DNA from: Peribolospora baueri
Lineage: Eukaryota
Reading direction: 5' to 3'
Assembly: GCA_029717555.1 (NCBI GenBank)
Contig: JAMDHS010000003.1
Coordinates: forward strand, 186,001 to 250,000
Length of the DNA stretch: 64,000 bases
How positions within the stretch are numbered: the first letter of the stretch is position 1; each line of letters starts with the position of its first letter. The translations under genes and the position numbers were made by a program. The notes beneath the pieces were generated by a model, which saw nothing but the letters and a program-made list of their open reading frames with translations, ran no database searches and was not told where the DNA came from. Of the stretch, positions 1 through 64,000 are shown piece by piece.

Positions 1-770
1 TCGACGATGACCATGACGGGGCGCGGGATGATCCGTCTGAACAGCTCGTTGATCTCCAGATCCGACGCGCGCAGCTTTGGGCCGGTGTGATACCAGCCGA
101 CTATCTTTTCTCGGGCTGGAGAGGTGAGGCCGGATTTGAGAGAAGACAGGGGCAAAATGGGGACGCCCAAGTTTTAAGCAAAAGGTCTCCTTCATAGTAG
201 CCCGAACCACGGGCACACATCATCACGTCCTCAAAATAGTACGACCGAATCATACGCGCATTCTTCCCCGCCAAACGTCTACTCACCGTTCACCTTCTTA
301 AACATTCCAATCATGCCCTCAATGAAATCATGGTCGAGAAACCAAGTCCTGGGGTCTTTCTCGTCTTCCTCGAAGGGAACGGCAAACGAGTTGGCCACGT
401 TGATAGTTTTGCCGTTGTCCTGGCCTAGCAACACGCCGACAACGCGCTTTCGGGAACCTGAGCGGGCTGCGTGGTCGGCCTGTGAGAGGGAGAGGGAAAG
501 ACGAAGGGTCGCGCAGGCTGGTGAGAAGAATTGGGTGATAGGAGAAGAAGCGCATAGGGGAGCCGTCCGAGGCACAGCACTCACAACAGATAGGAGAACG
601 AGAGGGTGAACTATGACGGTTGTGCTCGAGAGAGCGATCGTCTGCACACAAACGGAGCGCGAAGGAAGCAGAGAGAGCATGAACGAGCGTCACAGAGACG
701 AAGTCTGTCTGCCCGAGACGAAGCGCGGCAGCAGACGACGACCTACCTCCTCTGTTGTTGCGGCAGGCAT
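1..770 (-). CDS. RPN8: 26S proteasome lid subunit Rpn8/PSMD7 (MPN domain); 5' part only, continues beyond the left edge
   Basis: Spliced exons read MPAATTEE / [20 protein letters not shown] / [63 protein letters not shown] / [26 protein letters not shown]; classic Rpn8 motifs with GT-AG introns. Confidence 0.95.
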
Positions 771-1204
771 GTCTATCAAAGCAGGTCTGCCTCCGTCAGC
801 TGTCAGAAAAAAGGCAATTGAAGGGGCGAAGGGGCGAAGGAGACGAGCGCTGGATGCTGGAGGTCGATGATGAGCGATGGCAATCAAGCACTCTCCAAAG
901 TGATCGATGCCGCGCGGCCTGTCCCTCCATCCATCTCCGCTTATCTCCCGCCTTCCCCGTCCAGACGGCCGCGTATGCTCTCCGATCACACCTCAGAGGT
1001 CGACCACACCTCTCATCACCCGTCTCCCTCCTTCCACCACCACTTTCCCTCCCCTTTCCTAATACCTGCCTTCGGCCGTGCTCCTTCACTCAGCGAGCAA
1101 GCACCGCAACCGAGTTGTAAACCCTTTTGTTTTGGCCGACAGGTTCGTTGCGCGACGATCATTTTGGCAGCAAGAGATCCAGAGAAGAGAAGAATTGATC
1201 AGCC

Positions 1205-2983
1205 ATGTCAAGGTCTTACGATCGCGGTACGTACTTTTTCCGCCTTTGCGCCCCCTCTTTCTTCGTTAAACGTGGAACAACCCGCGAGGGAGAGATTTGA
1301 GCTGATCAACGCCTTGATCTGCTCGTACTTACTCTCCGATCGCCAGCCCTCACGGTCTTCAGCCCTGACGGACACGTGAGTGAATTACGTCTCCCGTCCT
1401 TGTTAGAGGTGGGAGGTGACGAGTACGTCGAAGCATGGATGCGCTGACACACCTTATCCGTATGCGCGTACTTTCTCATTGCACTTATTGCGCGATCTTC
1501 GTCGTAACAGCTGTTCCAGGTACGTTTGCTTCTGAACGGCCTGTCTCGATTGGTCGGGCAGCGCGGCACTTGCGCTTGTGCTGAATGCATTTCTGACGTC
1601 GGTTCATTTTCTCCGTTGCCTTATAGGTTGAATATGCGCTGGAAGCCGTGAGGAGGGGCACTTGCGCTGTGAGTGGCTGTGTCCTGTCGCGCATCTGTTT
1701 TGGCCTCATAACTTACTTTTATTTTTTTTTGGCTTCCCTTTCATTCCCGGTCTTGCTCATGATCAGGTCGGTGTCAAGGGAAAAGACGTCGTGGTGCTGG
1801 GTGTAGAGAAGAAGAGCGCCCTGCAGCTGCAGGACCCTAGGACGGTGCGCAAAACGGCCATGCTCGACGACCACGTCTGCTTGGCTTTCGCTGGTCAGTA
1901 CATGGACGCGGTCAGCTCGCCCAAGATGCGACTGGGCTTCTGTTCCGCTGGTATCCCTCTCTTACCTTTTGCTCCCTTCGACTTGCTTGTTCTGTTTGCC
2001 CGCGCCCCCTGCGCAGGCTTGACGGCCGACGCGCGCGTGTTGATCGACAAGGCGCGGATCGAGTGCCAGAGCCACCGACTGACTGTCGAGGATCCCGTGA
2101 CTGTGGACTACATCACTCGACACATCGCCGGTATCAAGCAGGTCCGTTCTCATCCCCGTCCTCTGTGTGTCCTCCTGAACAGCCCATCGGCGGGAAGTGC
2201 CCCGCTTACCCTTGTTCTGCTCCTTCTCTAACGTGCCGCGATCCTAATGGCAGCGCTACACCCAGAGTGGAGGTGTCCGCCCTTTCGGCATCTCGACGAT
2301 CATCATCGGCTTCGACGCCAATGAGAACATCCCCAGACTGTACCAGACCGAGCCGGGCGGCATATACTCTGCATGGAAGGTGCGTAGATTCATCATCCTT
2401 CCGTTCTTCCTCGGCACGGGTCGGAGCCCAGTGGCGGATCCTAGGTCTTTGGTTGGCAGGTGGGTCGCTGATGTGCGATTGAGATGCCTCCTCTCACTTG
2501 TCCGCCCTTCTCAGGCATGCGCCATCGGCCGCTCGTCCAGGACGGTGCGCGAGTTCTTGGAAAAGAACTACAAGGAGGACGCGGACAGGGACGAGACCAT
2601 CAAACTGACCGTTAAGAGTCTCCTCGAGGTCGTGCAGACGGGCGCCAAGAACATGGAGCTGTGCGAGATGAGCGGCCATGGCGTCGTAAGGGTGAGTTTA
2701 GGCATCCGCGGGGCCACCCACATCCCCGGTCACCTTTCTGAGCTCTTTAGTTCAATTCGTGGCGCTACGACGTGTATCTCTGCTCTTGCTTACGCGTGTT
2801 CGCCGGTTTCACTTTCGGCCTTGCGTCGAGCAGAACCTGGAACTCTCCGAGATCGAGGCGATCGTCGCGGAGATCGAGAAGGAGAGGGAGGCGGAAGCGG
2901 AGAGAAGGCGGACCCGCCTCGCCGCCACGGCACAGGCCTCCGCTTCCATGGTGGCCACAGAGCGGGAGCCTCCGAGCTCATGA
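1205..2983 (+). CDS. PRE6: 20S proteasome alpha-4 subunit (PSMA7), multi-exon
   Basis: Exons join to [51 protein letters not shown]...[35 protein letters not shown]...[11 protein letters not shown]...[17 protein letters not shown]...[17 protein letters not shown] ends at 2983. Confidence 0.95.
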
Positions 2984-3191
2984 ACGAGGCGTCGTGCGGG
3001 CGGGTGTGAATGGAGTGAGATTTCGATGTACGCTGAAACACGATGATCGAGCGTAGATGCATTTGAAGGGACAGGACGACTTGTGATGCTCGTCGAACGC
3101 CACGTCACGTCAGGACAGATAAAAAAAAATTAAAGTACACGAAAGACGACGAGAGAGGAAACGGAGCCGCCAGCGGGCCGGATGGCTTAGC

Positions 3192-6100
3192 TCAGGTGGA
3201 TGACCGTCGGCCTCTGGATTTGGCCAGGCTGCTCATGGTGGCGGCGAGGAAAGCGTCGAGGCCTTCGGCGCCGCGCGCTGCGAGATAGTCCAAGAGGGCG
3301 GAGCGGAACGCCGGGTAGGGAATGGAAGGTCCGCCGGCCTGAAAGCGAAGGAGGGGTTAGAGACGAAGAGAGACTCATCGGGTCAGGTCAGGTCAGGTCG
3401 ATCTCATCATGGATGGCCAAGCGAAGGGAAGGAGACGTGGGCGGCGAGCGGGACCGACTGGGATGGGCGCAGCGGCGTCGTCGTCGTCACTCACGTCTCT
3501 GACTTCTTTCAAAGTCGCCGCCGTCACTCCGGGAGCGACGCGAGGGGGCTTGGCACCGGCCTCGACGCACTGGTGCTGGAGATGAGATGAAGAGAAGAGC
3601 GTTCATGGGATGTCAGACAGTAGAAAGAAGAAAAAAAAAAAAAAAGGAAGGACGCCGCTGGCAGAAGCCCAACCTGGCCGCTCTTCCATGCGACGAGGCG
3701 ACGAAGTGGAGGTAGGACAGAGGAGAGCAAAGGCAAATCCCGTGACCGCTCAACTGACCTCCAAAGACTTGGTGGCGAGGGCGGCGAAAGCGGCGCCGTG
3801 GGTGACGGAGCCGAAGTGTCCCCAGCTGTCGCCCCTCCCCTCCGCTTGCTGGCGAAGCTTTACGAGCACCCGGCTATAATTGCGTGCGTCGCCCGCCGGC
3901 GGAGGGTGCCGGTGAGGTCAGTACGTTGGGCCGAGGGAGGAGCACGAGCGACGAAATGAAGGATGTTGTCGAGAACTCACGGCGGCACTCCAATCTCTGC
4001 AGCGCCGGCCTCAAGGGAAGCGAGCGCCTTGCCTCTCCAGAGCAGGTCGCACATGGCGATGACGTAAGCATTGAGCAGATCCTTGTTCTTGCGCGAGAAG
4101 AGCTCGGCTCGAACGTCGGCCAAGGATCGCTCCTTCGACGGCGCAGTCACCTCGTTCGCTTCGAACGCGGTTCGGAGGCTTTCCAGGTCGGACGGGAGGG
4201 GAAGAAGGGCAAAGAGAGCGAGAGGGAACGGGGAGAGCGCGCACGGGCCCGTCAGCGCCTCTCTGCTCGGCGCGGCGATCTTCACCTGAAATCCTCTCTC
4301 ACCTGAGCAATGCACCGCTCATTCTGGAAATGGGCATGACCGAAGGCTGCAAGACGCTGACCAGAACGGCTGTCGCGGAGGGGACGAGGGTGCGATGAAG
4401 ACCAGGAAGGGGCGCGACGGCTTCGTAGAACGCGAGGGCGGCGTGATGAAGAAGGATGCTCGTGTGATTGTCCTTGAGGGAAGGAGGAGGAGACGGTAAG
4501 GGGTCATTCGCTTCTCCCCCAAGCCGGGCATCTCATTGTTCAGCGGAAATAGGCAGGTCCGACACTCACGTTCAGCATGGACTCGGCCATTCTGTCCACG
4601 TGCCGAACGACGCTGTCCAAGCAGCGAACATAATCGACGTCCGCGGGCCACGACGAGAACGTGATGGGACTGCTAAAGGACTCGACACGACGATCAGCCC
4701 GACACTGCACCGACTTGAAACAAACGCGCGAAGAAATAAAAACGCGCGAAGAAACAAACGCGCGAAAGAAAAAGAAAAATGAGCTGCCGAAACACTCACG
4801 TCGGCTTGCCCTGCTCCTTGGCAGAGAGGATCTTGACCCAATTCGCCGTCGTCCAATTCCTGAGCATTCGAGTGAGCGACCACAGCAGGTCAGCCTTCCA
4901 TTCTGGCGAAGCAGTTTGAGCGAGCTTTTGAAGCGGTCCGAGGATCCTGTCCAAGAAAACTGCAATGAATGAAGGAATAAAGGTGGGGAAGGGGGATGAA
5001 TTGGGAGAAAAAGCAAGTCAATCCAAAACTGGAAGGTGTATCGTAATTGACGGCAGCAGTGGGCGATGATTAGCCACCTTTGTCCCCCGTAGGTCTGTGC
5101 AATGCCAACAAGTCAAAGATGCGCTCATGGTGTGACCGTCCGTCCCAGGTTCGGAAAAGGTCCGCCAAGAACCACTCCAAATCGGGGAGGGTCTCCTGGC
5201 AAAGTCGAAAAGGTATGGTGGTCATTACGATGGACGGACGGGCCTTCGACTGCTACACGACCGACCGACGTCCGAGGCGGCTCACCCTGCTGGAGCGACA
5301 AAAGGCGATGACGCGTCCGAGGAACTCGTCCACGCGGGCATGAGTCAAACGGGACGACGAGCGGGCATTTTCGAACTCGTCCATGAGCACGGAGAGAATC
5401 CAATTCCCAATGCGGGCCAGGTGGGATTCTAGTCAAAGGGAAGATAGGCGGCGGGAGCGTCGGCTCAGAAGTGGCAGACTTGGGGACGCGTTCGCGAGGG
5501 GACGGCGGACATACCTTGTGGGTCGGTGAGGATGAGATGTCGCACGAAGCGGTCGTCGAGGACGGACGCCAACTGAGACGGCAACTCCAATTTGTCCATC
5601 CTCCGTGCCAGGTTCTGCAACCCCGTCATTTCCGTCACCAATGTGGACGACTGGCAAAAACAACGGAAAAGAAGGCCGACGACATTGAACTTTTGGATGA
5701 GCGGTTTTAAAAGCGACCGGACCGGACCGACCATAGAGCCGTCGCGTTGGGGCTCACCTCGCTAGCGTTCAGAGTGTAAGGCCGAGGAATGGCGACATGC
5801 ATCCTCTTGCTGCGTTTCGCCTACGATGCGAGGCGTCAGACGAGCATGTTCCCAACATCTGCGAACTCATTCGCGGCGAAACATAACTCACGGCCCTGCC
5901 TCCTGGATTCTCCTCTTCGTCGCCACCTCGTCGGCCCTCCGGGTTCTGGATCTCCCTCGCCTTTTCGAGCCATTCGCGATCCGGGTACTGTAGGAAAGCG
6001 GGACGAGTCAAGCGATCAGGATTTGGTCACGTAAGAGAGGAAAAGAAGCAAATAAGACGGAGGGGAAAGGTGCGCACCTTGAAGGCAGCGAGCCTCCTCT

Positions 6101-7475
6101 CCAGCCCGACACCAGTGACCGCCTTGCCGCCGCCGCCACCTCTGGCGACGACCTCTGGAAGGACCAAAGAGGGGTAAAAGTCGCTATAGACGCCGAGAAG
6201 GCCGGAGATGGAAGGGTCGTCGCCAAGTTTTGCGCGCATGGCAATCCTGGGAGAGGGCGGGACGAGCGAGGGACGACAAGTGAGACAAGACGACACCGGA
6301 CAGGCGGACGGTGAGCAAGGGGAGAAGGTAACAAGAACGCGGCTGAGGAGAGGATACATGATCTCACAATCGGGAGATGCGGAAATGCTTGACGTGATGA
6401 CGGCGGGTGAGACGGGCGAGGAGATGGCACAGATGGGGCCTGTGTGCGACGTCGGTGAGATCGGAATGGGGATCGGAACGGTGGTGTCCATCCTTGACGA
6501 GCGTCAACGGCGAGAGTGCGGGACCGAGTGATGGAGATCAAACGTACGCACCGCAAAGTCTGGTATTCGATGTGATGGAACAGAACACCGTAGAGACGCT
6601 CCAGTGCGCGTCTCGCCCGCGCCGTAAGCATGGGGGGGTTTGGGGCGAGGAGGAGGACGAGAAAGCGAAGCGCTGTGGCCTGGGCGGCGCAGACGATGGG
6701 GACCAGTCGGCTCCTTGCAAGCGTCAGCGGCCGCCAACTCGTTTCACGGCGGGCGAGAAAAATACGAGGTAAAGGGCGAGAGAGGGACAGAAAGAGCTCA
6801 CCTGAACCTTCACATCCGCCCTTTCCCTCCTCTTCCCCTTGCCTTTCTCGTCTGGAGAAGAACCCAAGCCGCCGAGGACGGCGAGAACGACGTCTTCGTC
6901 CATCATCGTCCGCGGCAGGATGAGCTTGATGGCGCGGCTGGAGAGACCATCGTCTGAGCAAGGGAAGGAAAGCGGAACGAAGCATGGAGGGGTACGATCA
7001 GCGATGAACTTGGTCGCCGCACGTATGCGCCGAGGACAGCACGGGCGGGCGCCATCCACCGACGCCGTCATCTTTACTCACCCATCCTTCCGCCCATCGC
7101 AACGCTCACGACCCTCGCAACCTGCTGCGAGTTGAATCCATGCTCATCCACAAGGTCGGACAAGTCGGAAAGGGTGTCTTGGACCTTGGACCGGTCGGGC
7201 TTGGTGGAGGAGGAGTAGACTTGGAGGAGGAGGAGGGGAGGGGGTACATATGAGCACTTTTAAACAGGCCAAGTTTAAAAAAGGCGCGGTCGAGCAAGAT
7301 CTCAAAAGAGCCCCGGGGAGGCCGGACCATCGTCGTGGAGCGCTACATCCAACTCGACCTCCCGCAACCCCACTCCCCATCCTTACGAAACCAAGCAAGC
7401 GCCCACCTCACCTGTCTCGAGCCAATCGATCGCCTCGTCGATGCGATCGTCCGGCGTGGGCGACGACGAGGACAT
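3192..7475 (-). CDS. Inner kinetochore protein Mis6/CENP-I/Ctf3-like, many exons
   Basis: Reconstructed pieces: MSSSSPTPDDRIDEAIDWLET / ...DTLSDLVDEHGFNSQQV..., QATALRFLVLLL...LERLYGVLFHHIEYQTLR, LLNAYVIAMCDLLWRGKAL and a C-terminal GGPSIPYPAFRSALLDYLAARGAEGLDAFLAATMSSL, which resemble fungal Mis6 motifs (NGYxMDxCNLLWRxRA; YRxxVLxxLxxRGxxGxxxxxxxTM). Internal exon boundaries are only partly resolved. Confidence 0.7.
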
Positions 7476-7646
7476 GTGCGGTCGTCGTCCTCTCAGGCTC
7501 AGACAGGAGGGAAAAGCGAGCCGAGCCGCAGGACGTGTGGGCTGGGTGGTGGGTGGTGTGTGATGTCGGATGTGGGTGTCGTCTGTGTCGGGTGGGTTTC
7601 AAGAGGACAATGTGGTGTCTGCCGATCGGAGTGGTGATCGGGGCAG

Positions 7647-7725
7647 ACGCGTCAAACACGCGTTCGTGTCCCGCGTAGAACAACGCATAATAGTAATAAA
7701 AGTCATGTTCGCTTTGCGACCGCGT
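7647..7725. promoter_or_regulatory. Cluster of MCB (MluI cell-cycle box) elements upstream of the Mis6-like gene
   Basis: ACGCGT at 7647-7652 and 7658-7663, plus CCGCGT at 7671-7676 and 7720-7725, about 170-250 bp upstream of the ATG at 7475. Confidence 0.5.
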
Positions 7726-8258
7726 ACAACGCCAAATCGTCTTTTGCAATCCAAGGCGACCACACCCGGTCGGTCCTACCCCATCCGCACAACTGACGAC
7801 CGACCGACCGCACAGCGAGGACTCACTCACTTCGATAGACAAGCTCGACGGCAAATCGGTCTACTTACTCTAGCTCTACTACACGCGGCGTCGGATCGAA
7901 CTCAACTTGGTGACCGCGGCCCAAGGTGAAGGAAGGATGGCGGTCGGGAGGGGCAGTAAAGGGGGGGAATGCGATACGTAGGGGACGTATGTATGTAATG
8001 TATGCGGAGGGGGAATAACGTTCGCGGCCCGACGTATTGTACGTATGCATGGATGTGTGTTTGCGTGTGGCCGATGCGGGCCGTCGTTCGCTCGTACAAG
8101 TGCGTGGAGGTAGGTGCGCAAGACAAGGACAGGAAGAGGACAAGAAATCAACGAAAGGGGGTGGGAGAAGGAAAAATGAGGAATGGACGCATCCTCGCTG
8201 CCCTCATTTGGGCTTTTTTTGAATAGCCAAACCGTTTGCAGCACGCAAGCCGCGGGTT

Positions 8259-11007
8259 CTACGCCCTCGCGTCATTCACCGCCTCCGCCGGTGGCGTGTC
8301 GCGCGCATAGAACAGCAGGTAGGCGAGACCGTCATGCGCGGGGCCAGAAGGGCTCGGGTCGGCGACGTCGACCTGCACGCTGGCCTCAGGAACGGGATAG
8401 ATGGCGGTGTCGTCGATGTGGATCCAGTCCTCCCTGTTCTGCCGCAGCACGTCGACAGTGTAGTGGCCTCCGCTGGCGTACTTGCCGTGGTGATAGACGA
8501 CTGAAGGCCGTTAGCGAGTTGACAGGCGGGGAAGAACAGGATCAGCGAGGATGAAACGGCGAGCGGCGAGATTGCGGACTGCGCGAGCTAGAGGACGCTC
8601 ACCTCCAAAGAGCCTGTATCGGGCCTTTTGCTCTCCGCGCCGAGCTGGAGAGATGACGTCTGGAACAGGGGAGGAAAGGGCGCGACAACCAGACGGCCAG
8701 GTCAGCTTGCTCGCATACCTTGACATCAAGCGCATATACGCTCGACCGAAGCGGAACGCAGCGCACCAGGTTTGATCTCCAGCGTGGTCCCGTACCCGAT
8801 CACCTTCTGATTTTTGCCGACGCCTCCCACGTTATCGAAGATGAAGCGCTTCAGATGGAGGATGAGGATGGGCGGCAGCGTCTCAACGAAAACCTGCTTG
8901 GTCGCGTCGACGGGCACGCCGTACGCGGGCGAGTAGACGTCGTGGATCGTCTCGGGAACGGTGAGGTTGGCGAGCGCGTCTTCGATCGTGCGCACGTGCT
9001 CCGGCTGGATGTCGAGCTGGAGCGGCTGGTACGGCTCTAGCGTCACGCTGTCCTTCTGGCCGGGACACTTGAGCACGGAACGAAGGCGGCCGCCGAAGAT
9101 GCGCGTTATAGGAGACTCGGAGGTTTCGGTCTGACGTGCGTGGCGGTGGTCGTCAGTCAGTCATGAAAAGCGAAATATGCGCGGTCCAGAGCGCGAGACT
9201 CGACCCACCGTTCGCGTATAGCTCGTCTTGTTCTTCGGCCCCACCTCCATCCACCCATCACTGGGCGACCTCGGTCGCTCGATCTGCCTCGCGTCGTCGT
9301 CGTCGTCGCTCGCTGGCACGTCATTGGCGGAGCCGACGGCGTCCTTTTTGAGCGGGCCATAGCGAGAAGCGGAACGCCGCAAGGCGGACAGAAGCTCCTC
9401 GTGGAGAGTGTCGAGGAAGAAGCCGAGAAACTCCTCGGCGTCCTCTTGGTGACCTCTCTGGGAAGGCAAGAAGCGGGCGGGCCATACGTGAGCGCCACAG
9501 GCGGCGAACGGGGGTACGAACGACGACGACCGGGTGGGGACGTACTCTCATGGTATCGAACCGCTTGGTGAGCTTCATGGCGTCGTACACAAACTCCGGC
9601 ACGAAGGCCTCGGAATACTGCTGCTCTCGCAACGGGTCCACCGCAGTTCCCGGCGGCGACGGCTCCACCGGGGTGAATTCGCGAAGAAAGTGAATGCTTT
9701 ACGAAGGGAGAGGACGAAGGGGGAAGGAGATGAGAGAGGGGAACGAAAAGAAAAGGGCCGCAGGTCATGTGTCCCTCGTGGCACTCACACAGCGTCCATA
9801 AGCGGCGTCCTGCTGGCAAAGTCGTGAGGAACCTCGTCGGCGATCCTGATGAAGAGGTTATAGAACGGGGCACAGTAGACGAGGGATTGGAGGATCTGCG
9901 CAAGAAAGAGGGGAAGAGGGATGAGGGGACGAGCTGAAAAGACAACTCAGGTCGAGGAGGGAGACGCACGGCGTTGGCGAAACAGAGATTGCCCTGGTTT
10001 ATAAGGCCGCGGGGGTGGATGAGGGGGGCCTCAAAGACGGTGTGCACGTCCTGGACGGCACCCTGGAGACCGTGTGCTCTTGGCTTGGAGGGAGCAGCGA
10101 CATGGCCGTTGGTCGGCGGGGCCCCTTTGGAGGAAGGGACGGCAGGGCTGGTCGGCGCCGTCGAGGAAGAGGAAGCAGAAGGCGGCGCGGCGGCGCTGGC
10201 GTCGCTCTCGGACCGCGCGAGCGCGCTGGCAGGGGTGGAGGCGGCAGACGGAGCGGCGGCCGACTCGGGCTTTTTCAGAAGGTCGGCCCACGACCTGGGT
10301 TTGGCTTTGGGAGCAGGGGGTGGCGTCGGGGAAGGAAGGGAAGACACGGGCGAGGCGGGAGCGGTGAGGAGGGGCAGGACGGCGTCGGAGGATGGCGTCG
10401 GGGACGAGGGGACGGTGGAGGGAGCGGGCGTGGCGAGGGAAGAGGAAGCAAGGGAGCGTCTGGGTGATGTGGGCGCGATGGAAGGAGGCGGGGACGGGGC
10501 GTCGAAAGATAATCGAGAGGAGGGCGAGGCAGAGGGTGGTTGTTGGAGATGTGGTCGGTGTTCGCCGAGGCGGTCTATCGGCGCTTTCAAGCAGCTCGAG
10601 ATGGTGACGGGCGGCGCGGCGGCGGGGTCGGGGTGAGGGCGGGTGGCGAAGGCGAGGGCGTAGCCGTAGGGGACGAGCACGGTGGCATAGGGAGGCACAT
10701 CGGAGCGACGTCGGCTCGACGGGGGGGGTCTTGTGCGATGGGAAGGCGGCGGAGAGGGAGACTTGGCGAGCTGGCGAGGCGACCTGTGGCCGAAGGAGCG
10801 GACGGAGACGGCGGGGATGGTGGTGGTGGTGGTGGCGGTGGAAGCGGGCGATGGGAGCGAATTGAGGGTGACCATGGAGGTCGAGGGCAAGGAGGCGGCG
10901 TCCGTGGCGTCCGTGGAGGGGGAGCAAGAGACGAAGTGGACAGAGGAGCGACGACGATGGGCGGCCGGGTCCTGGGCGGCGCTTGGCGGTGGTCGTGTGC
11001 GGTCCAT
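8259..11007 (-). CDS. UBP3: Ubiquitin-specific protease Ubp3/USP10 (peptidase C19) with a long Pro/Ser-rich N-terminus
   Basis: Cys box PRGLINQGNLCFANAV; QEDAEEFLGFFLDTLHEELL; EPYQPLQLDI; LPPILILHLKRF; His box YHHGKYASGGHYTVDV...WIHIDD...AYLLFY. Start codon uncertain. Confidence 0.88.
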
Positions 11008-11116
11008 GGTACAAACAGGAGGAGGTGTGTTGAGTTTTGCTTGGTTGGCGCTTGGGTCGCCCGTCCCGACAATTCAGGTAACGTCTCTTCTCGTCACGGT
11101 ACGTTTCTTCTCGTCA

Positions 11117-11200
11117 CGTCTCTTGTCTTGTCTTGTCTTGTCCGTCTTGTCTGGTCTTGTCTTGTCTTCTTTCTCGTCTCTTGTCTTCTCGTCTTGACTT
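11117..11200. repeat. (GTCTT)n degenerate microsatellite
   Basis: Run of gtctt/gtctg units in the UBP3 / R3H intergenic region. Confidence 0.8.
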
Positions 11201-11894
11201 GTTTGTCTCGTCCTGGCAGAGCGGCGAAGAGGATGGGTATTGAAGGAGGGGCGGTGGACTTGGTGGTGGACTTGGTGGTGGAAGTAGAAGTCGATGGTGG
11301 AAGATGGAAAAGATGAATCCGACTCGAGGCGATCGGACGAGCGAGAAGACTCACAGCCAACCAACCCGCCAGCCAGCCAGCCGTCCCGTGTTCTGGGCCG
11401 ACGCAGTTCCCACGCACCGACGCCGGCCTCGCTTGCTCGCTCGCGCTGGCTGCATTCACTCTTCGTCGTCGCCATCGCCATCGCCATCACCATCATCACC
11501 ACCATCATCCCCTTGTCCAGGTCAGCTCACCACCACGCAGCCCACACAGCCCACCACAGCTCCACTCCAGCCCTCCCTTCCAAGGCGCCCCCCCTCCGCG
11601 TCGCCCCGCCATGCCCGGCCAACGGTAGTAGCAGTGCGTGCGTGCTACATTCTCCAGTCGCCTCGAATTCCGGCCATCGTCGCGACCTGGCTTCGCTGCA
11701 AGAGCTCGACCACCTCTCCTCCAACGCCACTCCACGCCGCCAGTGGGGGGTCAGGAGGGCAAAGGAAGGAAGGAAGGAAACAAGACGGAGACGAAACGAA
11801 ACGAAACGAAGACGAAAACGAAATCGAAAACGAAGACGGACAAGAGGAAGGACGATCGCGATCACCACCTCACCCTTCGCCGCCCTCGCCCGCC

Positions 11895-14245
11895 ATGACA
11901 GACCCTTCCTCCTCCTCGCCGTCCACCTCCGCCCCCATCTCCTCCTCCTCTCGTTCCTCCCTCTCCGACGACCACCACCGCAAGATCACCCTCCTCCAGC
12001 GCCCTCGCTCCAGCGACCGCGACTCCGAGGCCACCACCTTGCCCTCCTCCCCGCTCACCCGCACCCCTTCCCCCAAGCCATCCAGCTCTGTCCGCAGCGC
12101 CTCCCCCCCAGTCGACGCCGACGCCGACGCAGACGTAGAAGCAGACGCAGGCGCAAGCGCCGATGCGGACACAACCCGATTGCAAGCGTCCCTCTCCTAT
12201 CTCAACATCGCCTCCCGCACCGACGCCCCCTCCTCGCGCCAACCGTCCACGGCCAGCTCGGAGAGCGGCGCCGGCGTCGACTCGGACGAGTCCCTCCTCG
12301 CCGCCCTACGCAGCTCCAAGGACCGCATCTTCGTTCTCAAGGTGGAGATGGAGATGGAGGTCTTTGTCAAGGATACCTCGTGCGTATTATTCTCTTTCCT
12401 TTCTTCAAGCCTGGCTTTGGACCCACGAGCTCGTTTTTCTTCCCGCTGTTCTTTTTTCTTTGAACCACGTGCTCATCCTACCTTGGGACCACATGCCCAC
12501 GCCTCTGCTTCCTCAACGTCCCCATTCATGAACTATTTAGTCGTTCCCAGATCGACCTGCCCATGATGAACTCGTACCAACGCCTCCTGGTGAGCCTCCC
12601 CTCCCCATCCCCGCTTCTTCCTTCTTCCGCACGTCTCGCTCACCCACCCTTCCATTGTCGCCACCGTCGCCCTCCTTCCCTTCCGCCCCTTTGTCCAGGT
12701 CCATCGCTGTGCCACGCGCTTCAATCTAGGGCACGAGGTCGACGGCGTGACCAAAACCATGACGCTCATCAGGCAGCCTGACAGTAAGATGTACGTCCCT
12801 CTCCTAGTCTCGTCGTCCAACACGGGGATGGTTCTTTATCGTTCCCCTCTCCTCCCTTCATTCTCTTCAGCCCGGACGTCCGATTGGGAGATTTGGTCGA
12901 GAAACCCGCGGAAGAGGCGCCTCCGTCTGCGCCCATGTTCAAGATCATGCGAAGATCTGCCGCGGAGCGCGCCGAGAGGAACAGCTCCCGAGGGTCCTCC
13001 GTGGACGGAACGGGGCCCAAGGACAGGAAACACATGACGATCGAGGAGCGAGAGGCCGCCTACCAGGAAGCCAGGTCCAGGATCTTCCACGGCTTCGAGG
13101 GCAAGGAGAAGGAGCGAGACAAGGCCAAGGAGGACAAGGACAAGGAAAAGGACATGGCCTCCATCACGTCCACCAGTTCGGCCGCCAGCGCCGCCTCGAG
13201 CGCCAGCGGCTCCGACCCCGGCGGTTCGTCCAGGCGCTGGTCGGAAAGGAGGTCCAACGGCGGCCCCTGGGGCCCCAATTCCCTCCGCCCTTCCGCGCCT
13301 TCCTTCGACCCGTCCCTCATGCCCTTCCAGTTCGACCCGGCCGGACCCTCGTCCAGCCCGGATTTTTACCGAGGACTGCCGCCGTGCCCATCGCCTTTCC
13401 TGACCCCGCCTCTCCAGCAGCACCATCCTCATGGCCCGCCATCGGCTTCGGCTTCGGCCTTACCCAACGGCGCCGCCGTTGCCGTCGCCGCCCCACCCTA
13501 CCCTTATCCCGGCTTGCCGTACCAGATATCCCCGGCGCATCCGAGCGCCACATACTCGCAGCCCTCTCCCGGCGGCGGCGGCGGTCATTGGGGCCAGACT
13601 GGCGCCGCTGCTCTCGCCCACCCCCCCGCCTTCCAGAACCAGCCCACGGCGGCGGCGCCGTACGGCAACGCCCTTTTTCAGCACGCCCCATCGTACGCCG
13701 CGGCGGTCCCCTTTGGCGGAGGCTTCCCCCCTCTCGCCGTTCCTCCGTCCAACAACGGCTTCCCATCCAACTCGATGGCCGTCCCCTATTCCTCCTTCGG
13801 TGGCGGCGGCGGCGGTGGCGGTGGCGGTATGCAGCGCAGCCCCACCGCCTCTTCCGCCTCCTCAACCTCGTCCAAGTCCTCCCGCCCACCACCACCCCGA
13901 TTTCCCCCCGTACCTCAACCCGGCCTTCACTCGCTACCCGCTCGCCCCGATTGGGCGATCGGACTCATGCCCCCGCCCCCTTCCACCTCGACGACCGCCG
14001 GTGCGGGTGCGGCTGCGACAACGACGGTCAGACAACCGGCCGCCAGTAACAGTACGACCACCGGCACGACCAACGCAAACGCAATCGCAAACACCACCAC
14101 CCCGTCGTCGTCGTCGTCGGCACCATCGCCGGTGAGGTTGGAGGGAGGAGGAACGCAGGAAGGCGATGGCGCGGAGGGAGGGGGAGGGGGAGGGAGTAGG
14201 GAGGACGTGTCGGAGAGGAAGAAGATAGGCGCCGGTATCACGTAG
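11895..14245 (+). CDS. R3H + SUZ domain RNA-binding protein (Rbs1/encore/R3HDM-like) with a low-complexity C-terminus
   Basis: LLAALRSSKDRIFVLKVEMEME, R3H motif LPMMNSYQRLL/VHRCATRFNLGH, SUZ motifs FKIMRR and MTIEEREAAYQEARSRIF, followed by a P/G/S/A-rich tail. Confidence 0.85.
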
Positions 14246-14411
14246 GGTAGACATTGCTGCTTTTCGCCCCTTTGAACGATAGACTTTTCCCCATCTTCCT
14301 TGGGACACATCCGTCCGTCCGTCCGTCCATCCATGTCATCCATGTCATTCATTCTTCATCCACGCCCCTCATCCATACACACATACACACACACGTACAT
14401 ACATACGCTCC

Positions 14412-14458
14412 TCTCGTCTCGTCTCGTCTCGTGTCATCTCGTCTCGTCTCGTCTCGTC
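14412..14458. repeat. (GTCTC)n microsatellite
   Basis: Tandem tctcg units downstream of the R3H gene. Confidence 0.8.
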
Positions 14459-14905
14459 GCTGTATCATGACACGCCGTCGAGCAGGGCATCGAACACCGA
14501 ACCATCGTCACGCATTTTTCACTTTCTTTTCCCTTTCTCTTTCTCTTTCCCGCCGCCCCGCCCCGCCCCGCCACTGCCGGAGGCGGCGTACGCGTACCGA
14601 CGACGTACGGACGGATGGACGGATGGACGGACGGAGCGATCAGAGCGGCAGTCCGAATAGCGAGTGTCCCATGGCTCCGATGAGAGGGTATACCATAACC
14701 GTATCCACATGACAAAAACACACAACTCGTCCACCCCTCCTGTCTACGTGCGACGGACATCCAAGGTGGGGATTAAGAAAGAAGAAAACAAAAAGGCCTG
14801 GCGGCGAAGAGAGAAGCGGGCGAGTGGGCCCGGTAGTAGTAAGGCGAGGCGATGAGGCCCATCGCCGTTGCCTGGAGGTGGTGATCCTGAGAAGCCGCGC
14901 TGGCG

Positions 14906-17039
14906 CTACGTACAGCAGCATGTCGAAACCGCGCCTAGCCCTACCAAGGCGGCTACGCAGATGCCCAATCCATATTGCGTAGCGGAGCTTGTGGAGAATG
15001 AATTCGCCAGCGACTTCGATGGAGGCGGCGGTCGGGCGACGTTGGCGGTCAACTCGGTCCAGATGACCGGGAAGATGACGACGCAGGCCGTGTAAAAGAC
15101 GAGCACTGATCGCCAGAGGAGGGAGGGGTAGGAAAGGACGGAGGGGCGGCGCATCACTGTTGCTGGACGTGACGATAATGGGTGAGGTTTGCCTGTCGTC
15201 GCGCAAGTTGGAGACTGTGACGACGTGAGGACGGGCCGAGGGTGTGTGAAGAGGGCGTAGATGGCGTAGACGGCTACGGCGAAGAAGTGGGAGACGAGGA
15301 GCAGCGGGCTGGGCGCAAGACTGGTCGCGAGGATGCGACGAAAAAAGCGTGAGTAGGAGCGAGAGGGAATTTCCCACACGACGGGAGCGAAGGTAAACAT
15401 GAGAAGAGAATCGCGCTCACCCGGAGAGCAGCCTTATCGGCCCTCCAACGCACTCGCCGCCGAGCTCAAAGTACTTGAAGCAGCCTTCTCGGAGAACCTC
15501 GAGGTTCTCGTCTTTGATACGGGCGCGGCGAAAAAGGAGCGCGTTCAGCACCGTTGTCCTACCCTAGGTAGCGGCAAGATGCGACAGACTGTCTCACTCA
15601 CCGTCGGCACCGAAAAGGCTGTACAGAGCCTGAGCAAGAATATTGATGACGCTGCTGAGCCGTTTCCGTTTCCAGTGCCATTGCGCCAGTTTGGGTCGGA
15701 GAGCGCGCCAGTCGAGGAGGTCGGGCGTGTTGGAGGGTCGAAGGATGTCGGTGAGGAAGACGCAATCGGAGAGACCGACGGACATGCCCCCTGGCATAAA
15801 AGAAAGGGCAGAGCGAATCAGCGCCGGGTCACACCTGGGCTGCACAAAAAGAAGAGGATGAACGCACCTCCGGTGAGAGGATGGCGCATGTTCATCGCAT
15901 CGCCCACGACGATCACGCCCTCCTTGCTCTTTCCCTGCATACTCGGAGGCAAGAACGAGTTGGGCATACTCCGTAGTCGGTTGTTCTCCAAGGCGTCCAA
16001 AACAGAGGCATGCAGGGCGGATGGCAACCCCGGCACGACGTTCCTCTGGATGTAGGCCTGCGAATGCGAGCAAGAGATGAGGCGCGACCCTTTACTTTAA
16101 TGAGATAATCCCGCGTGCGATCCTAGCAAGCGAAAGAACGGGATAAAGGGTATGACAGATTGGTGGCTAACTCACCTTGAGATCCCCGTTCCCTGCGCTG
16201 GGCAACTTGCCGGGCACGTCCATCAATATCCGGGTATCCCTCTGTCCGATTTGATAGAGTAAAACGGGGCCAGGCCCTCCCAAGATGACGTGACCGTGCC
16301 GAGGGGCGGGGAGAGGCGCGTCCTTGAGGACGAGGCCGACAAAGTTGGACCGCACGGTGGGCTTGAGAGAACCGAGCTTAGAGCGGAATGAAGAGAAGCA
16401 GCCGTCGGCGACGATCGTGACGGAGGCGAGGTGGGTGGACGTAGTAGACGAGGTCTCCGTGGCCGCAGGAGCCGAAGACGGAGAAGGGACATTGCTCCTG
16501 ACTACCGCACCCAGAACCCGTCCGGTTTGTGGGTCCTCCACGAGCTCTTTGACAGTACCCTCAAGCCACTCGACGCTAACGCACGCCTTTGCCCGATCTC
16601 TCAACGCCATGACAAACTTGCCATGGTGGAAGCTCCTCCCCTCCCGGAGGCCGCTGCAGCTCTTCACGCCTGTACCTTTCTCCTCGTCCGTCTCGACGGG
16701 GTATCGGATGGGAACGGCCCTGCCCTGATAGAAGCACTGATACCCCTCCACGGGCACGGCGTCGATCCCCTCCAAACAGTCGAGCAGTCCGAGCTTTCGC
16801 AGCGCGCGAACGCCGCCCGGTTGAAGGAGCTCTCCTACGATGCGGTCCGGCTCGGAGAAGTTGCGCTCGACGAGGAGGACGCGCAGGCCGGCGTGGCCGA
16901 GCGAGTGGGCGAGCGCGGAGCCCACGACGCCGGCGCCGACGATGAGAATGTCGTGCGAGGCAGTCATCGGAGGAGGAGTCGGGGTGGTGGTGGTGACGAC
17001 GAGGGCCGCTTGCTTGACGACCTTCCGTGCCCTTTCCAT
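14906..17039 (-). CDS. ERG1: Squalene epoxidase (monooxygenase); start at 17039 or 16967
   Basis: FAD motif DILIVGAGVVG; EPDRIVGELLQPGG; EGRSFHHGKFV; TIVADGCFS; GPVLLYQIG; LRSMPNSFLP; GDAMNMRHPLTGGGM; WHWKRK...VINILAQALYSLF; CFKYFELGG; HFFAVAVYAI; FYTACVVIFP. Confidence 0.95.
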
Positions 17040-17096
17040 GTCGTTTCGAGTCTCAGCATCAGCATCAGCCGGAAGACGTTCTCCACGGCTCGACGC

Positions 17097-17152
17097 TTTA
17101 TATCCGCTCTTTGGCGCTCATCTCCGCTCCGGACCGGCGATCATCAGGTGAT
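17097..17152 (-). promoter_or_regulatory. Candidate TATA box and SRE-like element of ERG1
   Basis: TATAAA on the minus strand at 17097-17102; ATCAGGTGAT at 17143-17152 resembles fungal SREBP-type ATCAnnnGAT sites. Confidence 0.35.
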
Positions 17153-17209
17153 GTTAGCACATGACGACGACGACGACAGCGACGACGACGACTGGGAACT
17201 CATCACAAC

Positions 17210-19021
17210 ATGGTGAGCAGAAGAAAGGAAATGAGAGCAGGCGGCCTAGGACGACCACAGCGCCCTGACGCTGCACCCTTTGTTTCTGTTTGCTGGCCAT
17301 GACCGAAAGCACGGAGTCAAGCGGGTCCGCACGACGCGCGAGGCCCGCGAGGCAAAGAAGCAGAAGGAGGCGGTTAAGCTGAAGGAGTATCTCGGCATCG
17401 TGGATGAGTTCTTCAAACGGGTCAGTTGGGCTATCCGTTCATCGGTGGACGGCGGTGGATGAGCGGACTTGCATCATGGCCCACCCACCGTCGTCGCTGC
17501 TGCACTCCGGCTGCCCAGCTGCTGCTCGCTCACGCACCTGCTAGCTTGCCTTTCCGTACCTCTCCACGATCCAGCGAGAAGCGCAGGACTACTCTCTGGG
17601 CGCCCTCGAGCTCACCTCGAAGCTTCTAGGCCTCAACCCGGAATTTTATACCGTCTGGAACTACCGACGGACGATTTTTGTCGAGGGCCTGTTTAGAGAT
17701 GTGTGAGTGCCTCGCCGTGCGTCGTCGCGCCCACGCTCTCGTCAAAGAAGACTCTGTCCTTTCTTCCCGCACCCTCTTTACATCTCCGTGCTCGCTTTCA
17801 CAGCCCGTCAGAAACCATCCAAAACTATCTCGAGTCCGACTTGCACCTGACCGAGGCGGCGCTCAAGCCGTTCCCGAAGGTGTACTGGATTTGGAACCAC
17901 CGGCAGTGGTGTCTCGAGAGCATGCCCGAGCCCAAGTGGAAGGGTGAGATGGAGCTGGTGGACCGGATGCTGGGTTATGATCCGAGGAACTGTGAGTTGC
18001 CGTACCGTTCCTTCTCCTCTTCTACCCTCCGCTTCGGACACGCACGCTGATAGGTGCCGCCGGGCCGGTCTCCAAAGTTCACGGCTGGGACTACCGGCGC
18101 TACGTTCTCCGCCGCCTCTCCCTTTCTACTACGACACCGCCTAATCCCACCTCCCTTTCTCTGGACCTCAAAGAGCTCGACTACACGACACGAAAGATTG
18201 AGAGCAATTTTTCCAACTTTTCCGCGTGGCATCAGAGGACAAAGTTGTTACGGAGGATTTGGAAGGAGAAAGGGTGGGGAGAGGAGGAGGTGAGGAGGGA
18301 GAAGGATAAGGGTGGGTTAGCGGGTGGCGAGGTGGATAGCGTTCGAGCCCCATCGTGTCACTAACTGCCTCCTTCTCGACGAGTAGAGTTTGAACTGGTC
18401 AAACAAGCGATGTATACCGATCCGAACGACCAGAGCGTGTGGATCTATCATCGCTGGCTGATTGGCAAAGGTGGGCCCCTTCGTTTTTTCGTCAAGCTCG
18501 CCATCCGTACCTGACCTTTTCGTTTGTCTTCCCTCCGCACACCTCCCTTTGACCTTTATGACGCCGCACATTGAAAAAAAGGAAAAGACGAAACGGTACT
18601 ACGACGCGAAATCGCCATAATCTCGGATCTGTTCGAACTCGAGCCGGATAGCAAATGTGAGCTAGCCACCTACCGCTGCGCTCTCCATTGTTGTATCACT
18701 GCTCCTGACCTCGATCGATTGATCGATTGTGCGCCGCCCCGAAACGAAACGAAACGAAAACGAAAAGGGTGTCTTCAATCCTTAGCGCACTACAAGGCTC
18801 TCCTTCGGCAACACCTTCTCTCCTCTGTCTCTGTCGACGGGCTGTCATCGGAAGCGACTGCGACGGCGACACCTACACCGACACCGGAAGGAGCAGAGAC
18901 AGAGGCGACGCGGTTGCAGAGGGAGCGAGAGGAGGCGCTGACGAGGCTCGTGGAGATTGATCCGATGAGGGCGGACCGGTATCGCGATCTCTTCTCCCGC
19001 TCTGATGCCACGACCGTGTAG
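17210..19021 (+). CDS. BET4: Rab geranylgeranyltransferase (GGTase II) alpha subunit
   Basis: ATG-only first coding exon then [107 protein letters not shown] (prenyltransferase alpha repeats). Confidence 0.93.
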
Positions 19022-19104
19022 GCAGGCGTGTTCGTATCGTTCCCTACCGTGCGGTTTCTCGACTCCCTTTCCCGTTCCTAGACGATCGGATCGATCCCGC
19101 AAGA

Positions 19105-19107
<3 letters not shown>

Positions 19108-19150
<43 letters not shown>
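19108..19150 (+). repeat. Poly(A) tract of about 43 nt
   Basis: Uninterrupted A run just downstream of the BET4 stop codon. Confidence 0.9.
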
Positions 19151-19152
<2 letters not shown>

Positions 19153-19849
19153 GGAAAGAACGTCCATTACAAGCATCACCCGGGTCGCCCACGTCGCTCG
19201 CCTCGCCTATCTGCATACATGATGCGAGCGAAGAGGTATGGAGAGAGGATACGGGGAGAGGGATATCCGACCAAAATGTCCGCGCGCGGGCGCGTCCGTG
19301 ACTACGAAGACGATGATGACAAGCGATGGGAAACGGCGAAACCAAATCGGAACAACGAAGCAAAGGATGGGCGAGAGAACGAGGAGCGTGGGAGAGAAGC
19401 CGTATATGAAAGGCCGAACGGATGAAACCAAAATGGTGCGGCACACGAGACGAGCGAAGGGATGAACACGACGCGATGCGACGAGAAAGTACAACGTTTT
19501 GGACGAACGTGACAGATGCGAGCGAGAGGCTTCTCTGGCCGAGACTTGATGGAATACAGAAGACGAGAAAAGGGATCTTCCGGTCGGCGGCTGGCCATGC
19601 GGGACGGAACGACGGGAAAGAAGGGGACAAAAGGTCCATGGCGTGATGGAGTGGAGCGAACGAAAAACCGAACGGACGGTGAGGGCGCATTACGAAAGGG
19701 AAACGGAAAGGTCGGTGTCCGCGACAAGGGTCGTGCTGGCGTGTTGGAAAGTCAAAAGCGGACCCGTCGGGAATGCCAGGAAGAAAAAAACAAAGGGGGG
19801 TACCTTTTGTTCCAGTCTTGACGACGGCGAGAGGACCGGACTGGCGCGC

Positions 19850-22547
19850 TCACGCATCGTCGCGGGCCAAGCGGAGGTCTCGGCGGACAGAAGGCGGCGC
19901 GGCGGGTGCAAGTGCGGCGGCGGGGGTGCGCTTCTTCGGCCCGGCAGCGGCGGTGTTGCAGCTCCACGGCAGCTGCACGGTGGGCGAGTAGACGCTCGTG
20001 GTGGGGTACGGGCACCCGTTGATAGTGACAAAGGTGGAGGCCGTGTCGGACGTGTCTAACCAGCCCTTGTCGGTGACCGTCGGCGAGGGCTGGCCCTGGA
20101 CAGTCATGGAGGGCGTCGACGGAGGAAGCGTGTAGAGCTCTCCGCCGCGGGTGAGGTACGGCAGCTGGACGACGGGGACACCGGCGCTGGAGAGCGACTG
20201 CGGGGGCCAATTAGCGGCCAACGAGGCACTCTGCGACGCGACAAGCGTACCGGCGCCGGCGCCGCCGGTCTGCCAAGTCGAATACGAGCCATCCCAGGCG
20301 ACAGAGGCGACAGAAGTGCCCTGAGCGGCGGCCTGGACGTCGCACTGGCCGATGGCCTGACGAGGGTCCGTGGGCATCCAGCCGTTCTCGAGACCGAGTG
20401 AGTAGCTCCAGAACGGGTTGACGGACGCGGAGGTCTTGGTCGAGTTTCCGATTTTCCAGGTCCAGAAGAACCAGTTGTGAAGGGCGTCCATGCTCGTCAT
20501 GGCAAACGTCTTGACGCCATTCTTCATGTCCGAGCTCCAGTTCTGCCAGTTGTCGAACTGGGCGCAGCTGCCCACCGCCTTGCCCTGATAGCCAGTGTAC
20601 GTGCCTTCGTAGCGGTTGCCGAGGCCGACGCCGTTCACGTACTCGCCGCAGTCATTGATGGCGTTGGAGAACTCGCCGGCGAAGCCGGTGCCGAACGCGT
20701 TCATGGACGAGTTCATCCACCCGGCCCACGTGTTGCACGGTTTGAGCCACTGCGTCGGCCATGGGTCGTTGTTCTGTTGATCGAAGCAGCTAAAAAAAAA
20801 GGAGGAGACGGTCTCATCAGTTACCGGCGACATCGGTCGGCACCGACCACCGAACGACTCACACGTAAGGATGGGTATCGAGGGTCATCCGGTCGGCGCC
20901 GGTCATGAAGCCAGCCCAGCTCCTCTGACCGATGAAGCCGTCATGAATGGAGATATATGGGCCGTTGCCGGAGCCGACGCCGGTGACGTTGCGGATCGTC
21001 TCGTAGGCCTCGAGGTAGAAAGCTTGGACGTTGGTCTGGCCGATGGTGGGAACGTAAGCTTCATTGACGATGCCAAACACCTGTACCACGTCCCTCCACG
21101 CCGGCTGGCTGATGAACTCGGTGATGATACGCAGGTAATCGAGCGTGCGCTGCGCGTTGGCGTAGCCGAGCGGACCGGCGAGCCAGTTGATGATGCCCAG
21201 CTTGCCGCTGTGGTTCCAGCCGTTCTGGCTGCCCGGCACGGCGTGCAGGTCAAGGTTGACGCGGATGCCGTACTTGCGAGCCCAGGTAAAGGCGCGGACG
21301 ATGTACTTCCACGAGACGTGCTCGAGGAACGGCTCGCCGGGCCAGGTGCTGACGGCCCAAAAGGGGATGGGGATGCGGACCCAGTTGAGTCCGGCGCCGG
21401 CGATCTTGGCAAAGTCCTCCTCCGTCTGTCGACCCGCGAGCAAAGATTTTGAGGATTCGTGAGCGTCGTTGCCGCACTCGCCGGACGGACGGGCGCATGC
21501 ATGCATGCGTAATGCATATACGCCGAGCAAGAACGACTCACGATGAAGGTGTCATAGTGGTGCTCCATCACCGTGGGGTAGTTGTTGCCGAGCTTGAGGG
21601 CGAGCGTATACTCATCGACGGCCGGGTTGGTGTCGTTTTCGAACGGCTCGAACAGGCTCGGGGCGATGAAGGGCTCTGGGACGAACCAACCTCCGAGGTT
21701 GACGCCGAAGATGCGGTTGGAAGACCAGTCCCAGGTCGCGTTGAGAGGGGGAGTCCAGCTGTTGGGGCGGGCAGAGTTGTCGTACGGGTCGCTGGCCCAG
21801 TAGCCTCCGAAAGGGTTCTTGTAAGTGAAGGAGGAACCGTCGGCGAGGAGAACTTGCGAACCGTCGCCGCCCATGGTAGCATACGTCGCCTGGGGTCCGG
21901 GGGCGTTGCTGCCGGAACTGGGAGCGCCGTGGTCGGGCGAGGAGGAGCCGACGCCGTTCTTGTTGAGCCTGAAGTAGACAGGCACGACGATGATGATGAC
22001 CAAGAGAGCGATACCGGCCGTCACGGCGGCCATGATCCACCACTTGCGATTTCGGCGGTCCAGCCCTCTTCCGGAACCGTACGCGCCGGTAGAGGCGGCG
22101 GCGGCGGCGACGGCAGCGGTCCGGGCAGCGTCAGGGTCGTCATAGTACTTTTCCCCAGAGGCGTCACGGTAGCCGGCCCACTTCTGACCGTTGAGAGCAT
22201 AGGACGAGCCCTGGTCGCTGGGCGATTGGGCGAGGAAGGCGGAGCTGCCGCCCAAAGAGGAGGGTTCGGGGCCGGAGTGGGAGCGCTCTATGACCATGAA
22301 AGGGGAGAGGGGCGGGGGTAGGAGGGGCGTGTGAGTACCGCTGTGCCTGGCGGGCGACTCGGACCGCGAGTTGGATGCTGGGAGGTGAGTGGCAGTGGGG
22401 CCGGGTGAGGAAGGGGGTGAGGAGGTGGAGTAGCGGGCCGCCACGGGGAGGTAGGCCTGAGAGTGGGAGAAGAAAGGGAGGGTGAGCGCAACGAAGGAAA
22501 AGCGCAAGGGTGGGGTGAAGCAGACTTGCGTTAGCGGAGGACGACAT
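19850..22547 (-). CDS. Membrane-anchored glycoside hydrolase family 5 exo-beta-1,3-glucanase (GH5_9-like)
   Basis: Cytosolic N-terminus, TM helix WWIMAAVTAGIALLVIIIVVPVYF, then IFGVNLGGWFVPEPFIAP, DEYTL, HYDTFI/TEEDFAKIAGAGLNWVRIPIPFW, LDLHAVPGSQNGWNHSG, acid/base VNEA, DTHPY, nucleophile AGEFS and WFFWTWK. Confidence 0.9.
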
Positions 22548-22732
22548 GTCGGCTGTGGGCGTGCGAGGTGCCTAGAAGATGGGATGAAAGAGCAGGCTGG
22601 CTTGCTGGCGTTGCGTGGGGGACCGAGGAGGCGGGTCGTCCAGGTCGTCCAGGTCGTGAGGGAGACGTTGGGTGCGTGGAGGGTCGTGGGGATCGTGAGA
22701 GCGAAAGCGTTGAGCAGGGCGGGCGGAGGAAT

Positions 22733-22830
22733 GGCGAGGGGAACGAGAGGGAGGATGGTGGGATGGTGGAGGAGAAGGGCGAGGGGAACGAGAGGGAGGA
22801 TGGTGGGATGGTGGAGGAGAAGGGCGAGGG
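22733..22830. repeat. 45-bp tandem duplication (2 full copies plus a partial)
   Basis: ggcgaggggaacgagagggaggatggtgggatggtggaggagaag starts at 22733 and 22778, with a partial copy at 22823. Confidence 0.85.
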
Positions 22831-23052
22831 TGGCGGAGCGGGGAGAGATAAATGAAAGGGGAATCCAAGATAAGTCTAGTGCGAGCCGACGATGTGACTA
22901 TCAGACAGGCGACCCCGCGGCACGATCAACATCTACATCGTCCCGTCGTCACCTTCTTCCGCCCAGCCTCGAGCCTCGGCCGCCACCGTCCCATCACTCG
23001 GCTGAGGCGAAAACGCGCGCGAATGGGAACAAAGACGAGAAGGGGCGCCCGC

Positions 23053-25337
23053 ACAGACAGACAGACAGACAGACAGACAGACGCCTTTGCACAAAAAAGC
23101 TCAAAGCTCCAGCCGACGTAAAACGCAGGCCCCCACTCCGTCCGCGCTCGTCGCCCCGGCGCGTCGCGACACGGTGCCGGGCCACGTGGGTCCGCCGCGC
23201 ACGCTCGTATACCTCCGCGCCGGCGAGAACAGAACAGAGCAGAGCAGAGCAGACAAGGCGACGGACGGGGCACAGAGGAGACCAAGACCGTGCCGTGGGG
23301 GACGAAGGGAGCGGAACGGGGACGGGCAGCGCGCGCACGCATCGATCGTCCGCATCTATCTCCACCTCGCTCGCCGTTGGCCCCGATCCAGCACCGCCAC
23401 GGCCACGCTTGGTCGCCGTCGTGGGCGGATCCTTTGTCGAAGGTCCGACCATGCTGTCGCCAGTTCCAGGTAGGTAGGTAGGTAGGTAGGTGTACCTCCT
23501 GTGGTCCGGCCAGCTACACCATCCTTTTCCGTTCCCTCTCCTAAGAGAACGCGGGGAGGAGGGACGAAAGAAGCAAGCGATGGACGACGACGTCGTCGAC
23601 CACAAGACCCGTCCGGCGTCCAAGACGCCCAAGGCCATACCATACCGCCCCGACGGTGTGCTCCCTTTCCGACTCCGTCCCACGCCGGCGCACGCTCGGA
23701 AATCCAACCCAGTTCCACGTCACGTCGACTACCACTCCACTCCGCCTTCGAGTGCGGTGAGGACGACTACGACGGACCCGTCTGAACCGAACCGAACCGA
23801 ACCGAGAAAAAAACGAGCCGAGCCTAGCCAAGCGACTTGACTCACCGCGAAGAAAGAAGAGAGGAAGGAAAAGCAGCGAGAAAAGGAATAGAAGGGAAGG
23901 GAAGGAAGCGTGTGATCCTTCTGCCTCGTCCTGTCTCGTCTCGTGTCGTCTGTCGATGGCGGCCGAGGGCGGTACGAGTCCGCCCTTTCCTTCACGGCGA
24001 GCCTTCACAGCGACGGAGCGCGAGCGAGGAGTCGGATTCGGGGATGGATGAGCAGGCGAGAAGGAAGGGAAGAAAGAAGGGGAGTAGGAGAGGAGGGGAT
24101 GGAGATGAGATGGAGATGGAGATGGAGATGGAGAGGAGATGGAGATGGAGGAGGAAGGGAGGCTTCTTTCTGTTCTCGCAGTGACGCCTGCCCGTTGGTC
24201 GCTGTATGTAAGTAGTTTGATACCAGGCCAGGGTCAGGGCGACGGGGCGATGCCGTGCCGTGTCCTTGTCGACGCCATGCCATGCCCCATGCCATGCCAT
24301 GGCCCTTGGCGATCGACGGAGGAAGGAAAGAAGGAGGAAGACGGGGATGATACAGGGGTGCTAAAGGGGTGCTAAGGGGAAGGCTCGCCTCGGCCGAGGC
24401 AAGGACGGACCGGATGAACGGAGTCGAGCCGAGCCCAGCCCAGCCCAGTCAAGCCAAGCGCATGCGGGGTCACTCTTCGGACTGCGGCTGACTGCGGCAA
24501 GCTGCGTCCGCCCACGCGGCGCGCCCGGCTAGCTAGCGCCTCCCCCTCGTCCTCCCGTCCTCCTCACCTGGCCCCTTCCTGGCCCCTTCCCCCTTGCCAC
24601 GCTCAAGCAAGCCGCGCGCCTCATGCTCCTGCTTGCGATCGATGCCCGAACACGCTCGCCCTTCCTTCGCTCGCAGCCGACCTTACCTTGTCTTTGTCTT
24701 TGTCTTTTGTTTTTCTTTTTCTTTCGCCCACTCTTGTCGGCTTAACACTCGCACGTATATGCAGATAGATAGATGCACGCGACCGCCGTCCAGCCATCCA
24801 TCCCTCCTCTCCACCCTCGACACGACAGAGTTGCCACCTCTTACTACCGTATCTAGTGCGTCGCTAGCAATGTGTACAAGGAAAGAAAGCGCCGCTACCA
24901 ACGTGTGCGGAAAAGATAGCGTCGCCGCTTCTACCGTCGCTTACCACTGGTCACAGCAGCGGCATGAGCGTTAGACCGACCTCCGTCGTCATTGTCTTTC
25001 ATTCTCGTTTGTCCCATCCCCGGCAAGCGCGAGTTTGAGTTTCTATTTCGCGACTATGTGTGTGTGTATATATATATATATATATACAAGCGATGGATGG
25101 CCGAGCCGAGCACGGTCTGTGCGCGGTAGACGGCGTCGAACATTATCCTCTCCGCCTCTGTCGCTCGGAAGGCAAGCAACGAGCGAGACAGCGAGCGGTC
25201 GCGTGACGGCGCGCCGAGCGACGGGTCACCCCTTCCCATGGCGCCACGATGGCGAACCTCGTCGTCCGTCGATCGAGCGAGCTCATATCTATGTCTGTTT
25301 GTACTAGACCGGAGACGGCCTATCTATATTCACGCTC

Positions 25338-25369
<32 letters not shown>
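23053..25369. repeat. Cluster of simple repeats in a long non-coding interval
   Basis: (ACAG)n near 23053-23082, (GGTA)n near 23469-23491, (GAGATG)n near 24100-24147, (GCCAT)n near 24273-24300, (TG)/(TA)n near 25057-25086 and T28 at 25342-25369. Confidence 0.75.
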
Positions 25370-25436
25370 CTCGCCGATGAGAACCTTAAATGGAAAGAAG
25401 GCAGCTTTTATTGATAAAAGCACAGCAGCCGACGAC

Positions 25437-26498
25437 CTAACCATAACCGTGATCCACGCCCCGCGCTGACCCTCCATCGCCACCGCCAGTGAAACTGAAA
25501 CCGCCGACGAGAGATCGGAACAGGCTCCGGCTCTTGCTAAGCTGGGCAGGCGTAGCGGATGGGCGGTGCGCGTGGCTTTGGTAAGGTCGTCGGTGTGGTA
25601 TGGACATGCTCGGGGCCGCATCTCCAGAGCCAGATGGATCGGCTGAAGATGCGAAAACAAAGACGCGGTCCGGTCCATGAGATATTCCCTCCGCCTCGCT
25701 CGGTCGCCGCGCCGGGCCGCGCGGGAACAAGACTCACCAGTGTGGAAGGCGAACGCCTGGTCGTTCGCGCTGACGCTCAAGAACAAAAAGAACGGCACCG
25801 CCCACACGCAGACGCCGAAAAAGGCCGTCGTCTCCAAGAACGTCGGCGGACGTCGCGCCCACAAATCGGAGTCGGAGCGCACCTGGCCGGCGTCGTGATG
25901 GTAAGGAAACCGGGGGATCGCTTGACGGTGCTCCCTCGCCTTTCGAGTGAGGTAGAAGAACCACAGAAAGTGGTCCGCCACGACGCCGGCGCAAGAAAGA
26001 AGAAAGACGGGCGAGAGGAGCGGAATGCACGGCCAGCGCGAGGATGAAAAGTGGAGCAGATAGAGGAGGTGGCAGAGGATGGAGAAGGTGGTGAGGGAGA
26101 GGGGGAACGAGTCGATGAGGTACAGGAGCACGTGGATACCGATGACCGCCTGCGAGCGAGCAAGCGAGATCGGACGGCGGACGAGGTCAGCTACGCCCGT
26201 ACAGACACTCGACAATCACTCCCTGTCCACGATGCGCTACCTACCAGCGTCGCTCGTCGTCCAACTGTTCTCGCCGCCATCGAATGCTCTTCTATGAGCT
26301 CCGCCAGATAAAGCAAACCGCTGGCTGAAAGCGAAAAAGCGAAGAAGGGCGGGCCGAGGGATGAGTTGAGTGAGTTCTGGCCTGGCCTGCAGACGGTGAC
26401 CAACGTTCTCACGAACCCGCTCGCTCACCTATGCTGAGGACGATGAAGACAAAGGCAGCGGTGCCCGCGCCATAGCTGAGGATGTGCAGGAACGTCAT
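25437..26498 (-). CDS. SVP26: Svp26/Erv26/TEX261 family ER-Golgi cargo adaptor
   Basis: MTFLHILSYGAGTAAFVFIVLSI/ASGLLYLAELIEEHS...; FLLSCAGVVADHFLWFFY; FFGVCVWAVPFFLFLSVSAND. Confidence 0.88.
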
Positions 26499-26871
26499 CC
26501 GAACGAGCCGCGCGCCGGACGACGATTCCGTCGACCAGAAAAAGAGAACGGGTATCGGGGTTGTGCGCGCCTACTCGCTCGCTACGGTCTCCGAGCAAGT
26601 CAAGCCGTTGCCGCGACCTCGTAGATGGGATGCCCGCCCGCCGGGAGACAACCAAAACTATTCAAATCTGCCACCGTATCCGCCGAGCGAGTGGGGTGCA
26701 GTGGCGGAAGAATTAGAGGCAAGCGCGCACGCACCACCAAGAGGCTTGGTTAGGGTTACGGGAAGACCAGAGTGCCGCAGCCGTTATCGCGGGCGACTGC
26801 TTCGACGATGTGGACGGCAGACGCAGACGGGCGATCACCAATTCCGAGTTGTCCAAGGCAAGGAAGGAAAC

Positions 26872-27719
26872 ATGTCGCAAGCGATCGGCAAGGTGAGAAG
26901 ATGGCGACGGACAAGGCGCTTCGAGGCGGTTGCTCACCGTTTTCGAACTATCCCGCTCATCGTGCGCGCCAGACGGGCCTCGCGTTCGCCCGAGCGTGGC
27001 ACCACGTCGATGCTAGGAACCGAGTGCTGGGCAGGCTCGCCGCTTCCATCGCTGTCACACTCATGGGAAAGCACAAGCCCACTTACGACCCCGCGGGTGA
27101 GCCCGGGCTCAGCGCTTTTCTCGCCCGCCCAGGGGTGACCATATGGTCGCTCGCTTCCCTCTGCCTTGTTGTCGCCTAACTCACTCACTCTCTTTCTGTC
27201 CCACCCATAGTGGATGCCGGGGACTACGTCGTGGTGACGAATGCGCGACAGATCACCGTAACGGGCAAGAAAGCCCAACAAAAGCTTTACCGACATCACA
27301 CCGGCTATCCCGGCGGCTTGCGCGAGATCCCCTACGCGCGATTGATGGAACGCCGGCCGGATGAGGTGGGCATCTGTACGAACGAGCCGTCTTCCACTCA
27401 TTTGCCGCGTTACTTGCGCTCATTCCCTTTGCTCTCCGGCTCCGTGTGTGCGTAGATCATCCGGAGGGCCGTGTCGGGCATGCTGCCAAAAAACACGCTG
27501 CGCGACCGCCGGCTGAACCGACTGCACATCTTCCCAGATGACGAACACCCATACGGCCAGAACATCCTCGCTCGCTACGACGCTGGCGAGCTGGTCAATG
27601 AGAACGGGCCGGCGACGCTGGGCCAAGTGGGGGTGCGAGAGGTGGAGGCGGCGAGGACGAGGGAGGACAAAAATGCGGCTCAGAAGGCCGAGAAGGCGAG
27701 GGAGATGTCCAATCCGTAG
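26872..27719 (+). CDS. MRPL23: Mitochondrial ribosomal protein uL13m
   Basis: [60 protein letters not shown]...TGKK...[31 protein letters not shown]. Confidence 0.93.
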
Positions 27720-28073
27720 GCTGTCCCACCGCAGTCGACTATCATAGATTGTACACTAGCGGATCAGGGCAAGGTCTTTTGCATCGTATCGACGACCCCG
27801 TCTCGAAGCTCGTCCAATGCGGTGGATCACTCTCACCGCCTCTTCTCCCACCCAGAGATGACCCGAACGTCCGCCGCAAGCGCTATCCCCGATCCAGCTT
27901 CGGAGCAGTGCTAGTATGGCCGCAAGCCGCAACTCGTTGCACGTCGTCCCTTCGCGCGATAAAATAACTCTCGCCTTCTCCCTTTCGTTCGGCTGCCCCA
28001 CCGACGCTGACCTTTCAAGCTCTTCGCAAGAGCCCACGGTCCTTATCAGCTGGCTCCTCGTCCCCTCGTCCCC

Positions 28074-29837
28074 ATGGCCCCATTCACATTTCATCATTAC
28101 TTTGTCCTTTTCCAAACTGCCCGTCTCTCAGCCTCAGCTGCTCCTTCCCTTTACTTCTTTCGACCAGACACAGACGACCGCGCTCAGCCCCCATCGACCA
28201 CCTCCGCTAGGCTCAAGAGGGTGGCTGCGCACGCCTCCCTAACCAAACCAAAGAAGCAACGGACACGGCTCGGCGCCACCGAGGTCAAACTGCGCTGGCC
28301 TCCCCTTCCCTGGCTCGCCCACCGCGACCTCCACCCGAAGAAGCAAGCCGACGATGATGGCGTCTATATTCGGTGGTACCCCGCCCGGAGTGGCGACTAT
28401 TCCGACGAGCGTTTTCACACCCACTCTGGCCGCGTTCGCGCTCTCAGCTCCACCGGCTTGTTCTCTTCGTCGCTCTCTCCTTATCCAAGCGCGATCCACG
28501 CTCGCGATCTCTTCCGCTTCGCATTCCCGCTCGCCTCGGTGGAGCAAGAACAGCTCGAGGTTGACCACCTCGAGGCCAAGTACCACGCCAACCCAGACGA
28601 AGGAGTGTGCGACTGCTACCGACGTTCACGTCGGCATTCGCCGACGAGGGAGGATGCGCACGTCTGTCTCAACTCGAACGCGGTGGAAAAGGCTAGTATC
28701 GACCGCGACGCCCTCTGGCTGCCCGCGAGGCTGGCCCTGGACGTGGCGAAGGAGTACGGCATCGAGGTGGATCTGCTGCGCAGTCTTAAGATAACGAACG
28801 AGAAGCAGGTTTTGCCCTCGGCTACACCTCCTGTGGGCGCGACAGGAGATGGACAGCGAATATCTGAGGAGGAGGAGGATGTCGACGAGGTACACGGCGG
28901 CGAGGGACGTGCCTGTCCTCTCGCTCTTTCTCGCGTCCCTCGAAGAAGCTGCAAAACGAGCAAGGCTGTCGATGTGGACGGCTCGAAAGAGCAGCAGCAG
29001 CGCCAGGGTCAGAGGCCCTCCCAGGACCAAGGACCGCCAAAGCAGACGGACGCCGGCCCTCTTTCGGGGGACGAATCGGCCTCCGGATCTTCGTCTGCCT
29101 TGTCCAGCCTCTTCTCTTTCGATTCGTGCTCTGACTCCGACTCGCCGATCACTCCCCGGCTCAGTTCCAGTCGTAGGTCCATGTCCGCCCCAAGTCCCAC
29201 CGGTACCATCCGACCCCCCGAGAAACGCCGGGACGTCGACTGTGGCGACTCCGGCGACAGCGGCGGCAGCAGTGCGTCTGACAATACCAACTTGCGCCTC
29301 TGTGATTCCCCGGACCAGAGCAAGGGGAAAAAGGACCGGAAGCGGAAGTCTCCTCCCAATGAGGAGGCCACGGGCAGGGCGCGGCGGTTCAGATCCAGCT
29401 TCGCGACGACGACTGATACTGCAACAGGTGCCCGTCGTACGGAGACGAACGCGGCGACGCGCTCAGGCTTCGTTCTCCCATTCACCCCCACCGCCCACCG
29501 CAACCGTCCTGCTCGTTTTAAAGCTCTCCTTCAGAGGTTGAACTTCAAAACCTCTCCCATCCTCGACGGCCTCGACGTCAGCCTGGTCGTGCATCAATGC
29601 CTGACCGCTTTCAACGAGTACCAACGCATGCCGGAGGATTGGTACGATAAGGATGACCGCCTCGTTCCCCTAAACTTTGTCCACACAAGCGAGATGAGGA
29701 GCGGCGAGGAAGGCGAGGCAAAGGTCTTCTCGGTGCACGAGCACATCTTGCGTTTCCAAAACGGGCTGTTGGCGAGGTGGATTTTGACTACGCTTATACG
29801 TGTTGTGGATGGGAGTGCGGGGGAGACGACACCGTAG
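28074..29837 (+). CDS. Intronless 587-aa protein with a divergent KilA-N/APSES (Bqt4-like) domain, a disordered middle and an unknown C-terminal domain
   Basis: Single long ORF from an ATG; AIHARDLFRFAFPLASVEQEQLEVDHL and ALWLPARLALDVAKEYGI resemble Bqt4-type APSES motifs; NLS-like KGKKDRKRK. Confidence 0.55.
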   Translation: MAPFTFHHYFVLFQTARLSASAAPSLYFFRPDTDDRAQPPSTTSARLKRVAAHASLTKPKKQRTRLGATEVKLRWPPLPWLAHRDLHPKKQADDDGVYIRWYPARSGDYSDERFHTHSGRVRALSSTGLFSSSLSPYPSAIHARDLFRFAFPLASVEQEQLEVDHLEAKYHANPDEGVCDCYRRSRRHSPTREDAHVCLNSNAVEKASIDRDALWLPARLALDVAKEYGIEVDLLRSLKITNEKQVLPSATPPVGATGDGQRISEEEEDVDEVHGGEGRACPLALSRVPRRSCKTSKAVDVDGSKEQQQRQGQRPSQDQGPPKQTDAGPLSGDESASGSSSALSSLFSFDSCSDSDSPITPRLSSSRRSMSAPSPTGTIRPPEKRRDVDCGDSGDSGGSSASDNTNLRLCDSPDQSKGKKDRKRKSPPNEEATGRARRFRSSFATTTDTATGARRTETNAATRSGFVLPFTPTAHRNRPARFKALLQRLNFKTSPILDGLDVSLVVHQCLTAFNEYQRMPEDWYDKDDRLVPLNFVHTSEMRSGEEGEAKVFSVHEHILRFQNGLLARWILTTLIRVVDGSAGETTP

Positions 29838-30493
29838 GGAATCCTCGGGTTTGACGGTCTGGTTCTCGTTTCTTCTTGCTCGCCTTCCCTTCTTTCCCTA
29901 CCATACATCTCCTTGACATACGTGCCCTCGCGCTCGTCTTCACTGTTTTTTTGTTCGCCTTAGCTTGCCCGCCGGTCGTCGGCGTCGTCGGTTGTCGTGG
30001 GAGCGGATGGAAAACTGGGAGGAGTGAGATTTCCAAAAGGTGGTCTTTTTCTCGAGGACGTCGTAGGGCCTCGCTCTATATACAGATAAAGACCGAGGTT
30101 CGAGGGTCGAGGAGAGGGCCCTGGACTCCTGAGGTAAGGAGACACCCGAGGAATGACACCTAACAACCTCCTGAGCCGAGTAACCTCTTGAGACTGTGAC
30201 ATGCCGTGACATCGGTCCTCCTCCATTCCCCTCTTTGGATGCCCTCCTCCGACTCTTTTCGCTCTAGACAGGGTCCGCCACGAACGTGTCATGCTGAGTC
30301 GATCACACATGCTTTCACGGGAAGAGGAGATGTGGTCCTGACAGTTAATGGTACAAGGGATGCGGCAAATAAGGCCTAGATGCACAACTGGTCGAAGGGA
30401 GGCAGAAAGTGAGGAAGGTTTTTGAAGAGAGGGACCAGAGGGATTCGCAAAATGACCAAAGGAAGTGAAGAACGAGGCGTACACGAGGCCGAC

Positions 30494-33008
30494 TCAAATC
30501 TGATGAAAATGCGTCGTCTCCACTACGAGCACAGCGAAGCCGACGACGGCGCTAGGTACGGCGAGAAAAATGGACCAAGCTGCAAAGGTTCGCGCGCGGA
30601 TCTGTATCCCGCCCTGGCGCAGGCCATCTCTCCACAGCAGGCCAGCAAGGCTGGCGGCGAAGGCGCCGCCTAGAGCGCCTACGTTGGAGCCGAACGCGAG
30701 GGACAGGAGGGCTGCTTTCAAAATGTTCGAGTTCGCCGGAGTGAGCGCGGTGCTTGGCGATAGCGCGGGATGGACGTCTCTTAAATGAGAGGCAAAGTTG
30801 GGGGACAGGAAGGCCTTGGTGAAGAGGATGGTGACGCCGATGTTGTTACAAAGATTGCACAGCGCCAAACTAAGAAAGCCGATGAAAAAGACCGTGGCGC
30901 CGACCCCGTGTCGACAGACTTTGCCGAGGCCGGAGGCGAGAATGTCGATGAATCCCACCTTCTCGAGCGCCTGGACAAGGATGAACATCCCAAAGGCGAA
31001 AGGCACCAACGGCAATGGTAGACGGGACATCACGACCGAGACCGTTGGAAATGTCAGGAGGCGCTTGGGAAGCTGAGCGACGTGGCGGGCGACATTCGTT
31101 TCCGTTGCACGGTGCGCTGAAAGTGCGTCGGTAGGCGTGGCTTCTGCTCGAGAGTCGCCGCCGTGGGGACATAGCTCAGGACCTTGCAAGGAAGCCTGGC
31201 AAGGCTTGTCGTCGACCTTGGCCCCAGAATGGCGACGATCAAGGGGGGTGCTTTGGTCTTCCATCCTGATCGCCTCCTGCATCGTTGTTCCAGTGGAAAG
31301 CGGATCCTTGCGAACGCGGTCGCCCATCTTCGGCCCCCTCAGCCTAAACAGCCATGTCCGCAGGCCGGAGACCTTGCCGTGCCGCCCGCTCCGCAGGTCG
31401 TGCACAACGTCTCTCGTGAGCATAAGCGCCGCCCCTGGCAAGGCGACCATCCACACGCGCACGCCCTCTATGACGCTCGTGCCCACCAGGACGGCTAGTG
31501 TAACGGCCATGACGGTGCCCCCGAAAACGGCGCCGTGAGGGTCGATCAGCGCCGTTCTCGGAGATACGTCTGGCGACACGATCCTGCTTGAGATGTGAAC
31601 TTCCGTCTCGCTTCGAGGTGCCGAGATTGGGTGCTTGCATATCGCAAGTCGAAGCAACGCCTTTGTCCGAAATCGAAGCCGTGCTAGCAAACCCGTCAAC
31701 CGCCGTTCTCGTCCTTCCACTCCGGCCATATCCGCCGAGATCCTCCACAGCTGAGATAGCCACGTTCCCATGCCACCGAACAGACCATACCGGAGGAGGA
31801 GATAAGTGACGACGCCGGAGGCTGCCGTCGGCGATAACATGTACAAGGTATAGGTTGGGAAAGGGATGTTGTACGCGCCGGCTACGACGAGGTTGGTCGG
31901 GTTCGACGAGACGAGAATGGCGGACGCTGTGATGGAGACGGCACGTCCGGCAGAAACATGTATGATCGCCGTCAGAACAAGATCCGACGCCGTTACGAGA
32001 ACTGTGGTGAAGTTCACTCACAGACGTTGGCAGCGGCGAACTGGGCCATGATCCACGCAGACGGAGGGATGATACCAGCGACGCGGGTAAAATAAACCAG
32101 GAAGGCTGTACCGCTAAGAATGACCGGGTCCTAGGTGTGGGGAGAAGCAAAGGAAAGAAGTCGTCTTCGAGGTTGGAACTAGCAAACAAAGATCATGCGG
32201 CACAAGAACAAGAAATACAACTCACGTTTCCGACCAGAGTCCCCGCAACGAAGAAAAAAGCATACAAGAGCAGATACAGTCTTCGACCGTTCGTACCTCC
32301 TTTCTGTGCAACGTGGAAAGCGAGGTAGCGAAGTAGACCTGTAGCATCTAGGGATATCGCGATGTATGCCTGAGGAGAACAGGGTATACCCATGGGAATT
32401 AGCAAGGTTTGCAAGCGTTCAAGAGGGCGTCGTTCGCTAACAAATAGCCACTTAGCAAAAGTATAACTCACAAGAGAGATAAACAGCACGAGCACATCAT
32501 AAGGCCTCACGCTGCCCTGACCTTGTCCGACGATTCCGATCCTGACCTCCTCCCCGCCGATCGTCCTTGTCACAAGGAGGAACAGGACGCCGAGAACGGG
32601 AGCAGTGACGTGGTCCAGGGCAATCGTGAGGAAAACAGGCGAAACATGTGAGGAAAGGGGCAAAGTAGACGGGGAGCACCCATTGCCCGAGTCGGAAGAG
32701 TTGTCGACGTGTTGGCCGGCGTTCGAAAGTCGGAAAGGTTCAAACGTCCCTGACGCAGGTGAAGGACGGTCTTGATCACCGCCTTCGTTGCGATCACGAC
32801 CCTCGCGCTCGTCCCGGCCTTTGAGCATCACTGCCCATCCCTTTCCAACCCCGACTACCCTTCTTACCACCTTCGATACAACCAGGGGCAGCGGCACCCG
32901 CACCCGCAAGGGACGGATAACGACGAGACTCACAGCCGAGAAGACGATGATGGCCAAGATGCCGTGACCGTTCAGGTGCGCGTGAGAATCACCGGAAACG
33001 GACGACAT
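30494..33008 (-). CDS. ArsB/citrate-transporter (IT superfamily) membrane protein
   Basis: TAPVLGVLFLL; PYDVLVLFISL/AYIAISLDATGLLRYLAF; VGN/DPVILSGTAFLVY; LVSSNPTNLVVAGA; RLPLPLVPFAFGMFILVQAL; CNNIGVTIL; ALLSLAFGSNVGA...ASLAGLLWR. Substrate unknown. Confidence 0.8.
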
Positions 33009-33272
33009 GGCGGCCAGTTTTGCTACGCCGCGCCAGGGCCGTAGCGACGAGCAGCACCTCGTAGGAGAGGTCTGCTGGCGAAACCCGAAAGAAATCCTGG
33101 CAGTCCATGCACGATAAGCCAAGTATCTCTATCACGCTTTGGAGGACGTCACGTGCCGAATTGCCGCGGGAAGTGACCGCAGCGCGATCTACCTTGCCCA
33201 GCTTCAGCAACGGCATCCACCACCACTACCACTCGCCATCCGGATAGAATACTGTGCCTGCCCTCCATCGTC

Positions 33273-35804
33273 ATGGCCGCGGTAGCTCCCGCCTCTGGGG
33301 CCGTCAACGGCCGCGTCAATGGCATCGACTCCAAATCGGATGTTGGTGGTTTCAAGTCCAAGAACGCCAGACGTCGGATGAAGAAGAAGGAGCAGAAGGT
33401 GCTCAGAGCTGCCTCTTCAACACCAGCTGGGCAGGTCGAGGTTAAGAAAGAGGAGGACGATGAGGTATGTCTGTCGGTTATTCAGCTTACTTATACTCGA
33501 TTCACGTATATGTATTTATCTCTTTGACCGATCACGCTGCGCCGTCGGCTGGCCGTCATCTACTCAGGCGGCCCTACAAGCCTCTGCTGATGGAAAGGCG
33601 AATGGCGACAACGAGGCTCCCCTCAAGGTCGAAGAGTACATGACGGATGCGGACGATCCTACTTTCAAAGAGTTTGCCAATGTCTTTGCTCGCTTCCAAC
33701 CCTCCGAACAGGGCGACTTGGTGAGTGGCGAACTCGCTCAGTTGTCTCTGTCCGATCTTCGGCGGCAGTGCCGCTCATTTGCCAACGACACTCTTCTGTT
33801 GTACTCAGGGTATCGGAACTGAGACGGACGCAGGTCCATCCAAGGGCGAAGTGATATATTCGGACGATGAAGACATGTCAGGAAGCGACTCGGAGGATGG
33901 GGATGCCAAGCCCAAGATGTCCAAGAAGAAGGCTCGCAAGATGGCCCGGCTGACAGTGGCTGAGCTGAAGCAACTGGTGACAAAACCAGAGGTAGTGGAG
34001 TGGGTTGACGTGACGGCCAACGATCCCCGGCTGCTGGTGCAGCTCAAGTCGTATCGGAACACCATTCCCGTGCCTCCGCATTGGAGTCAAAAACGAGATT
34101 ACCTGCAGGGCAAGAGGGGAATCGAGAAGGCTCCGTTCCAACTCCCAGGTACGTACATCTTGCTGAGCTCTAGTAAGCGTGAACTCATTTTCCCTTCCTG
34201 ACGATGTCGTCTTTCGTTTATCTCCACTTCTTTTTTAGGCTTCATCGCCGATACCGGCATCGCGACGATGCGAGACGCCCTCAAGGAGAAGGAGGAAGGA
34301 ATGACCCTCAAGGCCAAGACCCGAGAGCGTGTCCAACCCAAGATGGGCAAAATTGACATCGACTATCAGAAACTCCATGACGCCTTCTTCCGGTTCCAGA
34401 CCAAACCCAAAATGACCGACTTTGGAGAGATGTAAGTCATCTTTGTATCTCGCCTTAAGTGACGAGATGTTTCTTGTCACTTGGTGTCAACAGTGTCCTG
34501 ACATGGGGACAAGGGGACATTTGTCGCTCATTCACACAGGTACTATGAAGGCAAAGAGTACGAGACGAAGGTGAAGGAGCGCAAACCCGGTGTTCTGTCG
34601 GACGAACTCAAGGAGGCGCTCTCCATCCCGCCGTTGGCGCCTCCGCCATGGCTTATCAGCATGCAACGGTTCGGTCCACCGCCAAGCTATCCAAATCTTA
34701 AAATCCCCGGGCTCAACGCGCCGATCCCGGAAGGGTGAGCTACCCCGAGTTTGCTTCGTCCAGCGGTCAGCCCTTTTTGCATGGTCATATTGACATATGT
34801 TCCACCCGTCTTCGATTTCAAGCGCTCAATGGGGCTACCATCCAGGTGGTTGGGGTAAGCCTCCGGTGGATGAGTACAACCGACCATTGTACGGCGACGT
34901 CTTCGGTCTCATGCCGCAGGAACAGGATGCCGAGGTGCGTCTTTTCATCCGCTTAGCCATTCTCCCACCAAATCTTCCGGCTGACGATCATTTTCTATAT
35001 TTCGCTTTTGTATCTTGTTCAGCACTCTGCACCTGTTGAGCGGGAATTCTGGGGCGAGCTAGAGCCAGAAGAGGAAGAATCGGAGGAAGAGGAGGAAGAA
35101 GAAGAGGAAGAGGGAGCTGGAGAGGGAGAGATGCCAGCGGACGGTCTCCAGACGCCGTCGGGCATGGAGACCCCTTCTGGCACCGCCTCCGTGACGTCCA
35201 CCGTTCCGGGAGGCCTCGAAACGCCCGGCTTCTTCGACCTGCGCAAGGATGCGCGCGGGGCCGGACGGGAGTCGACGGTGGAGTCGACCGCAGAGGGGGA
35301 CCGACAGCTGTACCATGTCATTCCGGAGAAGGAGACCGCCGTCCGCGGCTTCATGGGCAGCGAACGCGGGTACGATATGCGAGCGTTCGCACAGAGCGCA
35401 GGCGCTGGAGGCGCGCCGCCAGTCTTGGGTGCCGAGAACAGGGGAACGAAGGTGTGTATGAGTGGTCAAGGTAGTCCACACGGACGACGCTGATCCATAC
35501 TCTTCTTGTGACATTTCCGTCCCTTTCCCTCCCCTATCTACTCGACCTGCAGCGGAAAAGCGCGACGGGCGTGGACATGGCGATCAGCCCGGAAGAGCTG
35601 GAGAACATGTCCGAGGAAGAGCTACGGGAGCGGTACGAGGCGTCTCGTCGGACCAACAATAACGCTGGCGTGCCCGGCGCGATGGGCGGCGCAGAGCGCG
35701 AAGAGGTGTCGCAGTTTGCTGCCGAACTTGCTTCCAAGAGGCGGAGGAAGGAAGCGGCAGAACGGGAGCGGAAAGGGAGGGATAAGGACTCGTTTAAGTT
35801 TTAG
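33273..35804 (+). CDS. CUS1: U2 snRNP splicing factor SF3B2/SAP145
   Basis: RLTVAELKQLVTKPEVVEWVDVTANDPRLLVQLKSYRNTIPVPPHWSQKRDYLQGKRGIEK; KIDIDYQKLHDAFF; PPPWLISMQRFGPPPSYP; WGYHPGGWGKPPVDEYNRPLYGDVFG; ends KDSFKF. Confidence 0.95.
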
Positions 35805-36477
35805 GTTGATCGTAGCTAACGGTGTGACGGGGGGCATCACATCGCGCTCGTGTACGCTATGTGGTAGTTTGATCGATGATCTAAGCGAATATCGTGCGTC
35901 TGCACCGAAGATGCGCTCGCGCCTGCTAACTTAGCGCAAACTGCCCCTGTCACACGAGCGGAAGGTTTCCAGAATGCTCGGACGAGCAATGTGCTACCAT
36001 GATGAGCAGATCGCCTGCGCATGATACAGTGGACACGGGGAAAAGCTGCAAGATGGGAGAGCGAGGACGGATCAGGCTGCGAGGGTAACGAGGTTGGGGA
36101 GTAGTTTTGGTGGCCGACAAGAGGAGGCCGATAAGGCCGATGAAACTCACGCCCAGACCAGGATGGGAAGCAGAGCTTAAGCTACGGTCACACAGAGCGC
36201 AGTAAAGAGGCCGCTGCGAGCGACAGGGACGAGTCGCCTGCCAGTAAGGACAACGAGGATGTTTCGACGAGAACGACCGTGAGGAGACTATGTACTGTAG
36301 AGTGGTATCATTGTCGTCGCCTGCTGCTCACATCACGAGGGAAGAGGTGCCCAATCTGATGGCACACATCAAACGCCTCATCTACATACATGTTTCGCTA
36401 CGCGCCTACATCGTCACGAGCCATCGCACTCCTTTAATACACACTTGCCCACCCGATCTCCAGCTAACTCGGCCAAC

Positions 36478-39080
36478 CTAGACCCACGAATGGGAGACGA
36501 GCCTCTGAGTCAAGGTGAGCGCTTCGTACTGCGTCTTGGGATCTTTGTGGCTCATGAGCTCCATCGCTCGCGTCTTTGCGTCTAGATCATTGAGTTTACT
36601 GGAGGCCGGCAGGCCGGCGGAAAAGTAGGAAAAGAAAAAGTAAGAGCGGGATAAGAATCTTACACCAGAGAATGCCGGACAGCAAAATGGACAGAAAACT
36701 TGGCTGGAAAATGTATCGGGCGATCCCTCACCTTCGACCTTGCTCGTAAAATTTGATATACTGCCCGATGTCGCGACACGCAACCGCCAAGACCTCTGGA
36801 TCTTGGGACGTGCGGAGGATTTCGACCAGTCGCCTTAACGATGAGGAGCATGGAATAAAAGAGAGAAAGTTGGAGTAACGGACAAAGCGGCATTTCCGCC
36901 GTGTGACGTCAAAGTAGCCATCAAAACTCTCGTTGTCGACTCCCTCATCACATGAAAGGGAACAGCATAGCAATAACGTCAAGAATCTACCCACTTTATC
37001 CCTTCCCCATCCTTCTCATTGAGCTTTGCCGCATTTTCCTTCCAAAAATCGACCGACTCATGCACAGGGTTGTCCCACGAGAGACGGCCGGAGGCGAGCT
37101 CGGAGGCGTACTCGTCGTATGTGCTGTCGAGGTAGCCAAAAAGAAAACGAGTCGAGTCTTATTGGTAAGCACGTTATCGCTCGGTCGGTTCTGGGACGGA
37201 ACAGTTAGACATTCGCACGCGCAAATGGATAGAAATAACCTACCTCATGCCCTTAACAGCTTCGGCCAACTGATCGCGCACGAAGGAGACGTCCTCCTCC
37301 ACCTCCTCGTCGGACCACTTGCGCGTCAGTAGGTTCTTGGTCAGGGGGAGCACTTTGGATCCCAGCATGGCTGGGATATTCGCGTCGGGCGCCTTAGCGA
37401 TCAGATTCTGAAATCGATCGTAACATGAGTTGGTCATAGGAGGTCAATCGTATCAACCTGCTACGCTCTTGATGTCATTCTTCGTCAATAGGTGTACCTC
37501 CGAGTAAGCCACTCACCCTAAATGTCGCCATGACCACTCTTACCACCTTCTCCTTCACCGCTGTCCTGGCAATGTCCGTCAGTAGAGGAATGATGTTGTA
37601 CGTGCTGTTTGCATCACGGGAACAAGTTAGTACAAGTCGGTCTAGTTTAGCGCCCCGCATCAGTGCAAGGAGGAGACACAAGCGGAACGGACTGACGATC
37701 CCGAAATCAGGTGATCATGACGGCGAAGCGGGACAACTCACGAGTTAATACGAGCGGCAACTTCATCCTCGAACGTGAGAAGCCAGATACAGAAGATGAC
37801 CTGATACTGCGTCTGGGGGTTGGATGTACCTTGAAGGATTTTCAAGAGTCTTGTTGTCGCGCACAGGAGCCGCCCATCAGACCACCATCGTCAAGTTTAA
37901 GCGTTCGCCCAGACGCCACAGACTCACCCACTAAGGAAGCTCCTCTCCCCGTCGAACTTCCAAACCTCCCCGCGGTACTCCTTCCTGCTGACCAGCCCGG
38001 CAAGGCACTGAATTGCGACGTCGTGCTTATTGGCGTCAGTGGAGTGGACAAGTGCGGAAAGGGTGGTTAGAAGACGGCCCAAGACGTCGCGGGTGGGCGC
38101 CGGTGGGGTTGGGGAACTGCGCGCAGTGAGTGTGAACGAGAGGGACGGGCCGATGTCGGAAGTGGATCCAACATGTGTAAGAATGGTTTCACGTTCTATA
38201 CGAGACTCAAAATGGATCGGACGGTTGACTCGCCTGGCCAGTAGAGTAATCAAATGGACAGCCTTGAGCTGCACAAAGTCGTCGGGGCTGTCCAGAAGCC
38301 TGTACCCGCAGCAGCAACGAGTCGAACACGAGAGAACGCGATGAGCATCAATGAAAAAGAAGTCGTATTATTTGCCAATATTCACAGCAGGAGCACAGAG
38401 CCCTCACTTTAGGAACGGTCGATATAGAGCAGCAGGGTCGGATGACGACGCCGCCTTCTTGAAAAGAGCCACACGATCTTCCCGGTCTGTGAGGTACGAA
38501 GCATGAACACATATGGGTACAAGGACCAGCGAGTGCTCAATGAAGAGACTGGACAATCCTATTGAAATATAACGCCAGAACCTGAGCCACGACTCACCGG
38601 CGACCATATCGCTGACAAGGACGAGGATATGCTGAAGAGTATCCACCCGGGACAGCTTGGCAATCAGATTGAGGTAGAGTTTCGCATACGCTTCGCCCTC
38701 CTGCAATGGGAAAGAGTAGGACATGCACGCCCATTCTCGCCGGTAAGCACCGCGGACTTTTGTTGTACATTCAGGTCTCGTATCTCGTACGAGGCGAGCG
38801 ACCGAACCGGCGAGAATGCGGGACGCACCTGATCGTACACCTCATCTACTTTCTTCTTGCTCTGCCGATCGACCTTCTTGATCATCGCCAGCTCGTCCAT
38901 GCTGACGAGGCCCGCACGCTGGTATCCTTCCCAGGGTACGGGCTTGGCCCTGATCTTGGCCGCCACTTCGTCGAGGAAGGGGCTCGTGACCATGGCCGAC
39001 CCTGGTGGGTCGATGGTCGCCGCGCCTGCTCCACTGGCGCCTGCGCCGTTCGTCTGGCGCTGCTCTCTGTCCGTGACCAT
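36478..39080 (-). CDS. VMA13: V-ATPase V1 subunit H; start at 39080 or 38993
   Basis: [66 protein letters not shown]...[29 protein letters not shown]. Confidence 0.93.
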
Positions 39081-39375
39081 AGAAGAAGATGGCCTGTAAT
39101 CGGGGAAGGTCTGCAAAACGCGAAGAGGAAAAGGAAATGGCCTAGGATAGCTGAGCTGGAGTTGTCCGCTCGCGTGTGTACCGTGCTAGAGAGGCGTAAT
39201 CGGCTCGAACCAGGAGTGATCGAACAGGGGGCGGGGTGGGTGTTTAAGGCTAGGGTTATTGCCGCAGCTCCCATCCATCCTTCTTCTTGCTCGACGCTTG
39301 CCCGGCTTGGAGTCTTTCCAGCCCGGCGCTCATCCTTCGTCCCTTTGCTTCCCTCTTCGCACCTCATCGCTCGCC

Positions 39376-40740
39376 ATGCGTACGCCTACGTGTTGGTCCT
39401 GCATGACGGCCGCCTCCTCGTCTGCGTTGGGCGGCTTGTCCACGAAGCGAGCGTCAAGAGGTGTGTACCGCCCTTTAGGCCTCAAGGGCATTCATCAATC
39501 AGTGATCGAGCCTGACCATTTCTACCGTTTCCAATCATCTCTTAGGGCTCAATAAGGGTCTTTCAGCATGGACCGCTCAGCGCACTTTGTCGACGTCCGG
39601 CCCCGCGCGTCGACCTGAAGAGGCCTCATCTCCCTCTCAGTCCCCCTCCGCTTCCGGGTCCCCCACCTCTCCACCATCCCGCCTCTCCGCCTCCCTGCTC
39701 CTAGTCCGCTCTCCTTTCATCACCCGTTCCCCAACGCCTTTCGAAGACGCTTTCCACATCTATCAACAAAAACTTCGATTAAACCTTTCCAAACCGTTCC
39801 CCACAGAGTTTTATTTCAAGAAGGGCAGCGCCGGCCAGAGGAGGTGGGAAGAGGAGCGGAAGAAGTATGAGGAGCGCATTTTCGCTTCACCATCTGAGGC
39901 TGCCGAGGCGAGGGAAGAGCAGGAGCAGCAAAACCAGTCGCCTTCTTCGACTGAGTCATTGGCGGGCGCCGAAGGTGAGGCCGAAGCGGAGGCGGCCCTC
40001 CTGAAGCCTCTCCCTAGAACGACGGCGGCAGATGAGGCGAACGACGTGCAGAGCTTGGACAGGAAGCTCGATCGGAGCTTGTATCTGCTTGTGAGGAGAG
40101 ACGCTGGCAGCGCCAAGTCCAAGGGGAAAGGAAAAGAGAAGGAGAGTTGGGTTTTGCCTACCGATGGCGTCGACGTTGAAGGCGGTGAAGCGCTGCATCA
40201 GGTGAGTCGCAGGTCCAGTCGTGCATGTCGGCCTGCCCATCTCGACCAAGCTTTCTAGAGCTTGGACGTTGATGCGGTGAACGTCACATAGATTCCCTTT
40301 CATCGTGTTCACACCCTGCCGTTCGCTAATGTTTCCTCCTCATTATTACTCTCTCATGTCTTCCTCAGACGGCGTCCCGAGCGCTGCACACCACTTTGGG
40401 TAGGGACATGGATGTCTGGCTCGTAGGCAACGCTCCCATCGGCGTTTACGATGGTAGTGAGACCGCGGAGAAGGTGAGCTAAATTTACCCATCCCCGCGT
40501 CGTGAGCTTGTCCCTTTAAGGCTCTCATGATCAAGTGCATGTGGACGGATGCTCACGTCTCCTGCACCTATTCCGCTCCAACAGGTCTTCGTGATGAAAG
40601 CCCACATGCTTGCGGGCCAAGCTTCGCCGATTAAAGGCACCTCAACCACGGGCTTTGCGTGGCTGACCAAGGAGGAGGTGCGGGACCGCGTCGAGCCCGA
40701 GTATTGGACGAGGGTGGAGGGTCTTTTGAGCGATTTGTAG
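39376..40740 (+). CDS. MRPL17: Mitochondrial ribosomal protein mL46
   Basis: Arg/Ser-rich presequence; LSASLLLVRSPFITRSPTPFE; FPTEFYFKKGS; PRTTAADEANDVQSLDRKLDRSLYLLV; MDVWLVGNAPIG; VFVMKAHMLAGQ; FAWLTKEEV. Confidence 0.88.
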
Positions 40741-41232
40741 TTATTTCAGCGTAGGACGGGAAATGGGAGAAGAAGAGATGTTTCTCGGACGAGATCTTAG
40801 ACGATGAGTCGTCGGTTTGTTCATGCCCATGTACCACCGTGCCTGCTCTCCTCGGCTTGCTCTCGGAACGAAAGTGGACTGACTGGCTGATTGCACGGCG
40901 CGCGGCTCGAGTGTGACACGGCGCGTGGGAACATGGCTTGAAGCACGATCCTGATCTTGAATTGGCCATTAGTCACATGTAACACCTGAGTTGTAATACC
41001 CTCCGCGCTCCAGCTCTTCAATTTTTCACCTTCGCGCGTCCTTTCGTCCATCGCTGCCACCATCGGTATCGACGAGTACGCACGGTCGACACGGACAGGC
41101 TCGCCTTCTTTTCTGCCTTCGCCACGCTCTCTGGCCCGCCGTCGACCGTCCTCCCCTCGGCCATCCCCTGGCCCTTATCACCCCCTTCATCGGTAAAAAG
41201 ACAACTGGACGCAGACCGGACTCGTCGCAACC

Positions 41233-44200
41233 ATGTCGCGTTTCTCTAAGCCGGAAACGCAGCTCAAGGTGAGCACCTCGAGGCAATCGGAGAGAAGTAA
41301 GCCTGTCGCTTGGAAGCATGGCTGATTTCTCCTTCTTGTCGCTTCTCCATTGTCACCTGCAGCGCTCGGAGGGTAAGCTAGAGCAGTTAAAGTTACTTCT
41401 CGGCGTCGTATTCCGCTGGCTCATCCCCTCCACTTGCTCTCGCTGGCTTCCCCCCCCTTCCCACTCCGCCCGCAGAGCTGATCAATGTCGGTCAGTCTCC
41501 GGCGGCGCTGCAGACGCTCGTCGAGGTGTTCGCCTCGAAGCGCATCAAGTTCACCCCGATCGCCTCTCTCGAGCCGGTCATGCTCCGACTGATCGACCTC
41601 TGCGTCAATCTTCGCCGCGGCAAGACGGCTCGAGATGCGTTGTTGCAGTACAAAAACGTCTCCCAGAACACCAACGTCGCTTCCATCGAAGCCATCATCA
41701 AGCGTTTCATCTCGCTCGCGGACAAAAAGTTGGTCGAGGCTCAGGAGAAGGCCAATTCCATCGCCTCGGAGCTTGATGTGGATGACTTGGAGGAAATGGA
41801 GACACCGGAGAGCATGCTCCTCAGCAGCGTCAGCTCCGATCAAAGCAAGGACAGGACCGATCGCGCCGTCGTCGCCCCTTGGCTCAAGTTCCTCTGGGAG
41901 GCTTACCGAACCGCTCTCGATATTCTGCGCAACAACGCCCGACTCGAGATTCCGTATCAGGTGAGTTTCCCGAAGCGTCCGCTCCACCTGCGTGTCGCAC
42001 GCACTCATAGCCTGCTGTCACGTTTGCTCTTTTGCTTTCGCAGCAAGTCGCAAATCAAGCCCTGAAATTCTGCCTGCAGTACCATCGACAGACCGAGTTC
42101 CGTCGCTTGTGCGAGACGCTTCGAACACACCTGCAGAACATCGCTCGTTACTCCCACCAGGCCCACTCGATCAACCTCTCTGACCCTGACACCCTCCAGC
42201 GTCACCTTGATACTCGTTTCGCTCAACTCAATGCAGCGGTCGAGCTCGAGTTGTGGCAGGAGGCCTTCCGCTCCGTCGAGGACGTGCACAACCTCCTCAC
42301 TATGGCCAAGAAGGCCCCCAAGCCTTCGATGATGGCGAACTACTACGAAAAGCTCGCGAGGATCTTCATGGTCTCAGACAACCACCTCTTCCATGCCGCC
42401 GCTTGGAACCGCTACTATGCCCTCGCTAAGCAGCATGTCAAGAGCGAGGAGGAGCACACGAGGCTCGCGTCGTGCGTCCTGCTCTCTGCGCTCGCTGTTC
42501 CTGTCATCTCCTCTCGCAGCAGCACCACCGGTCACAACAAAGTTAAGATCGACTTCCTCCAGGTCGACGATGAGACGAAGAGCAAGAACGGCCGTCTGAC
42601 GGCCTTGCTCGGCTTGTCTCGATCGCCCACCCGCGCAGGCCTGCTTCAGGAGGCTGTGAGTGCCGAGGCGATCCGCATTGGGCCAACGAGCGTGACATGG
42701 TTCTTCCGCTCATTGCTCCATTATTTTGTCTTGCGCTTCTTCAGCTCAACCGCAACGTCCTCAAGCGAGTACGTCCCGAGTTGCGGGAGCTCTACAATAT
42801 CCTCGAAGCCGAATTCCACCCGCTTTCCATCTGTGCCAAGATCGAGCCTATCATCAGCCAGGTCGCTCAGGATGCCGAGTTGGCCAAGTACGTCAAGCCG
42901 CTCCACCAGGTCATCCTCACTCGTCTTTTCCAGCAGCTCAGCCAGGTCTATGATGCCGTTAAGATCGAGCAGATCCTCGAGCTCGTGTCCGCTTTCAAGG
43001 AGCCTAATAGCTACGATGCGGGCGACATCGAAAAGTTCGTCATGAACGCCTCCAAGCGCGGTCATCTCTCCATCTCGATCGACCACGTCTCTCGCTCCGT
43101 CACTTTCAAAGACGACATTTTCACGTCTAACTTCCACCCCGCCGCCACCACCGCGTCCGGCTCCTCCATCGATGCCGACGTCGTCAAGCTCCAGTCCACC
43201 CCCTCGGAGCTCGTTCGCACCCAGCTCGAACGCCTCGCCACTTGTCTCAATACGACACTCAAGGTCATCGACCCCACTATCCTCGCTGCTGCTCAGGAGG
43301 CGAAAAAGGCTGCTTTTGCCATTGCCTTTGAACAAGCGGAGGCGGAGCACAAGGCCGCTCTGCAGCGTAAGGACATCATCGCTCGCCGCAAGGAGTTGGT
43401 CGAGGAGCTCCAAGTCCGAAAGGAGAAGGAGGAAACCAGCGCTCGTGCGGAGAGGCAAAAGGCGCTCCAGGAGGCCGAGGCCAAGCGCCTCGCGGAGGAG
43501 ACCAAGCGCAGGGAGGCGGAGCGCGTGCGGAAAGAGCTCGAAGCCGTCCGCATTGAGGAGGCCAAGAAGCTGGCTGACAGCTTGAGGGAGAAGAGTGGCA
43601 TCACTATCGACGTCGAGGTGAGAGCTCTTGCATATCCATGATTTTTGCTAAATTTGGCACAGATCCATACGCTGACGTTTTCTTTTTGTTCGGCTCACAG
43701 GACTATGCCACGCTGGACACAAACAAACTCGTGCAGATGCAAGTTGAGCACATCGAAAAAGAGAAGAAGGGGCTGAACGAAAAACTGCGCATCATCAACA
43801 AGCGCATCGACCACTTGGAGCGCGCTTACCGTCGCGAAGAAAGGCCGTTGCTGGACGAGGACTACCAGCGGCAACAAGCCGAGGATCTCGAGTTCCACAA
43901 GTCGGCGCGAGCGGCCTTGCTCGAGGCGTCGCGCGAGAAGCACGCGGCCGACCTCGAGGCGAAGCGCCGTCTGCTGCGCACTATGCCCGACTATCTCCAT
44001 CTGCGCAAAGTGATCGAGGAGAGGAAGCGCGAAGAGTTCGAGGCCAAGCGCGAGAGGGCACGGGCCAAGATCGAGCAGGAGAAGGAGAAGAGAAGGCAGC
44101 AGGTCTTGGCGGAGCGGGAGGAGGAGAGGAGGCGCGCCGAGGAGGAGGAGCGGACACGCCAGGAGGAAGAGGAAAGGGCTCGCTTGGAGAAGCAGCGTGA

Positions 44201-44953
44201 GTCGAAGTGGCCACAGGTATCAGGCAAGGCAAAGGTCGGTCATGTTGGCATTGCTAACCTATCCGTTCATTCCTATCTTATCGTACCACAGAGGAGGAGA
44301 TGGAAGCCGAGCTTCATGCCCAGGAAGAGGCGAAGCGCGCCGAGCTCGAGGCGGCCAAGAAGGCAGAGTACGAGGAGCGCAGGCGCAAGCTGGACGAGAT
44401 CGCCGAGCGCCAGCGCCAGCGCGAGGCCGAGGTGGAGGAGCGTCTACGTCAGAAGCGCGAGCCTGCGGCCCCTGTCGCTGGTGCCAGTGTCTGGCGCAAA
44501 GGGGGCCCTTCCGGCGCCGTCGCCGAAGCTCGCCGCGATGCGCCTTCCCCCACCCCTGCGGGTCCGCCGCGCGTGTTGGGCGCGAAAACAGGCGGCTGGC
44601 GCGAACGTGAAAAGGCCAAGATGGCGGGTGAAACCGCGGCGCCGGAGGGCGCTTCTGGCGCTTCTGCAAACGTCCCTGCCCGTGGGGCCAGGGAATCGCC
44701 TGCTCCCGCTGCGGAAGAGTCCAAGCCAAACGTGTACCGTCCTGGAGCCTTCAAGAACGTTCAACCTGGAAGCTGGAGGGAGCGCGAGGCCAACAGGGCC
44801 GCCTCTGCACAGCAATCGAAGGCGGACGATGACGGCTTCCAGACCGTGTCTCGAGGCGGCGCCCAGGCGAGCGCAGGCGGCAGAGGGGCATACAGGCCTC
44901 CGGCCGCACGCGGTGAGCGTGGTGAGCGTGGTGGGCGCGGTGAGGGATGGTAG
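41233..44953 (+). CDS. TIF32: Translation initiation factor eIF3 subunit a
   Basis: [103 protein letters not shown]; charged coiled coil and an RG-rich tail. Confidence 0.96.
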
Positions 44954-45715
44954 GCGTACGTATGCATTCGTCCAAGGTCGGTCGTCGCTCGCCTTGTTCG
45001 TTCGTATCGCGCATCTCCGTTCGTGTTCGTCCGTCTATGCAGGGCCGTCGCCAGTCGTCACGTCCGTCGCAATTGTCATATGTCGTGTCCTTACCACAGG
45101 TTCCATGTTGGGGTTAAAAATATGCTTCCCAGTCTTCGATCATCATTGTCACTCTGCCTTCCTTGACGACATGCGACGAGACGGGATAAGATGGCCGTCA
45201 CCGACGATGGCCGACGACGTGATGAGGTTATGTAAAATTATCCCCTACGCCCACCGCCATGAGGAATAGATGATACGAGCTCGACGACAGCGGGTGGTTG
45301 GCTTTGCACGTCGGAAGCACGTGATCTGGCCGTTATCTTGCTGCGGAGATGACCTTGACGAGGGCCGGGATCTGATGAAGAGGCTTCTCGTGGGTCGTCG
45401 CGACCGCCTGAGCATTCACTCTATCATCCTTCGTCCTCGTTCTCGCATTTCGTGTATCGTGTATCGTCTTCGTCAGAGTGTATACCCCACGGCTCTCGCG
45501 CGTTCCTACCTCGGTATATCGACAACAGCCGCCCATCCTCCGGCTTCAGCGGTCAGCGGCTGGGTTATCCAAATCTCCAAAACAGCCCACCTAGCAGTTC
45601 TACGTCAACCTCGACCTTTGATCCTTGCGATCCCCCGCCTTGACCTAGGCGCCTGGCTTCCAAACTTCTACGGATCGACGTCGCGTGGCTGGGCCCATCG
45701 TCGCGACCGAATACC

Positions 45716-48700
45716 ATGGCGACTCCAGGTCCCCCCGGTTCGCCCTTGGGGGGCAATTACCTCCTTCCGGAAGCCGACATCGCGAGCAAGACGCACAGCC
45801 GCAACAGTTCGACTTCCAGTGCCGGCTCGGGCAGCACAGACGTGTTCGTCAACGGTCCGTGGCACGCCAACGACCCGAGTCCGGACGTCGTCATCTCCGC
45901 CTCCACGTCTCGACGACGAGGCTCGTCTCCGACCGAAGGTCTGACGTTTCGCAGTGGCGGTTCGAGGGAAAGCTTTTCAGAGGCCGCTCGAAGCGCCGTG
46001 TTTGTGCAACAGGATGACAACGGCTCGGCCATCCACTCTTCCCTGTCCCCTTCCGCTCTCGGCTTCCGGTCTGCTTCCTTCGATGCACCCATGTCCTCCT
46101 TTGACCCGCACGAACAGGCACATTGGGTCAACACTGGCGGTTCCTCCGACGCTTTGCACGCCCAGGTGGTCGATGAAAGCGACACCGCCATTCTCACCAG
46201 CAACCAGACCGAGGCGGGCTACGATCGACTCGGTCGTTCGCGCTCTCATGGCAGAGGGAACCACAATCATGTCGAGGCCGGTAATTACGCTGCCGACTCG
46301 CCTGTACACAGGAGGCAATCCCGGAGGACCTCGCGCGACTGGGACGCTACTGCACCAGGCCTTCAACGAGCGCGGAGCGGCATCTCCCGTGTCTCCAGGA
46401 GCATCCGAAGGGCTAGCATACGCGTGGTGAACATCCGGGGCGAGGAGAGCACGAGCGAGCTGCCTCTAAGCGCAGGCCAGGATGAGGTCGTCCTCGCCGA
46501 CGCGTACGATGGCCAGGACGAGGGCGATGACTATAGACTTAGGGAGGCGCGAGCGTTGGCCGGCCTGAGGGGCAAGTCGTTGGGCGTGTTTGGACCGGAT
46601 AGTAAGCTGAGGAAGGCTTTGGCTAAGGTCTTGGTGAACAGGTCAGTCGAAGGTTTTGTTTGGTGTTTCCTTGGGTCTCGTTGCAAATCTTCCTAACGCT
46701 GCATCACTCCATTCCATGGCAGCTGGACGGAGCCTATCATCCTCGCCCTAATCATTGCCGACGTGATCGTACTCACCATCCAGTCCGCTAAGTCGGTCTT
46801 CAACCAGCCGCGGAAACCCGGCTACTTCAATTACTGGGAAGACTATGCTCTTTTCGTCCTCTTCATTTTTTTCACGTGAGTCATTGCGCAGATCTACCGG
46901 CAGCCGTCCAATCGGATCTGAATGGAACTGCTTGCCTTCCCGCCTTCAGGATCGAAATTGTGGCGCGCATTATTGTAGGCGGTCTCTTTGTCAATCCAGG
47001 ACAGGAGCACCTGGCGCCGGCTGGCCTGGAAGACCCGGATTCACCCACAGAGGTCCAATCCGATCACTTAAACTTCTCTTCCAAGCTTAAGGCAAAGGCC
47101 GCAGCCGTTTTGCGGCCCTCGCCTTCATTGTCCGAAAAGGTGTCCGACTTCTCTCCCAAATCGCCTTCGCGTTTGAGGTCGTCGTTCGCCGGCAAAAGTC
47201 GACAGAATAGGGCGCCACCTCGACTCACTATCAACACATCTACGACTGACTTGTTGGACCATCCGACGCCCGGCCAGAACGTGACCAAGACAGCTACGGT
47301 TCGCACCGCGGGCACCTTCTTCTCTTTGAACGAGGCCCCCTTCAAAGAAGCCATCTCCCGCCAACGATCCCAGGCCACCCAGTCCGCCTTCCTCCGCCAT
47401 TCGTGGAACCGCTTGGATCTCATCGCCGTCGTCTCCTTCTGGATCATGTTTATCTTGGCCATCCTCCGTCTCGAGTCGACGCCCAACGCTCACATCTATA
47501 TCTTCCGAGCGCTCAGCGTGCTCAGATCTACTAGGCTGCTGACGATCACCAGCGGAACAGCCGTGCGTTCGTTTCCTCCCGCCCCCCGCATTCAACCACC
47601 ACGCGCACAAGGCATGCTCATCACTGCTTTCTCTTCTGCCATTCTGCCAGACCATTCTCAAGTCCCTGAAACGCGCAGGACCCATGCTCGTCAACGTGGC
47701 CTTCTTCGTGGTCTTCTCAATGGCCCTGTTCAGGTGGGTCCATGTGATATCGTTCTCGGAAAGCAGCAGGTGGTGGGGAACTGTCGTCTCACCTTTTCCT
47801 TCCTACCCTCAGCATCATCGGCGTCCAGAGCTTTCAGGGCTCGTACCGAAGATGTTGTATGTGGATAGGTGAGGTGTCCTCGAACTTTGTGTCACGCCAC
47901 GTCTCAGAGACTGACCTCATCGAATGTAACCACATCGCTCACAGACCCGGCTGGCGTGAACAACTATACGTTCAGCCAGTTATGCGGCGGCCATGTCAAT
48001 AACGTCACGGGCGATTTGGAGGGATACGTGTCTCAGGATGGAATGGTATTGTCGGATACGGCTAAGGGATTCATCTGTCCTGCCGGACAGCTCTGCGTGG
48101 TGCGTTGCGTTGCTGTGTCGTGGTGTGGCGACGACGACGTTTCGCGACGCCATTGAGCGCGGCCGAGGTTGGGGCCCGCTGACTCGTCGGTCATTGTCCA
48201 CGTTCACGTCGCGTCCTCTCGACGCTTACAGGAGCAAAACAACCCGCAAAGTGGCACGCAGAGCTTCGACAACGTCTTTGCAGCATTGATGCAGGTCGTT
48301 ATTCTCGTTTCCGGTGAGTTGATTGGAACGCCTAGGATGCGCTCGTGTTAAAGTGGCGGCACTGATGATTTTCCCCTTCGATCTCTCGTGTGGGGAACAT
48401 TTTCGCTCTCGCGCTCGCTTGTTCCATTGAACAGTCAATACGTGGTCGGTAGTGATGTACAACATGATGGACGCGGATTACTTCGTCTCGTGCCTCTACT
48501 TCATCTTCGGTGTCCTCATCCTCAACTTATGGATGATGAATCTCTTCGTCGCCGTCATTAACAACACCTTTGCTAACATTCTGGACGAGACCAAGCAGAG
48601 CGCTTTCGCGGCCGTAAAGTGAGTACAGGCACTTCCATTCGGCTTTCCATGAGGGACTGCAGCTGATATTTATTCCTTAATACGGCAACTCAGGGTCGAG

Positions 48701-51700
48701 ACGGTGGTAGCCGAAATGGGGGGCATGGAGGAAGAACCTCGCAAGTCTCGTCAGAGCGTCTTCAAGAAGTGGTTTGATCGAACGCACTACCTATGGATCA
48801 TCGCCATCGTAGCTGACATCGGAACTCAAGCTGCGAAGTACTCCACCATGTCCCCGGGCTATGGCTATGCTTTGGGTGAGTGAGGGCTTGCAGAGATCAT
48901 GATTTATTTTATTCTGGATCTCGATTTGTTTGACGGTATTTCTTTCTTTTGCCTTCAGATCAAGCCGAATTGTACTTCACGATCGCTTTCGACATCGAGA
49001 TCATGCTCCGGTTCTTCACCTACCTCCCGGATTACCGAACCTTCTTCAGGAACAAGCGCAACTACACGGACCTTTTCCTTGCCATCGTCACCATCATTTT
49101 GCAGATCCCCGCCATTCACGACACGGAGGTTTACAATTGGCTCACGATCTTCCAAATCGCGAGGTTCTACCGCGTCATCTTGGCCATTCCGCGCATGCAG
49201 CGCTTACTGGTGGGCCTCTGCGATATGTCGCCGCTTTCCCGAATCAGTCCAATGGGTCGAGTCGCTCATCATCGGCAATGTCCTTCCCTACCAGGCACGT
49301 ACGCTGGGGAGAATTGCGGGTCTGCTCAACATGATCTTATTCGTGCTCATGATGGTGTTCATCGCGTCCCTGATTGTGAGCGTGCTGTTGTTTGCGGTCA
49401 TTCCCATCGGCAATGTCTCACGCGGTTTTGTTTCCTCAGGCGGTCCAATTGCTGCGAGGTGATATTTCCGCAAGCAGCGGTAGTAACAACGTCGAGATCA
49501 ACTTCAAACAGATTTACAACTCTTTCCTAGGGATGTACCAGGTAAGGCGCTATTTTCTGGCCCCCCTCGCCTGCCATCTTGCGTCTCAACCCATCCTTCC
49601 ACACCTTATCAACAGCTCTTCTCCTCGGAGAACTGGACGGAAGTCCTTTATGCAGCGCTCATCGCGGAGCTGCCGTTCAAGCAGGCCATAATCACGGGCA
49701 TCTTCCTATGCGTGTGGATCCTCTTTGGCTACTGTGAGTTTGGCCGCGTTCTGGATGACGGCCTGTGGGTTATAATGATAACGGGGATGCTTCGACGCCG
49801 CTGCCACAGTCATCATGCTCCAGATGTTCATTGGTGTTATCAACGAGAACCTCATGCTCGCTGAAGAGACGAAAAGGAAAAAGCAGCTAGAAGAGTTCGA
49901 AAGAAAGGCGCAGCCTCCGTCCGCATCCAAGAGCTGGATATTCAAGTACAACATCTACAACTACCTCAAACCGAAGCGCTCCGACGGGGAGAGGACGATT
50001 CCAGCGCCCCTGTCGCGTCGTCCGACGTTGTCTCGCAAAGCTTCGGTCATGCGACACTATCAGGAAATTAGTGAGGACGACCGATGGGCAGTGAGTAGAA
50101 AGAGGACAGGTGGAAAGTCATCCTTTCTCATGTTGGATGATTTACTGCTGACCACCCAGGTTTCCATTCCGCCGTCGATTTGAACAGAAGCGCAACTCGC
50201 TCCACGATGTCACCGCTCCGACTCTGTACGACTCGGTCGGCGGGTACGTAAGCAATCTCTGGCACGTCCGCCATGGAAGCGAGAGCATCCCCTTGCATGA
50301 AATGCGAGGGCCGAATGACCCCAACGACGCGTCCGGGGATATCGGAGCAATTGAACAGGAGCTGTGAGTTGTCGTCCGTTGCTGCCGTTCGCATCGTCCA
50401 TATGACTCATTCTGAGATCCCATCAATGACAGCGACCGCATGCGCCCCGAGAACTGGGGCGCTGAGCGGAGAGAGGACAAGGTGAACGAGCGCCGCGCCG
50501 AGCAGGTCAAATTCATCGCTGCCCATCCCAGCTACGATACTTCGCTCTTCATTTTCCGACAAGGCCACCCGATCCGCAAATTCTGCCAGCGGTTTGTCCC
50601 TCCGTCCTACGGTGAGCGCATCTACGGCGAGGCGCCTTCGCCGTTGTTACACGCGCTCTTCCAGGTATCCATATTCCTGGCCATCGCTGGCAGTGTTACC
50701 GTTGCCGCTATCGCCACGCCGCTTTACCGACGCGACTATTACCAACGGTACGGCCTGATCCGCGGCTCGTGGTTCTCAGTGACCGAGATCTCGCTTGGCC
50801 TCTTCTTCGTGCTTGAATTTTTGGTCAAGGTCATTGCCGACGGGCTCATCTTCACACCCAATGCATACCTACTTAGCATTTGGAACGGCCTTGACTTCTT
50901 CGTGCTCGTCACGCTGTTGATCAACGTCAGCTCGGAGCTTGTCGTCATCGGCGGTATGAGCAGTTTCACGCGAGGTCTCAAGGCGTTTCGTGCTTTGCGC
51001 CTTATCAACCTCTCCTCTCGTATGCGAGAAACGTTCCATGCCGTCATGATCGCCGGATTCGGTCGTCTCTTTGACGCCTCCACGCTCGCCGTCCTCTATA
51101 TCATCCCCTACGTGAGTCGTTCCGTTCCACTGATACCACTTTGGCGTCGATTGACGGTCTTATCTGTCCCTTTCGCAGGCCGTTTGGGGTCTCAACATCT
51201 TCTCTGGGCTGCTCTACTCGTGCAACGATGGAAGCAACTCTATTCAGACCAAATACGACTGTATCAATGAGTTCTCATCTCAGCCTCTGCAGTGGAACTT
51301 CCTCGCACCTCGGTCTTGGGCCAACCCTACCCAGGGCACGGTGTACAGCTTCGACGACTTCAAAGCCTCCCTTTTGGTCTTGTTCGAGATTATCTCTCTG
51401 GAAGGCTGGATCAATGTCATGACAACGGCCATGAGCGTCGCCGGCTTGGACCAACAACTCACTCCGGACGCGTCCCAAATCAACGCGATCTTCTTCGTCT
51501 TCTACAACCTCCTCGGCGCCTCCGTCATCCTTGCGCTCTTCGTCTCCCTCATCATCGAGAACTTCCAGACTCGCTCAGGTCTGGCTTTCTTGACGACGGA
51601 GCAGCGACAGTGGATTGACTTGAGGAAGCTAATCATCCGCCAGCGACCTCCCAAACGTCCCAAAGTCCGTCCTGGGACCCCATTTACGGCGTGGTGCTAC

Positions 51701-54151
51701 GACCGGGCCGTACAGAAGCACGGCTGGTGGTCGCGTAGCATGACGGTGCTCTACTTTATACACATCATCGTTCTCATGACCCAACGTTTCGGAGACCCTG
51801 CTTGGGCAAATACTTTGCGAGGTGGGTTGCTTGGTCCTTCGCAGCCCTGTTTCGTGGTTCCAACTCGCTGTCGGCTCACCACGGCGTTTCCTTTTGACCA
51901 TACCCACAGACTACGTTTTCCTCGGATTTACTCTCGTCTACCTCGTTGACATCATCGTTCGCATGATCGGCCTCGAATGGCGCAACTTCCGACAAAATGG
52001 ATGGAACATATACGACATTATTGTGGTGACGGGCACGCTGGTGACCACCATTCCGATCCTCACCGGCGGCGAGAACTTTGTCAGCACCCAGCTACAGAAG
52101 CTCTTCCTCGTGAGCATCGCCTTTAAGTTGGTCCAGAAGAACAATGGCCTGAACCAGCTTTTCAAGACGGCCGTGTAAGCACGTGTTCCTTTGGAATCGC
52201 GCCTGGTATCTTTACAAAATTCATGTTCGACTCGTGTTCTCTTCGCTTCGTCGCCCTTACAGTGCCAGCCTGCCGTCGATCATCAGCCTTTTCATTCTAT
52301 GGTTCACCATGTTCCTCGTCTGGGGCCTTTTTATGGTCGAAATCTTTGGCCTCACCAAGTGGGGTAGCAACGAAACGCACAACATCAACTTTTCTTCCTT
52401 TCCTCGCGCTCTCGTATTCCTTGTGATGATGACGACTGGGTGAGTTGGGCTGACCCTACATTCTCGGTTAATCCTCGCACACACGATACGCCATTGCTCA
52501 TGGCTTGCCCTATTCGTATTGATCCTATGCCATCTTGCGAGCAGTGAGGGCTGGAACGGGTTCATGCACGACTACACACTCTCGGGCGATCTGTGCACGC
52601 AGTCCTCGAGCTATCTCGACTCCGATTGCGGCAGCCAAGGCTGGGCGTATGTGCTGTTCATCACATGGAACGTCATCTCGATGTACATCTTCGTCAACAT
52701 GTTCACGGGTACGGTGGTGGAGAACTTTTCGTACGTGTACAACCTCGGCGGTAAACCTGCGCTGTCTCGCGAGCAGATGAGGCAGTTCAAGAAGGTCTGG
52801 GTCGAGTTCGACAAGGAGCGCAACGGCTATATTCACCGTCAACATTTTGTCCCCTTCTTTGCGGTTAGTCCCTCTGTCTTTTTCACCCGTTCAAGGCTCG
52901 AGTCTGACCAGCACTCTGCTTCTCCCTTCGCCTCTTAGAAATTGACCGGAGTGTTTGATGTCAAGGTCTATCCCACCGAGTTCAGCGTTCCGAACTTGCT
53001 CAAGGCCGCGTCCATCACAGCGACAGGGCCTTCCAGTCCAATGCCGAGTCCGTCACATAGCCCGATCGGATCTGTTATGTCGAAGAGCATCATCGTCGAC
53101 GGCGTGGACGTGCGCAGACTGAGAAGGGCGGTGGCCAAGATCGACTCCGCGCGGATCGCGCGACGGAAGGAGACATACATCCGTCTCCTCCACGAGGCCC
53201 TCATTTCCGAAGAACCCGGGAGAGGTATCTCTTTTACCAACATGCTGTTCCTGCTTGTCCATTATAAACTCATCGATGACGAAAGGGCATTGCAGTCAGT
53301 ATTTTTTTTCTCCATACTTACCGTCGTTCATATTATTCGTTGTGGATGGCCCTAACATTGTGTCTCGCCCCGTCTCACCTCTTCAGACTCGGAGAACTGC
53401 ATAGGCGGAGACAGAAACTGGCTCGGGTGGAGGAATTGGTAAACTTGGACCGCCTTCGAGGTTTCCTGCGGACCATGGTCCTTCGCCGCCGTTTTGAGCA
53501 GTTGAGGCGGGAGAGGCACTCGAAAGGTCAGTGTTCATGCCAGCCTCACGTTCTCTCTTTCTTTACCCCTACGCGTCGATCAATTCGCTCAACTAGCTTT
53601 TGTTCCCTTCCCGGACGCCGGTTCCTTTCCTTCAGTGCCACAAATCCTGATCGATGCTCAAGAAGGAGGCGAAGGAGAGCGTCTGTTGCATTCGCCCACG
53701 CCATCGATCACCTCTTCTCTCACCCTCGAAGGCCAGGGCAAGCTGAGTCTCACCTTGACACCGCCTTCAGTAGAGACCTTCGTTGATAGGGACGGATACT
53801 TTGACGATATGAGCCGAGGCAGACCTCGTTCGCCAGGGTAAGCTAGCCGTCTCGTTGCCCTAGTTCCATACTCCTTACTGCCTTGCTCTACAGGGGACAT
53901 CTGATGAAGACTGACGGAGACGTATTCACTATTCATCCTCTATTCAACCGCGTTTTTCAACCGAATTCAATAGTTCATCCTCTGAGCGCAGCCTCTCCCC
54001 CTCTACCCCTACACGTTCCTCCCCTACGCAACATCAAGCCTGGGACCGTGTCCTTGGACGGCTGGACCGAGACAGTATGGATAGTGGCCGTGGCACCGGC
54101 GACGAGAGCGGGAGAGACAGAGGACGGGCAGAGTCTCAGCGGCCCTCGTGA
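45716..54151 (+). CDS. CCH1: Four-domain (24-TM) high-affinity Ca2+ channel Cch1
   Basis: [31 protein letters not shown]...[93 protein letters not shown]; pore ring N-E-E-E. Confidence 0.95.
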
Positions 54152-54719
54152 TGATCACCTTCTGTGACAGGAATTTCTTCCAGACTTAGGGATCGAGTTA
54201 AGGCTCACTGGTAGTGATCTCGCATACCCGGGGCAGTGAACGAGATGAAGCAATACAAGATGTACAGCACGACCACGGCGCCCCAAATGTTAGTCACAAG
54301 CCTTGAAAATCGGGCAGAGGCATGCGAACATTAGGCAGGAAGGGCAGGGATAGCCGGCTTCTGAGATGGAATGTGCATTCTGACAGCACGTGTAGAGTAA
54401 CTGCCCCACCTTCGACCTTCCATGCCATCTCTTCGTTACGGACTTTAGCGTTCCTTTGCCTTCTCTTCCTCAGTTATATGCTTGGATGCTGTGTAGACGT
54501 ATTCGAGAAGACATATCGCACTTTTGCTGACGGTTTCATGTCCTGCATCGGATCGGACATATGGACGCATCCCTCGCTGACACTTTGGGATGAACGACTC
54601 GTCCAGGCTACAAGCAAGGCGGCGTCACTGGTTGCCTCAGTGCGTCTGTGAATTGGACCACAGGACGGGCCGAGAATGGAAACACGGGCAGACGTCGAGA
54701 AACGAAAGATAGAGAGGCT

Positions 54720-57700
54720 TCACTCCCGCTCAGCCTCAACGTCCACCACTTTTACTTCCGAGGAGCTCGTCTCCTCTACTTTCCCCTCCTTCAGGCTCAC
54801 GTCCGCGTCCCCTTCCTTTATGCCCAGATTCGCCGTCTGCTTCTCCAGGTCGCTTTCCTCTCCCTTCTCCGCCGTCCTGACCGCACCTCTACCTCCGTGT
54901 TCCGGCAGCACCGCGATATCCTGATCCGGCTCGTACGCCTTATCCTCCCACCAGCCCTCCCTCCGCATCCCCTCCTGGGGCCAAACCATGTTCAACGCCC
55001 AGTAGACGATCGCGCTCACCCCGAAGCCGAGGAAGAACGACAGCGTGTACATCCGCTGCGCCGTCAACGGCACCGTGCGGCCCACGGCGCCGGCGAAGCC
55101 GACGATGTTGATGGCGATGCCCGAGATGTAGGCGACGTAGGCTCGCAGGTTGATGCCTGCGAAGAAGAAGTAGGTAGAGTTGCGCGAGGTAGTGTAGAGG
55201 GAAGGTACGTCCAGGTGGCCTCGGCGGATGACGTAGTAGTCCGTCACCATTACCTGCGCGCATGCAGAGCGGAACGAAGGCGAGACGGACAGGATGCAAG
55301 CAGTGGAGGAAGAATTGGTCAGTGCGGGTTCGGAGGGCCAGCGGGGATAAATGAGTGAACCCGCTTCCTTGAAACAGTGCGACTAAATATGAGAACTCAC
55401 TCCGATCTGGACAGGGATGGGACGGGCGAGAAGGACAGCAAGATGCAAGCGGAGACTCAGTCTCCAAAAGGACGCGGTAGTCACAATGGCTGATGATTAG
55501 CTGGCGAACACTTACAACACCTGACGGAAAAAGAGGAGAAAGGGCCGAGAAGAACGCATAAGAGAGATCAGGGCGCTTGGTCTCGGCTTCGTTACGGTAC
55601 GACGTCCCCGTCACTCACTGGACAGGAAGACGCTGTAGCTGCTGAGATACGAGGTGAAGCTGTTGGAGCTTGCGACGAGGTTCCAGGCTGGACACGGTTT
55701 CAGCGGGCAGCGAATGTTGTGAGTTCCGGGGGGCAACAGTCAGGGACCACGGGCATCACACTCACGGCACATGCAAAGGCCAACGATGGCCGCGATGTAG
55801 CCTCCTCGACGGATGTTGACGAAGCGGGGTAGGAGGGCCTGACGAGCGAGATCAGGTTGAGCCAAGGCAAGCTCGAAGGTCAAAGGAATGGTCTCTGGCT
55901 ACACGCAGTTTCGTGGTAGCAGTCCGGACCAACTCACCGTGAGGTCGCTGTTGCAGTAGGAACCGGACGTCCGAACACGTTCGCGTCAGTGCATCCATCA
56001 GAAAGGGTACGTGTGCGAGGGAAAATCGCAGACGACGAAGGGGCCCCACACACCTGCCAGCGGATATGGAGTTTGCTGCAATGTTGACGCCTATTTGGGC
56101 CAGGACGAAAGCGGTCGAGATGCTTCAAGGAGCGAGCAAGGGGAGTGGTTTGCATACGAGACAGAACGACGGTGCAAGGTAGACGGAGAACGGATGACGG
56201 GGAATGAGCGTTAACGTCTACCTAGCCCAAAAGCGGCTTGGCAAGCGGAAGTGTCTTCCATGAAATACAACAACAATGTGAATGCACCAGGAACACTCAC
56301 AAGAAGACGCCGCATCGGGCTTTCGAATTGTACGGGTCGTCGTCCAGTCTTGAAGGGCAAGGTAGAACAGGAACGGGTCAGGCGAGAGGAGAGCATTTGG
56401 CAGAACGAGGGAGGGGAGAGTCAGCTTGGTATCTCTCTGACATCGGAACAGAATACAAACCAGGACGCGAGAAGATAGGAAGCACCGGTCCACGAAGAAA
56501 GAACGCACTCACTTTCTTCCGAGGAGTTCCAGAGGGCTCCAGATGTTCTCTCCGTAAATGGTCGTGGCGGAGGAGGAGACGATGATTCCTGCGATCGAGC
56601 ACGAGCATGTGAGTCGCAAGATCCTGGGTGCCCGAGCAAGAACCCAAAGTTCACGAAGGACGGCCCAAGCTCGCTCCGCTCACCGACGAAGGTGGTCAAG
56701 CTGAAGGTGACGGGAATGGAGATAAGCTGTGAGGCGACCATGTCCTTAGGCCGTGTGGCGAAGCGTGTGAAGTCTGTCCGCCCATTAGGAAGTGCGTCCA
56801 TGGCAGAAGAGGAGGGACAATAGACCAACGGGACGAGAGGATACGACGTCAATAAACCGAAGCTGGAACGGACGGAGGGACATGCAGAAGAGAAGTCGGC
56901 ACTTTCATCGATTAGAGAACATTTCCAGCATCTCACCTGGCGCATTGGTAGCAAGCGTAGCAAAGTTGGAAATGCAGCTCATGACGGAGCTAACGAATTG
57001 CCAAGCGAGCTCATTGCCCTTTATGGTGGCGGGCTGTTTGACGATGGGACCCACGCCGTGAGCGTCTGCAATGGACCAGGCGAAAAAGGCCACTGCTGCT
57101 ACGGGTACCACGATCGTCTTGACCATGAAGAAATGACGGATTTGGTGTACCGGGAACCAGATCGCTGGGAGGGAGACGAGCCAGAAAAGGAAGAAGCCGA
57201 CCTTAATGTGATCGGGAGATGAAGTCGACGTCAGTGGTAGGTGGCGCTCGCCGATGTACGTTGGACGACATGGATGGCTCACAAAATCCCTGGTGTTCGT
57301 CCCACTAGAAATGGGCATGGTATTGGGCAGACGGTTGAAGCTCGGCCAGATGGAGCGGAGCACCAATGTCATACATTGGCCACCGATCCACGATTGCACT
57401 CCATACCAGCTATCGAAGGGCAGGGGTAGAGTGGCGAGAAAGAAGGAAGTCGTACATTGGCAATTAATCAATTGGTCCGGTTAAGTGGACCGCTCAGGGC
57501 ATGATGTGCTAGCCAGAGTGAAGAGTAAAAAACACGTGTACTCACATGCAAGCCATGGCAGCCCTATTCAGAACGGGCCAAAGCGCGCCCCAGATTCCGA
57601 AAGATGAGCGGATTTGAACTGGGAAGCCTACGTGCCAAACTGCGCCCGGTCGTCCGTTGGCGATCACAAACCAGCTGACAATGGTGTAGCCTACAATGAC

Positions 57701-58370
57701 GGCGAGCCATGCTTGCCACCAGGACTATGGGTGACCAGAAAAAAGAGAGGACGTGATGAACGAAGGTGAGCAGATTGAGGACGTTGAGAGCCAGCGTGGT
57801 CGTGAAGATGCATGCGTTGAAGGGAAGATGACACCAACCATTCCGGCCTGAATCATGCTGCTAGAGATCATCCTGTGAGGAACAGAAAATATTCAGAGCA
57901 ATAATTCCTGGTCAGTCGTCCGGTTGCCATTCAACCCCGAAGAAAGCGTCTTGAGCAAATGCGGGGAAAGCGCGTGAGACCATAGCCTCTCGCTCCTCCG
58001 TCGCCCTTTTCCGTGGCGGAAACAACGGACTCGTCGCCCGAGGACGAGAAAAAAAGACTTGCCAAGTGTTGATGTTGAAAGAATCTGACACCCAGAAGAA
58101 GACTGCATGGTAGACACAGACAGGCAAGGAACGTTCGGTCGACGGAGGGCCTTGGGACGTGTCGGCACAAAACCCCTGCACCTGCCAGTCGCCGTGGGGC
58201 CTCGACCACCCACCAAAGCTCCTCGCACTCCACTTCCTGCGTCCCTTCTCGACGGGCAGGAGGTCATGGTTGGCGAGCAAGAGCCGATTCCGAGAGAGAC
58301 CTTGAGACCCCGGCACGGAGACGAAGTCGAGGACCTTTTGGGCCGGTTCGCGAAAGGTAAAGGTCGGCAT
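54720..58370 (-). CDS. NCS1 family (Fur4/Dal4-type) uracil/allantoin/hydantoin permease, highly fragmented into exons
   Basis: LANHDLLPV...RKWS; [112 protein letters not shown]. Confidence 0.92.
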
Positions 58371-58675
58371 TCTGAAAAAGGGGGGAAACGGGATAGAGAA
58401 GGAAAAAGGCGGGAGGACAGGAGGAGGAGGGAAGGAGGATGGGCCGAGGTGAGAAACTGGCCTTGGTGGGGCCTTGCTCTGCCCTTTCTATGTGTTTGGG
58501 CTTCCCCGTCTTCCTTCCTCCTTCGTCCCTGGCCCTGACTGGGGAAGCAGCGGGACTAGACTAGATTGTTACGCATTACCCATGAAGAAGGCGGTGCGAG
58601 AGCGCCACCTGGGCGCGGACGCCATGATATCAGGTTAAGTTCGACATGGAGGGCTGACTTGACTGGCCGGCGGCA

Positions 58676-58695
58676 AGCGATAAGCCCTTATCGCT
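58676..58695. promoter_or_regulatory. Inverted pair of GATAAG (nitrogen catabolite repression type) sites
   Basis: AGCGATAAG-CC-CTTATCGCT, a perfect 9-bp inverted repeat in the divergent promoter; TGATATCA also at 58625-58632. Confidence 0.6.
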
Positions 58696-59197
58696 CGCCC
58701 TGCTGCGGCGAGAGGGGTCAGACAAGATCCGACCGAGGTAGGCGAACTCAGCTGGCACTTGATCTCATTTTGGGGTGTGCGGTCGTTTGAGGACGGTCGC
58801 TGCCCAGCCATGGTGAGGAACGAGGGCGGAGCAGGTGATCACTCTCTTGCACTCTTTGTTCTCTTTCTTGCCTTTACTTGCGTCGCTTCTTCAGTCTCGA
58901 GTACCCAGCGGCGCAACCCTCTCGGAAGGGGGGAAAGAGGGTGGGGACAGTAAAGGCGGAAGAAGATGCCGATGGCGTGGGTCTTCGCATTTGCGACGAC
59001 CCTTTAGAGGCCGCCGTAAACATGAGACGGTCTTGCTTAACGCCTTCCTTCTCCCTCCCTGGCGCACCAAGTGAGTTCAGGAGCAGACCCGCCCTCCAGT
59101 CTCCTCGCTAAGACCACCCCGGAACAACGGGCAAGCAGACCAGCAACTCGCTCTGCTCTTCCAGTCGACTACCCCACCACAATCGCAGACCTATGCC

Positions 59198-60166
59198 ATG
59201 CATCACATCCTCTTCATAAACCCCAACTCGTCCGCTTCGCTCACCCAGGAGCTCGAGCGCAACCTCAAATCTCCAAAGCTCGGCCTGACAGCGACGACGC
59301 GCGCGGAGGACGTGGAAATAGACTTCTACACCGCTCCCGCGCCTTCGCCTTCTAGCATTGATGGGCCCGAGCAAGCGGAAAAGAGCTCCGACGTCGTCTT
59401 GGCCGCTTTCGGATTCGCGACCAGCGCAAGCGACGGTGAAGACGGCACCATGACGGTCATCGACGGCGTCCGAATCGCCCAAGCCCAGCTTCCCCGCCCA
59501 CTGAGGGAGTACGAAGCGATCATAGTCGCCTGCTACTCTCCTCACCCACTCGTCCCTTCTTTGCGCTCCCGTCTTTCGTCCCCGTCAGCCGCCCCGCCAG
59601 TGCGCGTCCCGCACGTCCTGGGCATCTTCGAATCCTCTATCGGCGCGGCCTTGCGATCGGGAGGGACGTTTGGCATCGTAACTACCGGCAAGCAATGGGA
59701 GCCTGTGCTGCTCGACGGCGCGCGGAAGGTTATGACGGACATGGGAGCGACGGCGTCGGATGGGAGCAAGGCCGGATGCGTGGGCGTGAGAGGCAGTGGA
59801 GTGGGAGTGCTGGATCTGGTGTCCGACGAGGCGGAGCCGGCAGACTCGGACAGCCAGACTGAACAGGGACGGAACCCGTCTTTACCCGGTAGCACCGACG
59901 TACGCCCACCGACGTCGATGCTGACCGCCTCGCTCGACCTCGTCCTGCATGCGCATGCAGAGGTCATCGTCGTAGGCTGTGCCGGCATGTCTCCCGTCGC
60001 CGAGCCTCTGGAGAAGGCCATCCAGTCTTCCCTTCAGGACGCAAGTCAAGACAATGCGCGCGATGAGAGAGGCGGAGGCGAGCCGCGCCGCGTACCGGTC
60101 GTGGACGGGGTCAAGGCGGCGATCGAGTGGGCGGTCGAGTTGGTAAAGGGAGAGGAGAGTAAGTAG
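59198..60166 (+). CDS. DCG1: Asp/Glu/hydantoin racemase family protein (allantoin racemase, Dcg1-like)
   Basis: ILFINPNSSASLT; APSSIDG; AIIVACYSPHPLV (Cys1); VLGIFESSI; FGIVTTG; VIVVGCAGM (Cys2); VPVVDGVKAA. Single coding exon. Confidence 0.85.
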   Translation: MHHILFINPNSSASLTQELERNLKSPKLGLTATTRAEDVEIDFYTAPAPSPSSIDGPEQAEKSSDVVLAAFGFATSASDGEDGTMTVIDGVRIAQAQLPRPLREYEAIIVACYSPHPLVPSLRSRLSSPSAAPPVRVPHVLGIFESSIGAALRSGGTFGIVTTGKQWEPVLLDGARKVMTDMGATASDGSKAGCVGVRGSGVGVLDLVSDEAEPADSDSQTEQGRNPSLPGSTDVRPPTSMLTASLDLVLHAHAEVIVVGCAGMSPVAEPLEKAIQSSLQDASQDNARDERGGGEPRRVPVVDGVKAAIEWAVELVKGEESK

Positions 60167-60593
60167 GACCACTCGATGGACTTTTCCGAGGTCGGAGACG
60201 TGGGCGTGGGAGGAATTGAGGTGAGATTGTTGGATCTGTTACCGGAGAATTGGACGCGGCCAGGCAGCAACCGTCTCCGTCTGGGTCTGGATCCAGCGGC
60301 ATCTATAGCTCGTCACCGGCGTCGGTGCCGAACGATGCCTCGCTCAGCTTTTCCTCGAATCTGTCGCACGTCCTCCTGGTTCGTCTTTGTCCCGTGGGAA
60401 CCCAATGCCTGGCTCGTATAGGTCGTTTGCCGGCGTCGTCGTGTTCTGCAACGCATTTTCGAGGCTCTTTTCTTTTGGTTGTCCCTCAACCCTACGAGTA
60501 CCCTCACGGACCAAGAGGCTCAAGAAACGGACGTGGTGCCATCCTTCATCTACGTTGCAGGAAGAAGAGCACGGCGACAGGGGGACGAACTAA

Positions 60594-61786
60594 TCAAATC
60601 TTGGGCTCCCAAGAAACACCGCAGCCGCACCCAGATCCTTTGGCCTGAGGGTTATTTCGAATGACGAACTGGGATCCGATGAGCTCTGTCACAAAATCTA
60701 TCGTGGAGCCCTTAATGAGGTTGAGAGAGATGCTGTCCACTAGGAGGGTCGCGGAGGGTGGTTGGGACTCGGTGGAGAGGCTGGCGGTAAAGGCGCTATC
60801 AGGGAGGATGGGAACAAGGGGTCAGGAATTCAAGTCGTTCATAGACTCAACAAATATTGACGCACGGACGATGTGGCAAGCTGTCCCTATGAAAAAATAG
60901 AACTAGACACGAGCTCGTTCAACTCACAAATCATCCTTCTCCTGGTCCGCGGTGTCGGCCAGCTCCATCTTGTACTGGTAACCGTGACATCCTCCAGGCT
61001 CTACGGCGATGCGAAGAGCCAGATTGGGGTTTTGTTCTCGAGTGGAAACGGCTGCCAGCCGCTTTTATAGCGGTGGTGGAGGTGCGCACGAAAGGAGGGA
61101 GGGAAAGACGAGTTGCAGGAACAGTTAGGAGCGAAGGAGGGCCGAAATGGAACATGTCGTTCAGTCAGCGCCTGAGAGATCCGTACGCAGGCACGTACGC
61201 AAAGGCGCACTCGGAGCCATTGGAACACTAGCATAAGTGACAAACTCACCTCCACAGCCCGTTCGGTAAGGATGACGCTCGGCTCCCCATCGCCTTCGTA
61301 AACCTCCGGCTCCTCCGGTTCCGAAGGCGCAGAGACGAGCCTGACTGTGGGGAGCGGCGGTACTTGCGGCGAGGAGGAGAGAGGAGTCTCCTGCGGAGCG
61401 GAGGCGCTGGGGATGGGGTTAGCCGTCATGGCGTAGGTTCGCCGTCCACGGTGGCGCATGCAGGACGCAAAGTCGTGAATGGAGGCGGGTACGACCCTCG
61501 TCCTCGCCCTCGTGCCCGGTGCGAAGCTGCCAAGAGACGTCGTGGCATCGGCCTGTTGACCATACAGGCGTCCGAAAGGAATGCGTTCGCTTCCGGCATC
61601 GTTGTGAGCGTCGTGGCGGGTGAGAGAATGCAAACACCGAGAGGAAACAGTGGAGACGATTGGACTGGCGCCACCGTCACCGCCACGATCGCCGGGGCGG
61701 GAGAGACTGGACTGGAGGGCGCGAGCGGCTCGCCTCGCCGCTGTGAGAGCAACTAATGGACGAGAAGAGGCGAGATGGGCTGACAT
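60594..61786 (-). CDS. ISA2: Mitochondrial A-type Fe-S cluster assembly protein (HesB family)
   Basis: Presequence, then VILTERAVE/RL...LRIAVEPGGCHGYQY / LVDSISLNLIKGSTIDFVTELIGSQFVIRNNPQAKGSGCGCGVSWEPKI*. Confidence 0.9.
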
Positions 61787-62615
61787 GATCAACCTCAGCA
61801 GATCTGTGGCGAGTGAGACGAAGGAAAGAGAGGGGATGATATCCGTGAGCGTCCAGCCGGGGACGTTCGCGAGAGCGAGCCAGCTCGATCACGCGGCGTT
61901 TAGTGGAGATAGCGGTGGTTGGGCAGTCGGATGCAGGTGAACGGGCACGTGCACGGGCAACCATTTGCCATCCACAGTTGGATGTTTGTCACTCCTGCTG
62001 TCTGCCTCTCCCATCTCCTCTCTAACGTGGGCGATGCTAGCTTTGCCAGGGAGGCTCGTGAAGAGCATGGCAGCAGTACGGGACAGAAGAGATCGCATAT
62101 TGCTTTGCGTGGGAATGCTGACGATGGAATGAGACCCCCTCATGTCTTTTCTCCAAAGTCCCTGTCATCCCCGTTTGTCCAGCCGCGCGTCCATCCAGTT
62201 CTCCAGGTCCTGGGCTTTGAAAATTGTTTGTCGCCGGTCGAGCTGGGTGCGTTTTGCTATGTTTTCACGTTGTCGCCGTTTGGGCAGCGCGTCGGGCAGT
62301 TCGACCAGGATCGCGCTGGCGCACGTATAAAGTCAGGGTCCAGTCCGATCCCTTTCAAGCACGCTTCTCACACGACCCATCCACTCCCCTTTCCCTTCCT
62401 CGGGTCTTTTCTCTTTCTTGTTCCTATTCCCCCTTTCGCTTGCTCTTTTTACTTTCCTTCCTGGTAGCGCGCACAGCCGTCACGCTCGAGGGGAAACCAA
62501 CTTCGCTTTAAAACTCGTTGCACTTGGGCCTACCGCTTGGCCGCTTCGACTGAGCTTTCTCGCCTAAAGCCGATTTGCTTCTGTGCAGCCAGTTTCTTCA
62601 AGGGACCCACCGATC

Positions 62616-63954
62616 ATGTCATTCCAGAGGGTACAAGCGGGTGCTCTCCGTCAGCCCACGAGGCGCCGGCTGGTATCCTTGGGTCCTTGCCCAGACCACG
62701 CCCCCGACGTCCCGCCCGGGGGGTTTGTTGCCCACCAACCAACAGAAGCAACGCGGCCGCTGCCTTTACTTCCAATCGAGCTCAAACTCAAGATATTCGA
62801 ATACGCCGCAAGCATCAACTCGCAGACTGCGTTGAACGTTGCGCTCGTCGCGCACTGGACGACCGAAGTGGCCCTCCAAGAGATGTACCGCAGGGTCGTC
62901 TTGCAGTCGACGTCCCAGTACCTCCGCTTCAGTTACCTTTGTAAAGTGGCACGCTGGAGAGAGGTAGATCACAGGACGGCATCGCGACAGGAATTGTTCG
63001 ACAAGCTGCGTTGGTTCCAAGAGAGCTCATCATGGGAGGAGTGGTGTCAGTTCTTGGAAGATGGCGGCAGGCAACGACGTCGCGAACGGGCGTTCAGAGT
63101 CCGAGCGAGGAAGCTCCTCGACCAGATCGAGGAGCTGGTGCTGCTGCCGGTTAGGAAGGGAGAAGTTTTAATTCCTCACAATACTCCCACCCTTTATATG
63201 CTCAGAGACATCTTCGCCACTGTGAGTCGTTGCTCCCTCTCCTTGGACACGCTTTAGAAAACAAATTTTGCTCGCATTCTAACGTTCCCCTTTCTTGATC
63301 ATGCGACGACAGTGTGTCCCCAAAAAGGGCCTCGTCTCTATTCCCTTCAACAACTTCTATACCGGTGGAATAGTTTGGGCTGGCGGCCTGGTTGCCGAAT
63401 CGACTGCCGATTCGCTTGCCGCGGCCGAACGATGGCGCGGACCTGCCTTTATCACCCTCGCAGGTCCGGTCTACGACCTTCATCCTTGGACGAGGGACAT
63501 GACCCATCTGCACCTCGCCGTGATGAGCTGGCCCTGCACAACAAGGAGCATGTTTTTCTACCCCACGAAGTTGACGCACTTGGCTTTTGGCGATGCTTTC
63601 GCCTTTTCCAATCGCCAATCTCTCCAAGGCGTCATGGATATGGTCATCACCTCAGCTATTACCTTGCTTACGGACCGCAGGATGTTTGCGCGCCGGCTGC
63701 ATGTCCTCTTGTTCACATTTCCCCGCGATGCTTTCTATCTAAAGGCGGACCCCGCCCGCATCGTCGCACTCGACTCGGCCCTACGATCGGCCCTGCGGGA
63801 GACCAGGAACACGCTGGAGATAAGGTACGTCGAGCTACCTTGCGCGAGGGAGGACATCCTCACCTGGACCGCCCAGGAAGACGTCGAGGCCATATGGAGG
63901 CTGCCGACGGCGCCGTTCATTCAAGCCGCGCTCAACAGCGCTCATGCCGCATAG
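62616..63954 (+). CDS. Hypothetical F-box-like protein (exons 62616-63221 and 63313-63954)
   Basis: LPLLPIELKLKIFEYAA...ALNVALVAHW...EMYRRVVL resembles fungal F-box-like motifs; MTHLHL and LTHLAF are LRR-like; the GT-AG intron joins the two ORFs in frame. Confidence 0.55.
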
Positions 63955-64000
63955 GGCCCTCACATCACATCCTTTCGCCGAATCTCAGTCGTCTATTGGT

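What the first reader, a model, noticed from the sequence alone, without database searches (positions are those of the whole stretch)
54720..60166. Divergent NCS1 permease and allantoin/hydantoin racemase: candidate two-gene nitrogen-scavenging module
Seen: a Fur4/Dal4-type transporter (minus) and a two-Cys Dcg1-like racemase (plus) sit head-to-head 827 bp apart among unrelated housekeeping genes (CCH1, ISA2). Known: DAL4 and DCG1 are both in the Saccharomyces DAL cluster, bacterial hydantoin operons pair NCS1 permeases with racemases, and allantoinase is enantioselective, so environmental racemic allantoin benefits from a racemase. Inference: an independently assembled import-and-racemise module in a basidiomycete-like fungus. 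No allantoinase or hydantoinase lies in this window.
Basis: partly seen in the sequence, partly recalled or inferred. Interest (0 to 1): 0.72.

Follow-up and report, generated by a model that had tools for sequence, protein, structure and literature searches.

The report
Fungal permease–racemase gene pair
Two intact fungal genes, a nucleobase/allantoin-family importer and an allantoin-racemase-like enzyme, sit head-to-head and may work together to scavenge nitrogen, but only their adjacency is shown so far.

Summary
A 16-exon Fur-type NCS1 permease (minus strand, ATG 58370, stop 54720, 593 aa) and a single-exon 322-aa PF01177 racemase (59198-60166, plus) are divergent, with 827 bp between their start codons. 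Both look intact. The racemase keeps both catalytic cysteines, and its nearest solved relatives by sequence profile and by fold are bacterial allantoin racemases.

For it:
- The same two families lie together in a complete yeast DAL cluster that I recovered (L073).
- They are adjacent in 4 of 9 sampled bacterial plasmid-collection loci.
- The shared promoter holds a rare 20-bp palindrome made of two inverted GATAAG sites.

Against it:
- 0 of 79 other fungal racemase loci carry an NCS1 or any DAL gene.
- No allantoin-catabolic gene lies in the 64-kb window.
- The permease cannot be told apart from uracil-type Fur permeases, because DAL4 is a yeast-specific duplicate of FUR4.
- No expression data or host genome were available.

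I put a functional import-and-racemise pair at about 0.5 and chance adjacency at about 0.4. Both genes descend from fungal lineages, not from a bacterial operon. This is a new member of a known kind, of modest interest.

The parts
54720..58370 (-). Fur-type NCS1 permease gene, 16 exons, 593 aa. Exons: 58370-58214, 58102-58063, 57872-57839, 57724-57546, 57409-57283, 57201-56937, 56773-56684, 56588-56513, 56348-56301, 56122-56054, 55947-55938, 55838-55766, 55687-55619, 55520-55516, 55406-55401, 55253-54720 (stop included).
   Evidence: PF02133 hits on exons. TIGR00800 NCS1 hits on exons. The spliced model gives a single open frame with canonical splice sites. It is 57-59.5% identical over aa ~12-568 to Agaricomycete NCS1/'uracil permease' proteins. 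No gap columns at any of the 15 junctions, and 12 hydrophobic peaks.
57873..58062 (-). Intron 2, a GC-AG intron (donor GCAAGT), 190 nt
   Evidence: No GT donor gave an in-frame, homologue-like junction. The GCAAGT donor restores the conserved NINTW|MISS junction, with 11 of 12 flanking residues identical to P0084.
55938..55947 (-). 10-nt micro-exon (encodes S-DLT of the TMS8-9 region)
   Evidence: Single-intron solutions gave only aberrant insertions. The micro-exon with CAG|...|GTGAGT sites gives a gap-free match to homologues.
55516..55520 (-). 5-nt micro-exon
   Evidence: flanked by CAG and GTAAGT, and needed to keep the frame and the homologue's length.
55401..55406 (-). 6-nt micro-exon
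   Evidence: flanked by CAG and GTGAGT.
58371..59197 (.). 827-bp divergent intergenic region (putative shared promoter)
   Evidence: Sequence read; bounded by the two start codons.
58676..58695 (.). 20-bp perfect palindrome with 9-bp arms and a 2-bp spacer; each arm holds a GATAAG core (two inverted GATA sites). Candidate GATA-factor site.
   Evidence: HGATAR hits at 58678 (+) and 58688 (-). It is one of only 3 distinct perfect inverted repeats with arms of at least 9 bp and spacer of at most 4 bp in 64 kb, against about 1.9 per 64 kb in Markov simulations. A regulatory role is inferred, not shown.
59198..60166 (+). Dcg1/allantoin-racemase-like Asp/Glu/hydantoin racemase gene, single exon, 322 aa
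   Evidence: PF01177, E 5.3e-28. 197.5 bits against a profile of 19 fungal homologues; no in-frame intron removal adds more than about 7 bits. AlphaFold2 mean pLDDT 84.4. Best fold matches are allantoin racemases 5lfd and 3qvj.
59531..59533 (+). Codon of catalytic Cys112 (ACYSPHP motif)
   Evidence: Invariant column in A1 and A2. It aligns with the Cys that is Ser in the K. pneumoniae mutant structure 3qvk but Cys in 3qvj.
59978..59980 (+). Codon of catalytic Cys261 (GCAGM motif)
   Evidence: Invariant column in A1 and A2. It aligns with LGCGGM in 3qvj and LGSGGM in 3qvk.

Best explanation
The permease and the racemase form a small nitrogen-scavenging pair transcribed from one 827-bp bidirectional promoter. 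The Fur-type NCS1 proton symporter imports allantoin, or a closely related 5-substituted hydantoin or ureide. The cytosolic two-cysteine racemase interconverts the R and S forms, so that an S-specific hydrolase encoded elsewhere can use all of it.

Shown: both genes are intact, their families, both catalytic cysteines, the allantoin-racemase-like fold, the divergent layout, and a rare GATA palindrome between them.

Inferred: co-regulation, the substrate, cytosolic location (the protein starts directly at the first conserved strand and ends in ESK), and the existence of a downstream allantoinase in the unseen genome.
For: 1. The same two families are linked where allantoin use is established or annotated. 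L073 is a full yeast DAL cluster holding DCG1 and DAL4.
2. In 4 of 9 sampled plasmid-collection loci, an NCS1 gene lies within 1 kb of the racemase. In Moraxella (H10) it is divergent at 242 bp. In Klebsiella (H4) it is divergent at about 900 bp. In Paracoccus (H8) and Leisingera (H9) it is co-directional.
3. The racemase is closest to solved allantoin racemases. The fungal-only profile A2 scores 5lfd at E 5.6e-27 and 3qvj at 8e-22, against 7e-6 for the Pyrococcus hydantoin racemase and 5.7e-5 for OpaE. By fold, 5lfd scores E 2.3e-11 with TM 0.77.
4. Both catalytic Cys are present.
5. The shared promoter holds a 20-bp palindrome of two inverted GATAAG sites, one of 3 such palindromes in 64 kb. 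Paired GATA sites are the usual targets of fungal nitrogen regulators; that point is established knowledge, recalled.
6. No polyketide or peptide-synthetase context was seen in the window, which argues against an OpaE-like role.
7. Chance adjacency of these two families should be rare, about 0.2% per locus by my own assumption.
8. Allantoinase stereospecificity and the rationale for a racemase are stated in PMC13751858 (passages read).
Against: - 0 of 79 other fungal racemase loci carry an NCS1 gene, and 0 of 79 carry DAL1, DAL2, DAL3 or DAL7 homologues. Of all 80 loci, 44 have at least 1.5 kb upstream and 44 have at least 1.5 kb downstream.
- The neighbours of the racemase in other fungi are unrelated genes. 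These are an actin-family gene in 18 loci, an MFS sugar transporter in 10, and a P-type ATPase in L001, L005 and L007.
- 0 of 80 Chloroflexi and cyanobacterial racemase loci have an NCS1.
- No allantoin-catabolic gene lies in the 64-kb window.
- The permease is not specifically Dal4-like (43% against 57-59.5%), and its relatives carry automatic 'uracil permease' names.
- Even yeast Dcg1 is only a 'probable' allantoin racemase by similarity (PMC13751858; PMC12661438 says OpaE is the only well-characterised fungal member; passages read).
- The count of HGATAR sites is not enriched (2 in 827 bp; 96 in the window against 86 expected). GATA factors also control iron and light responses (recalled).
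- No UaY-type CGG-N6-CCG site lies in the intergenic region.
Confidence: 0.5

Rival explanations
1. Chance adjacency. The permease is an ordinary pyrimidine or nucleobase salvage transporter (Fur4/FurD-like). The racemase works independently, for example on allantoin made inside the cell from urate. The short divergent spacer simply reflects a compact fungal genome.
For: Linkage is absent in 79 of 80 fungal racemase loci, and the one exception is the known DAL cluster. Racemase neighbours vary between lineages and are housekeeping genes. The permease's nearest relatives are spread over many phyla at similar identity and are auto-named uracil permease. The rest of the window is housekeeping. 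The scan looked at very many windows, so rare coincidences are expected (inference).
Against: These two families recur together in the yeast DAL cluster and in 4 of 9 sampled bacterial loci. The expected chance rate is low (assumption). The GATA palindrome in the shared spacer is rare.
Confidence: 0.38
2. The racemase is a tailoring epimerase of secondary metabolism, like Aspergillus OpaE, and has nothing to do with the permease.
For: OpaE is the only well-characterised fungal PF01177 enzyme (PMC12661438, passages read). OpaE appears among the fold matches (E 1.1e-6).
Against: The fungal profile matches allantoin racemases about 20 orders of magnitude better than OpaE. No synthetase or other biosynthetic-cluster gene was found in the window. 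The TM-score to OpaE is lower (0.60 against 0.77).
Confidence: 0.04
3. One of the two genes is not functional. Examples are a mis-spliced permease, whose model depends on three micro-exons and a GC-AG intron, or a silent racemase carrying long lineage-specific inserts.
For: The model rests on homology only, as no RNA data could be obtained. The racemase has inserts relative to 240-260-aa homologues, and residues 216-230 have pLDDT below 50.
Against: All 15 introns have canonical sites, the frame is open, and there are no gaps at the junctions. All invariant racemase residues are kept. The inserts map to loops.
Confidence: 0.06

Closest known systems
Saccharomyces DAL cluster (DAL4 permease and DCG1 racemase-like gene)
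   Same: The same two protein families are linked. I saw this directly in metagenome locus L073, which reads DAL3-DAL7-DCG1-DAL2-DAL4-DAL1. The window racemase falls in the same eukaryotic clade as that Dcg1.
   Different: Here there are only two genes, directly divergent, and no allantoinase, allantoicase, ureidoglycolate lyase or malate synthase within 64 kb. The permease is not a DAL4 orthologue, because DAL4 arose from FUR4 inside yeasts (PMC2776167). The racemase is only 26% identical to the L073 Dcg1. The host is Ustilaginomycotina-like by eIF3a.
Klebsiella hpx locus (hpxA allantoin racemase, hpxC allantoin permease)
   Same: An NCS1 gene lies divergent from an allantoin-racemase homologue about 900 bp away in a K. 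pneumoniae record. Roles are named in PMC13751858 (passages read). Solved AllR structures are the window racemase's best matches.
   Different: It is bacterial, embedded in a larger purine-catabolic cluster with a regulator and an allantoinase (literature). There is no descent relationship: the window racemase is on the eukaryotic side of a 99% SH-aLRT split.
Plasmid-borne NCS1 + PF01177 racemase + GntR modules (Paracoccus pYEE2, Leisingera pBMJM1_1, Moraxella pSKB0120-1)
   Same: These are minimal transporter-plus-racemase units with no hydrolase directly adjacent. The Moraxella pair is head-to-head, 242 bp apart.
   Different: They are prokaryotic, carry an adjacent GntR regulator, and have no tested function. 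The fungal pair has introns and a eukaryotic promoter.
Aspergillus nidulans Fur transporters (FurA allantoin, FurD uracil, FurE uracil/allantoin/uric acid)
   Same: They belong to the same Fur branch of NCS1. They are proton symporters modelled on the bacterial Mhp1 (bioRxiv 10.1101/2022.03.28.486045, passages read).
   Different: No sequence of these proteins was available here, so no residue-level comparison was made. Specificity in this family is set by few residues and by the termini, so it cannot be read from overall similarity.
OpaE epimerase of Aspergillus ustus
   Same: A fungal PF01177 enzyme with two catalytic cysteines (PMC12661438).
   Different: It is a far weaker match than the allantoin racemases (5.7e-5 against 5.6e-27), and there is no biosynthetic cluster here.

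Membership tests
Asp/Glu/hydantoin racemase superfamily, allantoin/hydantoin (Dcg1/AllR) branch | Pfam PF01177 match above the gathering score | tested here: met
   98.7 bits against a cutoff of 31, E 5.3e-28.
Asp/Glu/hydantoin racemase superfamily, allantoin/hydantoin (Dcg1/AllR) branch | Two catalytic cysteines, one in each half of the protein | tested here: met
   C112 and C261 are invariant in A1 and A2. They align with the positions that are Cys in 3qvj and Ser in the 3qvk mutant.
Asp/Glu/hydantoin racemase superfamily, allantoin/hydantoin (Dcg1/AllR) branch | Two-domain alpha/beta fold closest to allantoin racemases | tested here: met
   AlphaFold2 mean pLDDT 84.4. Foldseek ranks 5lfd, 5lg5, 3qvj and 3qvk first, at E 2e-11 to 7e-9.
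Asp/Glu/hydantoin racemase superfamily, allantoin/hydantoin (Dcg1/AllR) branch | Placement in the eukaryotic Dcg1-like clade | tested here: met
   Quick maximum-likelihood tree of 85 rows: 63 eukaryotic rows, including the window and the L073 Dcg1, are split from 22 prokaryotic rows at 99% SH-aLRT. The window groups with P0001 (a chytrid) and P0002 at 98%. The careful tree search did not finish.
Asp/Glu/hydantoin racemase superfamily, allantoin/hydantoin (Dcg1/AllR) branch | Racemisation of allantoin or 5-substituted hydantoins | not testable with these tools
   This needs an enzyme assay. It is not shown even for yeast Dcg1 (PMC13751858, PMC12661438).
NCS1 transporters, fungal Fur branch | PF02133 / TIGR00800 domain | tested here: met
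   Exon translations hit PF02133 at E 1e-27 and 3e-15 and TIGR00800. Only exon pieces were scanned, because the spliced protein was not handed to the family libraries.
NCS1 transporters, fungal Fur branch | Full-length collinearity with Fur-type permeases and about 12 membrane segments | tested here: met
   57-59.5% identity over aa ~12-568. No junction gaps, and 12 hydrophobic peaks, some overlapping.
NCS1 transporters, fungal Fur branch | Orthology to the allantoin permease Dal4 specifically | tested here: not met
   43% identity to the L073 Dal4 against 57-59.5% to generic basidiomycete Fur proteins. DAL4 is a yeast-lineage duplicate of FUR4 (PMC2776167).
NCS1 transporters, fungal Fur branch | Allantoin or hydantoin transport | not testable with these tools
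   This needs uptake or complementation assays.
Eukaryotic metabolic gene cluster of the DAL type | Pathway enzymes (allantoinase, allantoicase, ureidoglycolate lyase) in the cluster | tested here: not met
   tblastn with the L073 DAL1, DAL2, DAL3 and DAL7 proteins found nothing in the 64-kb window. The Pfam scan found none.
Eukaryotic metabolic gene cluster of the DAL type | Linkage conserved in related genomes | tested here: not met
   0 of 79 non-DAL fungal racemase loci hold an NCS1. All are distant relatives and many are short contigs. No close relative or own genome was available.
Eukaryotic metabolic gene cluster of the DAL type | Co-regulation of the members | not testable with these tools
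   No RNA run was listed. The only evidence is a candidate GATA palindrome in the shared spacer.
Bacterial NCS1-racemase module (hpxC/hpxA-like) | Descent from a bacterial operon by transfer | tested here: not met
   The racemase is on the eukaryotic side of the tree. The permease has 15 spliceosomal introns and its best hits are fungal.

The most novel reading that the evidence does not exclude
A second, independent birth of a DAL-like linkage in fungi. In an intron-rich Ustilaginomycotina-like basidiomycete, a patchily distributed Dcg1-type racemase came to lie head-to-head with a Fur permease under a shared GATA-palindrome promoter. Its nearest relatives are a chytrid protein and an environmental sequence, and no Ustilaginomycotina protein appeared among the 78 hits. 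The result is a minimal eukaryotic counterpart of the bacterial NCS1-racemase modules. If true, it would be the first genomic-context evidence outside Saccharomycetaceae that fungal Dcg1-like proteins act on imported allantoin or hydantoins.
Probability: 0.35. Interest if true: 0.5.

Novelty: new member of a known kind. Interest (0 to 1): 0.33.

Why it matters
No fungal Dcg1-like protein has a proven activity. The yeast gene is called an allantoin racemase only by similarity and by its place in the DAL cluster. An independent permease-racemase linkage in a distant basidiomycete would strengthen that assignment. It would also give a simple two-gene system for testing whether fungi racemise imported allantoin or hydantoins. 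It would be a further case of convergent clustering of nutrient-scavenging genes in eukaryotes and bacteria. If the adjacency is coincidental, the locus is ordinary.

Tried and rejected
- No whole genome is held for this window.
- RNA runs: no RNA holder listed, so splice junctions and co-expression could not be checked.
- phmmer of the single racemase against PDB sequences found nothing; profiles were needed.
- NCBIfam has no model that matches the racemase.
- Single-intron solutions at three permease junctions failed or gave aberrant inserts. They were replaced by micro-exons and a GC-AG intron. An in-frame 'DLARQ' stretch was a decoy.
- In-frame introns inside the racemase ORF were rejected. 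The best gain was about 7 bits, with poor splice sites.
- No UaY-type CGG-N6-CCG site lies in the spacer.
- HGATAR count is not enriched.
- The bacterial genome scan returned only Chloroflexi and cyanobacterial relatives, with 0 of 80 carrying an NCS1. It therefore does not test proteobacterial hpx or hyu clusters.
- A literature search for 'Mhp1' with 'hydantoin racemase' gave 0 papers. The Microbacterium hyu cluster is cited from memory only.
- French et al. 2011 (PMC3129624) is not held, so allantoin-contact residues could not be checked.
No structure and no whole-protein library scan were therefore made for it.
- The careful tree search did not finish in time; the quick tree is reported.

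Full report
**What is there.** The plus-strand ORF 59198-60166 encodes 322 aa. It matches Pfam PF01177 (Asp/Glu/hydantoin racemase) at E 5.3e-28, 98.7 bits against a cutoff of 31. On the minus strand, several stop-to-stop frames between 54720 and 58370 match PF02133, the NCS1 permease family. The window is eukaryotic and intron-rich, so I built the permease gene by hand from the sequence using tblastn against a full-length homologue.

Three junctions had no single-intron solution. They are resolved by a 10-nt, a 5-nt and a 6-nt micro-exon and by one GC-AG intron with donor GCAAGT. The coordinate-based model has 16 exons and 1782 nt, and gives one open frame of 593 aa. It has 14 GT-AG introns and 1 GC-AG intron of 78-190 nt. 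None of the 15 junctions shows a gap column against P0084, and 4-11 of the 12 flanking residues are identical.

**The racemase.**
- C112 (ACYSPHP) and C261 (GCAGM) are invariant in alignments of 14 and 20 homologues.
- In a profile-to-PDB alignment these two positions coincide with the residues that are Cys in K. pneumoniae allantoin racemase 3qvj and Ser in its mutant 3qvk.
- A profile built from fungal sequences only (A2) scores allantoin racemases far above everything else. It gives 5lfd 5.6e-27 and 3qvj 8e-22. The Pyrococcus hydantoin racemase scores 7.4e-6, OpaE 5.7e-5 and glutamate racemase 4e-4.
- The AlphaFold2 model has mean pLDDT 84.4, with only residues 216-230 below 50. Its best Foldseek matches are the same allantoin racemases (E 2.3e-11, target-normalised TM 0.77). 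OpaE scores 1.1e-6 with TM 0.60.
- The protein is 60-80 aa longer than its relatives because of loop inserts. Removing any in-frame GT-AG segment improves the profile score by at most about 7 bits, so I read it as a single exon.
- Its closest database relative is only 41% identical and comes from a chytrid.

**The permease.**
- The spliced protein aligns over residues ~12-568 with Agaricomycete NCS1 proteins at 57-59.5% identity. It is 43% identical to the Dal4 of the recovered yeast cluster.
- It shows 12 hydrophobic peaks, some overlapping.
- It belongs to the Fur branch, but a Dal4-type assignment is not possible. DAL4 was created by duplication of FUR4 within Saccharomycetaceae (PMC2776167, passages read). 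The window gene can therefore be at most co-orthologous to that whole group.
- Fur-family specificity covers uracil, allantoin, uridine, thiamine and uric acid. It depends on few residues and on the termini (bioRxiv 10.1101/2022.03.28.486045, passages read).

**Surroundings.**
- Upstream (about 45.6-54 kb, plus strand) lies a multi-exon channel gene with Ion_trans and EF-hand hits, consistent with Cch1.
- Downstream, two minus-strand fragments give weak Fe-S_biosyn hits in collinear order (E 0.002 and 0.034, below threshold). An ISA-type gene is therefore plausible.
- The rest of the window holds a proteasome subunit, a SUZ-domain protein, squalene epoxidase, Erv26, a CitMHS transporter, MRP-L46 and eIF3a. 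This comes from one search, which scanned 33 of the 70 ORFs of at least 170 aa listed.
- tblastn with allantoinase, allantoicase, ureidoglycolate lyase and malate synthase from L073 found nothing in the window.
- eIF3a is 71-79% identical to Ustilaginomycotina proteins, ahead of Agaricomycetes at about 60-64%. 'Basidiomycete-like' is therefore right, though no close relative is in the database.

**Is the linkage found elsewhere in fungi?** A scan of metagenome contigs with the fungal racemase alignment gave 80 loci.
- Only one, L073, contains an NCS1 gene.
- L073 turned out to be a complete DAL3-DAL7-DCG1-DAL2-DAL4-DAL1 cluster, which is the known case.
- In the other 79 loci there is no NCS1 and no DAL1, DAL2, DAL3 or DAL7 homologue.
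- Power is limited. Of the 80 loci, 44 have at least 1.5 kb upstream, 33 have at least 2.5 kb upstream, and 59 have at least 1.5 kb on one side or the other. Some loci are near-duplicates, and all are 25-37% identical to the window racemase.
- Recurrent neighbours are an actin-family gene (18 loci) and an MFS sugar transporter (10 loci). In the closest loci the neighbours are a P-type ATPase (L001, L005, L007), CPSF73 (L002) and a phosphoesterase (L004).
- None of these relates to allantoin.

**In prokaryotes.**
- A genome scan with a bacterial racemase alignment returned only Chloroflexi and cyanobacterial loci. 0 of 80 had an NCS1, and 13 of 80 had a DAL1-like amidohydrolase.
- In the plasmid collection the racemase family occurs in 381 records, and I inspected 9 of them.
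- Four have an NCS1 next to the racemase. In K. pneumoniae it is divergent at about 900 bp. In Paracoccus yeei and in Leisingera thetidis it is co-directional with a GntR regulator. In Moraxella osloensis it is divergent at 242 bp with a GntR regulator.
- The other five pair the racemase with different partners. These are ABC transporters with PuuE allantoinase and allantoate amidohydrolase, hydantoinase A/B, an amidohydrolase with a carbon-nitrogen hydrolase, and other genes.

**Origin.** In a quick maximum-likelihood tree of 85 racemases, 63 eukaryotic rows are separated from 22 prokaryotic rows at 99% SH-aLRT. The eukaryotic side includes the window protein and the L073 Dcg1, which sits on a long branch. 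The window protein groups with the chytrid P0001 and the environmental P0002 at 98%, outside the main Dikarya group. None of the named proteins among the 78 racemase hits was from Ustilaginomycotina. That search scores only word-sharing candidates, so absence is not shown. With 15 introns and fungal best hits for the permease, a bacterial operon transfer is excluded. The pair, if functional, was assembled within fungi.

**The spacer.** The 827-bp region holds two HGATAR sites, which is no more than the window average (96 found, 86 expected). However, they form a perfect 20-bp palindrome with 9-bp arms and a 2-bp spacer at 58676-58695. This lies 306 bp from the permease ATG and 503 bp from the racemase ATG. 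Only three distinct perfect inverted repeats of this size exist in the 64 kb, one of them a TA run. Markov simulations give about 1.9 per 64 kb. Paired GATAAG sites are the classic targets of fungal nitrogen-catabolite regulators, but also of iron and light regulators (recalled knowledge). This is a lead, not proof. No CGG-N6-CCG site lies in the spacer.

**Weighing.** Under chance, an NCS1 neighbour for a given racemase gene should occur in roughly 0.2% of genomes. This is my assumption, taking about 6 NCS1 genes in about 7000 genes and two neighbours. The rate of true clustering of this racemase in fungi is also low: 1 of 80 loci, and that one is the known cluster. Depending on that prior (0.3-2%), the odds for a functional pair run from about 1:2 to 4:1. 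The palindrome adds a little. My estimates are:
- about 0.5 for a functional import-and-racemise pair, with allantoin the most likely substrate and other 5-substituted hydantoins possible;
- about 0.38 for coincidence;
- small remainders for an OpaE-like role or a non-functional gene.

**Comparison and novelty.** Both proteins are new, divergent members of known families. The pairing repeats an architecture known from the yeast DAL cluster and from bacterial hpx-type and plasmid modules. It differs in being only two genes, directly head-to-head, in a basidiomycete, and without the catabolic enzymes nearby. It is worth a modest follow-up, mainly because no fungal Dcg1-like enzyme has a demonstrated activity (PMC12661438, PMC13751858, passages read).

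**Limits.** I had no genome, no transcript data, no close relatives, and no characterised Fur sequences. The spliced permease could not be sent to the fold or library tools. The tree is a quick search only.

Noticed in passing
L073:7142-16498: A metagenome contig carries a complete, intron-free yeast DAL cluster in the order ureidoglycolate lyase, malate synthase, racemase, allantoicase, NCS1 permease, allantoinase. It served as a source of genuine Dcg1 and Dal4 sequences.
   Followed up: yes
window 54720-58370 (-): The permease gene has three micro-exons (10, 5 and 6 nt) and one GC-AG intron among its 15 introns. That is an unusually fragmented structure for a lineage whose eIF3a is closest to the generally intron-poor Ustilaginomycotina.
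   Followed up: partly
L163, L164, L165 (plasmid loci): Minimal NCS1 + PF01177 racemase + GntR-regulator units occur on Paracoccus, Leisingera and Moraxella plasmids without an adjacent hydrolase. They have no tested function.
   Followed up: partly
window 59198-60166 and P0001, P0002: The window racemase groups at 98% SH-aLRT with a chytrid (Rhizophlyctis) protein and an environmental sequence, outside the main Dikarya group. None of the named proteins among the 78 hits is from Ustilaginomycotina. The distribution is patchy, and either loss or fungus-to-fungus transfer could explain it.
   Followed up: partly
L008, L011, L020 and 15 further loci; L023, L025 and 8 further loci: In many environmental fungal loci the Dcg1-like gene lies beside an actin-family gene (18 loci) or a tail-to-tail MFS sugar-type transporter (10 loci). 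This is probably clade-level synteny.
   Followed up: partly
L085, L086, L088-L093, L105, L138, L141, L146, L150: 13 of 80 Chloroflexi, cyanobacterial and other bacterial racemase loci have a DAL1-like cyclic amidohydrolase within 8 kb, and none has an NCS1.
   Followed up: no
window 15492-15509 and 25066-25087: These are the two other perfect inverted repeats with arms of at least 9 bp in the window: an 18-bp palindrome and a TA-repeat tract.
   Followed up: no
window 58371-58380 and 59181-59197: Both start codons are preceded by pyrimidine-rich tracts ending in CAG, which look like 3' splice sites. Both genes may have 5'-UTR introns or further upstream exons, which would shorten the true intergenic distance.
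   Followed up: no
window 45644-54300 (+): A large multi-exon Cch1-like calcium-channel gene, with four Ion_trans hits and an EF-hand, ends about 400 bp from the permease's 3' end.
   Followed up: partly
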